Origin: Spirochaetales bacterium
GTDB lineage: Bacteria > Spirochaetota > Spirochaetia > SZUA-6 > RPPD01
Direction of reading: 5' to 3'
Length of the DNA: 64,000 nucleotides
Assembly: GCA_016930675.1 (NCBI GenBank)
Contig: JAFGGG010000021.1
Coordinates: forward strand, 38,905-102,904
Shown here: piece by piece, positions 1 to 64,000 of the stretch
Numbering within the stretch: position 1 is the stretch's first letter
How the letters are laid out: each line of letters starts with the position of its first letter
Notes under the pieces: generated by a model
What the model was told of the DNA's origin: nothing
The model's input: the letters and a program-made list of their open reading frames with translations, nothing else
The model's database searches: none
Position numbers and translations under genes: made by a program

Positions 1-552
1 TGATTGAGGCGCGTTACATAGCGTTCCAGTTTCGGAGATATCCCTTCTTTGCCGCTTCCCCCCAGTTCATGCAGCTGATTCTCCAAGTTCATCATGGTCT
101 TGGTATTCAAGGAATAACCGGTGCTTTTTAGCGCGGGATAAAGATTGGGCCAGTACTCCTGCTCTAAAGTATTCAAAGCGCCGAACAACCTGCGTATTTC
201 TTCATTGGCATCTTTATGAAAATTGAGATCATTATATTTCATGATTTTTCTTTTGTTTTCTTCAAAAACTTTATCGGCAAAACTCTTTTCTTTTACATTA
301 TTTGTTTTAATCTCTTTATTAAGGTATTTCTCTTCAGCTCGTTTTATAAGCTCCTTGATCGCGCTAATTTCTGCAAGTAAAAAACTGGAGATGTCTACGT
401 TATTTTTAAGCGCCGCGAGATAACGCTTTTCAAACTCGCGCTTATAGGAAAGCGATTTGAAAAACTTATAATGATACTCGTCATATTTTTTCCTTATCTT
501 TGCGACCACATCTGTAATCTCCGAAGGAGTGAGCTTCTTCATCTTCGCCATA
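1..552 (-). CDS. Hypothetical protein, 3' end beyond window start (N-terminal 184 aa visible: MAKMKKLTPSEITDVV...)
   Basis: Manually translated reverse strand from ATG at 552. Open with no stop to position 1. Absent from the ORF track, presumably because it is incomplete. No recognisable family from sequence alone. Confidence 0.5.
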
Positions 553-628
553 TTACTATTTATATGAGGAAATGCCTTTGTCTGTCAATAAAATATTTCT
601 TTGATTGTGCGGTCGGTTTCGCTGTAGT

Positions 629-1372
629 TTAACATCCTGCCAGCTTTTTCATTTTAGCAAGCACCGCGTCACAGTAGCTTCCGTCATCTAAATGAGCTTG
701 AATTTCTCTTATAAACGCCGAACCTACTATTACCGCGTGCACAAAAGGAGCAATTTTTTCGATCTGCTCTCTGGCTGAAATACCGAATCCCGCCAGCACC
801 TTAAGTCCAAAAGAGCCGCATTTATTTAAGAACTGTATATTTTCATCTCCGATCTCGGTAAAAGCGCCTGTTATCCCCTTTCGCAGCGCGGTATACAGAT
901 AAGCGGTGCCAAGGTCGGCTATACCTTTAAGGCGTTTGTCATCGATTGTGGGCGCGATCACAGGTATCACCTCAAGCTCCATAGCGCGTGCTTCCGCGTA
1001 TAATCCTTCATCAGTATCAAAAGGAAGATCGGGTACAATTAGCCCTCTGGCGCCGGCTTTTTTAGTATCGGATAAAAAATTCTTGATGCCTCGAGTATAT
1101 ACCAAATTACAATAGCTCATAATAAAAACCGGAATATCCGTCCGTTCAGTGATTCTCTTTACCAGCTCAAATCCCTTTTCCACTTTAAATCCGCTCATTA
1201 AAGCCGTTGTGCATGCTTCCTGTATCGTAGCACCGTCCGCAGTAGGGTCACTGAAGGGAAATTGAATTTCCAAAAAACCGGCTCCGCCCTGGATAAGAGC
1301 CTTGGCTATGCCTAAACTGGCCTCTCTATCAGGATAATACGCTACCAGATGCGCCATAATCTTATCAGCCAT
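629..1372 (-). CDS. trpA: Tryptophan synthase alpha subunit
   Basis: TrpA-like sequence (TIM-barrel motifs ...GFGIS..., MSYxN). The preferred start is the internal ATG at 1372 (MADKIMAHLVAYYPD), with a GGGAGGTGG RBS 7 nt upstream. It overlaps the trpB stop as TAATG, so the track start at 1405 is probably too long. Confidence 0.9.
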   Translation of the reverse strand: MADKIMAHLVAYYPDREASLGIAKALIQGGAGFLEIQFPFSDPTADGATIQEACTTALMSGFKVEKGFELVKRITERTDIPVFIMSYCNLVYTRGIKNFLSDTKKAGARGLIVPDLPFDTDEGLYAEARAMELEVIPVIAPTIDDKRLKGIADLGTAYLYTALRKGITGAFTEIGDENIQFLNKCGSFGLKVLAGFGISAREQIEKIAPFVHAVIVGSAFIREIQAHLDDGSYCDAVLAKMKKLAGC

Positions 1373-2589
1373 TACTCCACCTCCCGTTTTAAGAATGAGA
1401 ACCACGTTTCTTTATCTATGGCCTTTGCTAAAATAAACAGATCCTTATCCCCTCTGCCCGACATATTCACTATGATCGTCTTATCTTCAGGGTACTGTTT
1501 GGCTATTTTTAAGGCGAGCGCTCCGGCATGCGCCGATTCCAATGCGAATACTATGCCTTCATGCTCGGCAAAAAACCGCACCGCATCCAACGCTTCCTTA
1601 TCCGAAACCTCGATAAATTCAATCCTGCCGCTGCTCCCAAGAAAGGCAAGCTGCGGCCCGATGCCGGGATAGTCCAATCCGGCGGAAATGGAATGAGTGG
1701 GCAGTACCTGTCCGTCCTCATCAAGCAGGAAGTGTGATTTATATCCCTGCACAATGCCGGTTTTTGCCAATCCGGTCATACGCGCGGCATGTTCTCCCGG
1801 GCCTTTTCCCCTTCCTCCGGCCTCGGCACCGATGAGGCGCGGCTTGGTTTTTTCCAAATAGGGATAAAAGAAACCGATCGAATTTGATCCTCCTCCCACA
1901 CAGGCGATAAGCGCTTCCACATTCAATCCCTGTTTATCGATTTCCGCCTCCACCTCCCGTCCGATTATACTCTGGAATTCACGTACCATGTCGGGATATG
2001 GTGAAGGTCCTAGTGCCGAACCCAACAGATAATGGGTCGTGGGAAAGCTTGACGCCCAGTCACGCAGCGCCTCATTAACCGCGTCTTTAAGCGTGCGCGA
2101 GCCGCTTTTTACCGGCACCACCTCGGCACCGAACAACTCCATCCAGAATACATTAGGTCTCTGTCTGGCCATATCCACTTCACCCATGTACACTCTGCAC
2201 TCTAGGCCCAACTTGGCGCACATGGCGGCGGCGGCAAAACCATGCTGGCCTGCCCCGGTCTCCGCAATTATTCGCGTTTTACCCATCCGTTTGGCCAAAA
2301 GCCCTTGACCCAGCGCGTTATTAATTTTATGAGCTCCGGTATTGGCCAGACCTTCAAGTTTAATATAAATATGCGCGCCGCCGATTTTTTCTGTAGAGTT
2401 CTTGGCATAAAGCAGAGGAGTGGGTCGTCCGATATAGTCTCTGGCACCTAAAGCAAACTGCTCCTGAAACTGTTTATCGATAATAGCCTCTCGGTATGCG
2501 GTTTCCAATTCATCCAAAGGAGTATGCAGGATTTCCGCAACATAGCGGCCGCCGAACCGGCCGAAAAAGTTATTATAATACTTGTGCAC
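1372..2589 (-). CDS. trpB: Tryptophan synthase beta subunit
   Basis: Strong TrpB similarity (FGxFGGxYVxE, GAHKxN PLP-lysine region, GGGSNAIG). The likely start is GTG at 2589, with an AAGGAGA RBS 7 nt upstream, 17 nt inside the end of trpCF. The track start at 2670 would overlap trpCF by 98 nt. Confidence 0.88.
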   Translation of the reverse strand: MHKYYNNFFGRFGGRYVAEILHTPLDELETAYREAIIDKQFQEQFALGARDYIGRPTPLLYAKNSTEKIGGAHIYIKLEGLANTGAHKINNALGQGLLAKRMGKTRIIAETGAGQHGFAAAAMCAKLGLECRVYMGEVDMARQRPNVFWMELFGAEVVPVKSGSRTLKDAVNEALRDWASSFPTTHYLLGSALGPSPYPDMVREFQSIIGREVEAEIDKQGLNVEALIACVGGGSNSIGFFYPYLEKTKPRLIGAEAGGRGKGPGEHAARMTGLAKTGIVQGYKSHFLLDEDGQVLPTHSISAGLDYPGIGPQLAFLGSSGRIEFIEVSDKEALDAVRFFAEHEGIVFALESAHAGALALKIAKQYPEDKTIIVNMSGRGDKDLFILAKAIDKETWFSFLKREVE

Positions 2590-4006
2590 GTTCGATCTCC
2601 TTGAAATAGTGTGTGAGCTTCTCCGAATCTTTTTTACCGGGTTCCGCTTCCAGTTTGCTGGATGCGTCAATTAATTCAGGATTAAAGCGTGTAATAATTT
2701 CATGTATATTATGCGGTCCAAGCCCACCGGCCAGCCACAGTGCCGTGTGTTCCTTTGTCCTAAAAATCAATTCTTCAGAAAGCCTATGCCCTGTTCCGCC
2801 GCGCGCAGCTTCGGCATAGGCATCAATCAACACCCGCGGACAACGGTAGCCGGTTAAAGCGTCAACATCGCCCTTGGTTCTCAATTGAACCGCTTTATAG
2901 TAAGGAAAAGCGGCAGCAAAACAGGCAGCCGGCTGCTCATCACCGTGGAACTGAACGGCATCAAGATATTGCTCTTTAAGCAGTTTGCTTACCTGAGGAT
3001 CAATATCCGCATGGGCTTTGCACACCACGACTCCGACTTTTAGAATATCCAAATCCTTTAATTTATAAAGCAGCGAAATGTCTGCCTGTCGCGGTGAAGG
3101 GGCAAATATAAAACCCAATGCATCCGCTCCCAATCGTGCGGCGCGTTCCGCATCCTCTGCCCGTGTAATACCGCAGATTTTTACCAGAGGCCTGCCCTGC
3201 TGTTTACGCGAATAAAGTTTTTCCCAGAAGCTTCCCGCCTTAAGGGAATAGGAGGCCTGTATTTCTGCAATACATTCGGGATCACGCATAACTGCTTCTC
3301 CCACCAAAAGAGCGCTGAATCCTGAACTCAATGCAAAAAGCGCGTCCTCCTTGGACCAGATTCCCGATTCGAATACCAAATGAGTGTCCCATGTTATTCC
3401 CCGCTTTATTAAAAGCGGCAAAGTCAGATCCACTTTAAACGTGGAAAGATCGCGTGAGTTAATCCCGGTAAAGCGGGGTTTTAAATCAGCGGCCTTTTTT
3501 ATGTCAGCGTCGTCATGCACCTCAAGCAATACCGCCAATCCCAGCTCGCGGGCTTCCGTATATAAGACGTGCAATTGCTTTTTAGAGAGAATCGAGGCGA
3601 TAAGCAGTATCGCATCCGCACCCGCGCGGTGAGATATATGAATGTCTTCTTTTTCCAGTAAAAAATCCTTGCGCAATACGGCAAGATCCGGATAAGCCCT
3701 TTTTATATTGATAAGATCACCAAGTGAGCCTGAAAAATAATTGGGTTCGGTGAGCACGGATACCGTTTTTACTCCCTTTCCCGCGTAAACTCCCGCCTGC
3801 TGCACGGGATCCTTGTGCCGGGCGATATCTCCCTTGGAAGGCGAGCTGCGTTTTACCTCGCAGATTAAAAAAGGCGAGCGGTCGAACCGCGCAACCGGCA
3901 GATTACGTTTTTCGGGCACCGGACAGCCCAAGGCGAATCCTCTTTCCGCGATACACTTTCTTCGTTTCTGAACAATCTCATCTCTTATATTCATATAATG
4001 ATCCAT
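2573..4006 (-). CDS. trpCF: Bifunctional indole-3-glycerol-phosphate synthase / phosphoribosylanthranilate isomerase (TrpC-TrpF fusion)
   Basis: 477 aa. The N-terminal IGPS domain and C-terminal PRAI domain (KICGITRAEDAERAARLGADALGFIF) are the same fusion as E. coli trpC. Confidence 0.9.
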   Translation of the reverse strand: MDHYMNIRDEIVQKRRKCIAERGFALGCPVPEKRNLPVARFDRSPFLICEVKRSSPSKGDIARHKDPVQQAGVYAGKGVKTVSVLTEPNYFSGSLGDLINIKRAYPDLAVLRKDFLLEKEDIHISHRAGADAILLIASILSKKQLHVLYTEARELGLAVLLEVHDDADIKKAADLKPRFTGINSRDLSTFKVDLTLPLLIKRGITWDTHLVFESGIWSKEDALFALSSGFSALLVGEAVMRDPECIAEIQASYSLKAGSFWEKLYSRKQQGRPLVKICGITRAEDAERAARLGADALGFIFAPSPRQADISLLYKLKDLDILKVGVVVCKAHADIDPQVSKLLKEQYLDAVQFHGDEQPAACFAAAFPYYKAVQLRTKGDVDALTGYRCPRVLIDAYAEAARGGTGHRLSEELIFRTKEHTALWLAGGLGPHNIHEIITRFNPELIDASSKLEAEPGKKDSEKLTHYFKEIERAQVL

Positions 4007-4012
4007 ACATTA

Positions 4013-4094
4013 TCCCTCACAGAGCTCACAAAGAATACGGAGAAACAATATAATTTATATCTCTGTGTCTTCTGTATGCTCCGTGAGAAGCTTT
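4013..4094. repeat. Intergenic imperfect inverted-repeat element, copy A (CTCACAGAGCTCACAAAGAATACGGAG ... CTCTGTGTCTTCTGTATGCTCCGTGAG), between trpGD and trpCF
   Basis: The two ~27 nt arms are related as an imperfect inverted repeat separated by an AT-rich spacer. The reverse complement of this block aligns closely with 54178-54256, and more loosely with 59977-60037. Confidence 0.6.
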
Positions 4095-4102
4095 TTAAAT
4101 TA

Positions 4103-5701
4103 TTAACTCAACTCCTTACTCACCTTTATAATAGTTTCTAATGTAGACTTTACTTTTCCGCTATCCAAAGCGTCTTTGGCAATCTCATAACCCGCTTTTA
4201 TGCTTTCCGCTGTTTTTGAGATATACAGCGCGGCTCCCGCGTTAAGCAGCACACAGTCCCGGATGGCTTCTTTACCTTTACCGTCCAGAATTTCTCTGGC
4301 CAATTGAACGTTCCGCATGGCATCTCCTCCTAAAAGCTCTTCCTGAGTATAAAGCTTGATGCCGACCTCTTCCGGTTGGAACAGGTATTCCCTGTCATCC
4401 CCCTTTTCATTAACCTCCACAATATGGGTGGGACCCGATACGGACACCTCATCCACACCGTCCAATCCATGCACCACCATGACATTCTTTACTCCGAGCA
4501 TATGCGCCGCCTGCGCTTCGCTTTTACATAAATCTTTTGCGTAAATTCCGATAAGCTGCATCTTGGCTTCCGCCGGATTGGAAAGCGGACCTATCAGGTT
4601 CATAATGGTCTTCATGCCCAGCTCTTTACGCACAGGAACAGCATGCTTCATGGCTCCATGGTAAGCGGGAGCAAAGAGAAAGCAAAAATTGGTTTGTTCC
4701 AGCAGCCGGCAGGCCGCATCCGGTTTTAGATCGATGGTTATTCCCAGCTCCTTATAAAAATCCGCGCTTCCGCACAGCGAGCTTACCGCACGGTTACCGT
4801 GCTTGGCAACCGGAACACCGCAGGCGGCCACCACCAACGCCGCGAACGAAGAAATATTGAAGGTGCCTAACCCGTCACCGCCCGTTCCGCACATATCTAT
4901 AGCCGACTGTTTGGTAGGCAGAGGTACCTTCTTTTTTTTCAACACAGACGCAAAACCGGCTATCTCTTCCGATGTATAACCTTTGCAGTTAAGGGCTATT
5001 AAAAATCCAGCGACCTGGGAATTGTTTAAATTGCCTTCAGTTAACTCTTCCATAAATCCCTGCGCCTGTTCAAAACTCAGAGCTTCCAGCCTGGTTAGTT
5101 TAGAGAGCATTTCTTTAATCGGGTACGGTTCACGGTGGTAGTAGAGAAAGTTATTCAAAAGCCTCTTTCCGAACTCACTTGCTATGGATTCGGGATGAAA
5201 CTGTACTCCTTCCACAGCATACTGTTTATGGCGGATACCCATAATCTCCCCGTCATCCGCGTACGCCGTAATCTCAAACTCAGGCGGCAGGGTGCCCTTC
5301 TTTATGGCTAAAGAGTGATAGCGGGTAAAATCGGATTTTTTGGGCAGATTTCTGAACAGACCTCTGCCGTCCAGACTCATTGACTCCACTTTGCCATGCA
5401 CGATTCTTTTTGCGCTTACTATTTCCGCGCCAAAGGCGGCCCCGATACACTGGTGGCCCAGGCAAACTCCCAGAATAGGAATCTTGCCCGCGAAGTGCTT
5501 TACCATATCCACCGAAATCCCGGCGTCAAGCGGAGTACCGGGGCCCGGTGAAATGATAATAGCTTTGGGGTTTAAACTCTCTATTTTTTTAATATTGATT
5601 TTGTCATTGCGAAATACCTCTACCGGTTCGGGCGTAAGCTCGCAAATATACTGATAAAGGTTATAGGTAAAAGAATCATAATTGTCAATTATTAAATACA
5701 T
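4103..5701 (-). CDS. trpGD: Anthranilate synthase component II (glutamine amidotransferase) fused to anthranilate phosphoribosyltransferase (TrpG-TrpD)
   Basis: N-terminal class-I GATase (GVCLGHQ catalytic Cys, HPES) and C-terminal TrpD (GTGGDG..., KHGNRAVSS). Its start is 3 nt after the trpE stop. Confidence 0.92.
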   Translation of the reverse strand: MYLIIDNYDSFTYNLYQYICELTPEPVEVFRNDKINIKKIESLNPKAIIISPGPGTPLDAGISVDMVKHFAGKIPILGVCLGHQCIGAAFGAEIVSAKRIVHGKVESMSLDGRGLFRNLPKKSDFTRYHSLAIKKGTLPPEFEITAYADDGEIMGIRHKQYAVEGVQFHPESIASEFGKRLLNNFLYYHREPYPIKEMLSKLTRLEALSFEQAQGFMEELTEGNLNNSQVAGFLIALNCKGYTSEEIAGFASVLKKKKVPLPTKQSAIDMCGTGGDGLGTFNISSFAALVVAACGVPVAKHGNRAVSSLCGSADFYKELGITIDLKPDAACRLLEQTNFCFLFAPAYHGAMKHAVPVRKELGMKTIMNLIGPLSNPAEAKMQLIGIYAKDLCKSEAQAAHMLGVKNVMVVHGLDGVDEVSVSGPTHIVEVNEKGDDREYLFQPEEVGIKLYTQEELLGGDAMRNVQLAREILDGKGKEAIRDCVLLNAGAALYISKTAESIKAGYEIAKDALDSGKVKSTLETIIKVSKELS

Positions 5702-5703
5702 AG

Positions 5704-7119
5704 CTAAACCTCCAAACCAACGGCTTTTTCCATAGCCTTTAATTTATTCTCTGTTTCTTCGAATTCCTTTTCCGGAACCGAATCATAGACAATTCCCGCG
5801 CCGGCCTGCAGCACCAGTATATCTTTTTTCTTAAAACCGCAGCGAATGACAATACAACTGTCAAGATTGCCGTTCGGCTCCATATAGCCGACGATCCCCG
5901 CGTAAAAGCTGCGCCGCATTTTTTCTAATCCATCCAACACTTCAATCGCTTTGATCTTGGGCGCGCCGGAAACCGTTCCTGCGGGGAAGGTGGCCCGGAT
6001 GGCGTCGGCCCCTGTTTTTTCCGGTTTTAAATCACCCACTACTTCGGAAACAATGTGCATGACATGTGAATAACGTTCTATACCCATACTCTCGGTCACC
6101 TTCACGGTACCTGCTTTGCATATTCTTCCGATATCATTCCGGGCCAGATCAACAAGCATCAGATGCTCGGCCAGCTCCTTTTCATCGGAGAGCAGATCTT
6201 TTTCCAGGGACTGTTCTTCAGCCTGTGTTTTTCCCCGCTTACGGGTTCCGGCTATGGGTCTGATTAAAACCTGACCGTTTTTCACTTTAACATGGATCTC
6301 GGGTGAAGCACCGAAAAGCTGAAAACTGCCGCAGTCGATAAAAAACATATAAGGCGAAGGATTGAATGAGCGCAAGTTTCGGTAGGCATCCATGGCTGTA
6401 AGATCGGTTCGGATATATACCCTGCGGGAAAGTACACCCTGAAACAGGTTTCCCTTTATAATTTCCTCCCTTACCCGCTCAACTCCTTGCATGTAATCCT
6501 GTTTGTCCTGAGGATTGTGAATTATTTCAGATGTATATTCCTTTTTTGTCGAGGTCATAAAATTAAAATCCAAATCGTTTATTCTCTCTTCTATCTGCCT
6601 GAAAGCTTCATTAAGATCGATGGCATGTTCCTTGTAATTCAGACCCAGCAGGATTATGGTATCCGTATAGTGATCAAAAATGACAAAAATATGTCCGAAC
6701 AAAAACAATGCATCGGGAATATTCAGATCATCCGGTTTTTGCATCAATTTGATAGTATCGAAGTGGCTGCAAAACTCATACGTGATATAACCTAATCCTC
6801 CGGCGGGAAAGGGGAAGTCATGTATCACATCCTTGTGCTGGTCCGCGAAGTAAAGAAGCGCGTCCAGAATATCCCTGCCCTGGCTTTTTATCTTAAAATT
6901 CTTATTGTTTTTTCTGAGGAATATACTGTTGCTTGTCTGGTACACTCTGAATGCCTCTTTTACCAGCATGAGCGACCAGCGCTGTCTGCCTTTGGCAAAC
7001 GAAGCCGATTCCAGCAGTACCTGGGCTTCGAGTTTTGTGGCCAGAGTATAGGGAGTAAACCTCTCCCCGTTTAAGGTTTTTATGATACAGTTGGAAAATG
7101 TTTTTACTGCTGTACTCAA
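5704..7119 (-). CDS. trpE: Anthranilate synthase component I
   Basis: TrpE chorismate-binding motifs are present (LVDLARNDIGR, GAPK, GAGIV). A strong AAGGAGG RBS precedes the ATG at 7119. Confidence 0.92.
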   Translation of the reverse strand: MSTAVKTFSNCIIKTLNGERFTPYTLATKLEAQVLLESASFAKGRQRWSLMLVKEAFRVYQTSNSIFLRKNNKNFKIKSQGRDILDALLYFADQHKDVIHDFPFPAGGLGYITYEFCSHFDTIKLMQKPDDLNIPDALFLFGHIFVIFDHYTDTIILLGLNYKEHAIDLNEAFRQIEERINDLDFNFMTSTKKEYTSEIIHNPQDKQDYMQGVERVREEIIKGNLFQGVLSRRVYIRTDLTAMDAYRNLRSFNPSPYMFFIDCGSFQLFGASPEIHVKVKNGQVLIRPIAGTRKRGKTQAEEQSLEKDLLSDEKELAEHLMLVDLARNDIGRICKAGTVKVTESMGIERYSHVMHIVSEVVGDLKPEKTGADAIRATFPAGTVSGAPKIKAIEVLDGLEKMRRSFYAGIVGYMEPNGNLDSCIVIRCGFKKKDILVLQAGAGIVYDSVPEKEFEETENKLKAMEKAVGLEV

Positions 7120-7274
7120 AATTACTTCCTCCTTTACTTATGAAAAAGCCGCCACTTACGGTGGTGATTAAAAAGATGGTCAATAAGACGGTGGCTTTTT
7201 CGCCTACTCTGCACCCCTACGGGGTGCTCCTCTACATACCACCAGCAAAGCTGGCGGTATGTAGATTTTCTTAA

Positions 7275-7372
7275 TAAAAAAAGCCGCATTCCCCCTTTAA
7301 CATAAGGCTTGCGGCTTATTATAAAAAATAAGCCGTAGACCCTGGAAAACATTTACACCAGAATCCGCGGCT
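7275..7372 (-). terminator. Tandem rho-independent attenuator terminators of the trp leader (T1 7330-7372 + U-run 7321-7329; T2 7281-7317 + U7 7275-7281)
   Basis: Read on the minus strand, T1 is AAGCCGCGGATTCTGG...CCAGGGTCTACGGCTT followed by ATTTTTTAT. T2 is AAGCCGCAAGCC...GGGGGAATGCGGCTT followed by TTTTTTT. Alternative pairings are visible. The Trp-codon segment GGTGGTTCTGG pairs with CCAGAACCGC. That segment can instead pair with GCGGATTCTGG, the 5' arm of T1. GGCTTATT, the 3' arm of T1, pairs with AATAAGCC, the 5' arm of T2. Confidence 0.7.
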
Positions 7373-7396
7373 TACAACTCTTGCGTGCGGTTCTGG

Positions 7397-7465
7397 TTAG
7401 TTCCAGAACCACCACCAATTCGCGACTGCAGAACATGAAGTAATAGATCTACCTGATATGTTCAT
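7397..7465 (-). CDS. trpL: trp operon leader peptide, 22 aa: MNISGRSITSCSAVANWWWFWN (four Trp in the last six residues)
   Basis: Hand translation from the ATG at 7465 to the TAA at 7397-7399. TGG TGG TGG TTC TGG AAC TAA sits directly in front of the hairpin cascade and terminators, ~250 nt upstream of trpE. It is not in the ORF track because it is too short. Confidence 0.75.
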   Translation of the reverse strand: MNISGRSITSCSAVANWWWFWN

Positions 7466-7472
7466 GTCCAAA

Positions 7473-7501
7473 TTGTTAAAGCATTCTCCTGTTTTTGTCA
7501 A
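7473..7501 (-). promoter_or_regulatory. Putative sigma70-type promoter for the trp leader (TTGACA-N17-TAACAA)
   Basis: On the minus strand: cTTGACA aaaacaggagaatgctt TAACAAt ttggac ATG. The -10 ends about 8 nt before the leader ATG, which implies a near-leaderless leader mRNA and is consistent with the missing SD. Confidence 0.4.
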
Positions 7502-7554
7502 GAGGTTGATGGATTTTTTTAAGAGATAGCGTATAATTGAATAGAGGTGGAAAA

Positions 7555-8538
7555 ATGAAATTCAGGTTAATCGTTTTTTTCTTTTTTACAATAACTCTGA
7601 CCATTTGCCCGGAAGACAAGGTCGATAAAGCCACAGCGTTATTGAAAAAGTACTCAAGCGAATCGTATTTTATTGTTTCCACATATAACGCATTACCTGA
7701 GGAGTTTATTATTGGCAATTCCCGTATCACCATAGGCAAGGGTTCGGGCAGTACTTTCCTTACAGGAAGTGATATACGCAGCTTACTTAGTTGCGTAAGC
7801 ACTTTTGTGCATGAGATTTATCACGCTTTTTCGGGATATTACCATTGGTCCCAGCCTGATAAAATCCCTGCGGGTCATAAACCAGGAGACAGGTATTATA
7901 GTTACTATCTGGGTAACGGTGAAGTTCTGATTGTAAAGATTACAAGGGGATTTTACACGGTAGAAATTGCCCCGCACATTCCTGAAGAGCTTCGCTTTAG
8001 CGATTACGGAATGTATATAAATACAACCGCTAAGATGCTCGCTTCCCAGCAATACGGCGTCTTTGGTCTGCTTGAAGAATGGAATGCCTATTATTGGAGT
8101 ACAAAATGCGCCCTTGATCTTTTGGGATATTATGAGGATGAAGCAGGATCCGATAGTGGTCTTTGGATATCATTTTTTAACGAGGTCTATTCTACGCTTT
8201 ATATTTTCCAGGAATTCAAATATTTTATTATCAAATATCTGGAATATGCCAGAAAAGTTCATCCGGATATATATCAATCCTTAATAAATAATAATGACTT
8301 CAAGGAAGCATATCATCGCATTCATGAAAATCATATCGCCGTCGGAGCCCAGTTTGAAAAAGAAAAAAACAGAGTATTCAAAAAATTAAGAAAAAAGGGA
8401 CTGGAGATTATTGAGCTGGAGACGTATACAACCATAAATAACACGGGTTTTTATCATTTTATGAATCGGTACAGGGCTTTTGAAAAGGAACTTAAAAAGC
8501 CGCAATTTGCTGCGGTGTTTGCAGATCTGGAAAAATAG
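7555..8538 (+). CDS. Secreted putative zinc metallopeptidase-like protein (HExxH motif: VHEIYH)
   Basis: Signal peptide (MKFRLIVFFFFTITLTICPEDK). GAGGTGG RBS before the ATG at 7555. One HExxH motif. Family not recognised. Confidence 0.5.
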   Translation: MKFRLIVFFFFTITLTICPEDKVDKATALLKKYSSESYFIVSTYNALPEEFIIGNSRITIGKGSGSTFLTGSDIRSLLSCVSTFVHEIYHAFSGYYHWSQPDKIPAGHKPGDRYYSYYLGNGEVLIVKITRGFYTVEIAPHIPEELRFSDYGMYINTTAKMLASQQYGVFGLLEEWNAYYWSTKCALDLLGYYEDEAGSDSGLWISFFNEVYSTLYIFQEFKYFIIKYLEYARKVHPDIYQSLINNNDFKEAYHRIHENHIAVGAQFEKEKNRVFKKLRKKGLEIIELETYTTINNTGFYHFMNRYRAFEKELKKPQFAAVFADLEK

Positions 8539-8587
8539 TAATTTCCTATATAACACCCCATATTGCCTCTCCACTCCCCGTTACCCT

Positions 8588-10285
8588 TTAGAAAGTAAGC
8601 ACTTTCCTCTCTCCTAATGCACTATCTTCAAAAACCATCTCCCGATTCGCCTTTCCCGGCGCTACTATGGGGTACACGTTTTCCGTACCCGAAATCGGAA
8701 TTTCAATGAGCATGGGACCAGATTCTTTGCCTGCCTGTTTAAGCACCGCAGTAACATCATCCGCTTCCGTAAGCTTGACTGCTTTGATCCCGAATGCTTC
8801 GGCCAGGACGGCAAAGTCCATTTGTTTTTCAAAACAGGACGCCGCGTAGATTTTATCGTAAAACAGCTCCTGCTGCTGTCGCACCAAACCTAATTGGTTA
8901 TTGTTAAACAGGATGATGGTAATATTCAGATCCAGTTCCGCCAGTGTAACAAGCTCCTGAATGTTCATATACAGGGAGCCGTCCCCGCTGATACAGAGTA
9001 TGTTTTTGTCCGGATTTGCTAGGGCCGCGCCGATAGCCGCGGGCAGGCCGAACCCCATGGTGCCCAAACCTCCCGATGTCAACAGAGTGCGGGGCTTAGA
9101 AAATCCATAGCCCTGAGCCGTCCACATCTGATGCTGTCCCACATCCGTGGTCACTATTGTGTTCGCCGGCAGGCTTGAGTTGATCTGCTTAAGCAACGCA
9201 AGCGGGTGGCGAGCGTCATTTTTTTCCGGAATAAATTCAGGAAACCGGCATTGGATTTCACTTATTTCTTTTGTCCATAAGTAGCGCTCCTGTGCCTGAA
9301 TTAACGGCAGCAGCTGCCGAAACACAGCTTTAAGGTCTCCCGCCACCGCCAGATCCGCCTTTTTGATCTTGTCAATCTCCCGTTCATCTATATCAATATG
9401 AATAATTTTTGCCTGCGGGCAGAACTCCTTAACCTTGCCTGTCGCCCTGTCATCAAAACGCACGCCCAGAGCAATCAGCAGATCTGTTTCATCAAGAATA
9501 TTGTTGGTTGCCCGCAATCCGTGCATGCCCAGCATGCCCAGAAACAGGGGATCGCGCGCCGGGAAACAGCCCAGCCCCATCAGGGTTGACACCAGCGGAA
9601 TATTGCCGGTCTTTGCCAGTTCGTACAGTTCATTATGGGTTCCCGACGCAATAACGCCGCCTCCGGCGTAGATCAGCGGCCGCCCGGCCTGATTAATGGC
9701 CCGCGCTATTTGTTTTATCTTGTCCTTATCCGGCGCGGCGCCCGCTGTTTTTTGCCCCGAGTCCGGCCAAACCTCAAACTCAATATCGGCAAGCTGCACA
9801 TCTTTTGGCACATCGATAACAACCGGCCCCTGTCTGCCGCTTTGTGCGATACTAAAAGCTTCCGGGATCACCATCAACAGATCCCGCGCCTTGGTCGCCA
9901 GATAGCTTTTTTTGGTAATGGGTTTGCACAGCTCAAGCGTATTGATCTCCTGAAACGCGTCAGTTCCTAAAAAGGCTGTGGGCACCTGCCCGCAGATCAC
10001 GATTATGGGCACCGAATCCATCTTGGCATCGGTCACAGCGGTAAGCACATTGGTCACTCCGGGTCCGGATGTCACGAAGCAAACAGCCGGCCTGCCGGTT
10101 GAGCGCGCCATGCCGTGCGCCATAAAGCCCGCTCCCTGTTCATGGCGGGCCAGTACATGTTGAATCGAACTCTGCGCCAAAGCTTTGTACAAAGGCAGAT
10201 TTGCTCCTCCCAGAATGCCCGTTACAATCTCTATACCCTGTCGCTCCAGTAAGGCAATAATCAGTTCCGCTCCATTCATTTTCAT
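8588..10285 (-). CDS. ilvB: Acetolactate synthase (acetohydroxy-acid synthase) large subunit, IlvB-like
   Basis: 565 aa ThDP enzyme closely resembling E. coli IlvB (GAELIIALLERQGIEIVTGILGG..., HEQGAGFMAHGMAR, GPGVTNVLTAV, GTDAFQE, GGLGTMGFGLPAAIGA). AGGAGG RBS. There is no ilvN-like small-subunit ORF downstream. Confidence 0.85.
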   Translation of the reverse strand: MKMNGAELIIALLERQGIEIVTGILGGANLPLYKALAQSSIQHVLARHEQGAGFMAHGMARSTGRPAVCFVTSGPGVTNVLTAVTDAKMDSVPIIVICGQVPTAFLGTDAFQEINTLELCKPITKKSYLATKARDLLMVIPEAFSIAQSGRQGPVVIDVPKDVQLADIEFEVWPDSGQKTAGAAPDKDKIKQIARAINQAGRPLIYAGGGVIASGTHNELYELAKTGNIPLVSTLMGLGCFPARDPLFLGMLGMHGLRATNNILDETDLLIALGVRFDDRATGKVKEFCPQAKIIHIDIDEREIDKIKKADLAVAGDLKAVFRQLLPLIQAQERYLWTKEISEIQCRFPEFIPEKNDARHPLALLKQINSSLPANTIVTTDVGQHQMWTAQGYGFSKPRTLLTSGGLGTMGFGLPAAIGAALANPDKNILCISGDGSLYMNIQELVTLAELDLNITIILFNNNQLGLVRQQQELFYDKIYAASCFEKQMDFAVLAEAFGIKAVKLTEADDVTAVLKQAGKESGPMLIEIPISGTENVYPIVAPGKANREMVFEDSALGERKVLTF

Positions 10286-10333
10286 AATTCTTTTCCTCCT
10301 ATAAATATTTATTGTTTGGGAAGCGGCTGAAAA

Positions 10334-10376
10334 CGGATTTTATATTTAATCCGACGCAGTGCGGATTTAAATCCGC
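10334..10376. promoter_or_regulatory. Two adjacent palindromes CGGATTTtatatttAATCCG (10334-10353) and GCGGATTTAAATCCGC (10361-10376) between the ilvB attenuator terminator and the ilvB RBS
   Basis: Perfect inverted repeats sharing the half-site CGGATTT/AAATCCG. They lie in the 5'UTR of ilvB and are candidate operator sites or RNA hairpins. Confidence 0.4.
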
Positions 10377-10414
10377 GCGGACCACACCGCTGTAAGCATC
10401 TTGCCTGCAGGGCA

Positions 10415-10450
10415 TAAAAAAAGCCCCTGCAGGTTCACACCTCCAGGGGC
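10415..10450 (-). terminator. Rho-independent terminator (attenuator) downstream of the ilvB leader peptide: GCCCCTG-N14-CAGGGGC + U7-8
   Basis: On the minus strand: GCCCCTGgaggtgtgaacctgCAGGGGCTTTTTTTa, 25 nt after the leader stop. A-rich on the other flank, so it is structurally bidirectional. Confidence 0.75.
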
Positions 10451-10474
10451 TTTTCTTCCCTTTTATCCTACCCT

Positions 10475-10570
10475 TTAAGTCCTCCGGTGCAAACCTGGTG
10501 CGAGACGATCTACTACGACGACTACAAGAACGAGAACATTTAAATTTTGGTTTGCACGAAATATATTCAT
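10475..10570 (-). CDS. ivbL: ilvB leader peptide, 31 aa: MNIFRANQNLNVLVLVVVVVDRLAPGLHRRT (Val/Leu run)
   Basis: Translated from the ATG at 10570. Nine consecutive Val/Leu codons (GTT CTC GTT CTT GTA GTC GTC GTA GTA) directly upstream of a strong terminator and of ilvB. Analogous to E. coli IvbL (…AAVVVVRVVVVV…). The longer track ORF (10475..10672) begins at a TTG and is rejected. Confidence 0.7.
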   Translation of the reverse strand: MNIFRANQNLNVLVLVVVVVDRLAPGLHRRT

Positions 10571-10589
10571 AATTTTCAACCTAAAACAA

Positions 10590-10618
10590 ATATAAGCGTT
10601 TTTAGCGGCAAGTGTCAA
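10590..10618 (-). promoter_or_regulatory. Putative promoter for the ilvB leader (TTGACA-N17-TTATAT)
   Basis: On the minus strand: cctcTTGACA cttgccgctaaaaacgc TTATATttgttttaggttgaaaatt ATG. Confidence 0.35.
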
Positions 10619-10760
10619 GAGGTCACATCGCCGTATTAGAAAAGAATCATAGTAAATATACAAAACACACAAGCTTCATAGCACTCTAGGTTTTTATGGC
10701 TTTTATCCGGTCCACACCTCGCCTTAACATTTGAAAAAAGATTAATATTCATGCAACACT

Positions 10761-11243
10761 ATGAAAAGAGTATTAACGGCGATCTTCATACTATTACCAT
10801 TGCTTAGCGCCTGCTCTGAAAGCGAGAACAGTAATGATATCAGAAACATTCACATTATGATCCTCACCATGAAACATAATTTCCCGATTCGCAAAGACAA
10901 AGTGTGTCTTTTCGGTTTTACCTATTTAAACAACACAATGCTTTTAGCTAACATAGAAACCGTATAGGCCCGGTAACTTTTTAATGTCTTTATAACAGGT
11001 TACGGCGGCTCAGGCTTTTTACTGGACAAATATATAGCGATGGACATGATCCCGGAAGGATTAAAAATACCGGGATTAATATTTTGGGGAGAAAAAGCAG
11101 TTGCCAAAACTGCTAAAAGCGTAGCCGAGTTTTTATTACGTCAGGGCTGGGATATCACCACCTGGCGACATGATGGTTGGAATTTTGTTAGAGAAGATAT
11201 AATTTTAAAATCTTTTGACTGGCTGGAAAAAAAGATTCCATAA
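10761..11243 (+). pseudogene. Probable disrupted small lipoprotein gene: two ORFs (10761-10967 and 11040-11243) lie in the same frame, separated by a single TAG at 10965
   Basis: ORF1 has a signal peptide and lipobox (LLPLLSAC). Reading through the TAG gives a continuous ~160 aa frame (…IETV*ARVTFNVFITGYGGSGFLLDKYIAMDMIPEGLKIPGLIFWGEKA…). The C-terminal part resembles the end of an alpha/beta-hydrolase fold. Confidence 0.35.
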
Positions 11244-11417
11244 TAATATTTATCGATTACGGAAAGCTGATTTCAAGATTATATAATCCGGGAACATCTA
11301 ATTTTTACTGTACTTTTTCCTTTTAAGCGGTCTGATCAAACCATAAGGCAGGCTGCTCTGGCAACCTGCCTTATGCGTAATACAATTGGAAAACCCACCC
11401 AGATTTGTCTTGCTATT

Positions 11418-12293
11418 TCATTTCCCTTTTTTGACGGGAATCCATATTTCAAACGGTATATTATCTACGCAATCTTCTGCAGGCGGGTATACCTCGATTT
11501 CTTCATCTCCCGCATGGGTATAATCCGTTGCAGGGAACCACTCTGAAAATATCTGCTTCCAAACCTTTTGAATGGCATCCGGCATGGGCCCGGAACCCCT
11601 AAAAACCGCCCAGGTGTGCGGTTTAATGATCCTAGTTTTTAAGGGCTTAACATCGGCACCTTTTTTGGGCTCCATTCCGATCATGTAGTTGAATTCTTCC
11701 TGCTGCTCGGAGAAGTCCATGCAGATTCCCAGACAGGAACCGCGTAAAATTCCATTGGGATCCGAATGGGACATAATGGTGTCAATCTCACCGCCGGCCT
11801 CCAGTTCCTGCCAAAACTGAGGAATTTCCTTGAAATTCTGGCCGTCCTTGGAGGTAAAATGTCTCATCTCCCCGGCTACGGTGATTTCCCCTAAATTTTT
11901 AATTTCATAGTCCATACAATACTCTCCTTTAACTGTTAGTTGGAAAGATAATGGCGGATAGGCTTTAATCGAAACTCCCGGTTTGCGAACCGTCCCAGGT
12001 GTAAAACCGTGCATACGGCTGAAGGCCCTGGTAAAGGAGGCTTGAGATTCATAGCCGTACTTTAAAGCCGTTTCCAGAATTTCAGCACCCTTAAGAATAT
12101 CCACTGCAGCCAGAGTTAATCTGCGGCGTCTTATATATTCGGCAAGGGTGACATTTGACAGGATATTAAACATCCTCTGGAAATGGAAACTGCTCGTATA
12201 AGCCTCTGCCGCTATGTTATCAAAATCCAATTCCTCTGTCAGGTTCTGTTCCACATACCGTAAAGCGTGATTAAAACGTGTTATCCAATCCAT
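11418..12293 (-). CDS. AraC-family transcriptional regulator with C-terminal GyrI-like small-molecule-binding domain
   Basis: N-terminal AraC HTH (…EAYTSSFHFQRMFN…YESQASFTRAFSRMHGFTPG) and a C-terminal GyrI-like domain. Confidence 0.75.
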   Translation of the reverse strand: MDWITRFNHALRYVEQNLTEELDFDNIAAEAYTSSFHFQRMFNILSNVTLAEYIRRRRLTLAAVDILKGAEILETALKYGYESQASFTRAFSRMHGFTPGTVRKPGVSIKAYPPLSFQLTVKGEYCMDYEIKNLGEITVAGEMRHFTSKDGQNFKEIPQFWQELEAGGEIDTIMSHSDPNGILRGSCLGICMDFSEQQEEFNYMIGMEPKKGADVKPLKTRIIKPHTWAVFRGSGPMPDAIQKVWKQIFSEWFPATDYTHAGDEEIEVYPPAEDCVDNIPFEIWIPVKKGK

Positions 12294-12372
12294 ATCTTCC
12301 TCTTATTCAAGCAGCTTATACCTTCAGAAGAATCAAGTTTTGATTATTCGTGCTTTGTTCTGTTAAAATGCT

Positions 12373-14175
12373 TCAATTGTATGACAGCAGTTTCATTTTT
12401 TCCAGCGCATTTGTAAATTCATCAAAGCGCTGATTATAATGAGAGCAGCCGTGCTGAAGTATTTTATTATTGGCCAACATTATATTCATCGTACCTTCGG
12501 AAAAGCTTATGTTTGTAATCTGTCGTAAAGGTACATACGTGGAAATCATGCCGTAATTTGCTGTATAATTTTTTCTGGGAATTTCTGTATCCTGTAACAG
12601 GAGAAGTTCTTTATCCGTCAAAATAAAAAGACTGTTGGGGATATGTGTCCTGAAAACGGAGATTTTTTTCTGGAACATGTTGGAAATTATTATTGTGCCG
12701 GGCAGAATGGATCGTCTGCTGTAATTATAAAATTTGTAACTGAATTCGTGAAGATAATCCAGTTTCGCCAACTCCGTTTCATGCTTTTCATGATTATACC
12801 TGATATCTGTTTCTTGAAAGAGTTTTCTCCTCATAGTCATTATGATTGGATTAAAAATCTCGTCATTTACGGTATTGTAGGGAATGGTTGCCGTATCAGA
12901 AACGTTATTTATATTTAACCATGAATGTAAGAGTACCTCCCCGTGTACAATATAGGTAATCGATTCCAAAGGAATTTCGGTCTTTGCAACAGCCTCCTGC
13001 CTTTTCTCCAAAATGGTTACCTTGTCATCATATATGCAAAACAGCTTTTCATATCTCTTCAATTGACGGGGTAATTTTATCTCTGGGATTCTGATGATAT
13101 AAGGCAGCTCTTTTGAGGCAATCGGGAAATAGATACTGTACTCTATGGGGATATCCTTATACTTTCTGATTACACCAGACCAGTGTTGTATCGCTTTATT
13201 AACTCCGGGAACTATATGTTCTTTGTTTGATTGCAGATTTCTCGCTTCTGTTATGCTTTTATACTTTTCATCGTGCTGGTGCACATCATTTTTACCGTGC
13301 TTTATCATCGTATTTAAGGCATACTCAAAAGCCTGTTCTGCATCCAGTGGTCGATTGCGGGGATTCAGCTGCAGGAAATACTCCAGCAGATTATACATCG
13401 AATGTGACTCTTTTATGAAAGACTTCCATTCAAGGATATTATTGTCATTCATCATTTTTTCCGGACTCAGGTGGGTTAACAGAACCAAGGCCAATACCCC
13501 CACTGCGTAGATATCCGTTTGAGGGAGTCCCTTGCCCATAAACTGTTCCGGTGCCATGTAGCCGAATGTGCCCGCGACCGTATCTCCATGAACCGTGTTT
13601 CTAACCACATCCTTTACCGAACCAAAATCAATCAATACAATACTGCCATTGGGTTTACGAATGAGATTGGAGAGTTTAATATCCCTATGGATAACCGCCG
13701 GATTCAAACTCTGAAGATATTTGAGTATTTTAAGCACGTCGAGTATAAGCTCAAAAACCTCACTGTCAGTGTAACGCTTTTGTTTGAATTCATCTTTCAG
13801 ATTTGTGCCTTTTACGTATTGCTGCACCAGATAATGAATATAATACTTTCCGGATTCAAAATTGAAATAGTCCAGGAATTTAGGTATCTGAGGATGGTTG
13901 AGCTGCCGCAAAACCCGCATTTCACGGATAAACAGTTCCTCCTCTTTCCAGCTTTTTATCTTATGAATGGACAGTTCCTTTATTATTACCTTTCTATTTC
14001 CCATTTTTAAAGAAGCCAGATAGGTAATCGCCTGATTACAGCCAATGATCTCATGCAGCAGGTATGTGTCTTTTAATAAAAGATTACTATTGCAGGCAGT
14101 ACATTTTTGTAAACTGGCTGCTACTTTTTCTCCGCAACCGGGGCAAACACATGTGTCCATACTGCCATAATACAC
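12373..14175 (-). CDS. Ser/Thr protein kinase with N-terminal zinc-ribbon (CPGCG…CTAC) and ~300 aa uncharacterised C-terminal domain
   Basis: Hanks kinase motifs HRDIKLSNL, DFG, APE. N-terminal CxxC…CxxC. The C-terminal half has no recognisable family. Confidence 0.8.
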   Translation of the reverse strand: MYYGSMDTCVCPGCGEKVAASLQKCTACNSNLLLKDTYLLHEIIGCNQAITYLASLKMGNRKVIIKELSIHKIKSWKEEELFIREMRVLRQLNHPQIPKFLDYFNFESGKYYIHYLVQQYVKGTNLKDEFKQKRYTDSEVFELILDVLKILKYLQSLNPAVIHRDIKLSNLIRKPNGSIVLIDFGSVKDVVRNTVHGDTVAGTFGYMAPEQFMGKGLPQTDIYAVGVLALVLLTHLSPEKMMNDNNILEWKSFIKESHSMYNLLEYFLQLNPRNRPLDAEQAFEYALNTMIKHGKNDVHQHDEKYKSITEARNLQSNKEHIVPGVNKAIQHWSGVIRKYKDIPIEYSIYFPIASKELPYIIRIPEIKLPRQLKRYEKLFCIYDDKVTILEKRQEAVAKTEIPLESITYIVHGEVLLHSWLNINNVSDTATIPYNTVNDEIFNPIIMTMRRKLFQETDIRYNHEKHETELAKLDYLHEFSYKFYNYSRRSILPGTIIISNMFQKKISVFRTHIPNSLFILTDKELLLLQDTEIPRKNYTANYGMISTYVPLRQITNISFSEGTMNIMLANNKILQHGCSHYNQRFDEFTNALEKMKLLSYN

Positions 14176-14260
14176 AGAAAAACTGTCATATGCAAACTGT
14201 GTTTTATCATTTGACTATCTTGCGCTTTCATTCTACACTTTTTAATGAAAGAACAAGGAG

Positions 14261-16156
14261 ATGCCAAAGTCTCAAAAGAAAAGTGAAACCGCCCACCTTA
14301 AAAAAGCTCTTGGTGTGTTTTCGGTATTCAGCATTGCCAGCGGCGCCATGATCAGCTCTGGCCTTTTTATCCTGCCGGGGATTGTCTACGCCAAGGCCGG
14401 ACCTTCAATTATTTTAGGTTACTTTTTAGCATCGCTTTTAATTATTCCCGCCATGTTTTCCAAAACAGAACTGGCCACGGCCATGCCCAAATCCGGAGGC
14501 ACGTACTTCTTTGTGCACAGAAGCCTGGGGCCGCTTTTCGGTACCTTCGCGGGATTCGCCTCCTGGTTTTCCTTGAGTCTGAAGAGTGCCTTTGCCCTGG
14601 TGGGTATCGGGATTTTTTTGGAGCCGCTTGTACAGAATCTTCTGCTCCCGGCCCATATAATCACCAAGGGCATCGCGGTGCTGTTTACCGTGGTCTTCTG
14701 CTTGCTGAATATTCTGGGTATAAAGGAAAGCGCAAGGCTGCAGAATATAATGCTGTTTTTACTTCTACTGATTTTGGCTGTTTTTAATTTAATCGGTATT
14801 AACAATCTTACCAATATTCAAAATTTTAATCCGTTTTTAAAGCACGGCTGGCTGCCTATCATCACGGTAACAGGAATGATTTTCATTTCATACGGCGGAC
14901 TCACCAAAATCGCCTCCGTGGCCGAAGAAATAAAAAATCCCAATAAAACCATACCGCGCGGCATGTTCGCCGCCTTTTCCGTGGTAACCGTAATCTATGT
15001 GCTTACAGTCTTTATTACAATCGGTGTCAGCGGAAATAAGCTGGAAAATTCATTCACCCCTATATCCGACGCCGCAAAAGTTTTTTTAGGTCAACCCGGA
15101 TTCATTCTGCTTGCCGCGGCAGCCATGTTTGCCTTTATTACCACAGCCAACGCCGGTCTGCTTTCCGCCTCCCGCAATCCCCTGGCCATGGCCAAAGACA
15201 ATCTTATACCCTCTTTTTTTTCACGCATGAACGTAAAACTCAAAACCCCGACCGTCTCAATAATCATCACCTCGACCTTTATGATTTTAATCATCATCTT
15301 CTTAGACTTGGAACAACTGGTCAAGGTAGCCTCCACCATGATGCTTATCCTGTTCGCCTTCGACAACCTATCACTTATACTTATGCGGGAAAGCAAAATC
15401 ATCTCCTACAAACCCTCATATAAAGCTCCTCTATATCCCTACTTACAGATTGTCGGAACCATTCTGTATGTGGTTCTAATAATAGAAATGGGTTTGATAA
15501 CTTTTTTAATCACATCCGCTTTTTTTGTAATTTCTTTTCTATGGTACATTCTCTATTCAAAGTCACGCGCGGAAAGGGATTCCGCGCTTATTCACATTGT
15601 AGAGCGGGTTACTTCAAAAGAGATTAAATCCCGTACCATTACGGATGAACTGCAAAACATTCTTATAGAAAGAGACCAAATTATCGAAGACCGTTTCGAT
15701 AAAATTATTAAACAGGCATCGATTCTTGATATCGATAAAGAGATCGATGTAGCTGAGCTCTTTCGTATTATCGCCTCTACCTTCTCTAAGAAATTCAAAA
15801 TAAAACATGGTACCATACTCAAACTTTTAAAAGCGCGTGAAGCGGAATCTTCAACAGCAATTCACGCGGGATTAGCTATTCCTCATATTATTATTCCGGG
15901 CACATCCCTGTTTGATATTGTACTTATCCGTTGTAAAGAGGGCATTCATTATGGTCCGGAAATTCCTTTGGTAAACATAGTTTTCGCCTTAGTGGGCACA
16001 AAAGACGAACGTAATTTTCACCTGCAGGCGCTGATGGCCATTGCGCAGATAGTACAGCATAAGGATTTTGAGCACACATGGATGAAAACAAAAAGCCTTG
16101 AAGACCTGCGCAGCCTGATTCTGCTCACTCAGCGTCTGCGCAAGGGAAATGCATAA
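14261..16156 (+). CDS. APC-superfamily amino acid permease fused to a C-terminal PTS EIIA(Ntr)/fructose-type EIIA domain
   Basis: About 12 predicted TM helices (AA_permease-like: SGLFILPG, GGTYFF). The C-terminal ~150 aa show PtsN/EIIA-2 features (HGLAIPHIIIPG…, FALVGTKDE…HLQALMAIAQI). RBS CAAGGAG. Confidence 0.75.
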   Translation: MPKSQKKSETAHLKKALGVFSVFSIASGAMISSGLFILPGIVYAKAGPSIILGYFLASLLIIPAMFSKTELATAMPKSGGTYFFVHRSLGPLFGTFAGFASWFSLSLKSAFALVGIGIFLEPLVQNLLLPAHIITKGIAVLFTVVFCLLNILGIKESARLQNIMLFLLLLILAVFNLIGINNLTNIQNFNPFLKHGWLPIITVTGMIFISYGGLTKIASVAEEIKNPNKTIPRGMFAAFSVVTVIYVLTVFITIGVSGNKLENSFTPISDAAKVFLGQPGFILLAAAAMFAFITTANAGLLSASRNPLAMAKDNLIPSFFSRMNVKLKTPTVSIIITSTFMILIIIFLDLEQLVKVASTMMLILFAFDNLSLILMRESKIISYKPSYKAPLYPYLQIVGTILYVVLIIEMGLITFLITSAFFVISFLWYILYSKSRAERDSALIHIVERVTSKEIKSRTITDELQNILIERDQIIEDRFDKIIKQASILDIDKEIDVAELFRIIASTFSKKFKIKHGTILKLLKAREAESSTAIHAGLAIPHIIIPGTSLFDIVLIRCKEGIHYGPEIPLVNIVFALVGTKDERNFHLQALMAIAQIVQHKDFEHTWMKTKSLEDLRSLILLTQRLRKGNA

Positions 16157-16229
16157 AAAATAAAAAATTTATCGAGTTTTTTGAATTTCGTGTTACATTT
16201 TTTATTAAAAATAGTTTGGAGGTGTATTT

Positions 16230-16841
16230 ATGAAAGGTGGCGTAATAAATGTAACAAAAGCTAAAGGTGACGTATACTTTCTTTCACGTGAAGGTAAAGA
16301 AGTATTCGATCCCCTGCTTGATGTGGAAGTGAGCATAAATCAGGATTTTCCGGGTATTTCATTAAAGGATTCCGTGGCCGAAGCGGAGCGCTTTGCAGTG
16401 GGAGCGATCAAGCAAAAAGTACAACAAAATATGAGAGGGAAAACCTGTTTTCCCATCGTACGCGATATTAGAATAACATATAAGATAAAATACGGTTTCA
16501 CGCAGGAAAAAGCCCTGCAGAGGGAACTTCAGTTTGAAGCCGGAGAACTGATCATTAAAAAGGGTGATTACGGCAATGAGTTTTTCTGGATAAAGGACGG
16601 TACAGTGGAAGCGGACAAGGTGGTTTATAAACCGGGAAGTGTGTTCGGCCGGGCGGCGTTTAGCGACGGTATTCGTAAAAAGAATGTATTCGCCAAAACA
16701 GATGCCACTATTATTGCCATTAACAAAGATCATCCGGATATTATAAGCAAACTTCCACTTATCCTGGAAAAATTTTCAGAGGAAGTGAAAAGGATCAGAA
16801 AAGTACGTCCGCGCGCGCGTCTGGATAAAATAAAAATCTAA
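16230..16841 (+). CDS. Cyclic-nucleotide-binding (CAP-effector-like) domain protein
   Basis: cNMP-binding signature FEAGELIIKKGDYGNEFFWIKDGTVE…GSVFG. Confidence 0.6.
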   Translation: MKGGVINVTKAKGDVYFLSREGKEVFDPLLDVEVSINQDFPGISLKDSVAEAERFAVGAIKQKVQQNMRGKTCFPIVRDIRITYKIKYGFTQEKALQRELQFEAGELIIKKGDYGNEFFWIKDGTVEADKVVYKPGSVFGRAAFSDGIRKKNVFAKTDATIIAINKDHPDIISKLPLILEKFSEEVKRIRKVRPRARLDKIKI

Positions 16842-16847
16842 TTTTCT

Positions 16848-17585
16848 CTAATAGCCTCCATAGCTTTTAAGCAGCTCCGCTGCTTCGGACTTTTCCGCTT
16901 TAATGGCTGTCTGGTACGGGGTAAAACCGTTGCTGGCTTTTTTATTAATCTCTGCGCCATGATCTATAAGCAGGACTATCATCTCCTTCTGTCCGTAAAG
17001 CGCAGCCATATGCAATGGAGTAAGGTCATAAACAGCCAGAGCATGCACATCAGCACCGTTATCCAAAAGCAGCTTAGCTCCTTCCAGCAAATCCGTTGTC
17101 ACAATAATATGAAGCGGAGTATAACCCTCACTGCTCTTGATATTAACCTGAGCGCCCTCTTTAATTAACACTTTAAGAACCTCGATTTGTTTTCCTGACA
17201 CGGCTTCCAGTATGGGTGAAAGACCGTTTTCAGGGCTTTGATGATTTATATTGGCCCCGGCTTTGAGGAGCAGCAGTACGATGTCTTTAAATCCTCTTCC
17301 GCAGGCCCAGCTGAGCGGAGTACAGCCTTTATTATCGATGGGATCTATCTCTGCTCCTGACTTAATCAGAATTTTTACTATACCAATTTGACCGTTATAT
17401 GCTGCGCAATGCAGGGGTGTCCAGTGATTTTTCTCATCCGGCTGATTAATAAGCTCAGGATTTTCTTTGAGGAGACGCATGAGTTCTTCTTTATTCCCCT
17501 GCCAGGCCGCTTCATATATATCCTGCGCTAAAAGAGTTACATTTAATAATACTGTAAGACCAACCAGTAAGAGTAGCTTTTTCAT
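16848..17585 (-). CDS. Secreted ankyrin-repeat protein
   Basis: Signal peptide, then at least 6 ankyrin repeats (TPLHxAAxxGxxxxVxxLLxxGA). Confidence 0.8.
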   Translation of the reverse strand: MKKLLLLVGLTVLLNVTLLAQDIYEAAWQGNKEELMRLLKENPELINQPDEKNHWTPLHCAAYNGQIGIVKILIKSGAEIDPIDNKGCTPLSWACGRGFKDIVLLLLKAGANINHQSPENGLSPILEAVSGKQIEVLKVLIKEGAQVNIKSSEGYTPLHIIVTTDLLEGAKLLLDNGADVHALAVYDLTPLHMAALYGQKEMIVLLIDHGAEINKKASNGFTPYQTAIKAEKSEAAELLKSYGGY

Positions 17586-17768
17586 CTATCAATCTCCTTA
17601 TAAATATATTATAGCGAAAAATTTTCCTATTTTCTTAAATTTTAAACCATTAGCTGATACTACTAGTTTACATAATCTAGTAAGCAATTTCAAAAAAATT
17701 TGAATAATTCTATTTTTTTGGTTAAAACACTTTGATAAGTCTATTTTTTTTTATATGCTCTTAAGACT

Positions 17769-18200
17769 ATGGAGCAAACGATAATAAACGACAATAACTG
17801 TTTTTGCTGTGGGGAAAATAATGCACAGGGACTGCACTTACAGTTTACCTATCCCGCCAAAGGCAAAGCACGCACGGAACTATTAATACCTCCCCACTTT
17901 GCCGGCTGGAAGAATATTACTCACGGCGGCCTGTTAAGCATGCTGCTTGATGAGGTAATGGCCCATGCCTGCGGCAGTGACGATCTCTGGGCACTTACCG
18001 CGGAGCTTACCGTGCGATTTTTAAAACCGGTTTCAGTGGGAGAGTCCATAAGCGTGGAAGCTGAAATAACTGAAAAAAAATCACGGCTTATTAGAACCGC
18101 AGGTATTGTAAAGAATAGTAACGGAGAAACAATCGCCAAAGCCAGCGCCCGCTTCTTGGCGGCTCATTCTCAAGCCCGAAAAAAGGACGCTGCGCAATGA
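17769..18200 (+). CDS. PaaI/YbgC-type hotdog-fold thioesterase with N-terminal CxxC
   Basis: Hotdog motif …HGGLLSMLLDEVMAHAC… Its stop overlaps the next gene's start (ATGA). Confidence 0.7.
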   Translation: MEQTIINDNNCFCCGENNAQGLHLQFTYPAKGKARTELLIPPHFAGWKNITHGGLLSMLLDEVMAHACGSDDLWALTAELTVRFLKPVSVGESISVEAEITEKKSRLIRTAGIVKNSNGETIAKASARFLAAHSQARKKDAAQ

Positions 18201-19117
18201 TCATAAAAACACATTTAAAAAACATGACCGCCAAAGCACTCTGCGAATCAATGACCGTAAGAACCATGATCCAGCTGGTACGTGAGTGTATTCATGATTA
18301 CAACCTGCATGAGCAGACGGGATTTCCGCAAAGCATCTCCATCCCCAGTGCCGATGCGGCCAAACAGATAGTGGAAGATGTCTGCAGGCTAAAACTGTTT
18401 CCCCAGTTCGTACAGCTTTTAATTCAGGCGCAGAACCTCGGTTTTAAAGGCAGGAAATACCCCATAGCCTATCTATCGTATATTATTCACGGCATCCAAA
18501 CCCACGGGTATGTGTTCGACAGTGAAAATAATATGTTCATCGAAGATTCCAATCTGCGTAAATCTTTGAACTGGGGAGTATTACGCGAGGGTATCGAGTA
18601 TGATATGACATTCCTGCGCTTCGATATCGCGGGCAACACAAAACTGGTTCGCAGTTATCCGGAAAAAACAATTAAGAAAACGTATCAGGATTTGTTCGAC
18701 ATAGTAACCGCCGCTGTTGAAAAAAGAAACGGCAGGCTCTGGAACCTGCAGGGTGACGGCGGCCTGATTGCATTTTGCTTTTTCAGAAAGGACCAGTCCG
18801 CTGTGTTAAGCGCTGTGGAAAGCCTCCATGAACTCTTTCTTTATAATAAACTGACCTGTCCTTTACATGAACCTTTACAGGTACGCTTTGCCATTCATTG
18901 CGGAGTATATGTTTTCAGTAATAATACCGAGGCATTAAAAAAGAACGAAACCGTAAAGGAGCTTATGGAAATCGAAACCAGATACACAAAGCCCAATTCA
19001 ATTACCATCAGCAATAAAGTCTATATCTCGATCGATAAACGCATGGCGGACCTTTTTCAATCGTTTAATCAAAGATCTCATAACCGGCTTTTTAATTATG
19101 AGCTTTGTTTGGAGTAA
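18197..19117 (+). CDS. Class III nucleotidyl cyclase homology domain protein (partly degenerate catalytic motifs)
   Basis: C-terminal half has FLRFDIAGNTKL (metal Asp), LQGDGGLIAF (second Asp) and VRFAIHCGVYVF. The downstream N…R transition-state motif is not clearly conserved. N-terminal ~130 aa unknown. Confidence 0.5.
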   Translation: MIIKTHLKNMTAKALCESMTVRTMIQLVRECIHDYNLHEQTGFPQSISIPSADAAKQIVEDVCRLKLFPQFVQLLIQAQNLGFKGRKYPIAYLSYIIHGIQTHGYVFDSENNMFIEDSNLRKSLNWGVLREGIEYDMTFLRFDIAGNTKLVRSYPEKTIKKTYQDLFDIVTAAVEKRNGRLWNLQGDGGLIAFCFFRKDQSAVLSAVESLHELFLYNKLTCPLHEPLQVRFAIHCGVYVFSNNTEALKKNETVKELMEIETRYTKPNSITISNKVYISIDKRMADLFQSFNQRSHNRLFNYELCLE

Positions 19118-19120
19118 TAC

Positions 19121-20128
19121 ATGGATATAATGGATATAATCGTATTTTCTGACAATAAAACCATAAAGAAAATATTCTCTAAAATTGAAAAATCCAGAAC
19201 ATATAACCTCAGGTTTTTTCCGCTTTCGGAACTAAAAAAATCAATTCAATGTATAACCAAACAAACACTGCTGTATCTTGATATCTCGACATATACTGAA
19301 AAACAACTTTTTGGACTATTGAACCTTCTGGACAGAACAGATTTTATACGTTTCGGAATAATCGATACCAAAGAAACCGTTAAAGACAAGGCGCAGCTTT
19401 TTTTTAAAGGTGCTTCCGACTATCTCGGCATAAATCAATGTAAAAATGATATTCGTCCGGCCCGTTTAAAAAATATCATAGCATTCAAACCGTTTGCGGA
19501 TATTCCGGACAGACATCAAATCACGCGCGCAAAAGATGCATCTGCGGCCGCCTCCAAGTTGCGCTGTGCCAAAAACTGGGAAAGCATCCAATCCGGTAAT
19601 GAGTATTTGTTTTATATGATGTTTATTGAACTTGACGGCTATCATGAAATCCAACAACGGGTGGGTGAAAAAGCGATAGAGAGGTTGCTGTCTTCTTTTC
19701 AAAAAGTAACCGCAAATTACCTTGTGCATGAAAAAGGCCGCTTATGGATCTGGAATGATTTCGGAGGAATTATTCTTTTTCCTGCGGGCAATAAAATTCA
19801 GGGGATAATCGCGGCATGTATGAGGTTGATGCTGTCCAGAAGACTTATAAGTATTGAACAATGCGCCCAAAAGGTACTGCTTTCTTACCGGATTGTGCTG
19901 CAGACAGGCAGCACCATGTATCATGAAAGAGGAAAAACAGGCAGGATTATATCGGATTCGGTCAACTCACTTTCGCATCTGGGCACTAAATTCGCGCGAC
20001 CCGGTAATTTTTATATAACAGATGATTTATTCACCAAAGCTCCGGAAGCCCTGCAGGAATGTTTTTCCTGCGCAGGTGAGTTTCAGAATACCGCACTTTT
20101 CAGGATGCGGTTACCGGTCAAATATTAG
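19121..20128 (+). CDS. Receiver-like (pseudo-REC) domain fused to class III nucleotidyl cyclase homology domain
   Basis: N-terminal CheY-like fold (DIIVFSDN…LLYLDIS). C-terminal FIELDGY…WNDFGGIILFP…YRIVLQTGS…SDSVNSLSHL, which resembles the GDxVNxAxR motif with Arg changed to His. Confidence 0.5.
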   Translation: MDIMDIIVFSDNKTIKKIFSKIEKSRTYNLRFFPLSELKKSIQCITKQTLLYLDISTYTEKQLFGLLNLLDRTDFIRFGIIDTKETVKDKAQLFFKGASDYLGINQCKNDIRPARLKNIIAFKPFADIPDRHQITRAKDASAAASKLRCAKNWESIQSGNEYLFYMMFIELDGYHEIQQRVGEKAIERLLSSFQKVTANYLVHEKGRLWIWNDFGGIILFPAGNKIQGIIAACMRLMLSRRLISIEQCAQKVLLSYRIVLQTGSTMYHERGKTGRIISDSVNSLSHLGTKFARPGNFYITDDLFTKAPEALQECFSCAGEFQNTALFRMRLPVKY

Positions 20129-20132
20129 GGAA

Positions 20133-20168
20133 ATAAAAAGCCCAAAAGACATGAAGTCTTCAGGGCTT
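20133..20168. terminator. Hairpin terminator between convergent genes
   Basis: aaaAAGCCCaaaagacatgaagtcttcaGGGCTTta with flanking A and T runs. Confidence 0.45.
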
Positions 20169-20196
20169 TAAATAGTAGTATTACGTTGTCCGGCTA

Positions 20197-21108
20197 TTAC
20201 CGTTTCCACGATAAACTGATTTTTTTATCTAAATTTAGAGTTATTCCACCGTACGAGGGATCATTGATGAGGTGCTTTAGTTCATGCGTCGTCGTACAGC
20301 TTCTTATCGATGGAAAAAAACCGTATTTCGCGTTTCCACTTGCCGTTACCGATTTTGCATTATATCTTGTTCTATCAACCACTCCCTGACTGTCACTGAT
20401 TCGAGCACGAATTTTATCAGCAGGGCGTTGACCGTCTGCGTATTCGAGATAATAAGGACTGTGCCAAGCATATAAAAATTGCGTATCAGCCCAATTCCAG
20501 GTGACCCATGGTAACACAACATATTTGGCCACACGCTTCATCCAAAAACCATATACATCCCACTTCCAAAGACCATCGCCTGTGTTTATAGCTACTCCGC
20601 CCAGAAAGGTAGTATGCGCTTTGGGAATATAAAACCTTGTGTATACTCCTGTCCAACTATCCATATACACAATTTCTATAGGTTCAGCTGCTGAAAATTG
20701 AACAGTAGCGTCGGCTGATACAAAACTTTTGTCCTCTAACTTTTCCATCTCTCCGGCTAGCTCTCCCTCGATTATATAATTTCTATACCCGGCGCCAAAT
20801 TCATCCTTTAACAGTTGTACAAGGCGCGTTTTCAACTGATCCATTTCAATGTCCGTTAATTCCACCTCTTGGCTGCTTGATAATAAGTTCTGCCCTCTTT
20901 CCTGACCAAGTACGTCAAGAATGATGCTGTCCGCTTGACTCCGCATTGCTTCCAGCGTTTCTTTCTCTTCGGCAGAGAGTATGATCTCAGTTTCAGCGGT
21001 TGAAACTTGAGATCCCTCTGCTGCATCTGCAACACCTTGAATGCTGCAGTGTACAAACATAAGTCCGAAAAGTATTACCAAACACAAATCTACACCTTTC
21101 ATTTTCAT
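20197..21108 (-). CDS. Secreted hypothetical protein (signal peptide; Trp/Tyr-rich C-terminal domain)
   Basis: ORF with signal peptide MKMKGVDLCLVILFGLMFVHC. No family recognised. Confidence 0.5.
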   Translation of the reverse strand: MKMKGVDLCLVILFGLMFVHCSIQGVADAAEGSQVSTAETEIILSAEEKETLEAMRSQADSIILDVLGQERGQNLLSSSQEVELTDIEMDQLKTRLVQLLKDEFGAGYRNYIIEGELAGEMEKLEDKSFVSADATVQFSAAEPIEIVYMDSWTGVYTRFYIPKAHTTFLGGVAINTGDGLWKWDVYGFWMKRVAKYVVLPWVTWNWADTQFLYAWHSPYYLEYADGQRPADKIRARISDSQGVVDRTRYNAKSVTASGNAKYGFFPSIRSCTTTHELKHLINDPSYGGITLNLDKKISLSWKR

Positions 21109-21301
21109 TGTTTTCTCCTATTCTGAATTAAGATAGTATACGTTTAAGCTATTACAATAATAGCAACACTCTACTTTGATTTACTCTGTATGATGCATAA
21201 AAAACCAATTTGTTGCATGAAAAAAAGTACGAGATTTGAAAGCATGGGGCTGCTGATGTTTTTATTTTTGGTTTATCGGGATTGAGAAAGGCCTATATTT
21301 A

Positions 21302-22864
21302 TCATTCCTCGTAACTTAAGGTGATATCATCAAAATACACTTCTCCCTTGGTAGGGGGCAGATATATAAGGTTGATGGTGATGCTTTTCATATCAGACGC
21401 CAAGGGTTGGAAAAAGCTGAGTGAATATTCGGTCCAGTCCTGAGAGCTCCTGATAATCCTTATACCCTGGGTAATAACAAACATCTCCGCTTCACCGCTG
21501 GGCGTACGTGTATCATCGGCACGCAAGATAAGACAGATGCCCTGACCCGTAACTTTTTCTGTTTTAACAAAGACTTTAAGTGTAAGTTGTTTACCAAAGG
21601 GTAGATTTTCGGTTAATGTATAACTCCAGGCGTACATCTTGCTACTCTGAGTAGCCGAAGCTATTTTTATTGACTTATTACCTGTATGAGCTGCATCATC
21701 GGTCCATGAGAATACATCTGCGCTTTCAGATTTATACCACCCGTCCGGAATACCAACTCCTTTTTCAACTCCCGCATTTGTGGGAAGATATACTGTTCCT
21801 CTATGTTTGTGTTCTTCCGCCTCTGCTCTCGAAGCTTCGGAATCAGCTGCGCTTCCCGACAGTTCCGCTTTTGGTTCATCTTTACTTTTAACTTCTGCAT
21901 CACCCTGCAGACCGTTCGGTGTAAATGCTTCAGGATCTATAACCTCTTTAATATCAGCCAATATTCGTCTAAAACTGATTTCCTTTTCACGCTTATCAAT
22001 ATCAGGATTCAAGTGAACGTCCAAAATCTGATCCAGTAGATCCTGCACCCTGTTATTACGCGTGGCGATCTGTTCATTATTGATTTGCAACTCCTGCTCT
22101 TTATCTATAGTAATTTCAGCAGCAGCAAACAGCTCGCCCAGTTCTTTGGCAATTACGGATACTGTTTCTTTTATTGATATTACTTTATCTTCCGCTCTAT
22201 AGTAATTATCTACTTGAACTGTACCTTCATGCACCTTGATCACAACATCTTTGTTATCCAAAACTTCCACACTAAACTTTGTACCGTATACTCTTATGCG
22301 GGTATAATCTGTGAGTACCTCAAACAGTGAATCCTTACCTGGCATTTCAACCGAGCATTCAATTTTACCTTTACTAAGAAACAGCGAGCTGTTTTCTGCC
22401 ATATCACCATATTCCAAAGCACGCAGTTCAATTTGACTTGACTCCAGAAGTTTCATCTGTGTGTTCTTTCCCATAGTACAGGTGAGAGTACTATCCTCTT
22501 CAGAAGAGAAGACTGTACCCTTTTTATATTCCCTTTGCTCCAGCACCTTTCCGGCTTCCGTATCTACAGGTGTTCTCTCATAGACCGTACCTTGGATTGA
22601 TACTACAGTAACCGTCGATTCAGGTCTCCAGACGCCGCGCAGTATAAAAAACAGTCCGAAAATCAGAATAAAAACCGCGGCCACGGGCAGCGCATACTTT
22701 ATTAAAGGAAAAGCAAGTATATTTTTAGGTTTGTACCTTGGTTCTATTTCGGCGGCAAGCAGCCGGCGTAAAGCTTTTTCATGAGTTGTATTATCCACTT
22801 CCGGGATGCGGAGATTCCTTAAATGTCTGTCTATTCCCTTCAGTTCCTTATCCATATTATTCAA
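21302..22864 (-). CDS. FecR-like anti-sigma factor with single TM and C-terminal carbohydrate-binding-module-like domain
   Basis: Starts 8 nt inside the upstream ECF sigma gene (coupled). One TM (YALPVAAVFILIFGLFFIL). The C-terminal beta-rich domain resembles a CBM/galactose-binding-like fold. Confidence 0.6.
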   Translation of the reverse strand: MNNMDKELKGIDRHLRNLRIPEVDNTTHEKALRRLLAAEIEPRYKPKNILAFPLIKYALPVAAVFILIFGLFFILRGVWRPESTVTVVSIQGTVYERTPVDTEAGKVLEQREYKKGTVFSSEEDSTLTCTMGKNTQMKLLESSQIELRALEYGDMAENSSLFLSKGKIECSVEMPGKDSLFEVLTDYTRIRVYGTKFSVEVLDNKDVVIKVHEGTVQVDNYYRAEDKVISIKETVSVIAKELGELFAAAEITIDKEQELQINNEQIATRNNRVQDLLDQILDVHLNPDIDKREKEISFRRILADIKEVIDPEAFTPNGLQGDAEVKSKDEPKAELSGSAADSEASRAEAEEHKHRGTVYLPTNAGVEKGVGIPDGWYKSESADVFSWTDDAAHTGNKSIKIASATQSSKMYAWSYTLTENLPFGKQLTLKVFVKTEKVTGQGICLILRADDTRTPSGEAEMFVITQGIRIIRSSQDWTEYSLSFFQPLASDMKSITINLIYLPPTKGEVYFDDITLSYEE

Positions 22865-23375
22865 CCTGCAATCGCTCCTTAAGTTTTTTTAAACTCCTGT
22901 GTATCATTGAACGCAGCGTTGTCTCTTTTATATTTACGATTTCGGCTATTTCCGCATAGGATTTCTGTTCAAAGTAGTAAAGCTCTATTACAAGCGCTTC
23001 CTGCGGTTTCAATTTTTTTAACTCCTGCCTTACGGCCATAAAATCAACATACATGTCGGGGGCAACGCTTTTCTGCTCTACCAAAACAGTTTTTAATTGA
23101 TCCTGCTCCTCTTCAATACTAAACGTATTCTTTGTCCCCTTCTTTCTATGATGCATAAGAATCTCATTTGTTGCAATCTTATAGATCCAGGCGTTAAAAT
23201 TGTTAATATCCGGTGTGTTCTTTTTCACATGACGCAGGGCTTTAAAAAAAGTCTGTGAAGTAAGATCTTCCGCGGTTTCTCTGTGAAACACATGGCGCAA
23301 GATAAAATTGAATATTTTTTTATAGAATTTATCATAGTAGCTTAAGAATTCATGTTCATAAATAACCGGTGACAC
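22857..23375 (-). CDS. ECF (sigma-70 family) RNA polymerase sigma factor
   Basis: Region 2 and region 4 motifs are present (…FKALRHV…, …YYFEQKSYAEIAEIVNIKETTLRSMIHRSLKKL). Confidence 0.8.
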   Translation of the reverse strand: MSPVIYEHEFLSYYDKFYKKIFNFILRHVFHRETAEDLTSQTFFKALRHVKKNTPDINNFNAWIYKIATNEILMHHRKKGTKNTFSIEEEQDQLKTVLVEQKSVAPDMYVDFMAVRQELKKLKPQEALVIELYYFEQKSYAEIAEIVNIKETTLRSMIHRSLKKLKERLQVE

Positions 23376-23393
23376 TAGATATCCTTTTTATGG

Positions 23394-24206
23394 TTAACGT
23401 TCCCTAATCTCCACTCCGCCGTCGTTTTGCACGGTAATAATATACGTGCTGCCCTCCCGCACACTTATCGGATAGGTAATCTGCCCCTGCAAGGTCTTTA
23501 TCCCGGGAATAATCTCCTGGTTTTCCAGGACAAAATTATATACTGCTTCCGTAATTCCTTGGGGACGCTTGATCGGGTGACGGTTGAAGGTGACCTCCGT
23601 TGCGCTTGACTTTGCCGGATCATAGTGCAGCATGGCGTCGAACCGGTACCAGGTTTTGGCGCCGAAAAAAACCAAAAAATCATCGAAAATAATCAGTTTG
23701 GCCTCAGGAGCAAAGTTTACTCCTTCCGTTACCACAAGTTCTTTTTCACCTGTGGCCAGTGTCAGTTCATATTTAATAATCCCATCCTTGACGGCATCAA
23801 CCCGAACCCGCGCAATTTCTGTTTCACCGGTAAATGCCACAATGGCCTGTAAAAATAGCACTGCCGTAACAATTAAGAGAATAAACAACACCGCAAAGGG
23901 TATCCCGAACAGTCTTTTGAAGCGCAAAGCCAAAAAGAAAATTCCTGACATAATAAGAAAGAAAAAAAGCAGGGCTACCGGATCTTTAACAAACTTATCC
24001 AGGCCGGGCACAAACAGGGAACACAACAGGGTAATAAAACCGCAAACCAGAAAAAGCATAATCAGCGCCCGCTTGCTTTCCTTGGCCCGTACCGGATCCT
24101 TGGCTTTTTTAGTGGAACGCATGAGTTTATTTAAGGCGGCTCCCGTAAAAATAGCCGCTATAAACAGCCATGGGTAAGGACTTATAAAGAAAACACTAAA
24201 AATCAT
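23394..24206 (-). CDS. Membrane protein (4 TM) with C-terminal soluble domain; start corrected to the ATG at 24206
   Basis: The track ORF extends to 24611 and would overlap the carboxypeptidase gene by 415 nt. The internal ATG at 24206 (MIFSVFF…) lies 8 nt after the carboxypeptidase stop. Confidence 0.55.
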   Translation of the reverse strand: MIFSVFFISPYPWLFIAAIFTGAALNKLMRSTKKAKDPVRAKESKRALIMLFLVCGFITLLCSLFVPGLDKFVKDPVALLFFFLIMSGIFFLALRFKRLFGIPFAVLFILLIVTAVLFLQAIVAFTGETEIARVRVDAVKDGIIKYELTLATGEKELVVTEGVNFAPEAKLIIFDDFLVFFGAKTWYRFDAMLHYDPAKSSATEVTFNRHPIKRPQGITEAVYNFVLENQEIIPGIKTLQGQITYPISVREGSTYIITVQNDGGVEIRER

Positions 24207-25713
24207 AGAGTGTTCCGAATTTTTTTTGTAGATATTCGATAAAAAAGCGCGGATTAAGCTTTTCCCCTGTAACGCGCCGGCACAATTCTCCCGCCGGATA
24301 GACTGCTCCGTGGCTGTGTATATTTTCCAAAAGCCATGTTCGTACAGGTTTAAGATTACCCTGCTCAAGCTCTTGTTCCAATTCAGGTTGTTCCTTACAA
24401 AGTGTTTCAAAAAATTGCGCGGCGTAGAGATTGCCCAGGGTATAGGTGGGGAAATATCCGAAAGCCCCCATCGACCAATGAATGTCCTGCAGGCACCCTT
24501 GCGCATGGTTATCAGGCTCAATCCCCAATAGGTTTTTGGATTCCTGGTCCCAGGCTTGAGGCAGATCCTGCACTTTAAGCTCCCCGGATATGAGTTTCTT
24601 TTCCAACTCAAAACGCAAAATGATATGAAGATTATAGGTTACCTCATCGGCCTCCACCCGGACAAGTGACGGCTTTACCGCGTTTATGGCCCGATAAAAT
24701 TGCTCGTACTCTACGTTCTTAAGCGTATCCGGAAAGAACTGTTTCAACTGCGGAAAAAATCCCTTCCAGAAAGCAAGGCTTCTTCCCACCATGTTCTCCC
24801 ACAGGCGCGACTGTGATTCATGAATACCCAATGAAGCGGCATTACCCAACAGCGTTCCCTTAAGCTCCTGACCGAATCCCAGTTCATACAGCCCATGCCC
24901 GCACTCATGAATGGTACCGAAGAGCGCCGTGGGAAAAAACCTTTCGTTATAACGGGTGGTCAGCCTGATATCATCCGCTCCCAAAGTTGTGGTAAAGGGA
25001 TGAGCCGAAACATCGAGTCTGCCGCGCTCAAATTCAAAATTCATGGCCTTAAGCACAAGCAGATTAAACTCAAGCTGTTTATGCTCCGGAAAAACCGCGG
25101 CTAATACCGTCTCGTCCGGTTTTTGCTTAGAAGCCACAATCTGCTGCACCAACCGCACCAAAGGTTCTTTCAAACTGCTGAATACCTGTTCCACTTCCTT
25201 AGTGGTCATCCAGGGCTCATATTCATCAAGCAGTGGATCGTACACAGAATCCTTATACCCCAAACAGTCCGCGACCTGTTTTAATAACGTGATTATTTTT
25301 TCCAGATGCGGCTGGAACAGCTTGAAATCCGAATCCTTACGTGCATTGATCCACACACCCTGGGCAATGCTTGTTGTTTTGGCCATTTCCACTACCAAGC
25401 TTTGCGGTATTTTAACGGCGCGGTTATATCTTCGGAACAGTTCCCGGATAAAAGCGCGGTCCAGTTCCGCAAGCCCGGCATTACCCATTGCAGTCGCGGC
25501 CGTGGCCCCCAGATTATTCAAAAGCTCCCCGCACCTGGGATCGGTCATCTTGCTGTGAATCATACCCTGTAAAAGCGCGATCTGCTCCGAGCGCTCCTGC
25601 AATGCTTTGACAGGCATATACGTCTCCTGATCCCATCCTAAAAGCGCTCCTGTATGAGCAAGCAGTACTATCTCTTTATCCATCTCCTTTAATTGCTTCA
25701 AGGCTTTTTCCAC
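24196..25713 (-). CDS. Carboxypeptidase Taq-type (M32) metallopeptidase
   Basis: HExxH in an M32 context (IHECGHGLYE), DxRxT motif, 505 aa. Confidence 0.85.
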   Translation of the reverse strand: MEKALKQLKEMDKEIVLLAHTGALLGWDQETYMPVKALQERSEQIALLQGMIHSKMTDPRCGELLNNLGATAATAMGNAGLAELDRAFIRELFRRYNRAVKIPQSLVVEMAKTTSIAQGVWINARKDSDFKLFQPHLEKIITLLKQVADCLGYKDSVYDPLLDEYEPWMTTKEVEQVFSSLKEPLVRLVQQIVASKQKPDETVLAAVFPEHKQLEFNLLVLKAMNFEFERGRLDVSAHPFTTTLGADDIRLTTRYNERFFPTALFGTIHECGHGLYELGFGQELKGTLLGNAASLGIHESQSRLWENMVGRSLAFWKGFFPQLKQFFPDTLKNVEYEQFYRAINAVKPSLVRVEADEVTYNLHIILRFELEKKLISGELKVQDLPQAWDQESKNLLGIEPDNHAQGCLQDIHWSMGAFGYFPTYTLGNLYAAQFFETLCKEQPELEQELEQGNLKPVRTWLLENIHSHGAVYPAGELCRRVTGEKLNPRFFIEYLQKKFGTLYDF

Positions 25714-25733
25714 TGCACCCTCCTCTGTTATCT

Positions 25734-27065
25734 TTAATAATCATACGTACTTCCGCCGATAAACTCCCGCAGTAATGAATCGGCCGGAATAATACTCTCA
25801 TCTTGCCAGGCCGGGAGTCCATCAAACAAGCGGTCAAGTCTGAGCGCCCTTTCATAGGCGTCTTCCATGTTTATATCATCCTGTAATTCCTTAATATACT
25901 TCGGCAGATAACCGGCCAACCGCTGCTTCATCACCGGCAGTTCATAAGCTAAATAACTGTTTACAATCACGTCAACTTCATCTATTTTTGAAACAATATA
26001 ACGCAGTTCCGAACGGCGTACATGATGCCAGTGCTTAATTGTGGTAAGCGGATCATAATTACGAAACTGCATATCACGCACCATGCGCCGGCACATCCTG
26101 ACATCGGTCCAACGGATAAATTTCATGTCTTTGTCTTTAAGCTGCGACAGGGTCTCAATATATAATCCGAATTTGCAATTTTTTGGAATTCCCTTTGTCA
26201 TCTCAGGAAACAGACCGTGCAGAGAATCAATTAGGATTATGCCGTTTTTGGGCAGAGTAATCTTCGCGGCCACACCCCGACGTTTCCCCGTTTTAAAATC
26301 ATAATAGGGAATCTGAATGGTTTCTCCTCCGATTAATGATTTCAGATGTTTATTCACAAGCTCTAAATCAATGGCCTGGGGAGTTTCAAAATCATAATCA
26401 CCGTGGCTGTCTTTGGGATGAAGATCAAGATCGAAAAAATAATTATCGATGTTTAGCGCAACCAGCTCATACCCTAACACCTTAAGGCTTTTTATCAGCT
26501 TGATTGTCGTAGTGGTTTTACCGGAAGCCGAAGGTCCGGCTATAATAATGATCTTTAATTCCTTTAATCGTGCTTTTATCTTTAAGAATGCCCGCTCGAT
26601 TTCCTCGTTGTAAAAAGACTCGGCAGCTTCCAGCAGCTTTCCGAAATCACCCTTTTCCGCGATCCTGCATAGCTGGTCTACCGAAACACATCTATTGTCT
26701 ACAGCCCAGGATAATGCCTGCCACAGTTTATGGTAAGGTACATTATCTCTGGAATAGGCAAGGCTTTGTCTGCCTGCTCTTTTTAAGGTGTGCTCATACC
26801 TGTAAACAATATAGGCTTTGGCGGTTTTTGCATGACCGCGCTCTATAAGGCACTTTTCCACAATATCCTGTACTTCTTCAACCGTGGGATAACTGCCGTG
26901 ATAGTCACGCTTTTCAAGCATTGCTACTACGTCATCCGCCACGATCTCCGCGGTTTTTCTATCCCTGCCGCCCACCGCTATCGCAGCCTGGAGAATAGCA
27001 AACACAATCTTCTCCTTATCAAAGGGAACAATTCTGCCGTCACGTTTGACAATTTTTTTAATCAT
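25734..27065 (-). CDS. ATP-cone domain fused to uridine kinase/phosphoribulokinase-family P-loop kinase
   Basis: N-terminal MIKKIVKRDGRIVPFDKEKI (ATP-cone), then a Walker A motif IIIAGPSASGKTT. The preferred start is the ATG at 27065, 8 nt after the thrS stop. The track start at 27122 would overlap thrS. Confidence 0.7.
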   Translation of the reverse strand: MIKKIVKRDGRIVPFDKEKIVFAILQAAIAVGGRDRKTAEIVADDVVAMLEKRDYHGSYPTVEEVQDIVEKCLIERGHAKTAKAYIVYRYEHTLKRAGRQSLAYSRDNVPYHKLWQALSWAVDNRCVSVDQLCRIAEKGDFGKLLEAAESFYNEEIERAFLKIKARLKELKIIIIAGPSASGKTTTTIKLIKSLKVLGYELVALNIDNYFFDLDLHPKDSHGDYDFETPQAIDLELVNKHLKSLIGGETIQIPYYDFKTGKRRGVAAKITLPKNGIILIDSLHGLFPEMTKGIPKNCKFGLYIETLSQLKDKDMKFIRWTDVRMCRRMVRDMQFRNYDPLTTIKHWHHVRRSELRYIVSKIDEVDVIVNSYLAYELPVMKQRLAGYLPKYIKELQDDINMEDAYERALRLDRLFDGLPAWQDESIIPADSLLREFIGGSTYDY

Positions 27066-27073
27066 AGCATGTG

Positions 27074-28858
27074 TTAAATCAGACTCTTTTCCTGCACTTT
27101 CTGTTTTATCAACTCCACACAATCAGTAAGTGCGAGATTGTTCATTTTTTCTCCAGTACGTGTTCTGATTGATACGGTGCGCGCCGCCTGTTCGTTTTCA
27201 CCCACGATTAACATATATGGTATTTTTTGCTGCTGTGCTTTGCGTATCTTAGCATTCATTCTTTCATCACTCTCGTCTGAAATAACGCGGATCTCTGCTT
27301 GACGTAGGTATTTTAAAACCTCCTGCGCATATTCTGTAAAAGGAAGCGCAACAGGAATAACCACCGCCTGTACGGGGGCCAGCCATACCGGGAAAGCCCC
27401 TGCAAAATGTTCTATCAGTACACCGAAAAATCTTTCAAATGAACCCAGGAGTGCTCTGTGAATCATGAAGGGTCGTTTTTCTCTGCCGTCTGAGTCCACA
27501 AACGTCATGTTAAAGCGTTCCGGCATATTAAAGTCAAACTGAATCGTGGACATCTGCCATTCTCTGCCCAACGCGTCCTTGACCTTCAAATCTATTTTTG
27601 GCCCGTAAAAGGCTCCTCCCCCTTCATCGAGTACATAAGGAAGATTTTGGCTTGCTACCGCTTTTTGCAAGGATGATATGGCTTTATCCCAATCCGCATC
27701 CTCTCCCACACTTTTTTCGGGCTTGGTTGCCAGATAGGCTTTAATCTCCGTGAATTGAAATGTCTTCCAGATGGCAAGAGAAAATTTTAACACCCGCTCT
27801 ATTTCTTCTTCTACCTGATCCGGTGTACAGATTATGTGCGCGTCATCCTGGGTAAACCCTCTTACCCGCAACAGGCCATGAAGTACTCCGGAACGTTCGT
27901 ATCTGTATACCGTACCCAGCTCCGCCCAGCGCAAGGGCAGCTCACGATATGACCGCAAGGCTGATTTGTAGATCAGGATATGAAAGGGACAGTTCATGGG
28001 TTTTATGTAGTAATCGGCATTATCTATCTCCATAGCAGCATACATATTTTCCTTATAAAAACCCAAATGTCCAGAAGTCTGCCATAACCAGGCTTTGCCG
28101 ATATGCGGAGTATAGATAAGCTCATAGCCGTTTTTGAAATGTTCGTTTTTCCAGAAATCTTCGATAAGATGCCGGATTCGCGCCCCCTTTGGATGCCAAT
28201 AAATAAGACCGGCGCCGGCTTCCTCATGAGTTGAATACAGATCCAATTCTTTTCCCAACCGTCTGTGATCTCTTCGTTCGATCTCTTTTCTCTTCTCTAA
28301 ATACTCCCGCAGTTCTTTTGGAGAGTTCCAGACCGTACCGTAAATGCGCTGCAGCATGGTTCGCTTTTCATCGCCCCGCCAATAAGCACCGGCCACAGTA
28401 AGCAGCTTAAAGGCCTTGGGATGGATAAGCGATGTGTTTTTTATATGAGGTCCGCGGCAGAGATCTTTGAAGCTATTGTGCACATATACGGATATTTCTT
28501 CATCCCGGGAAAGCCCATCAATCAGTTCAAGCTTATAAGGCTGGTCTTTAAACATCTTCTTTGCTTCAGATCGGGTTATCACTTTTTTTTCAAAGTCGTA
28601 TTTACTTGAGACAATCTCACGCATTTTATTTTCTATTTCGTCGAGATCATCCGGTGTCAGGCTGCGGGGAAGCTCGAAATCATAATAAAAACCGTCTTCA
28701 ATTGCCGGTCCGATAGCGATCTTGGCTTCGGGAAAAAGTGAAAGTACTGCGTCTGCCATAACGTGAGCCGTAGAATGCCTTAAAGCGTGAAGTTCACTGG
28801 ATGCTTCAGCCATAATATCCTCTCCTTGTTGACTAACCACATATGCAAAATGGTTCAC
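27074..28858 (-). CDS. thrS: Threonyl-tRNA synthetase (lacks N-terminal TGS domain)
   Basis: Editing-domain HxxxH (LRHSTAHVMA), class II aaRS motifs and a C-terminal anticodon-binding domain. 594 aa, beginning at the N2 domain. Confidence 0.9.
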   Translation of the reverse strand: MNHFAYVVSQQGEDIMAEASSELHALRHSTAHVMADAVLSLFPEAKIAIGPAIEDGFYYDFELPRSLTPDDLDEIENKMREIVSSKYDFEKKVITRSEAKKMFKDQPYKLELIDGLSRDEEISVYVHNSFKDLCRGPHIKNTSLIHPKAFKLLTVAGAYWRGDEKRTMLQRIYGTVWNSPKELREYLEKRKEIERRDHRRLGKELDLYSTHEEAGAGLIYWHPKGARIRHLIEDFWKNEHFKNGYELIYTPHIGKAWLWQTSGHLGFYKENMYAAMEIDNADYYIKPMNCPFHILIYKSALRSYRELPLRWAELGTVYRYERSGVLHGLLRVRGFTQDDAHIICTPDQVEEEIERVLKFSLAIWKTFQFTEIKAYLATKPEKSVGEDADWDKAISSLQKAVASQNLPYVLDEGGGAFYGPKIDLKVKDALGREWQMSTIQFDFNMPERFNMTFVDSDGREKRPFMIHRALLGSFERFFGVLIEHFAGAFPVWLAPVQAVVIPVALPFTEYAQEVLKYLRQAEIRVISDESDERMNAKIRKAQQQKIPYMLIVGENEQAARTVSIRTRTGEKMNNLALTDCVELIKQKVQEKSLI

Positions 28859-28946
28859 AATTTTCTATTATACATCTAGATTGTATTAATTTATACGATC
28901 CTTACTTCAATTTGTCAAGCAAAGCAGACGTTCGCGTTGTCTCATT

Positions 28947-29465
28947 TTATTGTAAAGTATGTATCAGCTCATCTATCCAGACAAGCAGTGCATCGTTTAT
29001 GTGCTGAGCTTGTGAGAGGAGCACTGCACCTGTTTTGCCTATTGTACGCCAGATCTGTTCGTGTTTTTTTATATCCTGCTTACGCTTTTCCAGCCGTGTC
29101 TTCAGTTTTATAACCAGCTGCTTTCCCTTTGGTTTGGGCAGTTTATCCAAATTTACTATAACGGGATTAAACTCAAAATGATACTTTATTTTTTCATCCG
29201 CATATTTATCCATTAACACATAGAATAACTGTCTGCCGCTTTCAGTAATGGTATATACTGTTTTTTCAGGCATTTCTCCGTGTTTTTCCAACGCTGAAGA
29301 TAAAAAACCCTCCTGCTCCAGCTTTTTCAAATTCTTATAAATCGCAGGTATACTTAGACGAACCAGATCTTTGAGTTCATGCTGCTCAACAAATTTAGCC
29401 AAATCATAGGCACTTATCGGTTGTGTAATAACCAGCCCCAATAACGTAAGATCGATCGCAGACAA
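28947..29465 (-). CDS. PadR-family transcriptional regulator
   Basis: Winged-helix PadR N-terminus (…YDLAKFVEQ…PAIYKNLKKLEQEGFL…) and a coiled-coil C-terminus. Confidence 0.75.
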   Translation of the reverse strand: MSAIDLTLLGLVITQPISAYDLAKFVEQHELKDLVRLSIPAIYKNLKKLEQEGFLSSALEKHGEMPEKTVYTITESGRQLFYVLMDKYADEKIKYHFEFNPVIVNLDKLPKPKGKQLVIKLKTRLEKRKQDIKKHEQIWRTIGKTGAVLLSQAQHINDALLVWIDELIHTLQ

Positions 29466-29487
29466 TTACAGTCCCCCTCCCCCATAA

Positions 29488-29505
29488 ATTGCGGCCGGCC
29501 GCAAT
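29488..29505. promoter_or_regulatory. Perfect 18-bp palindrome ATTGCGGCCGGCCGCAAT, 23 nt upstream of the PadR start
   Basis: Exact inverted repeat seen in sequence. Candidate autoregulatory operator. Confidence 0.35.
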
Positions 29506-29885
29506 CATGTAACTGCAATCTATAAGCCTATCCTGTTTTTCTGCATACTGCAAACAATGAATTGGGTCAAGCAAAGAACCCCCCCAGTTGCTGTCATAAT
29601 AACATTTGCAATAATGAAATCTCCCGGACAGCACATCCTCTGCTTTGACGACCCAATTTAATTACTATATATTATATTACTATAATTTATAGTAATTGTC
29701 AATAGGTTTTATAATTTTTTTTTATACTGCAAAACAAGTATAATATTTGATAACAAAAGCAACTGACAATTGAAAATTGCGGTTTTGGTATTATTTTACT
29801 TTTCATATGTTATACTGAAGACCTGTTTATATTAAATCTCATCAAGGGCAGGTAAATTTAGCTCTGGCATTTTAGGCGGATAGAT

Positions 29886-32726
29886 TTATCTTTTAAAGAC
29901 ATTCATTAATTCAATCTTGTTCGAAATATCTAATTTTTTATATATGTTCCTTATATAAGGCTTTAAAGTATTTATGGATATTTTTAAGTAATAAGCAATT
30001 TCTTTATATTCATTTCCTGCCATTAAAAGAGTTATAATTTCTTTTTCTTTTTCTGTAATAGAATATTCCCGGCATTTATTATCAATCCACTTATAATCTG
30101 ATTTATCTTCAATTATATCCGATCTAATTATATGAGAGATTTTCCTCTCCATCTCTTTAAAGTGTTCATCTTTTTGCATTTTTTGCATTCGCAGAATAGA
30201 TATGATTTTTGCATTCAATTCATCCATAGAAAAAGGTTTCGAGATGAAATCAATGGCGCCTTCCTTTAAATACTCTATTTTTTCCTTTATTTCATTTCGC
30301 GCCGTTAAAAAAATAAAAGGAATTGATTTGAATGATTCAATTTTGCCAAGTTCTTTGAAAAAATCCAGACCGCCCATTTCATCCATCATAATATCCGAAA
30401 TTATCAAATCCGGCTTTGGAATGGATTCCAGTCTTTGTAAAGCCATTTTCCCGTTTGCAGCGCAATATATATTATACTCTTTCATTAAATTACTTTGCAG
30501 ATATGTCGACATATCGATGTTGTCTTCTACGATTAATATGTTTGCATGCTCAGACTGATATTTTTCATTATTTACATCAAGCTGCTTGTATAATATGGGT
30601 TTCGAACAGATGTTTTCGGCTTCATAAATAGCCCCCCCTGCTTTTTTACATTTTTTAAAATTAATCATAAATTCACTTCCCTCGTTTGCTTTACTTTTTA
30701 CTAGTATTTCTGCATTTATTTGATCAATAATTTTTTTGACAATCGATAATCCCAATCCGATTCCCTGTGAATTCATTTTTTTATGATTAGCCTGGAAATA
30801 AGGTTCAAAAATATATGGCAATTGATTCTTCGGTATTCCCATTCCCGTATCTTGTATGATAAGTTCAACAGATTCTTTGTCATCATTTAAAATAATATTA
30901 ATTACTCCATTTTCATCAGTATAACGGATGGCATTATCGATTAGGTTATTAATAATTCTATCTAAAGCATAAGGATCGATTCTGATAAAAATATTATTCT
31001 CTATATTCTTCCTGATTTTTATATTTTTATTGGAAGCCGTTTCTTTAAAAAGAAGTATTTTCGATTTTAAGAAATTTGAAAAATCGACTTTTTTATCGTG
31101 CTGATATATTTCCAACCCTTTATTGAATTTTTCCAGATCAAAAAAATTCACCATATCATGTTCGATCTTTTGCACATTTTGCTTGATAATAAGAAGATCA
31201 CTTTTTTTCCCGAATTTATTAATACATCTTTCCAGATAATTGCGTATCAATGTCAGAGGCGTCTTTATTTCATGGGTTACATTTATAAAAAAATTCGTTT
31301 TTTCCTCATTAATTTTTTCAATATGTTTTTTTGACAATTCAAGTTCCATAGTCCTCTCTTTCACCTTTTTTTCCAGGTTCCTGTTCAATTGATCAACTTC
31401 ATTATAGGCCATGGAAACTTTTATTGAAAGCACAATCGACTGCGATAAGACCAGCGTAAGGAAACCAAAAGCCAAAAGATCCACGGTCATTATGATTTTC
31501 GAGGAGTGCAGCATGTCATTGACACTGCATAAGAATAAAAATATAAATCCGATAAGAAACGGCAAAGCCCCTAATCTTTTTTTATAGACGGCACGGCATA
31601 TCACAAAAATAAAATAAAGAAAATATAATACGAAAATTATCTTATACGGCGTATCAATCAAATTGATATAAATGGAGCCCGGAAAAAATAGCACCGGTAA
31701 AATAAATAAAAGACCAAAAGCCATCATAATTTTCAATACAAGTAGATTGAATTCTTCAGGATAAAGGCGCTGTAAAAAAAATGCCAGTAGTAAGGGACCG
31801 AGTACAAAGGTCCCGAAATTTATTTTCATTACGTATTCCCAGACATCCAAATTGCTGAAAATTGTCGATATATAATGCTCGGTGCTTAAATAGCGGATTC
31901 CTACCAGCAGGCAGCATATGCCAAAGATCAGATTCGCTTTTTCTTTTTTGAACAAAAAGAACAGGCACAAATGATAAATACCGATTATCAAAATCATCCC
32001 GATAAGAATTCCATTAATCAATAATTTTAAAAAGCATTGATTTTCAAGCATGTTTTTTTCAGCCAAAATAATCTCATTGACACCACCCCACAGATATCCG
32101 AAATTCGACACCTGCAGAACAAGTTGTATTTCATTTTTATTATTAATATGTAATCTTTTATTTTTTGGCATGAACTGGGGAATCGATGTTGATGCGTCTC
32201 TGCCAACGTTTCCGTTTGCCAGGAATAACCGATCATTTACATAAAACTTATACGATGTGGCCATATAGGAAATCTCGATTGCATAATCTTCATTAATTAC
32301 ACCGCTGTCTTCTATTATCAACCTAAAAGTCGCGTAACCGTCTTTTGGCAATGTATCTCCGTTCGGCAATCGATAATCATTCCATATTCCCGGAAAATTA
32401 AAATAAAGGGGTTTTTCATCGACTGTCTTGTTTGTGAAATCATCCGGATCATATAATTTCATCCAGTAAAATTCCCATTCACCGTCAAGGCTGATGATTT
32501 GTTTTTTTTCACTATCCCAGTCTTTGATGTCAAGTATTCCCTTTTTTGCATGGATAATACCTTTGCCGGAATCGTCACTTTTGCCACAAGAATAATAAGA
32601 AAAGCAGAAAAAACTTATTAAAGAAAACATTAAAAAGAAAAGACCGTTATTGTATGACAATCTACTTTTCATCACTATTGACCGCTTTAAATAATAAAAG
32701 AGCCTTGTAATCCTTACAACCTTCAA
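29886..32726 (-). CDS. 7TMR-DISM hybrid sensor histidine kinase: extracellular 7TMR-DISM domain + 7TM + HisKA/HATPase + REC + LuxR-type HTH
   Basis: 946 aa. Kinase H-box (NVTHEIKTP), G-boxes, receiver (ILIVEDN…DIMMDEMGG), C-terminal LuxR HTH. The gene body is ~25% GC against ~45% in the flanks. Confidence 0.85.
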   Translation of the reverse strand: MKVVRITRLFYYLKRSIVMKSRLSYNNGLFFLMFSLISFFCFSYYSCGKSDDSGKGIIHAKKGILDIKDWDSEKKQIISLDGEWEFYWMKLYDPDDFTNKTVDEKPLYFNFPGIWNDYRLPNGDTLPKDGYATFRLIIEDSGVINEDYAIEISYMATSYKFYVNDRLFLANGNVGRDASTSIPQFMPKNKRLHINNKNEIQLVLQVSNFGYLWGGVNEIILAEKNMLENQCFLKLLINGILIGMILIIGIYHLCLFFLFKKEKANLIFGICCLLVGIRYLSTEHYISTIFSNLDVWEYVMKINFGTFVLGPLLLAFFLQRLYPEEFNLLVLKIMMAFGLLFILPVLFFPGSIYINLIDTPYKIIFVLYFLYFIFVICRAVYKKRLGALPFLIGFIFLFLCSVNDMLHSSKIIMTVDLLAFGFLTLVLSQSIVLSIKVSMAYNEVDQLNRNLEKKVKERTMELELSKKHIEKINEEKTNFFINVTHEIKTPLTLIRNYLERCINKFGKKSDLLIIKQNVQKIEHDMVNFFDLEKFNKGLEIYQHDKKVDFSNFLKSKILLFKETASNKNIKIRKNIENNIFIRIDPYALDRIINNLIDNAIRYTDENGVINIILNDDKESVELIIQDTGMGIPKNQLPYIFEPYFQANHKKMNSQGIGLGLSIVKKIIDQINAEILVKSKANEGSEFMINFKKCKKAGGAIYEAENICSKPILYKQLDVNNEKYQSEHANILIVEDNIDMSTYLQSNLMKEYNIYCAANGKMALQRLESIPKPDLIISDIMMDEMGGLDFFKELGKIESFKSIPFIFLTARNEIKEKIEYLKEGAIDFISKPFSMDELNAKIISILRMQKMQKDEHFKEMERKISHIIRSDIIEDKSDYKWIDNKCREYSITEKEKEIITLLMAGNEYKEIAYYLKISINTLKPYIRNIYKKLDISNKIELMNVFKR

Positions 32727-32835
32727 TAGTACATAAATGTAACCAACTATTTATAAAGAAAGGAGATACAAGCGTTAAATAAGTATAGCACAATTGCATT
32801 TGTCTTGGAAAGCGAAATTTAATGATATGAAATTT

Positions 32836-32867
32836 AAAAAGGCTTCTCCCAAAGAGAAGCCTTTTTT
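32836..32867. terminator. Strong bidirectional rho-independent terminator (AAAAAGGCTTCTCccaaaGAGAAGCCTTTTTT)
   Basis: Perfect 10-bp stem with flanking A5 and T6, 35 nt downstream of the stop of the 32902..35133 gene. Confidence 0.8.
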
Positions 32868-32901
32868 AGATTACCGATTAACAGACGGCTTGTCATGAAG
32901 A

Positions 32902-35133
32902 TTAAGGCACTTTCGATATATAGGAAGCGCCTATTTTTACATCCGATCCGAAATTCTTCACCACTGCGGTAGGATCGGTAATACTTTGCACGGTACAGGT
33001 TCCCGAGAAGTTCCACTTTTCGAATACCAGCTTGGCCCGAACCGTGCCATTGTTGTCTTTAACAAACACCTCCCGCGGCGAGGAAATGGTAACACTGCTT
33101 GCTGACGACAGATCCATAAACGTATCGGTCGTGGATTTCCCGTTTCCGTTTTCCATAAGGTGCGTGACCGACATGGTATATGTCTGTACAGGCGGTAATT
33201 TTATTTTGAAATACATATTTACCGAATACGGTCCAGGCCCGCAGGAACTCTCTCCTTTGACTTTCCATCTTAAATCCACGCCTCTTTCCAATGGAGAAGA
33301 GGGTGTATAGGATACGGTAGCCCCGTTTCCGGTTATGCCTGTTTTTCTATGCACAATTTCTTCATTACTTACTTTTATTACATACAAAGTATAGGAAGTC
33401 GCGCCGGGTACGGAACTCCAGGAAAATGTGGGTTTGTCGTTATCTGTTTCGCCTTTTATTCCATAGGCAGTCGGCGCTGCTTTGGGAGAGCAATCCTCGG
33501 TGTACACCGCCGTCACGGTTACATTCGATTTAAAATTTTCCATAAAGGTTGAATTGGAATAACGATTTTTTATCGAAGCATTGCCCTGACAGGACCATTC
33601 GGAAAAAGTTTTTGTGATGTTCCCGGCCGTAATGGTTTTCGGTGTTTCGATTTTAACACTGCTGGTGTTATCGAGATCGGGGTAAACCTTGCTTTTATTA
33701 TTACCGCTTGCGTCCAGATATTTCACTGTCATACTGAAGGCGGACTGTGCTTGGGGATCGCTGAACCAAAACTCCAGCGGATCGGACCAGGGGCCATCAC
33801 CGTGATCATTATAACCCTGCACTTTCCATCCAAATTGGGTTCCAAATGGATAAAAACCGTTCGCCGGATTAAAAAGATAACTATCCGGATAATAGTATCC
33901 ATAAATATCATCATATTCATCCGTAGTAACCGGACGTTGATCTATTATTTTCCATAGATTCTGCTGGGCATCTTCAAGAACAGCAAGCATGAACCTGCAG
34001 TCTGTCGCACGCGGGGGCCACACCCATTCAAACCAAGGGATCTGATCCTCCTGATCACCTTGAGGAAACATCAGCACGGGCGCGGAAGTGACTAGGTTTT
34101 CAGTATTGGGTACAATGCCTATTTCAAGTTTTGCGTCCTCCGGATCACTTGTCAGATATTTAGCCCTATCTGCGCTTTGCAGCGTAATGGTGATGGTGCC
34201 TAATGAATCGTCAGGATCAAGCCAATCGTCTTCCATAACTTTTATTTTTACTTCGGTGCCCATGCTTTCCGTCCACTCGAAAAGCAGCCCTTTTTTTTCT
34301 AAATCTTCGAATGTATACCAGGGATTTTCTTGACCCCTGGGACTGGCGTCATCCACTTTATTTAAATAAAAACGGCCGAATGCCGAGCTATATAGATAGA
34401 TTTCTGCGTCATCACTTTTAAGCCATCCTTCATGGGTATCGTATATACACATCCCGTAGAGGTACACAAGATCACCGAAGGAATGAGTGACCGCCCGCTT
34501 GTTAGACGCGGATTGAGTATTATCAGCATTGTTGTTCTCCTCACTTTCACCATACCCCAATATAAAAAGAGGCCTTTGACGGTAATTCATTTCATTAATC
34601 ACAAAAGGAGAGCCCTCGGCGTTATAAGCGGTGATCGCATCAATATCCTTTTCATCCTTATCCAGGGGATAGCATCCCACCAAAGGCGGGGTTACCCCGT
34701 CCCACTCTTCATAATCGGGCATGTAAATCTGTAAATTGATGAGACTGCTTATCTGCTGAATCCTCGCTTCCATATCGGTTCCGGTTTGTGCTTCTTCCGC
34801 GGTGCCTGTTGCGCACAGTGCCTGATGGATGGTACGGCCGTCGCCTAAAACCATGTCTTTTATGGTTTTATAGAGTACTTCCGTGCTGCCGTTCACGCGT
34901 TTTCCGATTTCATTGTGGATAATGGTGAGCATTTCCGGATGATCGCCCAGACACTTCGCAGTCACCCGCGCAAGCACATCCATATTCACCACAGCTTTTT
35001 TAACCTCAACCTCCAGGTCGTTTTTGCCTCCCGACGCCTGGTCCAGCGGCGGCTGACAGGTAATGATACATAACAAGGTAAATACTAATAACACTATAAA
35101 CTTTACATAAAGGTCTTTTTGTTTCATACACAT
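32902..35133 (-). CDS. Large predicted lipoprotein with Ig/Fn3-like beta-rich repeats
   Basis: 743 aa. Signal peptide + Cys (lipobox-like LLCIITC). Repeated beta-sandwich-like segments. Confidence 0.55.
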   Translation of the reverse strand: MCMKQKDLYVKFIVLLVFTLLCIITCQPPLDQASGGKNDLEVEVKKAVVNMDVLARVTAKCLGDHPEMLTIIHNEIGKRVNGSTEVLYKTIKDMVLGDGRTIHQALCATGTAEEAQTGTDMEARIQQISSLINLQIYMPDYEEWDGVTPPLVGCYPLDKDEKDIDAITAYNAEGSPFVINEMNYRQRPLFILGYGESEENNNADNTQSASNKRAVTHSFGDLVYLYGMCIYDTHEGWLKSDDAEIYLYSSAFGRFYLNKVDDASPRGQENPWYTFEDLEKKGLLFEWTESMGTEVKIKVMEDDWLDPDDSLGTITITLQSADRAKYLTSDPEDAKLEIGIVPNTENLVTSAPVLMFPQGDQEDQIPWFEWVWPPRATDCRFMLAVLEDAQQNLWKIIDQRPVTTDEYDDIYGYYYPDSYLFNPANGFYPFGTQFGWKVQGYNDHGDGPWSDPLEFWFSDPQAQSAFSMTVKYLDASGNNKSKVYPDLDNTSSVKIETPKTITAGNITKTFSEWSCQGNASIKNRYSNSTFMENFKSNVTVTAVYTEDCSPKAAPTAYGIKGETDNDKPTFSWSSVPGATSYTLYVIKVSNEEIVHRKTGITGNGATVSYTPSSPLERGVDLRWKVKGESSCGPGPYSVNMYFKIKLPPVQTYTMSVTHLMENGNGKSTTDTFMDLSSASSVTISSPREVFVKDNNGTVRAKLVFEKWNFSGTCTVQSITDPTAVVKNFGSDVKIGASYISKVP

Positions 35134-35291
35134 ACCTCCTGATATTTATGTTACATGAAACTATTAAGAACCTATTTTAACAAGACCAACTTTTGGAGGT
35201 AAAATTCACTCCTTTCGGGTGTGTATGAAAAAATATAATCTTTTAGCCGTCCATCTATACCCTCCAAATGCCGATTGACTAAACCTGTGCT

Positions 35292-36086
35292 TTGTTTCAA
35301 AATGACATGATGAGTCAAGTACTTATAGGCACCAGCGGATATTCCTATAAAGATTGGGTGGGTCCGTTTTATCCTCCGGGAACAGAAACTTCGGATTATC
35401 TGTCTTTCTACAGTAAAGAATTTAACTTTGTTGAACTTAATTTTTCGTATTATAAGCAGCCGGACGCCTTTATGCTGGAAAGAATGCTTAACAAAGTCCC
35501 TGAAAATTTTTACTTTTCCATAAAAGGTCACAGAACCATGACCCATGAAATAACCGACAGCTTTTCACAAGACATTCAAACCTATAAGCATGGAATTAAA
35601 CCCTTGCTTGAATCGCGAAAACTGGGAGCGCTGCTTCTGCAATTTCCCTACAGCTTCCATTATACTCCGCAAAACCGCAAACATCTGGACAAGATCAGCA
35701 CGGAGCTTGCGGACTATCCTTTGGCCGTAGAGTTTAGAAATAATGAATGGCACAACGATCATGTTTTTGAAAGTTTTAAAGCACGCCGCATCTGCTATGT
35801 AAACGTTGACATGCCCGATTTACCGAAATTATTGGCACCCTCCGGTGTTGTTACCTCGGCTTTGGGTTATGTCCGTTTTCACGGCAGGAATAAAAACATG
35901 TGGTGGCGGGGAGATAATGTAACTCGTTACGACTATCTTTACAGCGATGAGGAACTGGGTGATTGGGTAGACCGGATAAAGCAAATATTAAACAAAGCCA
36001 AGATACTTCTTATAACCTTTAATAATCATTCCAGAGGACAGGCGGTTGTAAATGCCCGAAAATTGAAGGAGCTGCTTTTAATTTAA
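35292..36086 (+). CDS. DUF72 family protein
   Basis: Characteristic N-terminus IGTSGYSYKDWVGPFYP. Confidence 0.7.
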   Translation: MFQNDMMSQVLIGTSGYSYKDWVGPFYPPGTETSDYLSFYSKEFNFVELNFSYYKQPDAFMLERMLNKVPENFYFSIKGHRTMTHEITDSFSQDIQTYKHGIKPLLESRKLGALLLQFPYSFHYTPQNRKHLDKISTELADYPLAVEFRNNEWHNDHVFESFKARRICYVNVDMPDLPKLLAPSGVVTSALGYVRFHGRNKNMWWRGDNVTRYDYLYSDEELGDWVDRIKQILNKAKILLITFNNHSRGQAVVNARKLKELLLI

Positions 36087-36157
36087 GACTATCCTTATTG
36101 ACAAGTAGATAGTATATTTTATATATATAATTGCTAATATTAACCAAGGAGGTTAAT

Positions 36158-37138
36158 ATGAAAAAGATAACAGTAAATATTTTTATAATTACTATATGCT
36201 TATTCTTTTTAAGCTGTTTTCCTGCCGCCAGAGCGGAAACATATTCGCCCAAGGAGGACAGCTCAAACCATCCGCTTCAAATCGAATCGCTACGCAATTC
36301 TTACCCCAAAGGCTCTCATCTTACGATTAAAAACACGTTGCAAGACACGCCCACATTGACAAACAAACTCATTTCTTACGAAGTCGAAGGTCTTGTCCTG
36401 AACGCCCTGCTCTCTATTCCCAAACAGAAAAAACCCTCAGCGGGATTTCCGGTAATAATCTTGAATCACGGACATATTCAACCTCAAAAGTATTCAACGC
36501 TCAATTCTTATAAATATGTTGCCGATTATTTCGCGGCCGACGGATTTTTGGTACTCAAACCGGATTACCGCGGCCATGCTCAGTCGGAGTCCGGATCGGA
36601 ACTGCACGGTTTGGAAAGATTAGCCTACCCCATAGACGTCCTGGCCCTGCTTTCACTGGTGCCTGAAATAGCTGAGGCCGATCCGGACAACATCTTTATG
36701 TACGGTCATTCCATGGGAGGTCAGATTACGCTTACTGTCCTGGAAGTGACGGATCAGATAAAAGCAGCCTCTCTCTGGGCGCCTGTTTCCGAACAGTTTC
36801 CCGAAAGCAGTCTTTACTTTATACGAAGGAGGGATTCAAAACTGGCGGAAGAGCGGCTGAAAGTGTATAAAAAGATATTCGGTCAGGAAAATTTTGTGGC
36901 ATTCTCTCTCAGCGCTTACACTCACCTTATTCAAACACCGCTTATTATCCATCATGGTACCAAAGATGAATCTGTACCGTACTCCTGGACTGTGAATCTC
37001 TTAAAAATCCTGGATAAAAACAATGTTGATTATATATTTCATTCTTATGAGAACGAAAACCACAATTTATCGAAATATTCATTTTACAATGCGTTAAAGA
37101 GGGATGTTGCATTTTTTAGAGAGCATATAGCCCCGTAA
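36158..37138 (+). CDS. Secreted alpha/beta hydrolase (dienelactone hydrolase/S9-like), start at ATG 36158
   Basis: AAGGAGG RBS before MKKITVNIFIITICLFFLSC. GHSMGG nucleophile elbow. Confidence 0.7.
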   Translation: MKKITVNIFIITICLFFLSCFPAARAETYSPKEDSSNHPLQIESLRNSYPKGSHLTIKNTLQDTPTLTNKLISYEVEGLVLNALLSIPKQKKPSAGFPVIILNHGHIQPQKYSTLNSYKYVADYFAADGFLVLKPDYRGHAQSESGSELHGLERLAYPIDVLALLSLVPEIAEADPDNIFMYGHSMGGQITLTVLEVTDQIKAASLWAPVSEQFPESSLYFIRRRDSKLAEERLKVYKKIFGQENFVAFSLSAYTHLIQTPLIIHHGTKDESVPYSWTVNLLKILDKNNVDYIFHSYENENHNLSKYSFYNALKRDVAFFREHIAP

Positions 37139-37324
37139 TCGGCAGAACACGAAGTCACCACTAATTTTACATAAATTATATTAGAGCCATCAGCGGCGGC
37201 TTTTCTGTAAGTGAGCATTTATTCGTTTAATCCTCTTGACTTTCAACGTTGTTTTGTAGTTTTATGGGGAAGTGACGGCCGATTCTCATTTCGTCAAATG
37301 AGAATCGCTAGTACGAGGTTTATT

Positions 37325-38431
37325 GTGAAATATGATGTGCTTATCGCCGGAGCAGGATTAGCCGGCAGTACCGCAGCCCGGCTGCTCGCGGAAAACAACA
37401 AAAAGGTACTCATAGTGGAACGGTTAAATCATATTGCCGGCCACTGTTACGACTTTAAGAACAAACACGGAATAACTGTCCATAAATACGGTCCTCATAT
37501 CTTACATACCGATATGGCGGAAGTATGGGAATTCTTAAAACGATTTACGCAAATAAGACCGTACGAGCATAGGGTGCTAAGCTCGGTAAACGGCATGCTC
37601 TTACCTTTTCCCATCAATCGGGATACGATTGCACGGCTCTATGATATTGACATTCCATGCGAGCAGGTAAAAGATTTTTTGAAGCAGGAAGTCGGCAAGG
37701 CGCGTTTTTCGGATCCGCCGCGTAACTTCAGAGACCAGGTAGTATCGCAGGTCGGACAAAGACTTTATGATACCTTTTACAGAAACTATACGATCAAACA
37801 GTGGCAGAAGAAACCCGAGCAACTGTCCGCTGAAATCGCGGCGCGTATCCCGGTACGTGATAATACGGACGACCGCTACTTTGCGGATGAATATCAAGGC
37901 ATCCCCCTTCCGGGATATACCGCTCTGGCAAAGAATATGCTCGATCATCCCAATATCACTGTTGAACTTGCCACGGATTTTTTTAAAGTAACCGATCATG
38001 TGGAGCGGGATATTACGGTTTTTACAGGACTTTTGGATCAGTACTTTCATTTTAAATACGGTAAACTGGAATACCGCTCTTTGAAACTGGTTTTCGATTC
38101 ATTCTCGCAGGAATACTATCAGCCCGCGGCAGTGGTCAACTACCCAAACGAGCATGAGTGGACTCGTATCACCGAATTTAAATATTTTACAGGTGAATCA
38201 TCGCCGTACACCACAGTCTGTTTCGAATATCCCAAAGATCACGGAGAACCCTATTACGTGGTGGTAAACCGGGAAAACACCCGTAAAAGAAACAAATACA
38301 TGAAAGAAGTGGAAAATTTAGAAAAGCAGGGATCATGCTTTTTCATAGGCAGACTTGCGGAGTACAAATATTACAATATGGATCAGGTAATCGCCGCTGC
38401 CATGAAAAAAGTGGATAAAATCCTATCCTGA
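37325..38431 (+). CDS. glf: UDP-galactopyranose mutase
   Basis: FAD Rossmann motif VKYDVLIAGAGLAGS and Glf-like conserved blocks. The preferred start is GTG at 37325, after an ACGAGG RBS. The track start at 37211 adds 38 unrelated residues. Confidence 0.8.
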   Translation: MKYDVLIAGAGLAGSTAARLLAENNKKVLIVERLNHIAGHCYDFKNKHGITVHKYGPHILHTDMAEVWEFLKRFTQIRPYEHRVLSSVNGMLLPFPINRDTIARLYDIDIPCEQVKDFLKQEVGKARFSDPPRNFRDQVVSQVGQRLYDTFYRNYTIKQWQKKPEQLSAEIAARIPVRDNTDDRYFADEYQGIPLPGYTALAKNMLDHPNITVELATDFFKVTDHVERDITVFTGLLDQYFHFKYGKLEYRSLKLVFDSFSQEYYQPAAVVNYPNEHEWTRITEFKYFTGESSPYTTVCFEYPKDHGEPYYVVVNRENTRKRNKYMKEVENLEKQGSCFFIGRLAEYKYYNMDQVIAAAMKKVDKILS

Positions 38432-38480
38432 TATTAGTGATTCATTGATATGGCCTTTTAATACAAATTGATTTTGTCGT

Positions 38481-41400
38481 TTATCCACTAAATGCTACTA
38501 CTCTGTCTCCTCCGAGTATCAATGTATTACCATGACACTTCGGACAGGTTATATTTTCAAGAGAGTTAGCCTTTTCACAGCAAAAACCACAATTTTTACA
38601 TATTACACTTTTTGCTTTATATAATGCAATGTCTGCCATTTTAATCAAAAGCGAGCCAATCTCAATTTTATATTTTCCTATTCTTTCCCAATCCACATCA
38701 GCTGGTTTTTTTATTTCATAGATGCTTTTAAGAGTATCTATTTTCAGCATATCACATATATACTGTGCATTGTCTTTTAATGAGGCTACACCAAAACTCG
38801 CGGACATTGCTATTTTTCTTTTTTCATATTTTATGTCATACTTTTTTATTTTTTCTTTCAGTGTTTGAGCAACAATCAGGGCTTGTTTTAGATTAGTATC
38901 CGGTAATATTATCAGAAATTCATCACCACCGTATCTTCCGGCTTGATCATATTGTCTTATCGATGAAGTCACCAGTTTTCCGACGGTCGTGAGTATTTTA
39001 TCTCCCGCCTGATGATCAAACGTATCGTTATGAATTTTAAACGAATCAATATCAAAAAATATTACCGATACATCTCTATACCTTCGAACGGACAGCTCAT
39101 GACTCAAATTATTAAAAATAACTCGTCTGGTATAGAGGCCGGTCAATTCATCTATCATTGCCAGTTGAAATATTTTTAAATATTCAAAATACTGTTTTAA
39201 ATGCTGTTCAACTGTTAATAGGAGATCCTTTTCATCAATTGGTTTCGTTAAATAAGCAGAAGCACCTTTTTCTCTCCGCTCTATCATAATTTTATCATCA
39301 GCAATGGCTGATAAAAATATAAATGGTATATATCTAAATTTTGGATTATTTAATATTTCATCATGAAATTTATCACCTTTCATATGAGGCATATTAAAGT
39401 CGCATAATATTAAATCTGGAGAATATTCATATACAGCATCAAGCCCTTGTTTACCGTCTGTGGCAAGAATGAAGTTTACATAGTCATAATTAATCAGATA
39501 ATTCATTACAATCTTTCTGATACTTGTATCATCATCAATAATCAATATTTTAGCTTTTTTATAATTAAATTCATTTTCTTTATTTAACTCCCTAAAGTTG
39601 ATTACAATCTCCTGTCGCTCCAACTTCTTCTGTAAATCGTACTCGATAATTACTTTTTCTTCCTTATATTTTTTTAAAGGTGGCTCTACCCTTAAAAAAT
39701 CTTTTTCATTAAATATATCTCTCCCTTTTTTAAGCTCAATAATAAATTGAGCACCCTTGCCTTCTCCTTCTGATTCAGCCCAGATCCGACCTTTCATGTA
39801 TTCAATAAGCTGTTTTGCATATGACAAGCCGATTCCCGTTCCTCTAAACACTTTTATATTTCCACTATTATGCGCCTGTTCAAATCTGTTAAAAATAACA
39901 CGCAATTTATCTTTTGCTATGCCGATGCCATTATCAGTAACTCTTATTCTTATGGTGTTCTTCTGCTCTGTCAGTTCCACAGTTATGACACCCTTCTCCG
40001 GATCGACAAATTTAATTGCATTTGACATAATATTATGAATAACTTCATCGAATTTCTCTATATCCGTATAAAGATTTTTAATTTCATAATCAGGCAATTT
40101 TCTTAATATTTTAATACCGCTTCCCACAACCGATGATGAATAAAAATTGATTACACTGTTAAGCAAAGATATAATATTTACCCTACTTACGTTTAATGTA
40201 ATACCGTGTGCGTCTATCTTGGCGAGATCTAGCAACCTGTCTATTGATTTCCTTAACCGCAAAGATGCGGAATAGATAGTATTATAATTTTCCTGATTTT
40301 CTTCCGGGCTTTGTTTATCAAATTTTAAAGCCAAATCAGTAGTGTTCAAAATGGCCGTTAATGGCGATCTAAAATCATGTGTTATGTTGGCGATAAAATC
40401 ATTTTTCAAAACATCAAGTTCTCTTAATTTTTGATTTGCCTGCTCCAATTCTTCCTTTGCCTTTTCTAAATTAATCGTCCGTTCTTTTACCTTGATCTCC
40501 AACTCTTCCGAATACTGTTTTATTTCATTTATAAGTTCTATACTTCTTAAAGCGCTGCTTATTTGAACCGACAGGGATTCATAGATTGCGCCATCCATAA
40601 AACCTATTTCAAAGATGACGAAACCAATTTGAATATCCTTATAGAATAATGCCATTACAAGAAATGAGAATCTTTTTTCAATTTTAGCCAATATATTGGC
40701 TAAAAGCTCATCAGCTTTACCTGTTTTAAACACATCAGGAATTGTATTATTTTCATTTTTGTAGAATAATAGCTTAGCGTCTTTTCTTTTGTCATACGTA
40801 TCAGTATAGGCGCACATATAATAACTATTAATCCCCAGCTTAGGAAAAACTTCAGATAATGTGTTTATTAATATATTTATATCAAAAATAGAAATAAGTC
40901 TTTCGTTTACCTGATATAATACTAAAATCTGATTCCTATAACTGACTTTTATATCTAATTTTAAATGATCAATCATTTCTCCGATACTGACAAGGGATGT
41001 GCTGTAAAGTTTTTCAAGATAGCGTCTCTCACTAGTGTTAATATAATCATAAAGCGTACTAAATACCTTGGAAATTATTTTATACCAGCCATATACATCC
41101 ATGCCTTCGTGTATCCCTTGTAGGATTATGTTCTGCAGTCGATCAAAAAATCTGGAATCCGACTTCTCCTTAATACTGGTTAATGTTGCTTCTATGAGAT
41201 CTTTTGCCCATTTGATTCTTTTTTCTTTGCTTATCAAGCTGACACAATGGACTTCGATTTCATTTTCAATCGCATTTATGATTGATTTCTTCTCTTCAGG
41301 CGATGATAAGTGTTTTTTTATTAGTTTTTTTGTTTGTTTATTGTAAATGGCATATTCAAATATCCTACTACACCCGCAAGACTGTTGAATGATCACTTTT

Positions 41401-42236
41401 GTGGGTAAAATCTGCTTTTCCGGAACGCTTTCATTATTAATCAGGGATAAAAGGGTTTTGAATGCGGTTATTCCGATATCATATTTTGGCTGACTGACTG
41501 TTGTCAATTTTGGAAATACAGTCCTGCTTGATTCGTTATAATCGAACCCTGTAACAGCAACATCATCAGGTATTTTAAGATTTAACTTTTTTATATCATT
41601 CATTATTCTTATAGCCATATAATCATTTGAAGCGACAATGGCATCATATTTTAGTTTTTTACTAAAAAATTCTGAAAACCCTTTGGCATAAGCTCCGTCT
41701 TGGAAGTCCCCATCTATAATCAGATCCTTATTAAAATCTATATTATACTCGCGCAAGACTTCTTTATATGCTTCATACCTTAACGCAGATTCCTGACTAT
41801 TTTGAGGACCGCAGATAAAAGCAATATCTTTGTAACCGTGCACTTCAATAAGATGAACCAATAACTTTTTCATACCGGTTTTGTTATCAACAAGGATACA
41901 CGGGGAATTTTCGATATCAACACCAATATTTACAATGGGAAGAGGAGAAAATTTTTGAATAAAATTCTTTAATTCATTAATACCGGTATATTGAAATATT
42001 TGATTTGATAACAGAATGAGACCATCGATTTTCTTTTTATTGATTAAATCATAAATAGGATTTCTTTGATATTCAAGATAGAGTTCAGCCTTAATTGATC
42101 CGCCTATAAAGCATGCTACATTAATATCATGCTTTTCTGCCTCTGCAACCACAGCCGACCAGATAGTGACACTATATTCGTCAAATAATTGAGTTGTTAA
42201 AAATCCTATTGTCGGCCGGCGATTTTTTCTTTCCAC
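38481..42236 (-). CDS. Giant multidomain sensor: periplasmic-binding-protein (LacI/PBP1-like) domain + histidine kinase + receiver + GGDEF diguanylate cyclase + C-terminal Zn-ribbon
   Basis: 1251 aa with HisKA (ITHDFRSP), HATPase and REC domains and a GGDEF motif (RYGGDEF). C-terminal CKNCGFCC…CPKCHG. The gene body is ~25-27% GC. Confidence 0.8.
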   Translation of the reverse strand: MERKNRRPTIGFLTTQLFDEYSVTIWSAVVAEAEKHDINVACFIGGSIKAELYLEYQRNPIYDLINKKKIDGLILLSNQIFQYTGINELKNFIQKFSPLPIVNIGVDIENSPCILVDNKTGMKKLLVHLIEVHGYKDIAFICGPQNSQESALRYEAYKEVLREYNIDFNKDLIIDGDFQDGAYAKGFSEFFSKKLKYDAIVASNDYMAIRIMNDIKKLNLKIPDDVAVTGFDYNESSRTVFPKLTTVSQPKYDIGITAFKTLLSLINNESVPEKQILPTKVIIQQSCGCSRIFEYAIYNKQTKKLIKKHLSSPEEKKSIINAIENEIEVHCVSLISKEKRIKWAKDLIEATLTSIKEKSDSRFFDRLQNIILQGIHEGMDVYGWYKIISKVFSTLYDYINTSERRYLEKLYSTSLVSIGEMIDHLKLDIKVSYRNQILVLYQVNERLISIFDINILINTLSEVFPKLGINSYYMCAYTDTYDKRKDAKLLFYKNENNTIPDVFKTGKADELLANILAKIEKRFSFLVMALFYKDIQIGFVIFEIGFMDGAIYESLSVQISSALRSIELINEIKQYSEELEIKVKERTINLEKAKEELEQANQKLRELDVLKNDFIANITHDFRSPLTAILNTTDLALKFDKQSPEENQENYNTIYSASLRLRKSIDRLLDLAKIDAHGITLNVSRVNIISLLNSVINFYSSSVVGSGIKILRKLPDYEIKNLYTDIEKFDEVIHNIMSNAIKFVDPEKGVITVELTEQKNTIRIRVTDNGIGIAKDKLRVIFNRFEQAHNSGNIKVFRGTGIGLSYAKQLIEYMKGRIWAESEGEGKGAQFIIELKKGRDIFNEKDFLRVEPPLKKYKEEKVIIEYDLQKKLERQEIVINFRELNKENEFNYKKAKILIIDDDTSIRKIVMNYLINYDYVNFILATDGKQGLDAVYEYSPDLILCDFNMPHMKGDKFHDEILNNPKFRYIPFIFLSAIADDKIMIERREKGASAYLTKPIDEKDLLLTVEQHLKQYFEYLKIFQLAMIDELTGLYTRRVIFNNLSHELSVRRYRDVSVIFFDIDSFKIHNDTFDHQAGDKILTTVGKLVTSSIRQYDQAGRYGGDEFLIILPDTNLKQALIVAQTLKEKIKKYDIKYEKRKIAMSASFGVASLKDNAQYICDMLKIDTLKSIYEIKKPADVDWERIGKYKIEIGSLLIKMADIALYKAKSVICKNCGFCCEKANSLENITCPKCHGNTLILGGDRVVAFSG

Positions 42237-42395
42237 AGATTATCCCGCTCCTTAGCTACAAAAAACTAAACTTAAGAGTTTCCTTAAAAAGATGGTCTTT
42301 ATGTATAAGCATATGAAATAATGTTATAGAAGTCAAAAAATAATATTTTGTTAGCTTTTTATTTAAATTTAATACCTATTCACTTTCTAATCTTC

Positions 42396-42890
42396 TCAGC
42401 ATTTTACATTGCTTAAACTACCTTCCAAGTTGAGCAGGAACTTTTTCTTATCCACTCCGCCGCTGTACCCGCCTATTCTCCCTGAGTTCATGATTACTCT
42501 GTGACACGGTACGGCGATGGCAACAGGATTAGCACCAACCGCGCTGCCCACAGCCCGGTAACTGTAAGGATTATTTATTTTTTTGGCCAGATCCGAATAG
42601 CTGATAAGCTGGCCATAGGGAATAGTTTGTAAAGCCAACCAAACCTGTTTCTGAAAACGAGTACCGTCAAATATGTATTTAAGATCAAAATGAGTTCTCT
42701 GCTTACTAAAATATTCATTTAATTGTTTTTTTAGGAAATCACAGCAGCCGTGCGCGGGCAAATACCGGATCCTGTCTGCAAAGCGTTCTCGCCTTCCAAA
42801 ACCTATAGCATGTACCCGCTCCCTGTTATCAACACACAACCAAAGGTCACCGATCTTCGTTTTCATTGTATCCCAAAACAAATCCTGCAT
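42396..42890 (-). CDS. ogt: Methylated-DNA--protein-cysteine methyltransferase
   Basis: PCHRV active-site motif and HTH (…VPCHRVIMNSG…). Confidence 0.85.
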   Translation of the reverse strand: MQDLFWDTMKTKIGDLWLCVDNRERVHAIGFGRRERFADRIRYLPAHGCCDFLKKQLNEYFSKQRTHFDLKYIFDGTRFQKQVWLALQTIPYGQLISYSDLAKKINNPYSYRAVGSAVGANPVAIAVPCHRVIMNSGRIGGYSGGVDKKKFLLNLEGSLSNVKC

Positions 42891-42900
42891 ATTTTTTACT

Positions 42901-43986
42901 TTAAAATATATACTCTAAGCCCAGAAGCAGCGCCACATCTCCCTCCCTGTCCCAGCCAAACACATCATCCTCATCACCAAGCTGTACAGCAACCGTTGCC
43001 AGTATATTCAGACCCTGATAAATATTATAGGTACAACCGAAAGAGATAACAGCAGAAGCATCGATCGGTGAAATAATGGAACGTAGCTGAAAACTTAAAA
43101 AGTCATCCGGCGCGTAATCAATTTCAGGATAGAGAAGAAGGCCGTACTTAGTATCTTCATCCGCGGCTTCCACCTCCTCCCATGAGCCAAACGGACGCAG
43201 CGCCCCCTCCATGCGTACCGTCCAAGTCCCTGCTTCGTCAGTAGAGAAGATATGCATCAACCCAAACGAAACCGTAAAACCGTCCTCGATATCCTCCGGC
43301 GTGGCGTCCTCTGCGGGCAGCTGCAGGGCGGCCGAAAGCTGCAGATCGAAAAACAGATTGCCCTGAAAACTCACATATGGATGGTGTAATGCCTGATCAG
43401 CTTTGAATAAGTATCCGCCTTCTATCTTTATGCCCCACAGTTTGGTTACAATCCTCCCTCCAGCCCGCATGTCATGTACTGAATTGAGTATTTCCGCGCT
43501 CTGCGATCCTGGTGCATAGGGAAGCACAATTGCTTCTATGTGAGAAAACTGTCCCAGCGGCACATACAGATCTACAAGCCAGGCTGTTTCATCACGCAGT
43601 ATCGCCTCGCTTAAATCGGCAATCGGATCCATACTGCCGAAAATTACGTCTCCCGCATTGAATAGAAATCCTTCTCCCCATGACTCTCTTGTCTTTCCGG
43701 CCGTGATTCTGAAACCGGGAAAACGAACTTTAACAAAAGCGCGTTTTACATCCGGCATAATAGCTTCGGTTACAATAGTATCCAACTCCAGTTGTGCCCG
43801 CACATCGGGATTTCCCACAGAATCAAAATTCAGCGCGGTCTTACCTACTTCGTAGATAACAAACTCCTGATTTTCGTCCCTGGTCAGCCCGGATAGAGCG
43901 GTAATCTCAACGGAGGTCACCACCTCAGCGTATACGGCTTGAACGAAAAGGAGAATCAATAAAAAAAAGCAGCATATGTTTTTCAA
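42901..43986 (-). CDS. Predicted outer-membrane beta-barrel protein (signal peptide, C-terminal Phe)
   Basis: Signal peptide, alternating amphipathic beta pattern, terminal …LGLEYIF. Confidence 0.5.
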   Translation of the reverse strand: MKNICCFFLLILLFVQAVYAEVVTSVEITALSGLTRDENQEFVIYEVGKTALNFDSVGNPDVRAQLELDTIVTEAIMPDVKRAFVKVRFPGFRITAGKTRESWGEGFLFNAGDVIFGSMDPIADLSEAILRDETAWLVDLYVPLGQFSHIEAIVLPYAPGSQSAEILNSVHDMRAGGRIVTKLWGIKIEGGYLFKADQALHHPYVSFQGNLFFDLQLSAALQLPAEDATPEDIEDGFTVSFGLMHIFSTDEAGTWTVRMEGALRPFGSWEEVEAADEDTKYGLLLYPEIDYAPDDFLSFQLRSIISPIDASAVISFGCTYNIYQGLNILATVAVQLGDEDDVFGWDREGDVALLLGLEYIF

Positions 43987-44738
43987 AACGACAACCTCTC
44001 CAAAGAAAACTCATCGGGCCGAAGAGCAACATTAATTCTCAGGTTTTCAATAATAAAGCGGGTCTGGCTGTTTTTTTGTAGTTTATCGATCATATTAAAC
44101 TGTACGGGCACATACTTCCCGCTTATTCTTTCAACACGCTCCACAACAAGCTCTTTTAAAGCCCTGCCGGAAAGCGATTTGTAAACCGCCCTGCGCACCA
44201 CAAAATTACTGCTGTCGATCCACAATTCCTGTTCCGGGTAAGCCACACTACGCTTTCCTTTTAATTTCAGATGGTAGCAGGAATAGCTGGTTCCTGATAT
44301 TTCGATCTGTACCGGTGTTGTCTCGATAAAAGATACCGTATAGAGGTCCAGGAGCCCTTTCTCGCCGGTTAAATCTTCATACGAAAAGGAAGAACCCATC
44401 ACCGACTCTTTAAGTGCCCCGCCCTGCAGCCGCAGCAGTCCTTCGGCATCAGGAAAATAGAGATAAATCTCGTCTTTAAGCCGCAGAATTTTCTGTCCCC
44501 GCTCTTCAATATTGGTAAAGGTGAGAAGCATATTATCCTCACCCTGGGCTACGGCCTCAAAGGTTTTCTGCTGCGTGCCAAAGCGGTTGGTAATGATCAT
44601 TTTTCCCGTACTCTTGGACGTGTCATGCACCTGGTTATACTCGGCGTTTTTAATAATCTGTTCCGGAGTAATTTGCGCAAAAAGTATAGAGGGCGTTAAA
44701 ACCGCCCAGATCATCATATAAAAAAATATTCTTTTCAT
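43983..44738 (-). CDS. LolA-like outer-membrane lipoprotein-sorting protein
   Basis: Signal peptide MKRIFFYMMIWAVLTPSILFA, ~250 aa, in an operon with the ABC/FtsX genes. The track start at 44759 is also possible. Confidence 0.55.
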   Translation of the reverse strand: MKRIFFYMMIWAVLTPSILFAQITPEQIIKNAEYNQVHDTSKSTGKMIITNRFGTQQKTFEAVAQGEDNMLLTFTNIEERGQKILRLKDEIYLYFPDAEGLLRLQGGALKESVMGSSFSYEDLTGEKGLLDLYTVSFIETTPVQIEISGTSYSCYHLKLKGKRSVAYPEQELWIDSSNFVVRRAVYKSLSGRALKELVVERVERISGKYVPVQFNMIDKLQKNSQTRFIIENLRINVALRPDEFSLERLSF

Positions 44739-44761
44739 ATCAACACCTCCTAAAAACAATC

Positions 44762-46069
44762 TTACGTTGACCGCAACGCTTCTACGGGCTCAATTCTAGC
44801 CGCTTTTATGGTGGGTATAAATGACGCCAATGAAGCCACCACCACCGAATAGATGAAAGTAAAAACCACGGAGCGAATATTAAGTCTTAAAACGATTACT
44901 GTGGCTATATCAAAATCCAAACCCTCAAATGCCTGCGTCATATCCAGTTTCCCAAGCGCGGTTGCCAAACCGGCACCCACTATAACCCCTAGAAAAGAGG
45001 CGATAACACTCATAAAAAAGGCTTCCAGAAAAAACAACAGCATGATCTGACGACCGGTCATACCCATAGCGGCAATCGTTCCAATTTCTTTCATGCGCTC
45101 GTAAATAATCATCATGATGGTATTTATAATAACCGAGGTCCCCAGAATAAAAAATAAAAAGGCAATCAGGTTATATGATATATCAGCCATCTGCAGCCAG
45201 GCGTACCACGCCGAAGCATCGGTCCATGAGGTCACAACAAGTCCTTCATAATCTTTTGCAGGCGGCTGCGCCGGATCGTACAGGATACTCGGTATATTCG
45301 CCTGATTAAGAGCGGCTGTAATCTTCTCCGCTTTGCTTTTAATGTCATCGGGATTCTTAAGTATTATTAAAATTTCGATTGCCGACTTTTTTTCTTGTAC
45401 ATCCATGCGCAAAAGACTGCTTACGTCATCAAGCGGCATGAGAAACAGATTCTTGTTTACCGTAGCCACGGGAAACTCCACGATACCCGACACGCGCACG
45501 TTTCTGCTGTTGAATCCCAAACCGCCCATGGTCTGGGCAATAAACAGATCGAAAGTATCGCCCACTTCAGCCTTAAGATCATGCGCGAGGCCTATTGTAA
45601 GCAGTATTTCATTGTGTTCCGGTAAGCTGCCGCCTTTTTTAAGGTATATATTTAAATCCTGAAACTGATCTTCTGTTGTAAAATCTACTCCCAACCCGCG
45701 GGCATCAAACTCCTTTTTATACACACCATATGTATCCTTGTCCACACCAAAACGCGCTCCGAACTGAATTCGCGGGGAGAGCATATCAACCTGCTCGACA
45801 CTGTTCAATACTTTTAATACCTGCTTGTAGTCTTTAATATTGTACTGAAGGGGATTCAGAAGTTCATTGCGTTCATAATCCGCGTTGCGGATGCGGATGT
45901 GGCCGGTTGTAAATTTAATCACTGTGTTTCTCTGGTCGTATTTTAAACCTTCAAGCAGGGAAAACATGAAGACAATTACCAGGGCGGCTACCGCGATGGC
46001 GGTCATGGTGAGTAACGTACGTCGTTTGTTTCTCCAAATATTTCTGAAGGCAATTTCAGTTAATCTCAT
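44762..46069 (-). CDS. ABC transporter permease, FtsX/MacB family
   Basis: N-terminal TM, large periplasmic domain, C-terminal 3-TM FtsX domain. Confidence 0.8.
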   Translation of the reverse strand: MRLTEIAFRNIWRNKRRTLLTMTAIAVAALVIVFMFSLLEGLKYDQRNTVIKFTTGHIRIRNADYERNELLNPLQYNIKDYKQVLKVLNSVEQVDMLSPRIQFGARFGVDKDTYGVYKKEFDARGLGVDFTTEDQFQDLNIYLKKGGSLPEHNEILLTIGLAHDLKAEVGDTFDLFIAQTMGGLGFNSRNVRVSGIVEFPVATVNKNLFLMPLDDVSSLLRMDVQEKKSAIEILIILKNPDDIKSKAEKITAALNQANIPSILYDPAQPPAKDYEGLVVTSWTDASAWYAWLQMADISYNLIAFLFFILGTSVIINTIMMIIYERMKEIGTIAAMGMTGRQIMLLFFLEAFFMSVIASFLGVIVGAGLATALGKLDMTQAFEGLDFDIATVIVLRLNIRSVVFTFIYSVVVASLASFIPTIKAARIEPVEALRST

Positions 46070-46079
46070 GATTCACCCC

Positions 46080-47357
46080 CTATTTATCACGCAGACATTC
46101 GGTAATCTGCATTCTTACGGCCCTCAGTGCGGGTATAAACGATACCAAACCCGATATGATAATACCCATAAAAAAGGCCGAAAGCATGGTATCGAAATTC
46201 CACCAGCCTTTAAAAACTCCGGCGGTACGGTAGCCGATATTGCCCATACCTTGGATCATACCGCTAAAATCCAGCCCCCATATTACCATATAAGCAGTGA
46301 GCAGTATGCCCAACACAAGCCCCACCAGCGAACCGACAAAACCTATGCCGGTAGCCTCCAGAAAAAAGGCCCACACAATCGCTCTGTCCTTCATGCCCAT
46401 GGCTCTCATCATACCTATTTCTTTTACCCGCTCAAACACCGCCATAAGCATGGTGTTTGATATACCGATGACCGCGATAATAAAAAACAAAAACAGAATA
46501 ATTTTGGAACCTCCACTTTTAGTGGACGCCAGCATGATGAACTCCCGCGCAAGCTCTTTATAATCCAGCACCTCCCAATCACCCGCTCCCGGAAGCCCTG
46601 CAATGGCCGCTTTAATCTTCTCTACCTCGCTTCCAGAATCCGCCCCTGCAGGGAAATTGACAATAACATCTGTGGCGCCTTGTCCTCGCATAAGCCGCTG
46701 TTTGGCGTAATCAAGCGGAATAAAGGCCATACCTTTATTGATGAGGGGATTGGGTGTGCTTAAAAGCCCCACAACCTTCAGTTCGAGGTCGTCCCAGGAA
46801 CCCGCTTCACCGTACACATCACCGGCGGTCTTGGTGGTGACCAACACCCAATCATCAAGTTTAATATCCAAATCTTCAGCCAGATCTTTGCCGATTATTA
46901 TTTCAGGTTCCCCTGATTCCAAAAACCTCCCGTTTTCCGGCACAATACCATCCTCCAGTTTGAACACCACACCATCGGTCTTTGCATCTATGGCAGCCAT
47001 TTTAATTTGAAAGGAGCCTTCCTGTTGTTCCAAATTCATAATATTTCCGAGGAAAGAAATACGTTGGGTGGATTCGTAGCCCTCTTTTTTTAGTTCCGCC
47101 TGAATGGCCGCGGGATCTTCCAGATAATAAGAGATGAGCATGTAGTCTTTCTCTTCCCAATATTTTTTCTGCATAATACGTGCAGGCCCGGTTTCAAAGT
47201 AAATCAGATTGCGTACAGTCTCCATCTCGGCACCTAAAAGCAGGGCATCTATCCAGATATACAGTGCTATACCAATCGCAATGGCCACCGCCGTAATAAT
47301 GGTTCTTCTCCTGTAACGGGAGAGATTTTTCCAGGCAAGTGAAATTAGAAACTTCAT
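46080..47357 (-). CDS. ABC transporter permease, FtsX/MacB family (paralog)
   Basis: Same architecture as the preceding gene. Confidence 0.8.
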   Translation of the reverse strand: MKFLISLAWKNLSRYRRRTIITAVAIAIGIALYIWIDALLLGAEMETVRNLIYFETGPARIMQKKYWEEKDYMLISYYLEDPAAIQAELKKEGYESTQRISFLGNIMNLEQQEGSFQIKMAAIDAKTDGVVFKLEDGIVPENGRFLESGEPEIIIGKDLAEDLDIKLDDWVLVTTKTAGDVYGEAGSWDDLELKVVGLLSTPNPLINKGMAFIPLDYAKQRLMRGQGATDVIVNFPAGADSGSEVEKIKAAIAGLPGAGDWEVLDYKELAREFIMLASTKSGGSKIILFLFFIIAVIGISNTMLMAVFERVKEIGMMRAMGMKDRAIVWAFFLEATGIGFVGSLVGLVLGILLTAYMVIWGLDFSGMIQGMGNIGYRTAGVFKGWWNFDTMLSAFFMGIIISGLVSFIPALRAVRMQITECLRDK

Positions 47358-48049
47358 TTTCCGCCCCCTTTGCCTACCCCGTTTTTAGCGATTAATCCGT
47401 CATGCAGCTGCACCAGTCTGTGAGCAAAATCCATGACCATGGAGTCGTGAGTGGAAAAGATAAACGTGGTCTTATGTTTCTTGTTGAGTTCTTCCATCAG
47501 CTTAAGAATATCCTTCCCGGTATTGGAATCCAGGTTTGCCGTGGGCTCATCTGCCAAAACAATCCCCGGATCCTTTACAAGAGCTCTGGCAATGGCCACA
47601 CGCTGCTGCTGTCCGCCAGAAAGCTCGTTGGGAAAACGCTTTTCCAAACCCTTAAGTCCGACCTCTTCCATGATCTGCATGCTCTTCTTTTGCACGGTGT
47701 CGCTATCCAAACCGAGTAATGAAAGCGCGAAAGACACATTCTCGATAGCTGTAAGCACGGGTATAAGATTGAATGATTGAAACACAAAGCCCAACTTTTC
47801 ACGCCGTAACAAGGCCAGTTCGTTTTTACTCCTGCCGGATACGGCCTGACCGTCTATATAGATCTCTCCTGCCGACGCAGTATCCAGGCAGCCGATAAGA
47901 TTGAGCAGGGTTGTTTTGCCCGAACCGGAAGGCCCGGCGATAGACATGAACTCGCCCTGTTCCACATCGATAGTCACTCCGCGCAGGGCGTGGACCACCA
48001 CCTTGCCTATTGTGTAATCTTTTTTCACATTATCTGCCTTAACCATCAC
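47354..48049 (-). CDS. ABC transporter ATP-binding protein (LolD/MacB-NBD-like)
   Basis: Walker A GPSGSGKTT, signature LSGGQQQRVAIARAL, Walker B LADEPT. Confidence 0.9.
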   Translation of the reverse strand: MMVKADNVKKDYTIGKVVVHALRGVTIDVEQGEFMSIAGPSGSGKTTLLNLIGCLDTASAGEIYIDGQAVSGRSKNELALLRREKLGFVFQSFNLIPVLTAIENVSFALSLLGLDSDTVQKKSMQIMEEVGLKGLEKRFPNELSGGQQQRVAIARALVKDPGIVLADEPTANLDSNTGKDILKLMEELNKKHKTTFIFSTHDSMVMDFAHRLVQLHDGLIAKNGVGKGGGK

Positions 48050-49176
48050 TCTTCTCCTTTCTGACCGGAAGCCTCAGGCTTTCCGTCCTGTTGTGGTTTT
48101 TTTTCCAGTTTTTGTGTCTTGTCAAAGGCTGCGGTACCCAGTACCGAACCCAAAGACATGGTCCCAACCGCGTCTGAGGGCAGCAGAATGATAGAACCGT
48201 TTTTTCTTAATCCCTCATAAATCATATTCATGGCCCTTAAATGCAGGGCGGTGGGATTGTCTTTATATTTCTGAGCCGCCTGTTCAAACTTTTTTGATAT
48301 CTCCACTTCCGCGGTACCTAGGATTACCCGCGACTGCCGTTCCCGCTCGGCCTGAGCCACACGGGACATAGCGTCTTCCAGTTCTTTGGGAATGATAATA
48401 TCCCGAATTTCGATGGAAAGAATGGTAATACCCCAGGGATTGGTCTTTTGCTCCAGAATCTGTTGGATCTCCTTGCCCAGCCTGTCCCGTTCGGAAAGCA
48501 GAGTCGCTAAATCGTGTTTGCCGATGGCGTCACGCAGCGCGGTTTGCGCCGAAAGGATAACCGCGTCCATAAAGTTTTCCACTTCCAGAATGGCTTTCTT
48601 GGCATCCCAGATCATCCAGAAGGCAATGGCATCCACATGCACCGGCACCGTGTCTTTGGTGAGGGTGGTTTCTGCGGAAAAATCTGTTGATCTGATACGG
48701 GTATCTACGAACTGCGCCACTTTTTCTATCAAAGGCAGAATAAAAAACAGACCGGGCCCTTTCAAACGCTTGAATCTGCCAAAACGCAGGATTACGGCCT
48801 TCTCCCAATGCTGCGCCAGCTGAAAACAGGGAAATATCAGCAGCCCGGCGCTTATCACAGAAAAAAGCGGAATAAAGCTCATATCCAGCCAGGCAAACAT
48901 AATAAGCCAGCCGCCAGCAATGAATTTGATAACCATGCTCCATTGAGGTAATACTATTATGATGGCACTGGCCACTAACACACCCGCAGCCACATATACA
49001 ATATGGAGAATATCTATACCGGGGTATAGATACAGCTGAGTCCCGATTCCCGCTGCCAGAAATAAAACCAGAATAAACAGGGCAAACGCATGAGAACGGA
49101 AATCCGTTTCCACATGCGGTATCGCAATGTTTTTGATAAGTTGTGAAGTAATGTTTTTAGGTTTCATAGACACCAT
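48046..49176 (-). CDS. SPFH/band-7 (stomatin-like) membrane protein with polytopic N-terminal region and acidic/Lys-rich tail
   Basis: Band 7 core (…VDTRIRSTDFSAETTLTKDTVPVHVDAIAFW…AQAERERQ…). Confidence 0.75.
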   Translation of the reverse strand: MVSMKPKNITSQLIKNIAIPHVETDFRSHAFALFILVLFLAAGIGTQLYLYPGIDILHIVYVAAGVLVASAIIIVLPQWSMVIKFIAGGWLIMFAWLDMSFIPLFSVISAGLLIFPCFQLAQHWEKAVILRFGRFKRLKGPGLFFILPLIEKVAQFVDTRIRSTDFSAETTLTKDTVPVHVDAIAFWMIWDAKKAILEVENFMDAVILSAQTALRDAIGKHDLATLLSERDRLGKEIQQILEQKTNPWGITILSIEIRDIIIPKELEDAMSRVAQAERERQSRVILGTAEVEISKKFEQAAQKYKDNPTALHLRAMNMIYEGLRKNGSIILLPSDAVGTMSLGSVLGTAAFDKTQKLEKKPQQDGKPEASGQKGEE

Positions 49177-49573
49177 CCTTTGTTTTTGGATCAGTTATTT
49201 CCAGCTCTTTCAAAGCTTTTATAAGTTCCTGCAGGGAAAAGCCGTACGACGATGCTTTACTGATAAAGTCTCTTAAAAGCTCCGCCAACACCCTCTCCCG
49301 CTCTATATCATCCAGTTCTATTTTTTTGTCGCTGATAAAGGTTCCTGTTCCCTGTTGTGTGGTAACAATTCCCCTTATTTCCAGCTCACTGTAAGCCCTG
49401 GCCACGGTATTGGGATTTATCTGAAGATCAACAGCCAGACCCCTAACCGTGGGCAGCTGATCTCCTGTCTCCAGACGTCCGTCTGCAATGGCCATTTCTA
49501 TCTGTAGGATTATCTGTTTGTAGAACGGAACCCCGCTCTTGGGATCCAGGGTGAAAGCTAAAACTCGTACCAC
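49157..49573 (-). CDS. GntR-family transcriptional regulator, short YtrA-like subtype
   Basis: GntR wHTH (…PTVRGLAVDLQINPNTVARAYSELE…), 138 aa. It overlaps the SPFH gene by 20 nt and sits as the first gene of the ABC operon. Confidence 0.8.
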   Translation of the reverse strand: MVRVLAFTLDPKSGVPFYKQIILQIEMAIADGRLETGDQLPTVRGLAVDLQINPNTVARAYSELEIRGIVTTQQGTGTFISDKKIELDDIERERVLAELLRDFISKASSYGFSLQELIKALKELEITDPKTKDGVYET

Positions 49574-49582
49574 ATGTTCACC

Positions 49583-49650
49583 TCATATTGTATCAATGTA
49601 ATAGTACAATAATAATTTAGTACATTAATACAACAATGTCAAGATTTTTT
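49583..49650. promoter_or_regulatory. Candidate YtrA-type operator: ATTGTA-N12-TACAAT inverted repeat plus direct repeats TAGTACAATAATA / TAGTACATTAATA
   Basis: Seen directly upstream of the GntR gene start. GT..AC-containing palindromes are typical of GntR operators. Confidence 0.35.
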
Positions 49651-49651
49651 T

Positions 49652-49678
49652 AAAAAAAAGCCGGGATTTCCCCGGCTG
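49652..49678 (-). terminator. Rho-independent terminator after Hsp20 gene (AGCCGGGgaaatCCCGGCT + U8)
   Basis: Perfect 6-7 bp GC stem with a T8 run on the minus strand. Confidence 0.75.
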
Positions 49679-49700
49679 TCTATAATCTTCCTATGCTATC

Positions 49701-50063
49701 CTATTTAGCCACCACATTGATCTTTCTGGGTTTCTCGGATTCCTTTATTCCCAGGGTTACGGTGAGCAGGCCTTTTTCCAGAGAGGCGTTGATTTTTGAA
49801 CGGTCTATAGTATCGTCAATCACATACTTCTGATAAAAATCACCTTCATATATTTCCTTCATCAAAATATTTCCCGTTTCGGTAATTTCCTGTCTGGCGC
49901 CGTGTATCGTCAATTCATTACCGTCTATCTTGATATCCAACTTATCCTTTGTTACTCCGGGCATTTCCAACCTCAATATGATATTACCGTCGTCTTCGTA
50001 AACATCACAACATGCCCTCAATGTTCTTTTTGATTTTGCTTGTATTTGCTTTTTCTCTGCCAT
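49701..50063 (-). CDS. Small heat-shock protein, Hsp20/alpha-crystallin family
   Basis: Alpha-crystallin domain …DKLDIKIDGNELTIHGARQ…. Confidence 0.85.
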   Translation of the reverse strand: MAEKKQIQAKSKRTLRACCDVYEDDGNIILRLEMPGVTKDKLDIKIDGNELTIHGARQEITETGNILMKEIYEGDFYQKYVIDDTIDRSKINASLEKGLLTVTLGIKESEKPRKINVVAK

Positions 50064-50069
50064 AAGCTC

Positions 50070-50540
50070 TTACCTCCCTTCTTCCATTATATTGACTGTA
50101 ATTTGTTTGGGCTTTGCCTCCTCCTTTTTAGGCAAAGTAATGGTCAATATTCCATTTTTAAGCTCCGCCTGTACCTTTTCGGATTCCACGGAAGTAGGCA
50201 AAGATAATGTTCGCTGAAAACCTCCTGAGAGCGACTCTTTTCGATAATATTTGCCTTTCTTCTCCTCTTTATCCTCTTTTTTCTCTCCTTTGATTGTCAG
50301 CACATTTGAGGTAATGGACACATCGATGTCTTTCAGTTCAATTCCGGGAAGCTCGCTGATCACTTTATAGTTATCCGGATTCTCGATAACATCAATCGCA
50401 GGTGATACAGGCCTGTCGAAAAGACCGCTGGTTGTGGGAAAACGGTCGATATCGAAAAGATCATTAATTTCAGTTTGCAGTCGGGACAGTTCACTCCAAG
50501 GATCGTACATGTCGTTTTTCTTCCATCTTATAATAGCCAT
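50070..50540 (-). CDS. Small heat-shock protein, Hsp20/alpha-crystallin family
   Basis: Alpha-crystallin domain …LKDIDVSITSNVLTIKGEKK…. Confidence 0.85.
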   Translation of the reverse strand: MAIIRWKKNDMYDPWSELSRLQTEINDLFDIDRFPTTSGLFDRPVSPAIDVIENPDNYKVISELPGIELKDIDVSITSNVLTIKGEKKEDKEEKKGKYYRKESLSGGFQRTLSLPTSVESEKVQAELKNGILTITLPKKEEAKPKQITVNIMEEGR

Positions 50541-50860
50541 AACACACCTCCTTAATAAATTTATATTGCACTAATGTAAATGCAAAGAATATGCCAATTT
50601 ACAATATTTTTAATTTCTTATATTATATAGAGTTATATTGTTATTAACATGAAATATGTTAATAATTCGGGTAATAATGCAACAATACAATACCTGATCA
50701 TTATTATAATTTGTGGTATTTTGACCCAAAATATCTATTTAAAAATAATCACCATGTGTCAATTTGATACATACATGTCATTATAATTTCTCTATAGGTT
50801 TTCTAAAATAGAGTAGATTTTTTCTAAAAATTATTTTACATTAACAATGAGGGAGAAAAG

Positions 50861-51505
50861 ATGAGTAACTATTATTTCGCCCTTGGCGTGAGCAAAGAAG
50901 CCGATTCGGCAAAAATCAAAAAAGCCTACCGGACATTTTGCAAACAATACCATCCTGATGTAACCCGCAGTCCTGCTGATAAGCAAAAATTCTTAAAGGT
51001 GCAGGAGGCATATGAAACACTGTCCGATCCGGAAAAAAGAAAGCGTTATGACAAAACTCTTGGCCGAAAAAATACGGACATTGGCATCTCCACTAATTGG
51101 CAAAGCGTAAAGCAGCGAACCGCATTCTCTCATTCCCTGGAACGCTTTCACAGTTTTATCGACGATTTTTTTGAGGGTTTTTTAAGCGGATTCTACGAAG
51201 AAGGCTTAGCAAAAGAAAAAGAACTCTATCTTGAGCTTATTCTTTCACCGGAAGAAGCGCGTCAAGGCGGAGTATTTCCTATAAATATCCCTGTAGCGGA
51301 ATCCTGCGAGGAATGCTCGGGCAGTGGTGTCTGGTTTCACTCCGTTTGTCCGGCCTGCTCCGGTTACGGCAAGATTAAAAGTTCACGAGTTTTTAATCTG
51401 CATGTACCTGCCGGAGTGAGCCATGGTTCACAGGCGCGAGTTTCACTGGAAGGAATCGGCCTGAATAATGTGTTCCTGATTATCGATATTAGTATCGCCC
51501 AATAA
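50861..51505 (+). CDS. J-domain protein with a single CxxCxGxG zinc-finger pair (truncated DnaJ-like)
   Basis: J domain with HPD (YRTFCKQYHPDV), then CEECSGSGVWFHSVCPACSGYGKI. No DnaJ C-terminal domains. Confidence 0.75.
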   Translation: MSNYYFALGVSKEADSAKIKKAYRTFCKQYHPDVTRSPADKQKFLKVQEAYETLSDPEKRKRYDKTLGRKNTDIGISTNWQSVKQRTAFSHSLERFHSFIDDFFEGFLSGFYEEGLAKEKELYLELILSPEEARQGGVFPINIPVAESCEECSGSGVWFHSVCPACSGYGKIKSSRVFNLHVPAGVSHGSQARVSLEGIGLNNVFLIIDISIAQ

Positions 51506-51522
51506 TAGTTAAATTCATATCT

Positions 51523-52275
51523 TCAGCTTCCAACCTGATAATCCCTATATTCTACATTACTGTCCTGAATCTGATAAACACGATACTTTCTGTGAGGAGC
51601 ACAAAAGGCCGGCCCAACCGAAAAAAAGGTCCCCGATTTGTTTAACATTTTCATTCCCTTGTGGTAGTGACCGCTTAAGCACATGAGAACAAGCCCCGAA
51701 GTAACAATTTCCTGTTGTAACCGTTTATAATCCTTATAGCTGTAAGCATAATCTTCTTCCGGCGGATCGGTAAGCAGATAATGCTGGAAATGAATCTGCC
51801 GCTGTTTTGCCGGATCCGAAAGCATTTTTTGAAATTTTAAGAGCTCCCGGCCCCTGCGCTCAGGTATCCGCTTATCACTCAGGCTGTCGGCAAAGCATAC
51901 TATTGTGTATCCTCCTATTTCCTCTAGATCAATTTTTCGGTCAAATACCTGCCAGAAAGCCATCTCATGGTCGTGATTACCCGGCAATATCATATATTTT
52001 AGTTTACTTGCATCTAAGATATCACGTATTTTATGATAACTTTCTACTATATTTTGTAACGCTAAAGTTGAACTATTCATAAGGAGATTTATAGAATCTT
52101 GCTCAGCGATCTCTAATATATCACCCGGAATTATTAAAATATCGACGTTTAAACCGGAAATCCGTGAAATCGTCTGCTCAAGTAATTCATATTCCATTTT
52201 TCCAGATGGAAGCGATTCGGATTCGCTTTTATCTATCACCGGAAGATGCAGATCTGAAACATGAGCTATACGCAC
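51523..52275 (-). CDS. Calcineurin-like metallophosphoesterase
   Basis: Motifs HVSDLH, GDILE and GNHD. Confidence 0.75.
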   Translation of the reverse strand: MRIAHVSDLHLPVIDKSESESLPSGKMEYELLEQTISRISGLNVDILIIPGDILEIAEQDSINLLMNSSTLALQNIVESYHKIRDILDASKLKYMILPGNHDHEMAFWQVFDRKIDLEEIGGYTIVCFADSLSDKRIPERRGRELLKFQKMLSDPAKQRQIHFQHYLLTDPPEEDYAYSYKDYKRLQQEIVTSGLVLMCLSGHYHKGMKMLNKSGTFFSVGPAFCAPHRKYRVYQIQDSNVEYRDYQVGS

Positions 52276-52286
52276 AGCATTATTTC

Positions 52287-52703
52287 CTATTCGCCCATGA
52301 CCTGCACAAAAACCCTGCGCGATCGCTGTCTGTTGTCATGATCGATGACCACAATCTGCTGCCAGGTTCCCAAAATCATTTCACCGTCACTGAGCGGCAC
52401 GGTAATCCCAGGGCCCATAATGGTAGCGCGAATATGAGAAAAGCCGTTATCATCACCCCATGTTTGCGAGTGGCGAGTGGGCTTGCGACTCGACACGAAC
52501 TCTTCCAATTGATCGCGTACATCTTCCACTAAAGCCGGCTCATATTCAATCGTTGAAATGGAAGCGGTGGAGCCCACTGCAAACACTCCCACCAGACCGT
52601 TTTTTATTTTCGATTGATTGACAATCAGCTCTACCTGTTTCGTAATATTCTTAATATCCGAAAAGCCTTTTGTTGTTAACGTAATTTCCTGACCGAATAC
52701 CAT
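52287..52703 (-). CDS. YjbQ/UPF0047 family protein (secondary thiamine-phosphate synthase enzyme family)
   Basis: 138 aa with the typical YjbQ conserved core. Confidence 0.7.
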   Translation of the reverse strand: MVFGQEITLTTKGFSDIKNITKQVELIVNQSKIKNGLVGVFAVGSTASISTIEYEPALVEDVRDQLEEFVSSRKPTRHSQTWGDDNGFSHIRATIMGPGITVPLSDGEMILGTWQQIVVIDHDNRQRSRRVFVQVMGE

Positions 52704-52897
52704 GGGATCTCCTCCTAATATTCAGAATTCTGATATATGTAAGTTTACTCTATCTATGAAAATAATGTAAAGATCTCTTCTATATATTTAGAACTCCTGA
52801 TTTAGCAAAGCAGTACTTATTTTAAGATATCAGTTCGCTTGACGGAACGGATATTTTCTTATATAAATGATTTTTTACATTACGCAAAGAGGTAATT

Positions 52898-54160
52898 ATG
52901 GCAGATTTTCAATCACTTTCCCATCAGGATAAACAGCAATTGAAGGATTCTTTACAGAAGCGCATCAATGAGTATAAAGCGCAGGTCTTACAGCTGGATA
53001 TGACCCGCGGCAAACCAGGACCGGAACAGCTTGATATCTGCAATGATCTTTTAACCTGCGTGGATGAAAACCACTTCATGACGGGGGGAGGAGTGGATAC
53101 CCGTAATTACGGGATTTTAGACGGAATCACGGAAGCAAAAGAACTTTTTGCGGATTTTATGGGCGCAGCTAAAAATGAAATAATCGTCGGAGGTAACTCC
53201 AGCCTCAATATGATGTACGACATTTTCGCCCAACTCATGACACACGGCAGCTCTACAGACAGTACGCCATGGTTCTCGCGTAAAAAGAAGTTCATCTGTC
53301 CGGTACCGGGATATGACCGTCACTTCACTATCTGCCAGCGTTTCGGTATTGAGATGATCAATGTGGATATGACAGAGTTTGGTCCTGATATCACCATGAT
53401 CGAGGAGCTTGTTAAAAATGACGGCGATATTGTGGGTATGTGGTGCGTGCCGCGCTACAGCAATCCTACCGGGTACACCTGTTCCTCTGAAATTGTTGAA
53501 CGCCTGGCGGCCATGCCAACCAAATGCAAAGACTTCCGGATTTTTTGGGATGATGCCTACGCTGTTCATTTTTTAAATGACGCGCCTGATAAATTGCTCA
53601 ACCTGCTTGACGCCTGTAAAAAAGCCGGTAATCCGGATCGTGTTTTTATTTTTTCTTCGACTTCAAAAGTGAGCTTCCCGGGCGGCGGTGTTGCCATGCT
53701 GGCGGCAAGTGAAAAAAACTGTGCCTGGCTCAAAGAGCGGCTTTTTGCTCAGACCATCGGTCCGGATAAGATAAATATGCTGCGCCATGTTATATACTTT
53801 AAAGATTTGGCAGGCATTTTAAAGCACATGAAAAAACAGGCTAATATTATCGCTCCCAAATTCACGGCCGTGCATGATATTCTTACAGGGGAGCTTGCGG
53901 GAAAAGGAATTGCTTCATGGACCAAGCCCGCAGGCGGTTATTTTATCAGTTTAAACACCTTGGACAATTGCGCAAAGAGAGTAGTCGCTTTAGCGGGTGA
54001 ACTGGGAGTAAAACTCACTCCCGCCGGTGCCACATTTCCATATAAAAAAGATCCCCTCGACAGAAATATCAGAATCGCACCTACCTTCCCCGGCCTGGAT
54101 GATCTTAAAAAAGCCACGGAAGTCTTGGCTGTATGCATTCAGTACATTAGCTTGGGATAA
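52898..54160 (+). CDS. PLP-dependent aminotransferase, class I/II fold
   Basis: NPTG (SNPTGYTC) and the S-x-S-K PLP lysine (SSTSKVSFPGG). Confidence 0.75.
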   Translation: MADFQSLSHQDKQQLKDSLQKRINEYKAQVLQLDMTRGKPGPEQLDICNDLLTCVDENHFMTGGGVDTRNYGILDGITEAKELFADFMGAAKNEIIVGGNSSLNMMYDIFAQLMTHGSSTDSTPWFSRKKKFICPVPGYDRHFTICQRFGIEMINVDMTEFGPDITMIEELVKNDGDIVGMWCVPRYSNPTGYTCSSEIVERLAAMPTKCKDFRIFWDDAYAVHFLNDAPDKLLNLLDACKKAGNPDRVFIFSSTSKVSFPGGGVAMLAASEKNCAWLKERLFAQTIGPDKINMLRHVIYFKDLAGILKHMKKQANIIAPKFTAVHDILTGELAGKGIASWTKPAGGYFISLNTLDNCAKRVVALAGELGVKLTPAGATFPYKKDPLDRNIRIAPTFPGLDDLKKATEVLAVCIQYISLG

Positions 54161-54177
54161 TATATAATTTTATCTTA

Positions 54178-54256
54178 TTTCTCACGGAGCATACGGAGGA
54201 AACAGAGATATTGAGTTTACTTTTTTTCTCCTTGTTCTCTTTGAGCTCTGTGTGAA
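54178..54256. repeat. Intergenic inverted-repeat element, copy B (reverse orientation relative to copy A)
   Basis: TTCTCACGGAGCATACGGAGGAAACAGAGATAT…TTTCTCC…CTCTTTGAGCTCTGTGTG aligns nearly base-for-base with the reverse complement of 4013-4094. Confidence 0.6.
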
Positions 54257-54286
54257 ATTTTATCAACTATTTTTTCGCAATCAACA

Positions 54287-55108
54287 CTATAAATAACTAT
54301 GTGGACCTTCAAGCAAATAACTAACCCCGAACAGAGTAAAAAGCGTAAACAAGAATCCAATTATACAAAGCAAAGCACTTAACTTACCACGCCACTTTCT
54401 GAAAAAGCGGGTATGCAAATATGCTGTATAGGTAAGCCAGGTAATAAAGGCCCAGGTCTCTTTTGGATCATCAAAGCTCCAGTATCTTCCCCAGGCGTGA
54501 CGTGCCCAGATGGCTCCGCAGATCAGCGCCCCCGCGGTAAAAATCAAATAACCGATAACAACAGTCCGGTATAAAAGCTTTTCCAGCTCCTGCTTTTGGT
54601 TATCATCATGCTGCAAAAGATAGATAATGGAAACAACAAAAGCGACCAAGAAAAATGCCTCTCCGATAAAGGCCAGAGACACATGCAGTACCAGCCACAG
54701 GGAACGCAGTTCAGGAATCGGTACGTGTACCGCATCGCGCATAAGCGGGGAAGAGGCGATTGCCAATAATAAAAGGCTGATTAAGCTTCCGCCCAGCACT
54801 ATAAAATGAATTAACTTTTGCACATATATCAACCTATAAATAAAAAGTAAAAGCATGCTTACCGCCGAGAAAAAGACCAAACATTCAACAATTGTGGTAA
54901 GCGCGACAAAACCGATAAGCAGGCTGCGTAAGGCCGTATACAGAAACAGAAACACGGCCGCGCTTAAAAGCAGCCAATGGCTGACAGGATCAGTTTTTTC
55001 TTTACGCTTGATGATATATACAATTTGCACTGAGATCGCCGAGATCTGCAGCATAAAAGCCACCAAGGCGCACACCTTGAGTATAAGAAGCAATGCTCCG
55101 GTTGTCAT
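54287..55108 (-). CDS. ccsA: Cytochrome c biogenesis protein CcsA (System II)
   Basis: Trp-rich WWD-type motif WARHAWGRYWSFDDPKETWAFITW. Polytopic. Confidence 0.8.
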   Translation of the reverse strand: MTTGALLLILKVCALVAFMLQISAISVQIVYIIKRKEKTDPVSHWLLLSAAVFLFLYTALRSLLIGFVALTTIVECLVFFSAVSMLLLFIYRLIYVQKLIHFIVLGGSLISLLLLAIASSPLMRDAVHVPIPELRSLWLVLHVSLAFIGEAFFLVAFVVSIIYLLQHDDNQKQELEKLLYRTVVIGYLIFTAGALICGAIWARHAWGRYWSFDDPKETWAFITWLTYTAYLHTRFFRKWRGKLSALLCIIGFLFTLFTLFGVSYLLEGPHSYL

Positions 55109-56151
55109 AGTTTCGTATCTCCCGTTTTTTGCAAAAAAGTAAGCCCTAGACCGCAGATGAACAGCACACCCGCGCCAATTATAAACTCCGCATCACTTTT
55201 TTCTTTAATGATAAACCGATAGGCAAGCAGGAGATCATGCACTATAAACGGGCCGATCTTATCTCCCCGGTTCTTGATTATCGTACGGCTTTCAATATCA
55301 CTCTCCTGCTCAACAAATAACGCGGCTAAATAAAATTCGCTGGACAACGTATGCTTATTTTCTTGATCTCTGGAATACTCAGGTGAAATGCCTTTGAAGA
55401 TGAAATTCCGATTTTCCATCCTGAATCCTATGCCCGGTTTTAGTTCATAGTACTCCAGATTTTCATCTTTCAGGATTAAAACCTGCTCCCAAAAATCCGG
55501 CTGCCGTGAGATAATGAAATTATCAAATTCCAAGATTTTTTCATTGGCTAACCAACCTTCCTTGATGAGTACACCGTTTTTACTTACTTTATAATACAGG
55601 TCTATGGATGAGTTTTCAGCTAAATCTTTTGGAATAGAAAGCTGGTGGAACATTTCAATTTTATGTCCTGAAGATAGTAAAGCGCTCCCCCCTTCAGGAA
55701 TAACAACCTCCTGCTCCTGAAAACGCAAAGAAGCAATACCGGAAGCAATAAATAAAAGAATACTTATATGAATGAGGTCAGGGCCGAAGCGCAGTGGTGC
55801 CTTATGTAAAAACCGCGCAATAATCCGTGAGAAAGTACAGATAATGAGATTAATAAAAAACAGAAATAGCGGAATTAAAAAAATAGATGAACGGTAAAAA
55901 TTATAATAATGCGTCAGGATAATCAGCCGGGCTATGAATCCCGGATAATGAGTGAGATAAAATGTTTCAGCCTGCCCTTGAGGAACGAATGTTGCAGTTA
56001 AAAACAATATGATAAGCAGAACAATCATGGCAACAGCCAGTTTTGGAGACTTCAAAAAGTTTAATATTTTTTTTAACCGTGCTGCTTTCATATTTTGCAT
56101 ATGATGAATGCCATCTTGGCATAGAAATAACTTTATGACAACCGACGTCAC
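55105..56151 (-). CDS. resB: Cytochrome c biogenesis protein ResB/Ccs1-like (System II)
   Basis: ResB-like topology. Its stop overlaps the ccsA start (ATGA). Confidence 0.65.
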   Translation of the reverse strand: MTSVVIKLFLCQDGIHHMQNMKAARLKKILNFLKSPKLAVAMIVLLIILFLTATFVPQGQAETFYLTHYPGFIARLIILTHYYNFYRSSIFLIPLFLFFINLIICTFSRIIARFLHKAPLRFGPDLIHISILLFIASGIASLRFQEQEVVIPEGGSALLSSGHKIEMFHQLSIPKDLAENSSIDLYYKVSKNGVLIKEGWLANEKILEFDNFIISRQPDFWEQVLILKDENLEYYELKPGIGFRMENRNFIFKGISPEYSRDQENKHTLSSEFYLAALFVEQESDIESRTIIKNRGDKIGPFIVHDLLLAYRFIIKEKSDAEFIIGAGVLFICGLGLTFLQKTGDTKL

Positions 56152-56202
56152 AAGATAAAAATACCCCTTGCTGATAAAGCGAATATTGCCTAATATAAAA
56201 CC

Positions 56203-56964
56203 ATGAAATATAAATTAGAAACAATTCCCGTCTGGGATGCTTTTAAAGAAAATGGTGAATGTCCGCTCTGCACTTTGGAAGAAAAAAATGAAAAAAACTA
56301 TATTCGCTTTTTTTTAGGCGATTCGGTTATGGATCCTGACACTCGCGTTCAAGTGAATAAAACAGGCTTTTGCGCGCAACACGCCGCGTTACTTTTTAGC
56401 GGAGGCCATAAACAGGGTTTGGGATTGATGATGCATACCTTTTTACTGGAGACCATACCGCAGGTTGAGGTTTACGCAAAAGCACTTAGCAATAAAGCAC
56501 AAGATTTGACAAAAAAAAACGTTTTAACCGCTGTCATAGCAAAGGACAGGACACTCAATACCGCCATTGATAATCTGGCTAAGTATGCAGAGCAAAATAC
56601 TAGAGCGTGTATCTTTTGCCACAGACTTGAGCAGACACTGCTGCGCTATACGTTTACGATAATATATCTTTGGAAAAAAGATCCTGAGTTTAAAAAAACC
56701 TTAAGCACTTCAAAAGGTTTCTGTTTAAAACATCTCCCCATGGTATTACGTATGGCTAAAACCGAGTTATCGGGAGCACAAAGTGGTATGTTCTTTAAAA
56801 TGCTTATTCCATTAGAAGTGCAAAGTCTGAAACGCTTGGAACAGGAAATATTATGGTTTACCCAAAAGTTTGAGTACGCAAATAGAGATAAGCCGTGGAA
56901 AACTTCCAAGGACGCTTTACAGCGCACTTTACAAAAACTTACAGGAGGAGTGTATAGCGAGTAA
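56203..56964 (+). CDS. Hypothetical protein with two tandem CxxC…FCxxH modules
   Basis: GECPLCTLEE…FCAQHA and CIFCHRLE…FCLKHL. Divergent from resB-ccsA. Confidence 0.5.
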   Translation: MKYKLETIPVWDAFKENGECPLCTLEEKNEKNYIRFFLGDSVMDPDTRVQVNKTGFCAQHAALLFSGGHKQGLGLMMHTFLLETIPQVEVYAKALSNKAQDLTKKNVLTAVIAKDRTLNTAIDNLAKYAEQNTRACIFCHRLEQTLLRYTFTIIYLWKKDPEFKKTLSTSKGFCLKHLPMVLRMAKTELSGAQSGMFFKMLIPLEVQSLKRLEQEILWFTQKFEYANRDKPWKTSKDALQRTLQKLTGGVYSE

Positions 56965-57204
56965 ACAAACCGGCAGTAACGCCGGCGGCGTTTTATGAGT
57001 TAAAAATTACGGTTAAGCACTTTATTAAAAATATAAAACATGATAATTTATTTCAAACAACCAACCTCCTGTTATCTGGCGGTTGTTTGTTAAGGGCATG
57101 AGATCAAAATAAAACTTACCTATAAATCAGGAAAAAAGCATTTTTGATACGCCCGTAATTAATTTATTATATGCAGCATATATATCATTGTAAGAGGAGT
57201 GAAT

Positions 57205-58710
57205 ATGTCCGAAAGCGGGTATCTATTAGGGTATGATTTGGGAAGTTCTTTTATCAAAGCGTCTTTGCTGGACGCGGAGTCGGGTAACTGTATTGCCCAA
57301 GCCGCCTCGACCGATACGGAGCTGCCCATTTCTTCTCCTCAATCCGGCTGGGCCGAACAGCACCCGGACGTATGGTGGGAACATATTGTAAACGCCACCT
57401 TAAAAATAAAGGAGAAAGTGGGGCAGATAATAAATGATGTGAGAGCGATCGGCATTTCATATCAGATGCATGGTTTGGTAATTGTTGGTAAAGAAATGCA
57501 GGTACTTCATCCGGCCATTATCTGGTGTGACAGCCGCGCGGTTGAATTGGGGAACAAAGCTTTTTCAGAGATTGGCAGAGAGAAATGTCTCTCCCGCCTG
57601 CTTAATTCTCCGGGCAATTTTACCGCTTCCAAACTGGCCTGGGTAAAGCAAAACCTGCCGGACATTTTCGGTAACATATATAAAATGATGCTTCCCGGAG
57701 ATTATATTGCCTATAAACTCACAGGTGAGCTTAAGACCACGAGCACGGGTTTGTCCGAAGGAATTCTGTGGGATTATCAGTCCCAGGATCTCGCCCATTT
57801 AGTGCTTGATTATTATGCCCTTCCCGCAGATTTAATCCCCAATCGGGTTCCGGTATTCGCGGTTCAAGGTAAACTCAGCAAGCAAGCGGCGCAAGCAACA
57901 GGACTTCCTCCAGGTATTCCTGTGTCCTACCGCGCCGGCGATCAGCCTAATAATGCTCTATCGCTTAACGTGCTCAATCCGGGCGAAATCGCCGCTACAG
58001 CGGGAACTTCCGGTGTTGTATACGGAGTCGGGGATAAGGCAAATTACGACAGTAAATCACGGGTTAATATTTTCGTGCATGTTAATCATACTAAAGAATC
58101 ACCGCGCTACGGAACCCTGCTCTGCTTAAACGGAGCGGGTATTCTTAATTCATGGTCGAGGAACAATCTTTTCACCGTAAAATCAGCCGGACTGAGCTAT
58201 CAAGAAATGAACGAGCTGGCGGAACAGGCTCCGGTAGGAAGCGGCGGCCTATGCATCCTTCCCTACGGTAATGGTGCCGAGAGGACTTTGGAAAATAAAA
58301 ATATCGCCGCATCCGTGCACGGATTGAATTTTAACCTACACAATAAAACTCATTACGCGCGCGCAGTACAGGAAGGTGTTGTTTTTGCCCTGCATTACGG
58401 CCTGTGTATTATGGAAGATATGGGAGTTCCCGTAAAAGTGATCAAAGCCGGGCATGCCAATATGTTTTTAAGCCCGCTTTTCGCCACCGCGTTCTCCACG
58501 CTCACTGACTCTGTAATCGAGCTTTATAATACGGACGGTTCACAGGGTGCGGCGCGCGGTGCGGGTATCGGAGCGGGCATTTACGCTAATGCCGAGCAAG
58601 CTTTTGATAATCTTAAGGTAATTAAAACAATAGAACCCAATTCTCGCCAACGGCATGCTTATCATGAAGCCTACGCCCGTTGGCTGGAGTTCTTAAATAA
58701 GTATGTATAA
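57205..58710 (+). CDS. xylB: Xylulokinase (FGGY carbohydrate kinase)
   Basis: FGGY N- and C-terminal domains (LGYDLGSS…). ATG at 57205 with an AGAGGAG RBS. The track begins at an upstream GTG. Confidence 0.85.
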   Translation: MSESGYLLGYDLGSSFIKASLLDAESGNCIAQAASTDTELPISSPQSGWAEQHPDVWWEHIVNATLKIKEKVGQIINDVRAIGISYQMHGLVIVGKEMQVLHPAIIWCDSRAVELGNKAFSEIGREKCLSRLLNSPGNFTASKLAWVKQNLPDIFGNIYKMMLPGDYIAYKLTGELKTTSTGLSEGILWDYQSQDLAHLVLDYYALPADLIPNRVPVFAVQGKLSKQAAQATGLPPGIPVSYRAGDQPNNALSLNVLNPGEIAATAGTSGVVYGVGDKANYDSKSRVNIFVHVNHTKESPRYGTLLCLNGAGILNSWSRNNLFTVKSAGLSYQEMNELAEQAPVGSGGLCILPYGNGAERTLENKNIAASVHGLNFNLHNKTHYARAVQEGVVFALHYGLCIMEDMGVPVKVIKAGHANMFLSPLFATAFSTLTDSVIELYNTDGSQGAARGAGIGAGIYANAEQAFDNLKVIKTIEPNSRQRHAYHEAYARWLEFLNKYV

Positions 58711-58735
58711 TAACTAATAAGAAAAGGAGAAACTA

Positions 58736-59941
58736 ATGACTAAAAGAAAAATCTCTATGCCTTTTTGGTGTGTTTCCAATCCTGTGGGAGATCCCTTTGG
58801 ACCGGCGGTAATGGAAAGATTAACATCTCTTGAAGTCTGTGAAATTCTCTGCGATGCAAAAAAGCAGGGATTAATCGATTACACCTCGGCACACGATGAT
58901 GATCTTGTCCCATGGGACGCTGCTCACCCGGAGGATGATCTGGATGAAAGCAGCGCGACCTTTAAAACACTGCAAGAGTTAAAAACCAAACTTCATGCCG
59001 CGGGCCTGAGTATAAATATGATTTCATGTAATTTACACGCTAATACCGTATTCAGAAACGGCGGCCTTACTAATCCTGATCCTGAAATCAGAGCCTTGGC
59101 AGCTCAAAAAGTGATGCGCAACATCCGCATTGCTCACTTTTTAAAGGCCGAGTATATAACCTATTGGGTGGCCCGGGACGGCTTTGAATGTCAATTTTCC
59201 ATTCCCTGGGACAGATGCTATAAATATATTGAAAACGGCCTGAATCTCGCCACCAGATATATTAAACAAAATAATTTCTGCATCAAAGGCGGCACCATAG
59301 AAAGCAAACCGAACGAACCCAGAGGAGAGATGTTCCTGGCCACGACCGGCCATGCCCTCGGCCTTATCAGCCGCCTTGAAGACCCCGACTTTTGGGGAGT
59401 CAATCCGGAAATTCTCCAACATGAAGGCATGACCAATTTGTCGGCCATTAATGCGATCGGTATGGCGATTAACGCCGGCAAACTTTATTTTATCCATTTG
59501 GGGAACCAAAAACCCGGCCAGTTCGACAACGACAGTCCGGTAATGACCGGCATGGATGGAGTAAAGGAGCTTGTCGGTGTGTTGTGGATGATGAAAAAAT
59601 TAAACTGGAATGGTATCATTGAATTTGACAATCACGTTTTACGGACAGACACGGCTCCCGGCAAAAAAAACGCAATTAAAATCAGAAAAGACTTCATTAA
59701 GCACAATGTGGAAAGCTACCGCTTGGCGGAAACAAAAGCCGACCAGATGGCGGAAAACTCAATGCTCAATAAATTATTCTCTGAAATCTGCGACAGACAA
59801 TCGCCGCTTGCAAGTGCATTGGAAAATTATGATTTTGACACCATTGCGAGTTCAAAAATAGATTATGACACATTAAACACGACTCCCGTTAAAATCGCGC
59901 AACTGGATTATGAGGTAAATAAGGCACTGTTGGGACTGTAG
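58736..59941 (+). CDS. xylA: Xylose isomerase, class I (short, actinobacterial/Thermus-type) homolog
   Basis: Collinear with class I XI: PFW…DPFG, AHDDDLVP, IESKPNEPRGE, TGHALGLISRL, GVNPE…HEGMTNL. There are deviations at WGGREG (WVARDG) and HIDLN (FIHLGN). Confidence 0.75.
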   Translation: MTKRKISMPFWCVSNPVGDPFGPAVMERLTSLEVCEILCDAKKQGLIDYTSAHDDDLVPWDAAHPEDDLDESSATFKTLQELKTKLHAAGLSINMISCNLHANTVFRNGGLTNPDPEIRALAAQKVMRNIRIAHFLKAEYITYWVARDGFECQFSIPWDRCYKYIENGLNLATRYIKQNNFCIKGGTIESKPNEPRGEMFLATTGHALGLISRLEDPDFWGVNPEILQHEGMTNLSAINAIGMAINAGKLYFIHLGNQKPGQFDNDSPVMTGMDGVKELVGVLWMMKKLNWNGIIEFDNHVLRTDTAPGKKNAIKIRKDFIKHNVESYRLAETKADQMAENSMLNKLFSEICDRQSPLASALENYDFDTIASSKIDYDTLNTTPVKIAQLDYEVNKALLGL

Positions 59942-59976
59942 AAAGAAACGAAATATCGTCTTATTGTATATTTTAT

Positions 59977-60037
59977 GCTCACGGATTTGCACGGATAAAA
60001 AAAAGATCCTGTATTAATCCGTGGTTTTCCGTAAGCT
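59977..60037. repeat. Intergenic inverted-repeat element, diverged copy C (CTCACGGATTTGCACGGAT…ATCCGTGGTTTTCCGTAAG)
   Basis: Two direct CACGGAT half-sites 11 nt apart, mirrored by two inverted ATCCGTG/TCCGTAAG half-sites. Shares CTCACGGA…ACGGA with copies A and B. Confidence 0.45.
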
Positions 60038-60103
60038 GCATTTCTATCTGAAGACTACGAAATGCTTAGTATATTTGGTTGGTCTACTTAGGCAGAAAGG
60101 TTT

Positions 60104-61753
60104 TTATATTTTAAACTGTTGCTCTTCTTTATATAAGAAATAATCGAAATCCGCGTGGCAGTTTGTACCGTTTAAATCCTGGCAGGCAATCCCCGCAAAC
60201 ATACCTGTAAACCCCAGAGGATTAACATAATCATCGGAAAGCACTTTTGATTCCAGAATTGGTCCGATCGCTTTCCAATTCTCTTTATCAACTGAATAGT
60301 GAAACCGGATCTTCTCATAGATCATTTGTACTGCAAGATATACTTTGTCAGTGTTGACCTCAATCTCGGGCAATACGGGCATGGTAAAATTTCTGCGGTC
60401 ATAAACCAGAATACCGAGACTGTTTTTTTCTTCATCATTCTTGCTCATACGCAGATAATATTGATTATTGTCGTCATATCGTAAAATGAGTCCCGCCATG
60501 GTATTAATATTAGCGGGAGTAAACTCTAAGCATGTCTCTGCATAAAAGGTAAAGTCTTGAACTCTTCTGGCAATAAGCGTCTGATAAAAGGGAGATATCA
60601 AGGACTCGCCGCCATATAATCTTATATATCCTTTGCGCTCGGTCAATGACAGCTTATTATTAAGCGGCACGCGTAATGTTTGAAATTCAGGAGCCAGCTC
60701 CTGCTCATTAAAATCCGTAAAGAATTCTCGCTTGTTCTTCTTTTCTACAGCCTGTCCTGAAAATTCCACATGAATTTCAGGTTTATCGGATGCCAGATAA
60801 AGCCAGTCGTCGTCTTTCCATATAACCTTTTGCAGTGCCGTTTCTCTTCCCAACGGACAGTAGATAGAACCGGGAAGCGGCCGTCCGCAAAGATGGGCGA
60901 TAATCCATTCATCATCCTTCCAAGGGCAGATACTGGCATGTCCCGCCTTTTGCAGACCGTTGTGCAGATGTTGCATGGGATTCTTCCCCTGCTGCACACT
61001 CTTTTTAAAACTGGCATGATCTTTTACACCGGTAACAAGAGGATTTTGCGGATGAACTTCATACGGACCGTCAAGATTTCTCGAACGAGCCAGGGTAACC
61101 GCATGTTCATAAGACGTTCCGCCTTCGGCTGTAAGCAGATAGTACCAGCCGTTTCTTTTATAAATGTGGGGGCCTTCAGTTAAACGAATATCAGTTCCCT
61201 TAAAAATATTTTTTACCGGTCCTATTAATCTTTTTCTTTTTTGGTCATACTCTTGTAAAACAATCCCCGCGAATGGATTTCTGCCGACCCTGTAATCCCA
61301 GAACATATTTACCAGCCATTTGCGTCCGTCATTGTCATGAAACAGCGAAGGATCAAAACCGCTGCTGTTAAGATATACCGGTTCCGACCATGGCCCTTCT
61401 ATATTCTTTGCCGTGACAAGATAATTGTGAGTATCTTTAAATCCCGACGCTTCATTGTTAGCACCAATCCATACTTTTGTATTGGTATATATAAGGTAGA
61501 ATAAACCGCTATCATAAGTCAGACAAGGCGCCCATACTCCTCCTGAAGGCGGAATACCGTATAAGTTCAATTGAGATACTCTTGAAAGTGGCCTGGATAC
61601 AAGATCCCAGTTTACAAGATCTTTTGAATGATAAATTTGTACTCCCGGAAACCATTCAAATGTGGAAGTCGCAATATAAAAATTATTGCTCACCCGCAAG
61701 ATAGATGGATCGGGATGAAATCCGGGGAGTATGGGATTTTCTATACGGAGCAT
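60104..61753 (-). CDS. Glycoside hydrolase family 43 (beta-xylosidase/alpha-L-arabinofuranosidase)
   Basis: GH43 N-terminus NPILPGFHPDPSI and a C-terminal beta-sandwich domain. Confidence 0.85.
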   Translation of the reverse strand: MLRIENPILPGFHPDPSILRVSNNFYIATSTFEWFPGVQIYHSKDLVNWDLVSRPLSRVSQLNLYGIPPSGGVWAPCLTYDSGLFYLIYTNTKVWIGANNEASGFKDTHNYLVTAKNIEGPWSEPVYLNSSGFDPSLFHDNDGRKWLVNMFWDYRVGRNPFAGIVLQEYDQKRKRLIGPVKNIFKGTDIRLTEGPHIYKRNGWYYLLTAEGGTSYEHAVTLARSRNLDGPYEVHPQNPLVTGVKDHASFKKSVQQGKNPMQHLHNGLQKAGHASICPWKDDEWIIAHLCGRPLPGSIYCPLGRETALQKVIWKDDDWLYLASDKPEIHVEFSGQAVEKKNKREFFTDFNEQELAPEFQTLRVPLNNKLSLTERKGYIRLYGGESLISPFYQTLIARRVQDFTFYAETCLEFTPANINTMAGLILRYDDNNQYYLRMSKNDEEKNSLGILVYDRRNFTMPVLPEIEVNTDKVYLAVQMIYEKIRFHYSVDKENWKAIGPILESKVLSDDYVNPLGFTGMFAGIACQDLNGTNCHADFDYFLYKEEQQFKI

Positions 61754-61757
61754 GAAA

Positions 61758-62612
61758 CTATTCCTTCAAACTCCCGAAAGAGACACCTGTAATAAGGAAT
61801 CTCTGTAAAAAGGCGAATACGACGATAATCGGAAATATCGATAAAGCTACCGCCAGATAAATGGCTCCGTAATCCCTGGCGTACAGGGAAGAGTTCAACT
61901 GGGCGACCATCAATGGAAGCGTATAGTTATCTTCCGTAGTCAGCACGATTAACGGCAATAGAAAGTTATTCCAGTTAAATACAAATCCGAAAATAGCCAT
62001 GGTGGCGATACCCGGCGACATGATGGGTAACGCGATCCTGTGAAAAATACTCAAGTCGTGCGCGCCGTCGATACGCGCCGCCTGGATGATATACTCCGGC
62101 AGTACCGAGCGGATATACTGCCTTAAGAAATAAACAGTGGCTGCAGCTGCTCCCGCTGGTAAAATTAATGCCAATAGACTATCCAAGAGATTCATCCTGA
62201 GATAAAGGTCATAGAGACCGATCAGTCCCAATTGAGCGGGAATCATCATGGACGCCATGATAATACCGAAGCATACCTTCTTAAGCGGAAACTCATAAAA
62301 TACAAAACCGTAAGCCGTAAGCGATGCTATGTAAATACTGAGTGTTGTTGCGCAGACTGCGACAATAGTACTGTTTACAAAGCCCATGAAAAAATTGATA
62401 TTGGCGGTAATGATGAGGATTGTCTTCATGTTGCCGATGATATTGGAGCCCGGAATAAGCGTTACGCCTGTGTTAATCTCAACGTTGGTTCGGCTCCCGT
62501 TGACTATCATAATATAAAAGGGAATTATACATAGAACCGCCAATATAATGAGAAATACATATAATAATGTTCTGCTAATCTGTAGTTTAAGTTTTGCCGC
62601 ACTTATTTCCAT
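61758..62612 (-). CDS. ABC sugar transporter permease (MalG-like)
   Basis: EAA-loop-type permease with 6 TM. Confidence 0.8.
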   Translation of the reverse strand: MEISAAKLKLQISRTLLYVFLIILAVLCIIPFYIMIVNGSRTNVEINTGVTLIPGSNIIGNMKTILIITANINFFMGFVNSTIVAVCATTLSIYIASLTAYGFVFYEFPLKKVCFGIIMASMMIPAQLGLIGLYDLYLRMNLLDSLLALILPAGAAAATVYFLRQYIRSVLPEYIIQAARIDGAHDLSIFHRIALPIMSPGIATMAIFGFVFNWNNFLLPLIVLTTEDNYTLPLMVAQLNSSLYARDYGAIYLAVALSIFPIIVVFAFLQRFLITGVSFGSLKE

Positions 62613-63586
62613 TATGCCTCTCCTCTTGAAACTCTTGTAATCATCTTTAAATATATGATTGAAAATATTCCTATAAGCACAAACAGCATATATGATATAG
62701 CTGCCGCGTAGCCGAAGTTAGGATTGGTCAGCCCGAATGCCTGGCGGTACATATACAACACCATGGTTGTCAGCGCCTTCCCTGTTTCACCTCCGACACC
62801 GACCATGGTCCCGGTGGTAAACACAAAGGGGATGTCGAATATCTGCATCCCTCCTATGAGTGAGGTGACTATTACAAAGGTGAACACAGGCATCAACAGG
62901 GGAAGCGTTATCTTAAAAAAGGTCTGGGTGGCGGAGGCCCCGTCAAGGTCGGCGGCCTCATAATAAGTTTTGGGTATACCCTGCATTCCCGCCATTAATA
63001 GTATCATGCTCACTCCAAACCACTGCCAGGTTTGAATAATGGAGACCACCATCTGCGCCCTCATAGGATTAACCAGGATATTTAACTCAGGAGGGTATGA
63101 TCCGCCCGGAAAGTTGGCTGCCGGTCCGTGAATAATCTGGTTGATGGCGCCGTGCTGCCAGTCCAGGAGCACCAACGCCAGTATTCCGACCGAAGCCGCG
63201 GTTACCAGGTTGGGAAAATAGAATATGGCTCTGAAAAAACTTACTCCCCTCATTTTCAGGCGCGTATTTGTGAAAATCACACCTAAAAATAAAGCGATTA
63301 CCAATTGCATTATAATATTGGGCAGCCATATCCGCCACGTGTTAATAAACGCCAGCCAAAACTCGCCGGGAACATCCAGTTTATCCGCTCCGGCAAACCT
63401 TGTACCGAGTTCGGTAAAAATTCTGGCGTAATGGTGAAAGCCGATAAACTCGGGATCGGCGAATCCGTCCCACTTCGTAAGGCTTAAGAAAAACGTATAG
63501 AAAACAGGGTATAGATTAAACGTGATATAAAAAATGAAAAAAGGGAGAATAAATAACAGACCTATATATTTTTTCTGCATTTTCAT
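62612..63586 (-). CDS. ABC sugar transporter permease (MalF-like)
   Basis: Permease. Its stop overlaps the next gene's start. Confidence 0.8.
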   Translation of the reverse strand: MKMQKKYIGLLFILPFFIFYITFNLYPVFYTFFLSLTKWDGFADPEFIGFHHYARIFTELGTRFAGADKLDVPGEFWLAFINTWRIWLPNIIMQLVIALFLGVIFTNTRLKMRGVSFFRAIFYFPNLVTAASVGILALVLLDWQHGAINQIIHGPAANFPGGSYPPELNILVNPMRAQMVVSIIQTWQWFGVSMILLMAGMQGIPKTYYEAADLDGASATQTFFKITLPLLMPVFTFVIVTSLIGGMQIFDIPFVFTTGTMVGVGGETGKALTTMVLYMYRQAFGLTNPNFGYAAAISYMLFVLIGIFSIIYLKMITRVSRGEA

Positions 63587-63661
63587 TATAAAAGGTCTCC
63601 TTGATTTATATTTAGGCCGGGAAAATAAACTTCCCGGCCTTAAAAGGTATAAAAACTTTAC

Positions 63662-64000
63662 TTAGTCAACTTGTATGTCCGGGAATGCATTCTTGACATC
63701 GGATTTAAACTGTTTAATAGCTTCATCTTTTGTCATTGTGCCTTCCACGTAATTGTTAATAGCTCCCATTAAGAAGCCTCTGATATCCAGATCATACTTT
63801 GCTAACAGTGAACCATTAACCTTTGCAGCTTCACTCGCAAAAAAGAGATAGTGGTTTTGTCCGGCCAACAACTCATCGGCGAAATCGTTCTTGATCTGCT
63901 CAACAACTTTTGCGTTTCCGAGGAAGTCTCCGGTCTCTTTTGCCCACCAGGTAAGAGTTTCTTCATCCAGGGTGAACATTTTTACGAATTCCCATGCAAT
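63662..64000 (-). CDS. Extracellular solute-binding protein of ABC sugar transporter (C-terminal part; gene continues beyond window)
   Basis: ORF open to the window edge. It is followed by an intercistronic GGCCGGGAAg…CCCGGCC hairpin at 63613-63640. Confidence 0.6.
   Translation of the reverse strand: MAWEFVKMFTLDEETLTWWAKETGDFLGNAKVVEQIKNDFADELLAGQNHYLFFASEAAKVNGSLLAKYDLDIRGFLMGAINNYVEGTMTKDEAIKQFKSDVKNAFPDIQVD

Follow-up and report, generated by a model that had tools for sequence, protein, structure and literature searches.

The three intergenic hairpins described here from a Spirochaetales bacterium are probably non-autonomous, REP/REPIN-like palindromic DNA repeats that represent two sister subfamilies of one widespread class. 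Two of them, copies A and B, are, to judge from their alignment, descendants of one ancestral sequence. The third, copy C, has its architecture in common with A and B and, by the same comparison, is not their diverged copy. As far as can be read from the repeats themselves, the copied unit is the whole hairpin, arms and loop-proximal sequence included. The sequence-only reading had placed three hairpin-forming blocks in the window (the whole 64-kb stretch of DNA that was analysed), and all three were recovered where it had located them. The elements and their neighbours are the following.

2573 to 4006, minus strand: trpCF, fused IGPS/PRAI gene, directly downstream of copy A
4014 to 4018, minus strand: SD-like GAGGG at the 3' base of hairpin A, 7 nt upstream of the trpCF ATG (4006-4004)
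4014 to 4089, minus strand: copy A, a 76-nt imperfect hairpin (106.9 bits under the covariance model)
4103 to 5701, minus strand: trpGD, fused gene for anthranilate synthase component II / phosphoribosyltransferase (NF011201, 775 bits)
52898 to 54160, plus strand: aspartate aminotransferase gene, type Ic, with its 3' end 16 nt before hairpin B
54177 to 54258, plus strand: copy B, an A/B element in the orientation opposite to copy A (101.2 bits under the covariance model)
54287 to 55108, minus strand: ccsB-like cytochrome c assembly gene, convergent with the aminotransferase gene, with its 3' end 28 nt after hairpin B
58736 to 59941, plus strand: xylose-isomerase-like TIM-barrel gene (AP_endonuc_2), with its 3' end 35 nt before hairpin C
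59977 to 60036, minus strand: copy C, a hairpin of the CACGGAT sister subfamily
60104 to 61753, minus strand: GH43 glycoside hydrolase gene, convergent with the TIM-barrel gene, with its 3' end 67 nt after hairpin C

Copy A lies inside the minus-strand trp operon, between trpGD and trpCF, and the trpGD stop codon is found 13 nt before the hairpin. The context at gene 3' ends was as previously read, with two elements between convergent genes and one within the trp operon, the trp genes being the fused trpGD and trpCF. No transposase, integrase or HUH protein was found among the Pfam-annotated genes, which cover ~58 kb of the window.

On the minus strand, the left arm of copy A reads TTCTCACGGAG-CAT-ACAGAAG-A-CACAGAG and is followed by the loop and by the right arm, CTCCGTA-T-TCTTTGTG-AG-CTCTGTGAGGG. 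On the plus strand, copy B reads TTTCTCACGGAG-CAT-ACGGAG-GAA-ACAGAG before the loop and CTCCTTG-TT-CTCTTTG-AG-CTCTGTGTGAAA after it. Both copies carry three CACRGAG-type units per arm with a 9-nt period, the inner units of copy B being degenerate yet alignable with those of copy A. Copy C is composed of two CACGGAT units per arm with a 12-nt period (GCTCACGGAT-TTG-CACGGAT ... ATCCGTG-GTTT-TCCGTAAGC). The half-site spacing of 10-11 nt that had been proposed fits neither period. The ends are TTCTCAC...GTGAGRR in A and B, and GCTCAC...GTAAGC in C. All three blocks fold, as had been claimed, into long imperfect hairpins (-19.7 to -32.1 kcal/mol, z -3.5 to -6.0), with values of -32.1 kcal/mol and z -6.0 for copy A on the minus strand and -30.1 kcal/mol for copy B on the plus strand. 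Their stems are long (25-30 pairs), AT-rich and sequence-specific, and the predicted loops measure 16-20 nt. No inverted repeats in the window are longer than those of A and B, which measure 56 nt (73%) and 50 nt (80%).

Local alignment of copy A (minus strand) with copy B (plus strand) gave a score of 77, about 25 standard deviations above that of shuffled sequences (14.6±2.5), and none of 2000 shuffles reached it. About 60 of the 74 alignment columns are identical, including the runs TTCTCACGGAGCATAC, ACAGAGATAT, TTTCTCC and GAGCTCTGTG. The two copies have the same degenerate second unit (CATAC) and the same ACAGAGATAT/TTTCTCC blocks next to the loop. Copy B is thus related to the reverse complement of copy A, as the sequence-only reading had it, although at an identity of only about 80% it is not 'almost the exact' one. 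The view of copy C as a more diverged member of the same group fared worse: its plain alignment with A and B is not significant (scores of 14-19 versus 14±2.3), and under a covariance model built from A and B it scored 15.2 bits (E=0.25), no better than a generic AT-rich hairpin does. The supposed three-copy family is therefore reduced to two true copies, accompanied by a representative of a sister subfamily. The word CTCACGGAG is not itself enriched in the window, where it has nine matches with one mismatch allowed versus 5.7 expected; the signal is the arrangement of units rather than the word. Non-coding clusters of at least three class heptads occur in the window only at A and C, with 0.46 clusters expected. 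An independent Logan assembly of the same sample carries copy A unchanged (L001, 11606-11692), so this copy is not an assembly artefact.

Comparison with related genomes indicates that A and B are specific to this lineage. In the source lineage, the spacer between trpGD and trpCF measures 96 nt and contains copy A. It is 24 nt long in a relative with 89% TrpGD identity and 11 nt long in another with 86% identity, and in a third, with 74% identity, the two genes overlap by 4 nt (a spacer of -4 nt). At the other locus, a relative with an 86%-identical aminotransferase is without the 132-nt block containing copy B, and its convergent aminotransferase and ccsB genes abut; another relative, at 83% identity, has no copy-B element at the site either. 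The ~45 kb of non-redundant sequence available from relatives contained no copy of the A/B element. Since the nearest relatives have either no spacer or a far shorter one at each of these sites, A and B both appear to have been acquired after the lineages split, and by this comparison the two copies are lineage-specific insertions rather than conserved regulators of trp or of their other neighbours. The case for mobility rests on these two empty sites, in species that are 11-26% diverged at the protein level. No empty site orthologous to that of copy C was found, the candidate gene in the relative being only 25% identical. No target-site duplication is evident at A against the empty site, and the borders of the B insertion show an imperfect TATAWAT that is indistinguishable from the AT-rich background. 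Copies A and B are ~20% diverged, and with two alignable copies and one cousin in 64 kb, there is no sign of recent bursts.

These hairpins belong to a wider class, which we define by arms of at least two direct C[AG]C[AGT]GA[GT] units with an 8-12 nt period, inverted around a variable loop, and by a polarity in which the heptads read 5'-CACRGAK-3' towards that loop. Units within an arm are separated by 1-5 variable bases. Copies A and C have this architecture, B is included by its alignment with A, and all three display the majority polarity. The starting match was obtained with a loose hairpin pattern in viral_contigs, on a high-GC contig (L015) whose element has the same layout: TCTCACAGAG-A-CACAGAG-C-CACAGAG ... 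CTCCGTG-C-CTCTGTG-C-CTCCGTGAGAGA. A single-arm pattern (TCACRGAG, ACRGAG, ACRGAG, with gaps of 1-4 nt) recovered 83 stretches in viral_contigs, bearing in mind that the 'viral' contigs of IMG/VR may include bacterial fragments, and at least 119 in genome_contigs. The genome matches listed cover more than a dozen phyla; among them are Treponema, Leptospira sarikeiensis and Spirochaetaceae, Longimicrobium and other Gemmatimonadota, Planctomycetota, Verrucomicrobiota, Acidobacteriota, Sorangium, Anaerolineales, Chloroflexia, Saprospiraceae, Ignavibacteria, Kiritimatiellae, the proteobacterial Neisseriaceae, Burkholderiales and Rhodocyclaceae, Cyanobacteria and others. Two controls with permuted motifs were equally frequent (at least 120 and 109 stretches), and raw counts of triple heptads were therefore rejected as evidence. 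The real motif is discriminated only by the hairpin architecture: an inverted partner arm was present within 200 nt for 75 of 128 genome matches and 37 of 129 viral matches, as compared with 0/127 and 3/112 in the permuted controls.

The covariance model built from A and B only also recognized elements of other spirochaetes, with scores of 20-54 bits and E-values of 1e-11 to 1e-7 for elements of Treponema (53.9, 50.2 and 30.9 bits), a Spirochaetaceae MAG (42 bits) and Leptospira sarikeiensis (41.8 and 39.5 bits). In copies from rumen Treponema, a degenerate middle right unit is followed by GCTCTGTGAG, as in the A/B alignment. For the sister subfamily, the pattern that describes copy C (CACGGAT, 2-6 nt, CACGGAT, 10-40 nt, ATCCGTG) was found in 71 stretches of viral_contigs, many of them multi-copy and typically of the form ACCACGGATGAACACGGATGAACACGGAT ... 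ATCCGTGTTCATCCGTGTTCATCCGTGGT, and in none when the last heptad was replaced by its non-complementary reverse. Both subfamilies co-exist in one genome in this window and in Treponema UBA3813. The sequence-only reading had allowed that no further copies might exist and that the hairpins were chance products; class members in other genomes speak against this. Stricter A/B patterns gave no match in collections that are without the source genome, namely CTCACGGAGCATACN{30,55}GCTCYGTG in genome_contigs and TCTCACGGAGCATACRGARGA in metagenome_contigs. BLAST searches of annotated phage and plasmid collections with class consensus sequences returned only few partial, unannotated matches.

Several properties recur throughout the class, whose general unit is C-[AG]-C-[AGT]-G-A-[GT]. 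The seventh heptad position (G or T) agrees between the two arms in 208 of 210 unit pairs. Polarity is strongly biased, with 82 arm pairs reading CACRGAK towards the loop versus 12 in the opposite sense when loci were collected with the orientation-neutral single-arm pattern, and 71 versus 7 reversed in the whole-collection CACGGAT scan. Arms are more often paired face to face (82) than directly (30). Three units are present in 419 of 496 arms, within a range of 2-8 whose lower bound is partly a matter of ascertainment, since the scan patterns required 2-3 units. By a strict criterion, 252 of the 496 arms are solo, and some of these stand directly upstream of start codons; solo arms precede genes in one phage-like genome, on a Spirochaetaceae chromosome and on a Nostoc plasmid. 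Tandem right arms are also present. According to heuristic ORF calls, 52 of 60 class hairpins are intergenic. The elements end in TCTCAC/AACCAC...GTGAGA/GTGGTT, and among 62 of them matching flanks of 2-6 nt are no more frequent than expected from permutation, so that no target-site duplication was detected. Copies within one genome have spacers, period and loops in common, which identifies the whole hairpin as the repeated unit. At homologous intergenic sites of two related phage-like genomes, CACAGAG in one corresponds to CGCAGAG or CGCAAAG in the other, in all units of both arms.

The neighbourhood of the elements offers little indication of a dedicated enzyme. No protein family recurs beside the elements, and no transposase-like Pfam family is present, in 128 class loci; in 20 element-rich viral contig groups, no protein is common to more than four. 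The neighbouring families considered as a candidate factor were only generic (ABC ATPases, histidine kinases, GGDEF/EAL proteins and Ser/Thr kinases) and were discarded. In sampled loci, no transposase lies between distant inverted arms, and the cargo ORFs found between such arms have no informative Pfam matches.

Of the options raised by the sequence-only reading, a REP/MITE-like repeat is the best supported, given the common descent of A and B, the empty sites and the relatives in other phyla. REP elements are divided into two superfamilies defined by a GTAG or CGTC terminal tetranucleotide (PMC3733652). Like REPs and REPINs, the class consists of small imperfect intergenic palindromes, often after stop codons or between convergent genes, which occur singly, in inverted pairs or in clusters, have neither coding capacity nor target-site duplication, and combine a genome-specific sequence flavour with a short motif common across phyla. 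Their size (60-100 nt or more for the class, 60-82 nt for A to C) is that of REPINs rather than of single REPs (20-40 nt). They differ in that A, B, C and the class ends are without the GTAG/CGTC tag (PMC3733652), in that their arms are arrays of 2-4 direct heptads whereas a REP is a simple stem, in that no RAYT gene was seen in ~58 kb of the window and 128 class loci, and in their frequency in phage-like contigs. With MITEs they have in common that they are non-autonomous and that the whole element is an inverted repeat which folds as a hairpin when transcribed. As with MITE, Correia, BOX and RUP elements, their presence varies between relatives and they can supply expression signals to neighbouring genes, and the variable number of internal modules recalls BOX. 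However, unlike MITEs, they show no target-site duplication in the 62 elements compared and no parent insertion sequence with matching ends in the sampled loci, and they are found across phyla whereas MITE, Correia, BOX and RUP families are limited to a genus.

The closest published analogue that we could find is the TAACTGA heptamer repeat, which is intergenic in Beggiatoaceae, Cyanobacteria and Bacteroidetes (PMC4679880). These and other heptanucleotide repeats (cyanobacterial STRR and TAACTGA) resemble the class in having a 7-base unit repeated 2-6 times, in being intergenic and sometimes directly upstream of start codons, and in their scattered cross-phylum distribution without a known transfer mechanism or binding factor. 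They differ in being contiguous (period 7) and nearly always direct, with 169 direct sets versus 1 indirect in the BOGUAY genome (PMC4679880), whereas the units of the class are spaced (period 8-12) and mostly arranged in inverted arm pairs. The attC sites of integrons are likewise imperfect hairpins of variable length with short conserved arm boxes and a variable centre, flanking single genes. In contrast to attC, A, B and C are without RYYYAAC/GTTRRRY core sites, their boxes within an arm are direct rather than inverted, and they are accompanied by housekeeping genes rather than by an integron integrase or cassette array. Intrinsic terminators are similar in that a hairpin stands just downstream of stop codons, including at convergent gene pairs; here, however, the stem is long and AT-rich, the loop is large, there is no T-tract and one copy is located inside an operon. 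None of A, B and C was called terminator-like in a terminator scan. A canonical terminator with a GC stem and a T-tract is present on a relative's contig. CRISPR, attC, CIRCE-like operators, TRAP/HutP-type RNA repeats and MraZ boxes were set aside for a misfit of motif, period or context. A search of the window against Rfam 15 at gathering scores, which had been proposed, gave no match; in E-value mode there were only miRNA-like matches of ~22 bits versus thresholds of 87-102, and the only matches in eight element-rich loci were a tRNA and an Acido-Lenti-1 RNA unrelated to the elements. Literature searches with literal element sequences returned nothing relevant, only unrelated eukaryotic primer matches, and the heptad-hairpin class is apparently undescribed in the literature.

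Other explanations of these hairpins have to be weighed against mobility. The heptad arrays could be sites of a conserved multimeric DNA-binding protein (for example ribbon-helix-helix or AbrB/MraZ-like) contacting 3-4 direct repeats, with a regulatory or architectural role, and not be mobile at all. We consider this unlikely, even though it would account well for a heptad that is constant between phyla despite variable spacers and loops, for the 8-12 nt period, the fixed polarity and the prevalence of three units per arm (found with patterns that required 2-3 units), and for solo arms upstream of genes. The absence of A and B from the same sites of close relatives means that there is no conserved regulation at these genes, whose functions (trp, aminotransferase, cytochrome assembly, sugar metabolism) are in any case unrelated; the repeated unit is the whole hairpin including its loop, and no candidate protein co-occurs with the elements in the 20 element-rich contig groups. 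A mobilising enzyme would itself be a binding protein, however, so that the two readings are not exclusive. It also strikes us as quite unlikely that the elements act primarily as RNA, whether as bidirectional terminators, RNase III-type processing sites or 3'-end stabilisers, with the trp copy serving as an intercistronic processing or translation-control hairpin. Such a role would agree with the strong folding (z down to -6), the location of A, B and C just after stop codons, the overlap of the foot of A with the trpCF SD, the sequence CTCTGTGAGAGATAATTATG at several gene starts in a phage-like genome, and the observation that, for A and B, it is the sense transcript of the upstream gene that would contain G-U pairs where the other strand has A-C. 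Across the class, however, mismatches at the R position are symmetric (20 G-T versus 19 A-C), and the 27 co-directional cases show no strand bias, with the sense RNA more stable in 9, the antisense RNA in 12 and no difference in 6, so that the G-U asymmetry of A and B is probably coincidental. Among the 43 intergenic hairpins with a called gene on both sides, 27 are co-directional, 9 convergent and 7 divergent (heuristic gene calls), and the divergent cases also speak against such a role. A structured RNA module of the trp polycistron, another of the earlier suggestions, finds no support, as three relatives have trp operons without the element, which also matches no Rfam family and has no T-tract.

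Alternatively, the hairpins might not move and might instead arise in place, by slippage-prone expansion of a heptanucleotide followed by fold-back (template-switch) duplication, their likeness then reflecting mutational bias. The variation of unit number from 2 to 8 per arm, and the change of heptads in all units of both arms at homologous sites of two phage-like genomes, agree with such a process, and heptanucleotides are the commonest long simple repeats in bacteria according to Mrazek (2007), as summarised in PMC4679880. This origin nevertheless appears very unlikely: copies A and B, 50 kb apart, have non-heptad sequence and the same imperfections in common, and copies in other genomes also have loops in common; permuted heptads are as often tandem and almost never form hairpins; and fold-back synthesis alone does not predict a polarity bias of 7:1 to 10:1. 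The two empty sites, moreover, already suggest that whole elements can appear where no repeat stood before. A chance resemblance between three unrelated terminator-like hairpins is scarcely credible. It could draw on the failure of C to align significantly with A or B and on the lack of enrichment of CTCACGGAG in the window, but it is refuted for A and B by their alignment score and by their rank as the top inverted repeats of the window, and it is opposed by the elements that the A+B model detects in other spirochaetes and by the near-empty permuted and non-complementary controls.

On the favoured reading, that of a mobile palindromic repeat, a factor acting in trans would recognise the heptad arrays and place copies of the element, as DNA, in new intergenic spacers. 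No target-site duplication would be made, which argues for a REP-like mechanism, through a single-stranded hairpin or recombination, rather than for transposition of the DDE/MITE type. Slippage or conversion may homogenise the number and sequence of heptads within an element. Against mobility, the searches brought up neither a mobilising enzyme nor a protein family that recurs next to the sampled elements. Selfish spread alone leaves unexplained why the heptad is kept across phyla as spacers and loops change. A conserved binding protein is the simplest explanation of the cross-phylum heptad, and here our interpretation overlaps with that of protein-binding sites. Much more tentatively, the CACRGAK hairpins could constitute a third superfamily of palindromic repeats beside the GTAG and CGTC REPs, spread or bound by a widely conserved protein reading three heptads per arm in fixed polarity, over more than a dozen phyla and their phages, and could have been repeatedly co-opted as ribosome-binding or intercistronic signals, as at trpCF.

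The insertion of copy A may have had consequences for its host operon. In a relative, the trpCF start is preceded by AGAGG-TTAT-ATG; in the window, the SD is missing at this position and the trpCF ORF is four codons (MDHY) longer than from the relative's start. The predicted fold of hairpin A pairs UUCUCACGGAGC with GCUCUGUGAGGG, and its GAGGG foot pairs with UUCUC. The 3' end of copy A thus appears, from its sequence and predicted pairing, to supply the trpCF ribosome-binding site, which it would also sequester. Insertion of A into the trp operon may have displaced the old ribosome-binding site of trpCF, leaving the GAGGG at the foot of the hairpin in the SD position. A ribosome that terminates at the trpGD stop codon, 13 nt before the stem, would extend to the stem base, and trpCF translation may depend on opening of the stem by ribosomes finishing trpGD. 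This modelled arrangement suggests an enforced translational coupling between trpGD and trpCF. In the phage-like genome mentioned above, it is the right ends of elements that read CTCTGTGAGAGATAATTATG at several gene starts, a junction like that of trpCF. Element right ends as a general source of ribosome-binding sites were considered and rejected, as element-to-start distances across the class do not cluster. More generally, a co-transcribed element would fold into a hairpin with an energy of -28 to -32 kcal/mol, and effects on host genes would be secondary.

For this window alone, the conclusion is a modest one, namely that A and B are most readily seen as insertions rather than conserved trp regulators. 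If the class is truly undescribed, it would represent a common intergenic feature of many poorly studied phyla and of phage-like contigs, which annotators leave blank at present or may mistake for terminators. The conserved heptad, the fixed polarity and the preference for three units all point to a specific trans-acting factor. Finally, the trp junction offers a dated natural experiment, in which two tightly coupled genes were split by a 72-nt hairpin whose end seems to have been taken over as ribosome-binding site by the gene downstream.

At homologous intergenic sites, two related phage-like genomes, L104 and L051, carry heptad arms (direct 7-nt units) that are built from different heptads. 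The sites compared were:

L104 460-490, 785-830 and 1820-1990: arms of CGCAAAG or CGCAGAG
L051 570-600, 1340-1460 and 2566-2963: arms of CACAGAG

Every unit is changed, and in both arms, which indicates either concerted evolution or re-invasion of these sites.

The phage-like character of L051 is given by terminase and portal genes (in L087), and its genome holds further repeats. At 1346-1668 and 10693-10925, immediately upstream of two genes, heptamers (TATCCAG/CATCCAG/TAACCAG and AATAACN) follow one another without spacers in long arrays similar to cyanobacterial STRR or TAACTGA-type repeats. These arrays adjoin solo CACAGAG arms, and a further module that is also repeated (CGCAGCAGGAACGGCGAAGG) lies beside them. 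At two other sites (419-597 and 4224-4448), a GC-rich mini-hairpin of about 40 nt (CCCGCCTGCCTCGCGTTGCGAAGCATTGCGGGCAGGGG) is located within a heptad arm. Its two copies are oppositely oriented and appear to represent a second type of small repeat, nested within the heptad elements. On the Spirochaetaceae chromosome OZ245056 (L199 1181-7300), an intergenic module of about 440 nt is repeated at a spacing of about 1.5 kb upstream of paralogous hypothetical genes (234-281 aa), for whose products Pfam gave no hits. Back-to-back CGCAGAG arms occur in this module, together with one solo arm of the CACGGAG type and repeats of CACGAAA / TTCGTGG.

In the window, the 96-nt spacer that houses hairpin copy A belongs to the following operon:

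1372-7119, minus strand: trp operon, in the order trpE, fused trpGD, fused trpCF, trpB, trpA

The trpGD-trpCF gap measures 24, 11 and -4 nt in the relatives (L002, L537 and L538), so that these genes nearly or truly overlap there and the spacing in the window is the exception.

The contig of a close relative (L534 13900-13960) has a bidirectional intrinsic terminator of textbook form (AAAAAAAGGCTGCC...GGCAGCCTTTTTTT), and canonical terminators thus exist in the clade of the window organism. The covariance model built from copies A and B gave the same score to the cousin hairpin C and to one further hairpin:

39666-39706, minus strand: short AT-rich perfect hairpin (AAAAAGAUUUUUUAAGGGUA ... ACCUUUAAAAAAAUAU)

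The latter is probably an ordinary terminator-like stem unrelated to the A/B family.

The IMG/VR contig L040, which also bears CACGGAG hairpins, encodes an Acido-Lenti-1 RNA (3218-3263; 54 bits, threshold 37), suggesting that it originates from Acidobacteria or Lentisphaerae. Two solo heptad arms were located in unannotated intergenic DNA of cyanobacterial plasmids:

L462 1495-1545: CCACAGAGGCACAGAGAACACAGAG, plasmid of Nostoc sp. UHCC 0870
L533 590-640: ATCCGTGTTCATCCCTGTTCATCTGTGG, plasmid of Gloeothece PCC 7424

Both hosts are cultured, and these cyanobacteria could serve as experimental organisms.

Follow-up and report, generated by a model that had tools for sequence, protein, structure and literature searches.

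Attenuation of trp operons by a Trp leader peptide has been described outside the Proteobacteria for Corynebacterium glutamicum and Streptomyces venezuelae (cited in PMC4833913; PMC1262725), and leaderless or near-leaderless trp leader peptides are found in Sinorhizobium meliloti (PMC6614838) and D. deserti (PMC4007540). The his attenuator is presented as a set of helices A:B, C:D and E:F in the terminated state and B:C and D:E in the read-through state (PMC4046918). No attenuator description for the Spirochaetota was found in the literature, and Spirochaeta is grouped in one paper with bacteria having split trp operons (PMC6614838).

The locus described here belongs to an uncultured spirochaete and lies within a 64-kb stretch of DNA, referred to as the window. 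The region 7501..7275, on the minus strand, is located upstream of trpE-trpGD-trpCF-trpB-trpA and contains a sigma-70 promoter, an ATG, a short ORF and five overlapping, mutually exclusive helices. To judge by its sequence, it is very probably a ribosome-mediated (leader-peptide) trp attenuator whose translation starts on a leaderless mRNA and whose six-segment relay includes two serial terminators, here called T1 and T2. Its parts, and the first gene that follows them, are these:

7496..7501, minus strand: -35 hexamer TTGACA, from a promoter scan; TTGAC[AGT] is present in 13/13 loci
7472..7477, minus strand: -10 hexamer AACAAT, from a promoter scan; the spacer to the -35 hexamer is 18 nt
7397..7465, minus strand: leader ORF (trpL-like) of 22 codons, MNISGRSITSCSAVANWWWFWN plus stop; TAA at 7399-7397
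7403..7417, minus strand: putative regulatory codons UGG UGG UGG UUC UGG (W17-W19, F20, W21), overlapping segment 1 (7416-7403)
7387..7396, minus strand: segment 2, CCAGAACCGC, beginning right after the stop codon; its partner is segment 1 or segment 3
7358..7371, minus strand: segment 3, GCCGCGGAUUCUGG, which serves as 3' partner of segment 2 in the candidate antiterminator 2:3 or else supplies the 5' arm of T1
7321..7345, minus strand: segment 4, CCAGGGUCUACGGC (the 3' arm of T1) plus tail UUAUUUUUUAU; within it, CGGCUUAUU pairs with segment 5
7310..7320, minus strand: segment 5, AAUAAGCCGCA, either in 4:5 (candidate second antiterminator) or the 5' arm of T2
7276..7288, minus strand: segment 6, UGCGGC (the 3' arm of T2) plus the U7 tract at 7282-7276
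5704..7132, minus strand: trpE with its Shine-Dalgarno sequence, the first operon gene; TTG start at 7119, GGAGG at 7132-7128

The operon is complete, retains the order trpE-trpGD-trpCF-trpB-trpA and extends down to 629; the gene on the other side of the attenuator is divergent. The preliminary description of this DNA spoke of an enterobacterial fused architecture. The fused layout stands, as Pfam confirms both the trpG-D and the trpC-F fusions, but nothing was found to show that the operon came from enterobacteria: among the PDB hits, TrpE structures of enteric bacteria come no higher than 7th-8th, and trpG-D fusions also occur in about 20 non-spirochaete loci that were fetched.

The comparison set consists of the window and 12 related Spirochaetia loci, which span 57-91% TrpE identity and 36-68% GC. 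The leader ORF, absent from the ORF track and reported earlier to end in WWWFW, was located on the minus strand as MNISGRSITSCSAVANWWWFWN. It has four Trp codons in all, at positions 17-19 (7417-7409) and 21 (7405-7403). Such a run is rare: the six reading frames of the 64-kb window contain WWW only three times, and the only three 6-residue stretches with at least four Trp in the window overlap one another and appear to belong to this ORF. An ORF with a Trp run 2-4 codons ahead of its stop is present upstream of the trp genes in all 12 related loci. The Trp run, the reading frame, the stop codon and the distance separating segment 2 from the Trp run (12 nt in 12/13 loci) are kept across the set, and the remainder of the peptide varies, with a 5' half whose nucleotide sequence is conserved in some relatives. 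Compared with L081, a relative with 91% TrpE identity, the window has a leader that is 81-100% identical and a stretch from the Trp run to the stop, regulatory codons included, that is 100% identical, whereas the 4-fold sites of trpE are only 55% identical. In three relatives at 65-67% TrpE identity the Trp run is not clear. The leader ORF is predicted to be translated.

The near-leaderless promoter noted earlier is borne out by the relatives, as its geometry agrees in 13/13 loci (10 by pattern scan and three by eye). The leader ATG of the window, at 7465-7463, lies 6 nt past the -10 box, and the distance is 6-10 nt in the 10/13 loci covered by the pattern scan; the ATG was placed by eye in L161 and L162 (7 nt from the -10 hexamer) and in L171 (a second ATG). 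GGAG, GAGG and AGGA are absent from the 15 nt before the leader ATG in the window, and no Shine-Dalgarno sequence is found upstream of the leader ATG in 12/13 loci. Because the -10 hexamer ends 6 nt before the ATG, transcription is predicted to start at or beside the A of the leader AUG, which would make the mRNA leaderless. A candidate internal promoter at TTGACC (7182-7177) was discarded, as its -10 element is not kept between the window and L081. Two overlapping gene calls fare no better. The 72-aa ORF at 7134..7352 on the minus strand, already suspected of being spurious, does exist in the window, but L081 has lost its ATG and gained a stop, and it is therefore regarded as spurious. The plus-strand ORF at 7140-7274 (MKKPPLTVV...) has CTG for ATG in L081, followed by an early stop, as read from the sequences.

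The five local helices have energies of -12 to -19 kcal/mol each. Helix 1:2 joins GUGGUUCUGG to CCAGAACCGC over 10 bp (-15.9 kcal/mol), and helix 2:3 joins CCAGAACCGC to GCGG-A-UUCUGG (-14.3 kcal/mol), so that both helices proposed in the preliminary description for the segment just past the stop codon, one with the tandem Trp codons and one with the 5' arm of T1, can be found. Helix 3:4, or T1, consists of GCCGCGGAUUCUGG and CCAGGGUCUACGGC followed by the tail UUAUUUUUUAU (-19.4 kcal/mol); it has a 14-bp stem with a GC-rich base and a 12-nt loop. The complementarity proposed between the 3' arm of T1 and the 5' arm of T2 corresponds to helix 4:5, formed by CGGCUUAUU and AAUAAGCCG (-12.0 kcal/mol). 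Helix 5:6, or T2, is formed by AAGCCGCA and UGCGGCUU, with an 8+4-bp two-tier stem and a U7 tail (-16.7 kcal/mol). Termination is predicted at both T1 and T2. The fold of the whole leader has a z of -8.5 against shuffled sequences, with 0/100 shuffles as good, and RNAalifold recovers T1 unprompted. A simple pattern scan for terminators flagged neither T1 nor T2, which is attributed to its 3-8-nt loop limit, given the 12-nt loop of T1 and the two-tier stem of T2.

The proposed mechanism is as follows. A ribosome would translate the 22-codon ORF from its leaderless start while RNA polymerase copies the leader. Under a shortage of charged tRNA-Trp, it would stall at UGG codons 17-19, covering segment 1 and leaving free segment 2, which starts 12 nt past the Trp run. 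Free segment 2 would then form 2:3 and block the T1 hairpin, and segment 4, free in turn with the U-tract of T1 included, would pair with segment 5 and block T2, allowing readthrough to trpE. When Trp is plentiful, a ribosome that reaches the stop codon would cover segment 2, and T1 would terminate a transcript of ~144 nt; polymerases that pass T1 would meet T2, now free to form, and end at ~190 nt. Without translation, 1:2, 3:4 and 5:6 would all form, a case of super-attenuation. Readthrough is thus expected to respond to Trp or to charged tRNA-Trp.

Minimum-energy folds under a ribosome mask were computed for this sequence of events. With W17-W19 masked, 2:3 folds once segment 3 is out, and 2:3 together with 4:5 (-34 kcal/mol) folds once segment 5 is out, on a transcript that stops short of segment 6. 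Moving the mask to the stop codon makes T1 the fold. The stall-and-stop logic is internally consistent, and both the comparison among relatives and these folds of truncated transcripts (2:3 plus 4:5 versus T1) agree with it. Once the full T1 or T2 sequence is present, the terminator hairpins win at equilibrium under any ribosome mask; full-length equilibrium folding is therefore unable to discriminate between the states, and readthrough at T1 must rest on a kinetic trap. A kinetic trap is likewise assumed for the E. coli trp attenuator.

Pairings 1:2, 2:3 and 3:4 are kept along with the leader peptide in 12/12 related Spirochaetia loci. Over the 13 sequences, 87.8% of terminator-state pairs and 91.5% of antiterminator pairs are paired, as against 24-48% in controls with slid partners. 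Four terminator-state pairs include compensatory double changes. Position 12 of segment 3 (U or C) covaries with each of the two partners open to it, linking segments 2, 3 and 4: it is paired in 13/13 loci with position 3 of segment 2 (A-U in six, G-C in four, G-U in three) and in 13/13 with position 3 of segment 4 (U-A in nine, C-G in four). The covariation evidence amounts to roughly six independent lineages. Helix 1:2 is weak in some relatives, such as L170 (-6.6 kcal/mol). L173, with 91% TrpE identity, was left out of the comparison set: only T3, a hairpin-like region discussed below, is found next to its trpE, with unrelated repeat-protein sequence upstream, so that its 2.9-kb contig is either rearranged or chimeric. 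A covariance model of the leader, R1, was run against 174 trpE loci and matches only the Spirochaetia set; nothing in this search therefore suggests that Proteobacteria share the leader.

The second stage is more restricted. Helices 4:5 and 5:6 are kept, with differing sequences, in three independent lineages of low or mid GC (the window clade, L170 and L171), and in each of these the 4:5 duplex is better than 97-100% of shuffles. High-GC relatives have T1 only, in the form GCGGC-UUUUUGU. In the close clade, pairing reaches 98% for 4:5 and 96% for 5:6, and the changes in both are one-sided wobble changes only; among relatives more generally, the upper stem of T2 covaries (CCUU/AAGG, CCCUG/CAGGG, UCCU/AGGA). 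In relatives that have T2, its tail always comprises 7-9 consecutive U, and the tail of T1 is often interrupted, as in L081 (UUAUUUCAUAU), L170 (CUUAUUAUAUAU) and L171 (UUGUUCUAUAU). Of the two tandem U-tailed terminators of the preliminary description, then, the U-rich tails are present on both, but the degenerate U-tract of T1 in several relatives leaves its standing as a terminator less firm. Where this tract is degenerate, T2 may do most of the terminating, with T1 acting as a relay hairpin, by analogy with the his attenuator.

Between T2 and trpE lies a constrained, structured module of ~120 nt (7264..7143), absent from the preliminary description, which comprises two hairpins, H3 and H4, and a T3-like region:

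7232..7264, minus strand: H3, a 15-bp hairpin, CUACAUACCGCCAGC-uuu-GCUGGUGGUAUGUAG; one G.U pair is A-U in L081
7211..7227, minus strand: H4, a hairpin, GCACCCC-gua-GGGGUGC, in the same module as H3
7143..7195, minus strand: T3-like region, with a 3' arm UGGCGGC (7154-7148) followed by UUUUU (7147-7143)

As a whole, the module is confined to the window and the relative nearest to it, and H3 is absent from L161-L166. The 3' arm of the T3-like region has two alternative 5' arms, GCCACCG at 7195-7189 and CACCACCG at 7166-7159; the resulting hairpin is weak in the window, and L081 and L173 have stronger versions of it. If this U-tailed hairpin were an efficient terminator, the simple attenuator logic would break. 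The module was also considered as a dispersed repeat or mobile element, but the 64-kb window has no second copy and there is no exact match to a viral contig. A second Trp leader ORF running through the UGGUGG of H3 was likewise rejected, as it has no start codon and its frame is lost in L081. It may be that the Spirochaetota harbor a new family of leaderless Trp attenuators grown by stages, from an ancestral T1 through the addition of 4:5 and T2 to a third stage, H3-H4-T3, in the window lineage, although at present this is a speculative and rather unlikely reading. If it were true, the addition of 4:5 and T2 would give the attenuator two checkpoints and a lower basal leak. H3-H4-T3 could then mask the Shine-Dalgarno sequence of trpE, or pass the signal on to a third terminator by way of its recurring CCRCC/GGYGG arms, and three decision points would be stacked in one leader in the window lineage.

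Several other explanations bear on the attenuator, and two of them leave its ribosomal sensor in place. The same attenuator could operate with an ineffective T1, which would then correspond to C:D, the central hairpin in a relay of the his type, with T2 as the sole real terminator. The interrupted T1 tails of L081, L170 and L171, set beside the unbroken T2 tails, are consistent with such an arrangement, as are the large loop of T1 and the his attenuator itself, which works likewise (PMC4046918). However, T1 in the window carries the tail UUAUUUUUUAU after a stable stem with a GC-rich base, and in high-GC relatives it is the sole terminator, which argues that T1 is the ancestral functional terminator; an ineffective T1 is possible but somewhat unlikely. 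A role in trans, like that of rnTrpL/peTrpL, could also belong to the terminated leader RNA, to the leader peptide or to both, in addition to attenuation and without excluding it. The leaderless trp attenuator RNA of S. meliloti is a precedent (PMC6614838, PMC7298713), and the nucleotide-level conservation in the 5' half of the leader ORF would fit. Because the operon here is undivided, however, the co-regulation rationale of S. meliloti is missing, and a role in trans is distinctly improbable.

The other two explanations dispense with the ribosome. A non-ribosomal sensor (a TRAP-like protein, uncharged tRNA-Trp in a T-box, or a small-molecule riboswitch) would make the Trp-rich ORF incidental. 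Such mechanisms regulate Firmicutes trp operons, as stated in the introduction of PMC6614838, and H3-H4-T3 is an extra module without an assigned function. Against this, no Rfam family is matched: a search of positions 6900-7700 of the window gives no match to Trp_leader (RF00513) or T-box (RF00230) at E <= 10 and only weak chance matches to sRNAs, and 11 relatives give no Trp_leader or T-box match at gathering thresholds. A TRAP-type leader would have nine to eleven (G/U)AG triplets spaced 2-3 nt apart; the run is absent, with not even three such triplets in 7501-7120. The conservation of Trp run, frame, stop and 12-nt ruler in a peptide that otherwise varies is the signature of sensing by a ribosome, which makes any of these sensors very unlikely. 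It might finally be supposed that nothing here is regulatory, and that the hairpins are ordinary terminators or insulators between genes beside a random short frame. Hairpins flanked by A and U can work in both directions, and L163 and L164 do have a co-directional gene ending upstream. In the window, however, the upstream gene is divergent, hence no terminator is needed there; moreover, a conserved promoter lies upstream of the hairpins, WWW is scarce in the 64 kb, the identity of the non-coding sequence is far above neutral, and both alternative pairings covary. Chance is an extremely improbable account of these features, and ribosome-mediated attenuation through T1 and T2 is the reading retained.

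On this reading, classical Trp attenuation extends to the Spirochaetota, and the one-terminator and two-terminator relatives, together with the window lineage and its third constrained module, would constitute a natural series for the gain of attenuator stages. A relay with two serial terminators could be a compact design for tighter basal expression, reusable in synthetic biology. For annotation, the 72-aa gene call can be removed, and R1 supplies a covariance model for a family absent from Rfam. The gain is one of breadth and architecture, as the mechanism itself is textbook.

The enterobacterial system, exemplified by E. coli trpL (RF00513), is built on a similar plan. It too has a short ORF in which tandem Trp codons lie close to the end, a stop that lets the terminating ribosome cover segment 2, and a choice between 1:2/3:4 and 2:3. 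Its intrinsic terminator before trpE has predicted counterparts here, and it is likewise followed by an operon with the same gene order and the same trpG-D and trpC-F fusions. However, the spirochaete element has no detectable similarity to RF00513 in sequence or structure, and would work like this family without being a member of it. Its mRNA is predicted to be leaderless, where the E. coli leader ORF is led by a Shine-Dalgarno sequence; it has four Trp codons rather than two, and it adds a second stage (4:5 and 5:6). The S. meliloti trpL/rnTrpL leader of trpE(G) and the D. deserti trpEGD leader have classical alternative hairpins and a Trp peptide translated from a leaderless or near-leaderless transcript, as is predicted here, but they belong to other phyla and, in the available portions of their descriptions, only a single terminator is mentioned. 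S. meliloti also differs in its split trp gene organization and in the trans-acting roles shown there. The actinobacterial trp attenuators are of another lineage and sequence, and no tandem-terminator relay was found in the accessible parts of their descriptions. The his attenuator of Salmonella and E. coli has the same six-segment topology, with 1:2, 3:4 and 5:6 opposed to 2:3 and 4:5. Its seven His codons sense His, however, it is Shine-Dalgarno-led and unrelated in sequence, and the accessible description (PMC4046918) does not call its middle hairpin a terminator. The likeness is one of architecture only, since the sensor here is a Trp run before trp genes. The mechanism is that of classical leader-peptide attenuation, extended into a his-like six-segment relay on a probably leaderless mRNA: a variation in architecture, and not a new principle.

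The preliminary description proposed a trp attenuator with a leader peptide, two tandem terminators and a near-leaderless promoter, and a check of the minus-strand sequence upstream of trpE found every element it named where it had been placed. The leader RNA is divided into six consecutive segments, segment 1 overlapping the Trp codons, which form helices 1:2, 2:3, 3:4, 4:5 and 5:6. Helices 3:4 (T1) and 5:6 (T2) are predicted U-tailed terminators, and 2:3 and 4:5 the putative antiterminators. The promoter is from a promoter scan, the leader ORF and segments from the sequence.

TTGACA 7501-7496, 18-nt spacer, AACAAT 7477-7472, minus strand: sigma-70-type trp promoter
7465, minus strand: leader ATG, 6 nt past the -10 box, without Shine-Dalgarno
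Stop codon 7399-7397, minus strand: leader ORF of 22 codons, MNISGRSITSCSAVANWWWFWN
7396-7387, minus strand: segment 2, CCAGAACCGC
7371-7358, minus strand: segment 3, GCCGCGGAUUCUGG
7345-7321, minus strand: segment 4, CCAGGGUCUACGGC and UUAUUUUUUAU
7320-7310, minus strand: segment 5, AAUAAGCCGCA
7288-7276, minus strand: segment 6, UGCGGC and U7
7119-5704, minus strand: trpE, the first gene after the leader

Energies of the alternative folds, a calculation suggested beforehand, lie between -12.0 and -19.4 kcal/mol for the five helices folded alone (1:2, -15.9; 2:3, -14.3; T1, -19.4; 4:5, -12.0; T2, -16.7), and the whole leader has a folding z of -8.5 against dinucleotide shuffles. Across the six reading frames of the whole window, WWW turns up just three times. 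Three 6-residue windows contain at least four Trp, apparently all in the leader ORF (an assignment made without printed positions). The 5' half of this ORF (7430-7463, minus strand) includes a possible hairpin from transcript nucleotide 3, in which GAACAU pairs with AUGUUC; UAUUAG...CUAAUA is common to the matching halves of three relatives (L081, L163 and L164). Such a hairpin may act in pausing or stability, or may influence leaderless initiation.

TrpE searches assign the window to uncultured Spirochaetia. The closest named genomes are Spirochaetia MAGs (57-60% identity), and metagenomes and protein databases supply TrpE relatives at 80-91%. The comparison set comprises the trpE upstream regions of 12 informative relatives, or 13 sequences with the window, divided into a close clade (L081, L161-L166) and more distant loci (L170, L171, L172, L001-L003) spanning 36-68% GC; support for covariation comes from about six independent lineages. 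Conservation of the leader ORF and pairings, a check named in advance, is borne out in all 12 relatives. Each has a short ORF (ending in WWWFWN, WWWFR, WWFWK, WWVWF, WWWFWH, WWWVSG, WWWPVS/V or WWWASG) with its stop codon 2-4 codons past the Trp run, a segment 2 of type CCRGRAC, a segment 3 of type GCCGCNGRUUCYGG, and a segment 4 of type CCRG...GCGGC followed by a U-rich tail. The spacing from the Trp run to segment 2 is 12 nt in 12 of 13 loci.

In the 13-sequence alignment, the terminated configuration (1:2 with 3:4) is 87.8% paired, versus 32-48% with slid partners, and four of its pairs show compensatory double changes; antiterminator 2:3 is 91.5% paired, versus 24-47%. RNAalifold recovers T1 without guidance. 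Position 12 of segment 3 pairs in all 13 sequences both with segment 2 position 3 (A-U in six, G-C in four, G-U in three) and with segment 4 position 3 (U-A in nine, C-G in four), and thus covaries with both alternative partners. Judged from the alignment, this is the most telling column, since such double covariation would be predicted by a switch and not by a single static hairpin. Between the window and L081, identity is 55% at 4-fold degenerate trpE sites and 81-100% in the leader, where the part that begins with the Trp run and ends at the stop codon is 100% identical; this indicates strong purifying selection on non-coding sequence.

With a ribosome mask at UGG codons 17-19, the minimum free energy fold is 2:3 from the emergence of segment 3 onwards; when segment 5 has emerged too, it is 2:3 together with 4:5 (about -34 kcal/mol). 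A mask at codon 21 or the stop codon covers segment 2, and T1 folds. The mechanism would be classical attenuator logic extended to a six-segment topology. At equilibrium, terminators are always favoured once the T1 or T2 sequence is complete, so read-through of T1 must depend on the order of synthesis, a kinetic trap likewise assumed for E. coli trp. The near-leaderless promoter geometry is shared: a pattern scan puts 6-10 nt between the end of the -10 box and the ATG in 10 of 13 loci, and L161/L162 and L171, placed by eye, agree. This predicts a leaderless leader mRNA.

T2 and its 4:5 link are present in the window clade, L170 and L171, where the sequences differ and pairing potential is kept. 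Energies across T2-bearing loci are -11 to -27 kcal/mol for 4:5 and -17 to -21 for 5:6, and at each locus 97-100% of shuffled controls form a weaker 4:5 duplex. Pairing within the close clade is 98% for 4:5 and 96% for 5:6, and the substitutions there are one-sided and wobble-preserving. The T2 upper stem, read from the sequences, covaries among relatives. The high-GC loci L001-L003 have T1 only, with a clean UUUUUGU tail, and the T1 tail is interrupted in several T2-bearing relatives. The simplest history may be that T1 is the ancestral terminator, that lower-GC lineages subsequently gained T2, and that T1 drifted towards a relay hairpin in some of these. The window's T1 still looks terminator-competent.

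Three relatives with 65-67% TrpE identity depart from this pattern in the ~420 nt ahead of trpE: the leader ORFs of L167 and L168 contain just 1-2 scattered Trp codons, and L169 has neither leader ORF nor terminator. Some parts of the wider clade thus appear to have reshaped or lost the attenuator.

A further structured module (7143-7264, minus strand) lies between T2 and the trpE Shine-Dalgarno, and occurs only in the window and L081:

7264-7232, minus strand: H3, a 15-bp hairpin
7227-7211, minus strand: H4, a 7-bp GC hairpin
7195-7143, minus strand: T3-like U-tailed hairpin with two alternative 5' arms

The module is absent from the 80-88% relatives; in L161-L166 and all more distant relatives, T2 is followed directly by the Shine-Dalgarno. 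Module identity between the window and L081 is 91%, versus 55% at neutral sites, and the module is therefore constrained. It has no repeat copy within the window, no Rfam match (E <= 10), no exact match in viral contigs and no conserved ORF. CCRCC/GGYGG motifs are reused in its arms. The H3 5' arm and T3 3' arm change jointly (CCGCCA/UGGCGG in the window, CCACCA/UGGUGG in L081), which with n=2 is only a lead. T3 is weak in the window, with an A.C mismatch; if it terminated efficiently, it would complicate the attenuator model. In region 1-335 of the 2.9-kb contig L173 (91% TrpE identity), only a perfect 8-bp T3 hairpin (GCCACCAC-cata-GUGGUGGC-UUUUU) is retained ahead of the trpE Shine-Dalgarno. 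Sequence upstream of it is replaced, and the opposite strand apparently encodes beta-helix (PMP-like) repeats, without a start codon. Either a rearrangement has its breakpoint at the T3 boundary, or the assembly is chimeric.

Downstream of trpE lie a trpG-D fusion, a trpC-F fusion, trpB and trpA. The fusions, previously read as an enterobacterial layout, are real by Pfam. Enteric TrpE structures come no higher than 7th-8th in the PDB matches, and trpG-D fusions occur in about 20 non-spirochaete loci among those fetched, so no evidence of enterobacterial origin was found. Comparison with L081 agrees that the 72-aa ORF over the leader is spurious. In L163 and L164 (positions 1-1700), the gene immediately before the trp promoter is acetolactate-synthase-like and co-directional with trp; in the window, a divergent 333-aa ORF without Pfam match (7537-8538, plus strand) lies between the two. 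Upstream of the window's acetolactate-synthase-like gene (10285-8588) is a second candidate leader-peptide attenuator (10416-10617, minus strand), with about 19 nt from -10 box to ATG:

10617-10612, minus strand: TTGACA
10570-10475, minus strand: short Val- and Leu-rich ORF, MNIFRANQNLNVLVLVVVVVDRLAPGLHRRT
10450-10416, minus strand: hairpin GCCCCUG...CAGGGGC with U7 tail

Its features resemble those of a branched-chain-amino-acid attenuator.

Rfam gave no match, Trp_leader and T-box included, either for the window (E <= 10) or for the 11 relatives searched at gathering thresholds, no TRAP-type repeats were found in the leader region, R1 (a covariance model of the leader) matches only the Spirochaetia set among 174 mostly proteobacterial trpE loci, and literature searches turned up no account of a trp attenuator in spirochaetes. 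The principle is classical, and the lineage-specific RNA family, which joins a predicted leaderless start to a putative two-terminator relay, is undescribed. Spirochaeta has been grouped with split-trp-operon taxa (PMC6614838). Leaderless precedents exist in S. meliloti (PMC6614838) and D. deserti (PMC4007540). The his operon attenuator has the same six-segment topology (PMC4046918), but here the middle hairpin is itself terminator-like.

Follow-up and report, generated by a model that had tools for sequence, protein, structure and literature searches.

A predicted Val/Leu leader-peptide attenuator upstream of a solitary ilvB-type acetolactate synthase gene in an uncultured Spirochaetales bacterium

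A lone acetolactate synthase (ALS) gene of an uncultured Spirochaetales bacterium is preceded by a small open reading frame rich in Val and Leu codons, a terminator and two palindromes, and the locus raises the question of whether, and by what mechanism, these elements govern expression of the gene. We addressed this question in the window, by which we mean the whole 64-kb stretch of DNA that was analysed, and in related loci. All coordinates are positions in the window, and all attenuator elements, like the ALS gene and the features of its 5′ region, lie on the minus strand. Our analysis indicates that a ribosome-mediated attenuator very probably couples expression of the solitary ilvB-type ALS to the availability of charged tRNA-Val and tRNA-Leu. 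This reading is strongly supported in silico by the elements themselves, their conservation, their complementarities and the logic of their positions.

The ALS gene (8588..10285) encodes a biosynthetic large subunit of 565 aa, which scored 663 bits against TIGR00118, the biosynthetic-ALS model with a cut-off of 538 bits, and for which PRK08155 was the best NCBIfam model. In a homology search it matched a protein of a Spirochaetales MAG with 100% identity. Its nearest relatives in reference genomes are just 50-55% identical; enterobacterial loci are among them at ~53%, and the E. coli locus in this set is annotated as ivbL-ilvB-ilvN. Since such ivbL-ilvB-ilvN loci are among the closest reference relatives and the model matches agree, the label "ilvB-type" given to the gene in the first-pass annotation is justified, and the protein is assigned to the ilvB (AHAS I) clade by profile models and top reference matches rather than by a tree. 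The gene has an AGGAGG ribosome-binding site (RBS; 10295..10300) that is kept in all relatives, and the spacer between the terminator and the gene is 131 nt long and holds both palindromes. A predicted sigma-70-type promoter (10589..10618) precedes the leader, with TTGACA at 10618..10613, a 17-nt spacer and TTATAT at 10595..10590, just as had been proposed from the first reading of the sequence. In a promoter scan, an 18-nt spacer and the hexamer TATATT were called at the same site, with 11/12 matches and the top score within the 4.5 kb scanned. The TTGACA and a TTATAT-like −10 element are kept, at an unchanged position, in five related loci (L081, L082, L083, L085 and L208).

No ilvN follows the ALS gene, as had been noted at the outset: what comes next is an ORF on the opposite strand (7537..8538), then the trpE-trpGD operon. 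A tblastn search of the 64-kb window with three IlvN-type small subunits gave a best E of 0.35, and neither a second ALS nor ilvN/ilvH, ilvC or leu homologues were found within the window. The small subunit IlvN normally provides valine feedback inhibition. Four loci whose ALS is ~60% identical to that of the window (L208, L209, L210 and L213) have a 95-98-aa ACT-domain IlvN-type small subunit directly after the ALS gene, whereas none follows it in the window or in the close relatives L081, L082, L084 and L085, so the adjacent ilvN has been lost in the close clade. The idea that loss of ilvN was strictly tied to gain of the long spacer was not established, since the spacer of L214 is short and yet no ilvN occurs in the 160 nt after its ALS gene. 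The leader ORF and terminator are best annotated as regulatory, and the ALS as a solitary catalytic subunit that may lack feedback inhibition.

The leader ORF (MNIFRANQNLNVLVLVVVVVDRLAPGLHRRT; 10475..10570) has 31 codons followed by UAA and was identified by ORF calling and by its homologues in relatives; a weak SD-like AGG (10582..10580) lies 5′ of it. Codons 12-20 (GUU CUC GUU CUU GUA GUC GUC GUA GUA; 10511..10537) form an uninterrupted run of seven Val and two Leu codons, so that both the 31-codon ORF and its nine Val/Leu codons are present as first described. The peptide VLVLVVVVV is the sole Val/Leu run of at least seven residues across the six frames of the 64-kb window, and block shuffles of the window averaged 0.01 runs of nine or more. 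The whole leader region also folds more stably than shuffled sequence (z = −4.6).

Comparison of the leader in relatives, which had been suggested as a check, showed that a homologous leader occurs at the same position before ALS genes 59-77% identical to that of the window in six independent metagenome contigs (L081, L082, L083, L085/L086, L208 and L214), which together with the window make up seven full sequences. In L081, L082, L083, L085, L208 and L214 the leader is an in-frame ORF with start and stop; the ORF, its stop and an AGG 9-12 nt 5′ of the AUG are kept in all 7 sequences, the stop codon itself varying between UAA and UGA. Gene order in L085/L086 is that of the window, with a kinase and a permease upstream and trpE downstream. 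Within the Val/Leu run, substitutions among the relatives are synonymous or exchange Val and Leu only, while the amino acids of codons 21-25 vary freely, and the L208 leader is two codons longer with the frame kept. Codons 5-7 (CGU GCA AAC) and 26-28 (GGU UUG CAC) are invariant, including their third positions, and are mutually complementary; invariance at third positions points to a constraint on the RNA and not on the peptide. Such a pattern of substitution is what an attenuator would predict. The leaders of L208 and L214 also contain Thr-rich stretches. A scan of metagenome DNA with the conserved terminator end GGGGCTTTTTTTATGCCC was abandoned as a source of further leaders, as it gave at least 120 matches and those listed were unrelated terminators.

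The predicted intrinsic terminator (AAAAGCCCCUG-G-AGGU-GUGA-ACCU-G-CAGGGGC + U7; 10416..10454) has a folding energy of −28.1 kcal/mol, a value that refers to the terminator hairpin as extended by the pairing of its A-tract and U-tract. In the alignment 97% of cells are paired, three pairs show compensatory changes and 1/500 shuffles were equally good, so that the terminator is well supported by comparative pairing. The arms GCCCCTG-N14-CAGGGGC are as given in the first-pass annotation, but the stop codon lies 24 nt from them instead of 25, and the U-tract consists of U7 and then A and U instead of U8. Three segments upstream of and within this hairpin could form alternative helices. Region 1 (GUGCAAACC; codons 5-8, 10549..10557), recognised by its complementarity and nucleotide invariance, would be the 5′ strand of a protector or pause helix 1:2; region 2 (CAGGUUUGCACC; codons 24-28, 10486..10497) would be the switching strand, able to pair with either region 1 or region 3; and region 3 (GGUGUGAACCUG; 10430..10441), which comprises the upper stem and loop of the terminator, would pair with region 2 to form the antiterminator. 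Region 1 is perfectly complementary to GGUUUGCAC inside region 2, giving nine Watson-Crick pairs (10549..10557 with 10487..10495). Across six sequences 98% of the cells of helix 1:2 are paired, with a mismatch in L083, and no covariation was seen in these six, the helix being invariant.

The first reading of the sequence had seen no obvious antiterminator, whereas folding and comparison yielded a candidate in the pairing of region 2 with region 3, kept in 7/7 sequences with thin covariation. It spans 12 bp; the helix taken alone has a predicted energy of −16.6 kcal/mol, and the folded segment one of −21.1 kcal/mol. Of its cells, 96-97% are paired (6-7 sequences; 96.4% in all seven), whereas sliding the partner gave no more than 43% (42% for the seven). 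L208 has CCGG in place of CAGG in region 2 and CCGG in place of CCUG in region 3, an A-U to C-G replacement that retains the antiterminator pair and disrupts the corresponding terminator pair in L208 itself. The sequence of the terminator loop is also conserved, which is unusual since a plain terminator needs no conserved loop. Statistical support for the candidate antiterminator is modest: the shuffle control was not significant (263/500), most columns are invariant and the seven sequences contain one compensatory pair. The helix lies wholly within the loop closed by the lower stem of the terminator, with linkers of 2 and 0 nt. Linkers this short imply that antiterminator and terminator are mutually exclusive, and on this structural inference the 12-bp helix could not coexist with the lower stem; exclusion would be steric, the lower stem not being directly sequestered. 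With the leader kept under coding-type substitutions and both terminator and antiterminator kept in relatives, the original proposal of a Val/Leu leader-peptide attenuator has held up.

These elements suggest the following mechanism. Transcription would initiate at the conserved promoter, and we infer that the 31-codon leader would be translated as RNA polymerase proceeds. When Val and Leu are plentiful, the ribosome would pass the nine codons to the stop and cover region 2, leaving region 3 free to form the terminator hairpin, and transcription would end at the U-tract, before the ALS gene. When Val or Leu is scarce, the ribosome would stall within codons 12-20. A ribosome on the last Val codon would cover the RNA exactly up to the start of region 2, so that region 2 would remain free; the stalled ribosome itself would keep region 1 away from it, and free region 2 could pair with region 3 once the latter was transcribed, blocking the terminator and allowing read-through into the ALS gene. 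If the leader were not translated at all, region 1 could hold region 2 and termination would be favoured.

To model stalling, we restricted folding to the RNA 3′ of the ribosome, with a transcript that ends before the 3′ arm of the terminator and an assumed ribosome footprint of 15 nt downstream from the first P-site nucleotide. This replaced unconstrained or mask-only folding in the presence of a ribosome, in which helices closed around the ribosome, a physically impossible outcome. With the P-site at any codon through the last Val, the full antiterminator was the predicted MFE structure in 7/7 sequences; with the P-site one to three codons past the last Val, region 2 was covered and the antiterminator was predicted to be gone, again in 7/7. 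Counted from its first nucleotide, the last Val codon is 16 nt away from region 2 in the window and L208 alike, despite the two additional codons of L208. In equilibrium folding the terminator always wins, as it does in other attenuators, so the decision would have to be a kinetic one. In addition, the antiterminator was predicted in 4/6 nascent RNAs even with no ribosome present, which makes the branch in which lack of translation leads to termination a weak one, and we regard it as the weakest part of the model.

Another possibility is that the attenuator is real and its antiterminator or protector differs from ours, with the Val/Leu codons pairing with the purine-rich segment GGAGGACUUAAAGGGUAGGAUA, or the first GCACC pairing with GGUGU in another register. 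There is some basis for this in the folding, since the unconstrained MFE structure joins the Val/Leu codons to the purine-rich segment in an imperfect extended hairpin instead of forming the 9-bp helix 1:2, and the window has two GCACC motifs. However, L085, L208 and L214 conserve regions 1, 2 and 3 but neither the purine-rich segment nor the first GCACC, and we consider such a pairing unlikely.

The spacer downstream of the terminator poses a separate problem. The two near-identical palindromes reported there in the first-pass annotation are certainly present between the terminator and the RBS. Palindrome 1, GCGGATTTAAATCCGC (RNA GCGGAUUUAAAUCCGC; 10361..10376), could form a hairpin in the 5′ UTR of the read-through transcript and is specific to this window, and palindrome 2, CGGATT-N8-AATCCG (RNA CGGAUU-AAAUAUAA-AAUCCG; 10334..10353), would form another such hairpin. 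The pattern CGGATT-N(0-14)-AATCCG has two matches in the 64-kb window, both of them these palindromes, where 0.07 would be expected. The spacer also contains two motifs kept in the close clade: AUGCCCUGCAGG (AUGCCCYGC; 10404..10415), which lies directly 3′ of the U-tract and is absent from L208 and L214, and CAGCCGCUUCCC (CAGCCGYUUCCC; 10318..10329), in which CUUCC is complementary to the GGAGG of the RBS and CUUCCC to GGGAAG at 10455..10460, upstream of the terminator. It is conceivable, and in our judgement improbable, that AUGCCCYGC and CAGCCGYUUCCC in the spacers of the ilvN-lacking clade (~90-190 nt) form a translational switch of the anti-SD/anti-anti-SD type on the read-through RNA; if true, this would make up for the valine feedback inhibition lost with IlvN. 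A second uORF starting from the conserved AUG after the U-tract was considered and rejected, as its length would be 3, 4, 4, 27, 28 or 38 codons and it runs in frame into the ALS gene in L083.

The palindromes had originally been put forward as a possible second regulatory layer, such as a protein operator or RNA hairpins. Such a layer could be an operator for a DNA-binding protein or an RNA element that acts on ALS translation or stability once read-through has occurred. Their occurrence far above chance and their siting between terminator and RBS speak for such a role, as do the retention of the flanking AUGCCCUGC and CAGCCGYUUCCC in the close clade, the capacity of CUUCC to pair with the RBS, and one double change in the GGGAAG/CUUCCC pairing, in L081. 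Conservation argues otherwise. Both palindromes are missing from L082, L084, L085 and L207, L081 and L083 retain a single weaker hairpin at the gene-proximal position (the counterpart of palindrome 2), and L208 and L214 have no comparable spacer at all, with only 23 and 51 nt, respectively. The spacing between half-sites, 2 vs. 8 nt, is ill-suited to one dimeric protein, and there is no third copy in the 64 kb. Folding of the spacers was no better than that of shuffles (z −1.1 to +0.3), and RNAalifold found one weakly conserved helix (CGCGGA...UCCGU) with a covariation term of 0, on which grounds a conserved structured element in the spacer was also discarded. A second layer is accordingly very unlikely in our estimation, and the proposal was not sustained. 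In sequence terms, the palindromes of the window look as if a single, weakly conserved hairpin had been duplicated locally, and they are most likely incidental 5′ UTR hairpins without a conserved regulatory role.

Regulation by a riboswitch or T-box, or protein-mediated attenuation, with the small ORF being incidental, would have precedents. L213, an equally related ilvB-ilvN locus, has a T-box, and in some Firmicutes ilvB is under ppGpp riboswitch control (PMC10272879). Against this, the whole window gave no Rfam match at the gathering threshold, and in the leader, searched at E up to 10, neither a T-box nor a riboswitch was detected, the only resemblance being a sub-threshold one to His, Phe and Thr leaders; the same search recovered the T-box of L213 at 107 bits. 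No ilvB-type Rfam match was obtained for the window or for any relative, including the E. coli-type locus L004 and the Leptospira locus L009, so the silence of Rfam on an ilvB-type leader is uninformative. The ORF, its frame, the Val/Leu run and the coding-type pattern of substitution are all conserved, as is the placement of the run with respect to region 2, and we consider this alternative highly improbable. Least credible is a functional hydrophobic micro-protein with the hairpin merely as its terminator: the peptide ends MNIFRAN and GLHRR are conserved in close relatives, but these ends coincide with nucleotide invariance and mutual complementarity and so reflect constraint on the RNA, L208 and L214 retain the RNA motifs with a different peptide, the hydrophobic core spans just ~10 residues, and the leader unit is always directly upstream of ALS, whatever the other neighbours.

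A ribosome-mediated attenuator thus being the preferred reading, it can be set beside those already described. For ilvB, the classical case of leader-peptide attenuation is that of E. coli (ivbL). The window resembles E. coli ivbL-ilvBN in having a leader of ~31-32 codons with a long Val(/Leu) run, a Rho-independent terminator and a position upstream of an ilvB-clade ALS, in the use of three alternative helices (protector, antiterminator and terminator), and in ALS proteins that are ~53% identical. The leaders themselves are without sequence homology (MNIFRAN..VLVLVVVVV..GLHRRT vs. MT..AAVVVVRVVVVVGNAP), and the enterobacterial leaders L002, L004-L006 and L010 (..AAVVVVRVVVVVGNAP) have the Val run alone in common with the window peptide. 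The first impression that the locus mirrors E. coli ivbL-ilvBN is consequently right as to how it would work but not as to orthology, since the leader belongs to a different sequence family. The designs differ as well. In the window the regulatory codons are not part of region 1 but fall in the loop that separates it from region 2, the antiterminator would take the loop and upper stem of the terminator rather than its whole 5′ arm, ilvN is lacking, and terminator and RBS are set apart by the 131-nt spacer.

More widely, we found Val-run leaders and terminators before ilvB-clade ALS genes in Enterobacteriaceae (ivbL), Leptospira, Treponema and other Spirochaetia, and also in Zoogloea, a Verrucomicrobiota MAG and a deltaproteobacterial MAG. 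In L209, two Val-run leader/terminator units are arranged in tandem. Within the window itself, a Trp-rich leader (WWWFW) and a terminator precede trpE, 3 kb away; as the trp operon has its own leader and terminator, the organism would appear to use attenuation on at least two operons. Related ALS genes also seem to swap regulators, with a leader peptide in the window and a T-box in L213. The two devices are alike in sensing tRNA charging, in choosing between terminator and antiterminator and in acting on an ilvB-clade ALS; however, a T-box senses uncharged tRNA directly and involves neither ribosome nor ORF.

In Corynebacterium, a leader-peptide attenuator of ilvB-II / ilvBNC was validated with reporters (PMC10272879; PMC11857589). 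As proposed for the window, ilvB is controlled there through a leader peptide, and terminator stem and antiterminator are in competition. In contrast to the window, its uORF, of only 15-17 codons, includes about four for branched-chain amino acids, the operon includes ilvN and ilvC, and both phylum and sequence are different. Closer in taxonomy are the "ilvB motif" of Leptospira and the multi-phylum "ilvB-OMG motif" (Brewer, 2021; PMC8632094), both of which have since been reinterpreted as uORF attenuators, a mechanism considered common for ilvB (Narunsky, 2023; PMC10272879). Like the window, these motifs lie upstream of ilvB and comprise a uORF rich in codons for Val and other branched-chain amino acids (and Thr), followed by a terminator. 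They nevertheless represent a different sequence family: none of the signature 9-mers of the window leader occurs in the published motif alignments, and the leader peptide of the Leptospira locus L009 is unrelated. With no 9-mers shared with the published alignments and only the Val run shared with IvbL, the window leader would constitute a new sequence family of a known mechanism. It leaves the understanding of that mechanism unchanged. What the locus adds is a sequence-distinct Val/Leu attenuator family, found in uncultured Spirochaetales and accompanied by a testable three-helix model, and support for the published view that leader-peptide attenuation of ilvB-type ALS spans many phyla. The attenuator of the window is, in summary, a textbook mechanism carried by a sequence-distinct leader family, and it joins a mode of ilvB control already described as widespread, including in Leptospira.

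The region upstream of trpE in the window (7270..7505, minus strand) is, judged from its sequence, a second leader-peptide attenuator. On the same strand, a TTGACA promoter element at about 7501 and an ORF at about 7465..7397 lie upstream of trpE (5704..7119); the ORF encodes MNISGRSITSCSAVANWWWFWN, in which four of five codons in one stretch specify Trp, and it is followed 3′ by a hairpin and U-run, GCCGCAAGCC...GAAUGCGGCUUUUUUU. An additional hairpin with a U-run, AAAAAGCCACCG...GUGGCGGCUUUUUC, is located at about 7200..7145 (minus strand), immediately 5′ of the trpE RBS.

Between the solitary acetolactate synthase (ALS) gene and the trp operon lies a convergent 333-aa ORF (7537..8538, plus strand) with no match in Pfam or NCBIfam. 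In the syntenic contig L085, ALS is directly followed by trpE. A homologue of the 333-aa ORF (47% identity over 161 aa) occurs near ALS in L082, and both L081 and L082 carry an unrelated 226-227-aa ORF, without a Pfam domain, directly after ALS on the same strand. Neighbouring genes in the window encode a 600-aa Ser/Thr protein kinase (12373..14175, minus strand), a fusion of an amino-acid permease with a PTS EIIA-2 domain (14261..16156, plus strand) and a 245-aa protein with ankyrin repeats only (16848..17585, minus strand); L086 is syntenic for the kinase and permease.

Upstream of the ALS gene, two minus-strand segments are complementary to each other: GGGAAG (10455..10460), which precedes the terminator, and CUUCCC (10318..10323), close to the RBS. 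The L081 counterpart is GGGAAA/UUUCCC, changed on both sides, and at the position altered in L081 both L082 and L085 have a G.U pair. CUUCC has an alternative partner in the RBS itself, GGAGG. This complementarity may be coincidental, or it may reflect long-range or anti-SD pairing.

Upstream of the ilvB-ilvN pair in L209, a leader peptide and terminator unit occurs twice in tandem (2560..2960), with the peptides MQLVKIIFLVVEVNVVVVVHGIFTVGMK and ..MKIYIVDIVVVVYVVGRPPP, suggesting double attenuation by a Val-rich first and an Ile/Val-rich second unit. The ilvB-ilvN pair of L213 is instead preceded by a genuine T-box leader (2178..2425; Rfam RF00230, 107 bits), and since its ALS is about 60% identical to that of the window, a switch in the type of regulator has occurred within this ALS clade.

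A leader peptide with a Val run, and a terminator 3′ of it, also occurs within about 400 nt 5′ of ALS in L001 (a delta-proteobacterial MAG), L003 (Verrucomicrobiota), L007 and L008 (Zoogloea), L009 (Leptospira sarikeiensis), and L011 and L012 (Treponema/Spirochaetes MAGs). The peptides are unrelated (e.g., MKNIGLQSNLTLWVVLWMVVVVTLPWSGFTP, MNTKLLVTVVTVLVVKVFR, and MTRIARFLPVDVVVVRVVSVGKRAS), and some, such as those of L007 and L008, are similar to E. coli IvbL (VVVVRVV).
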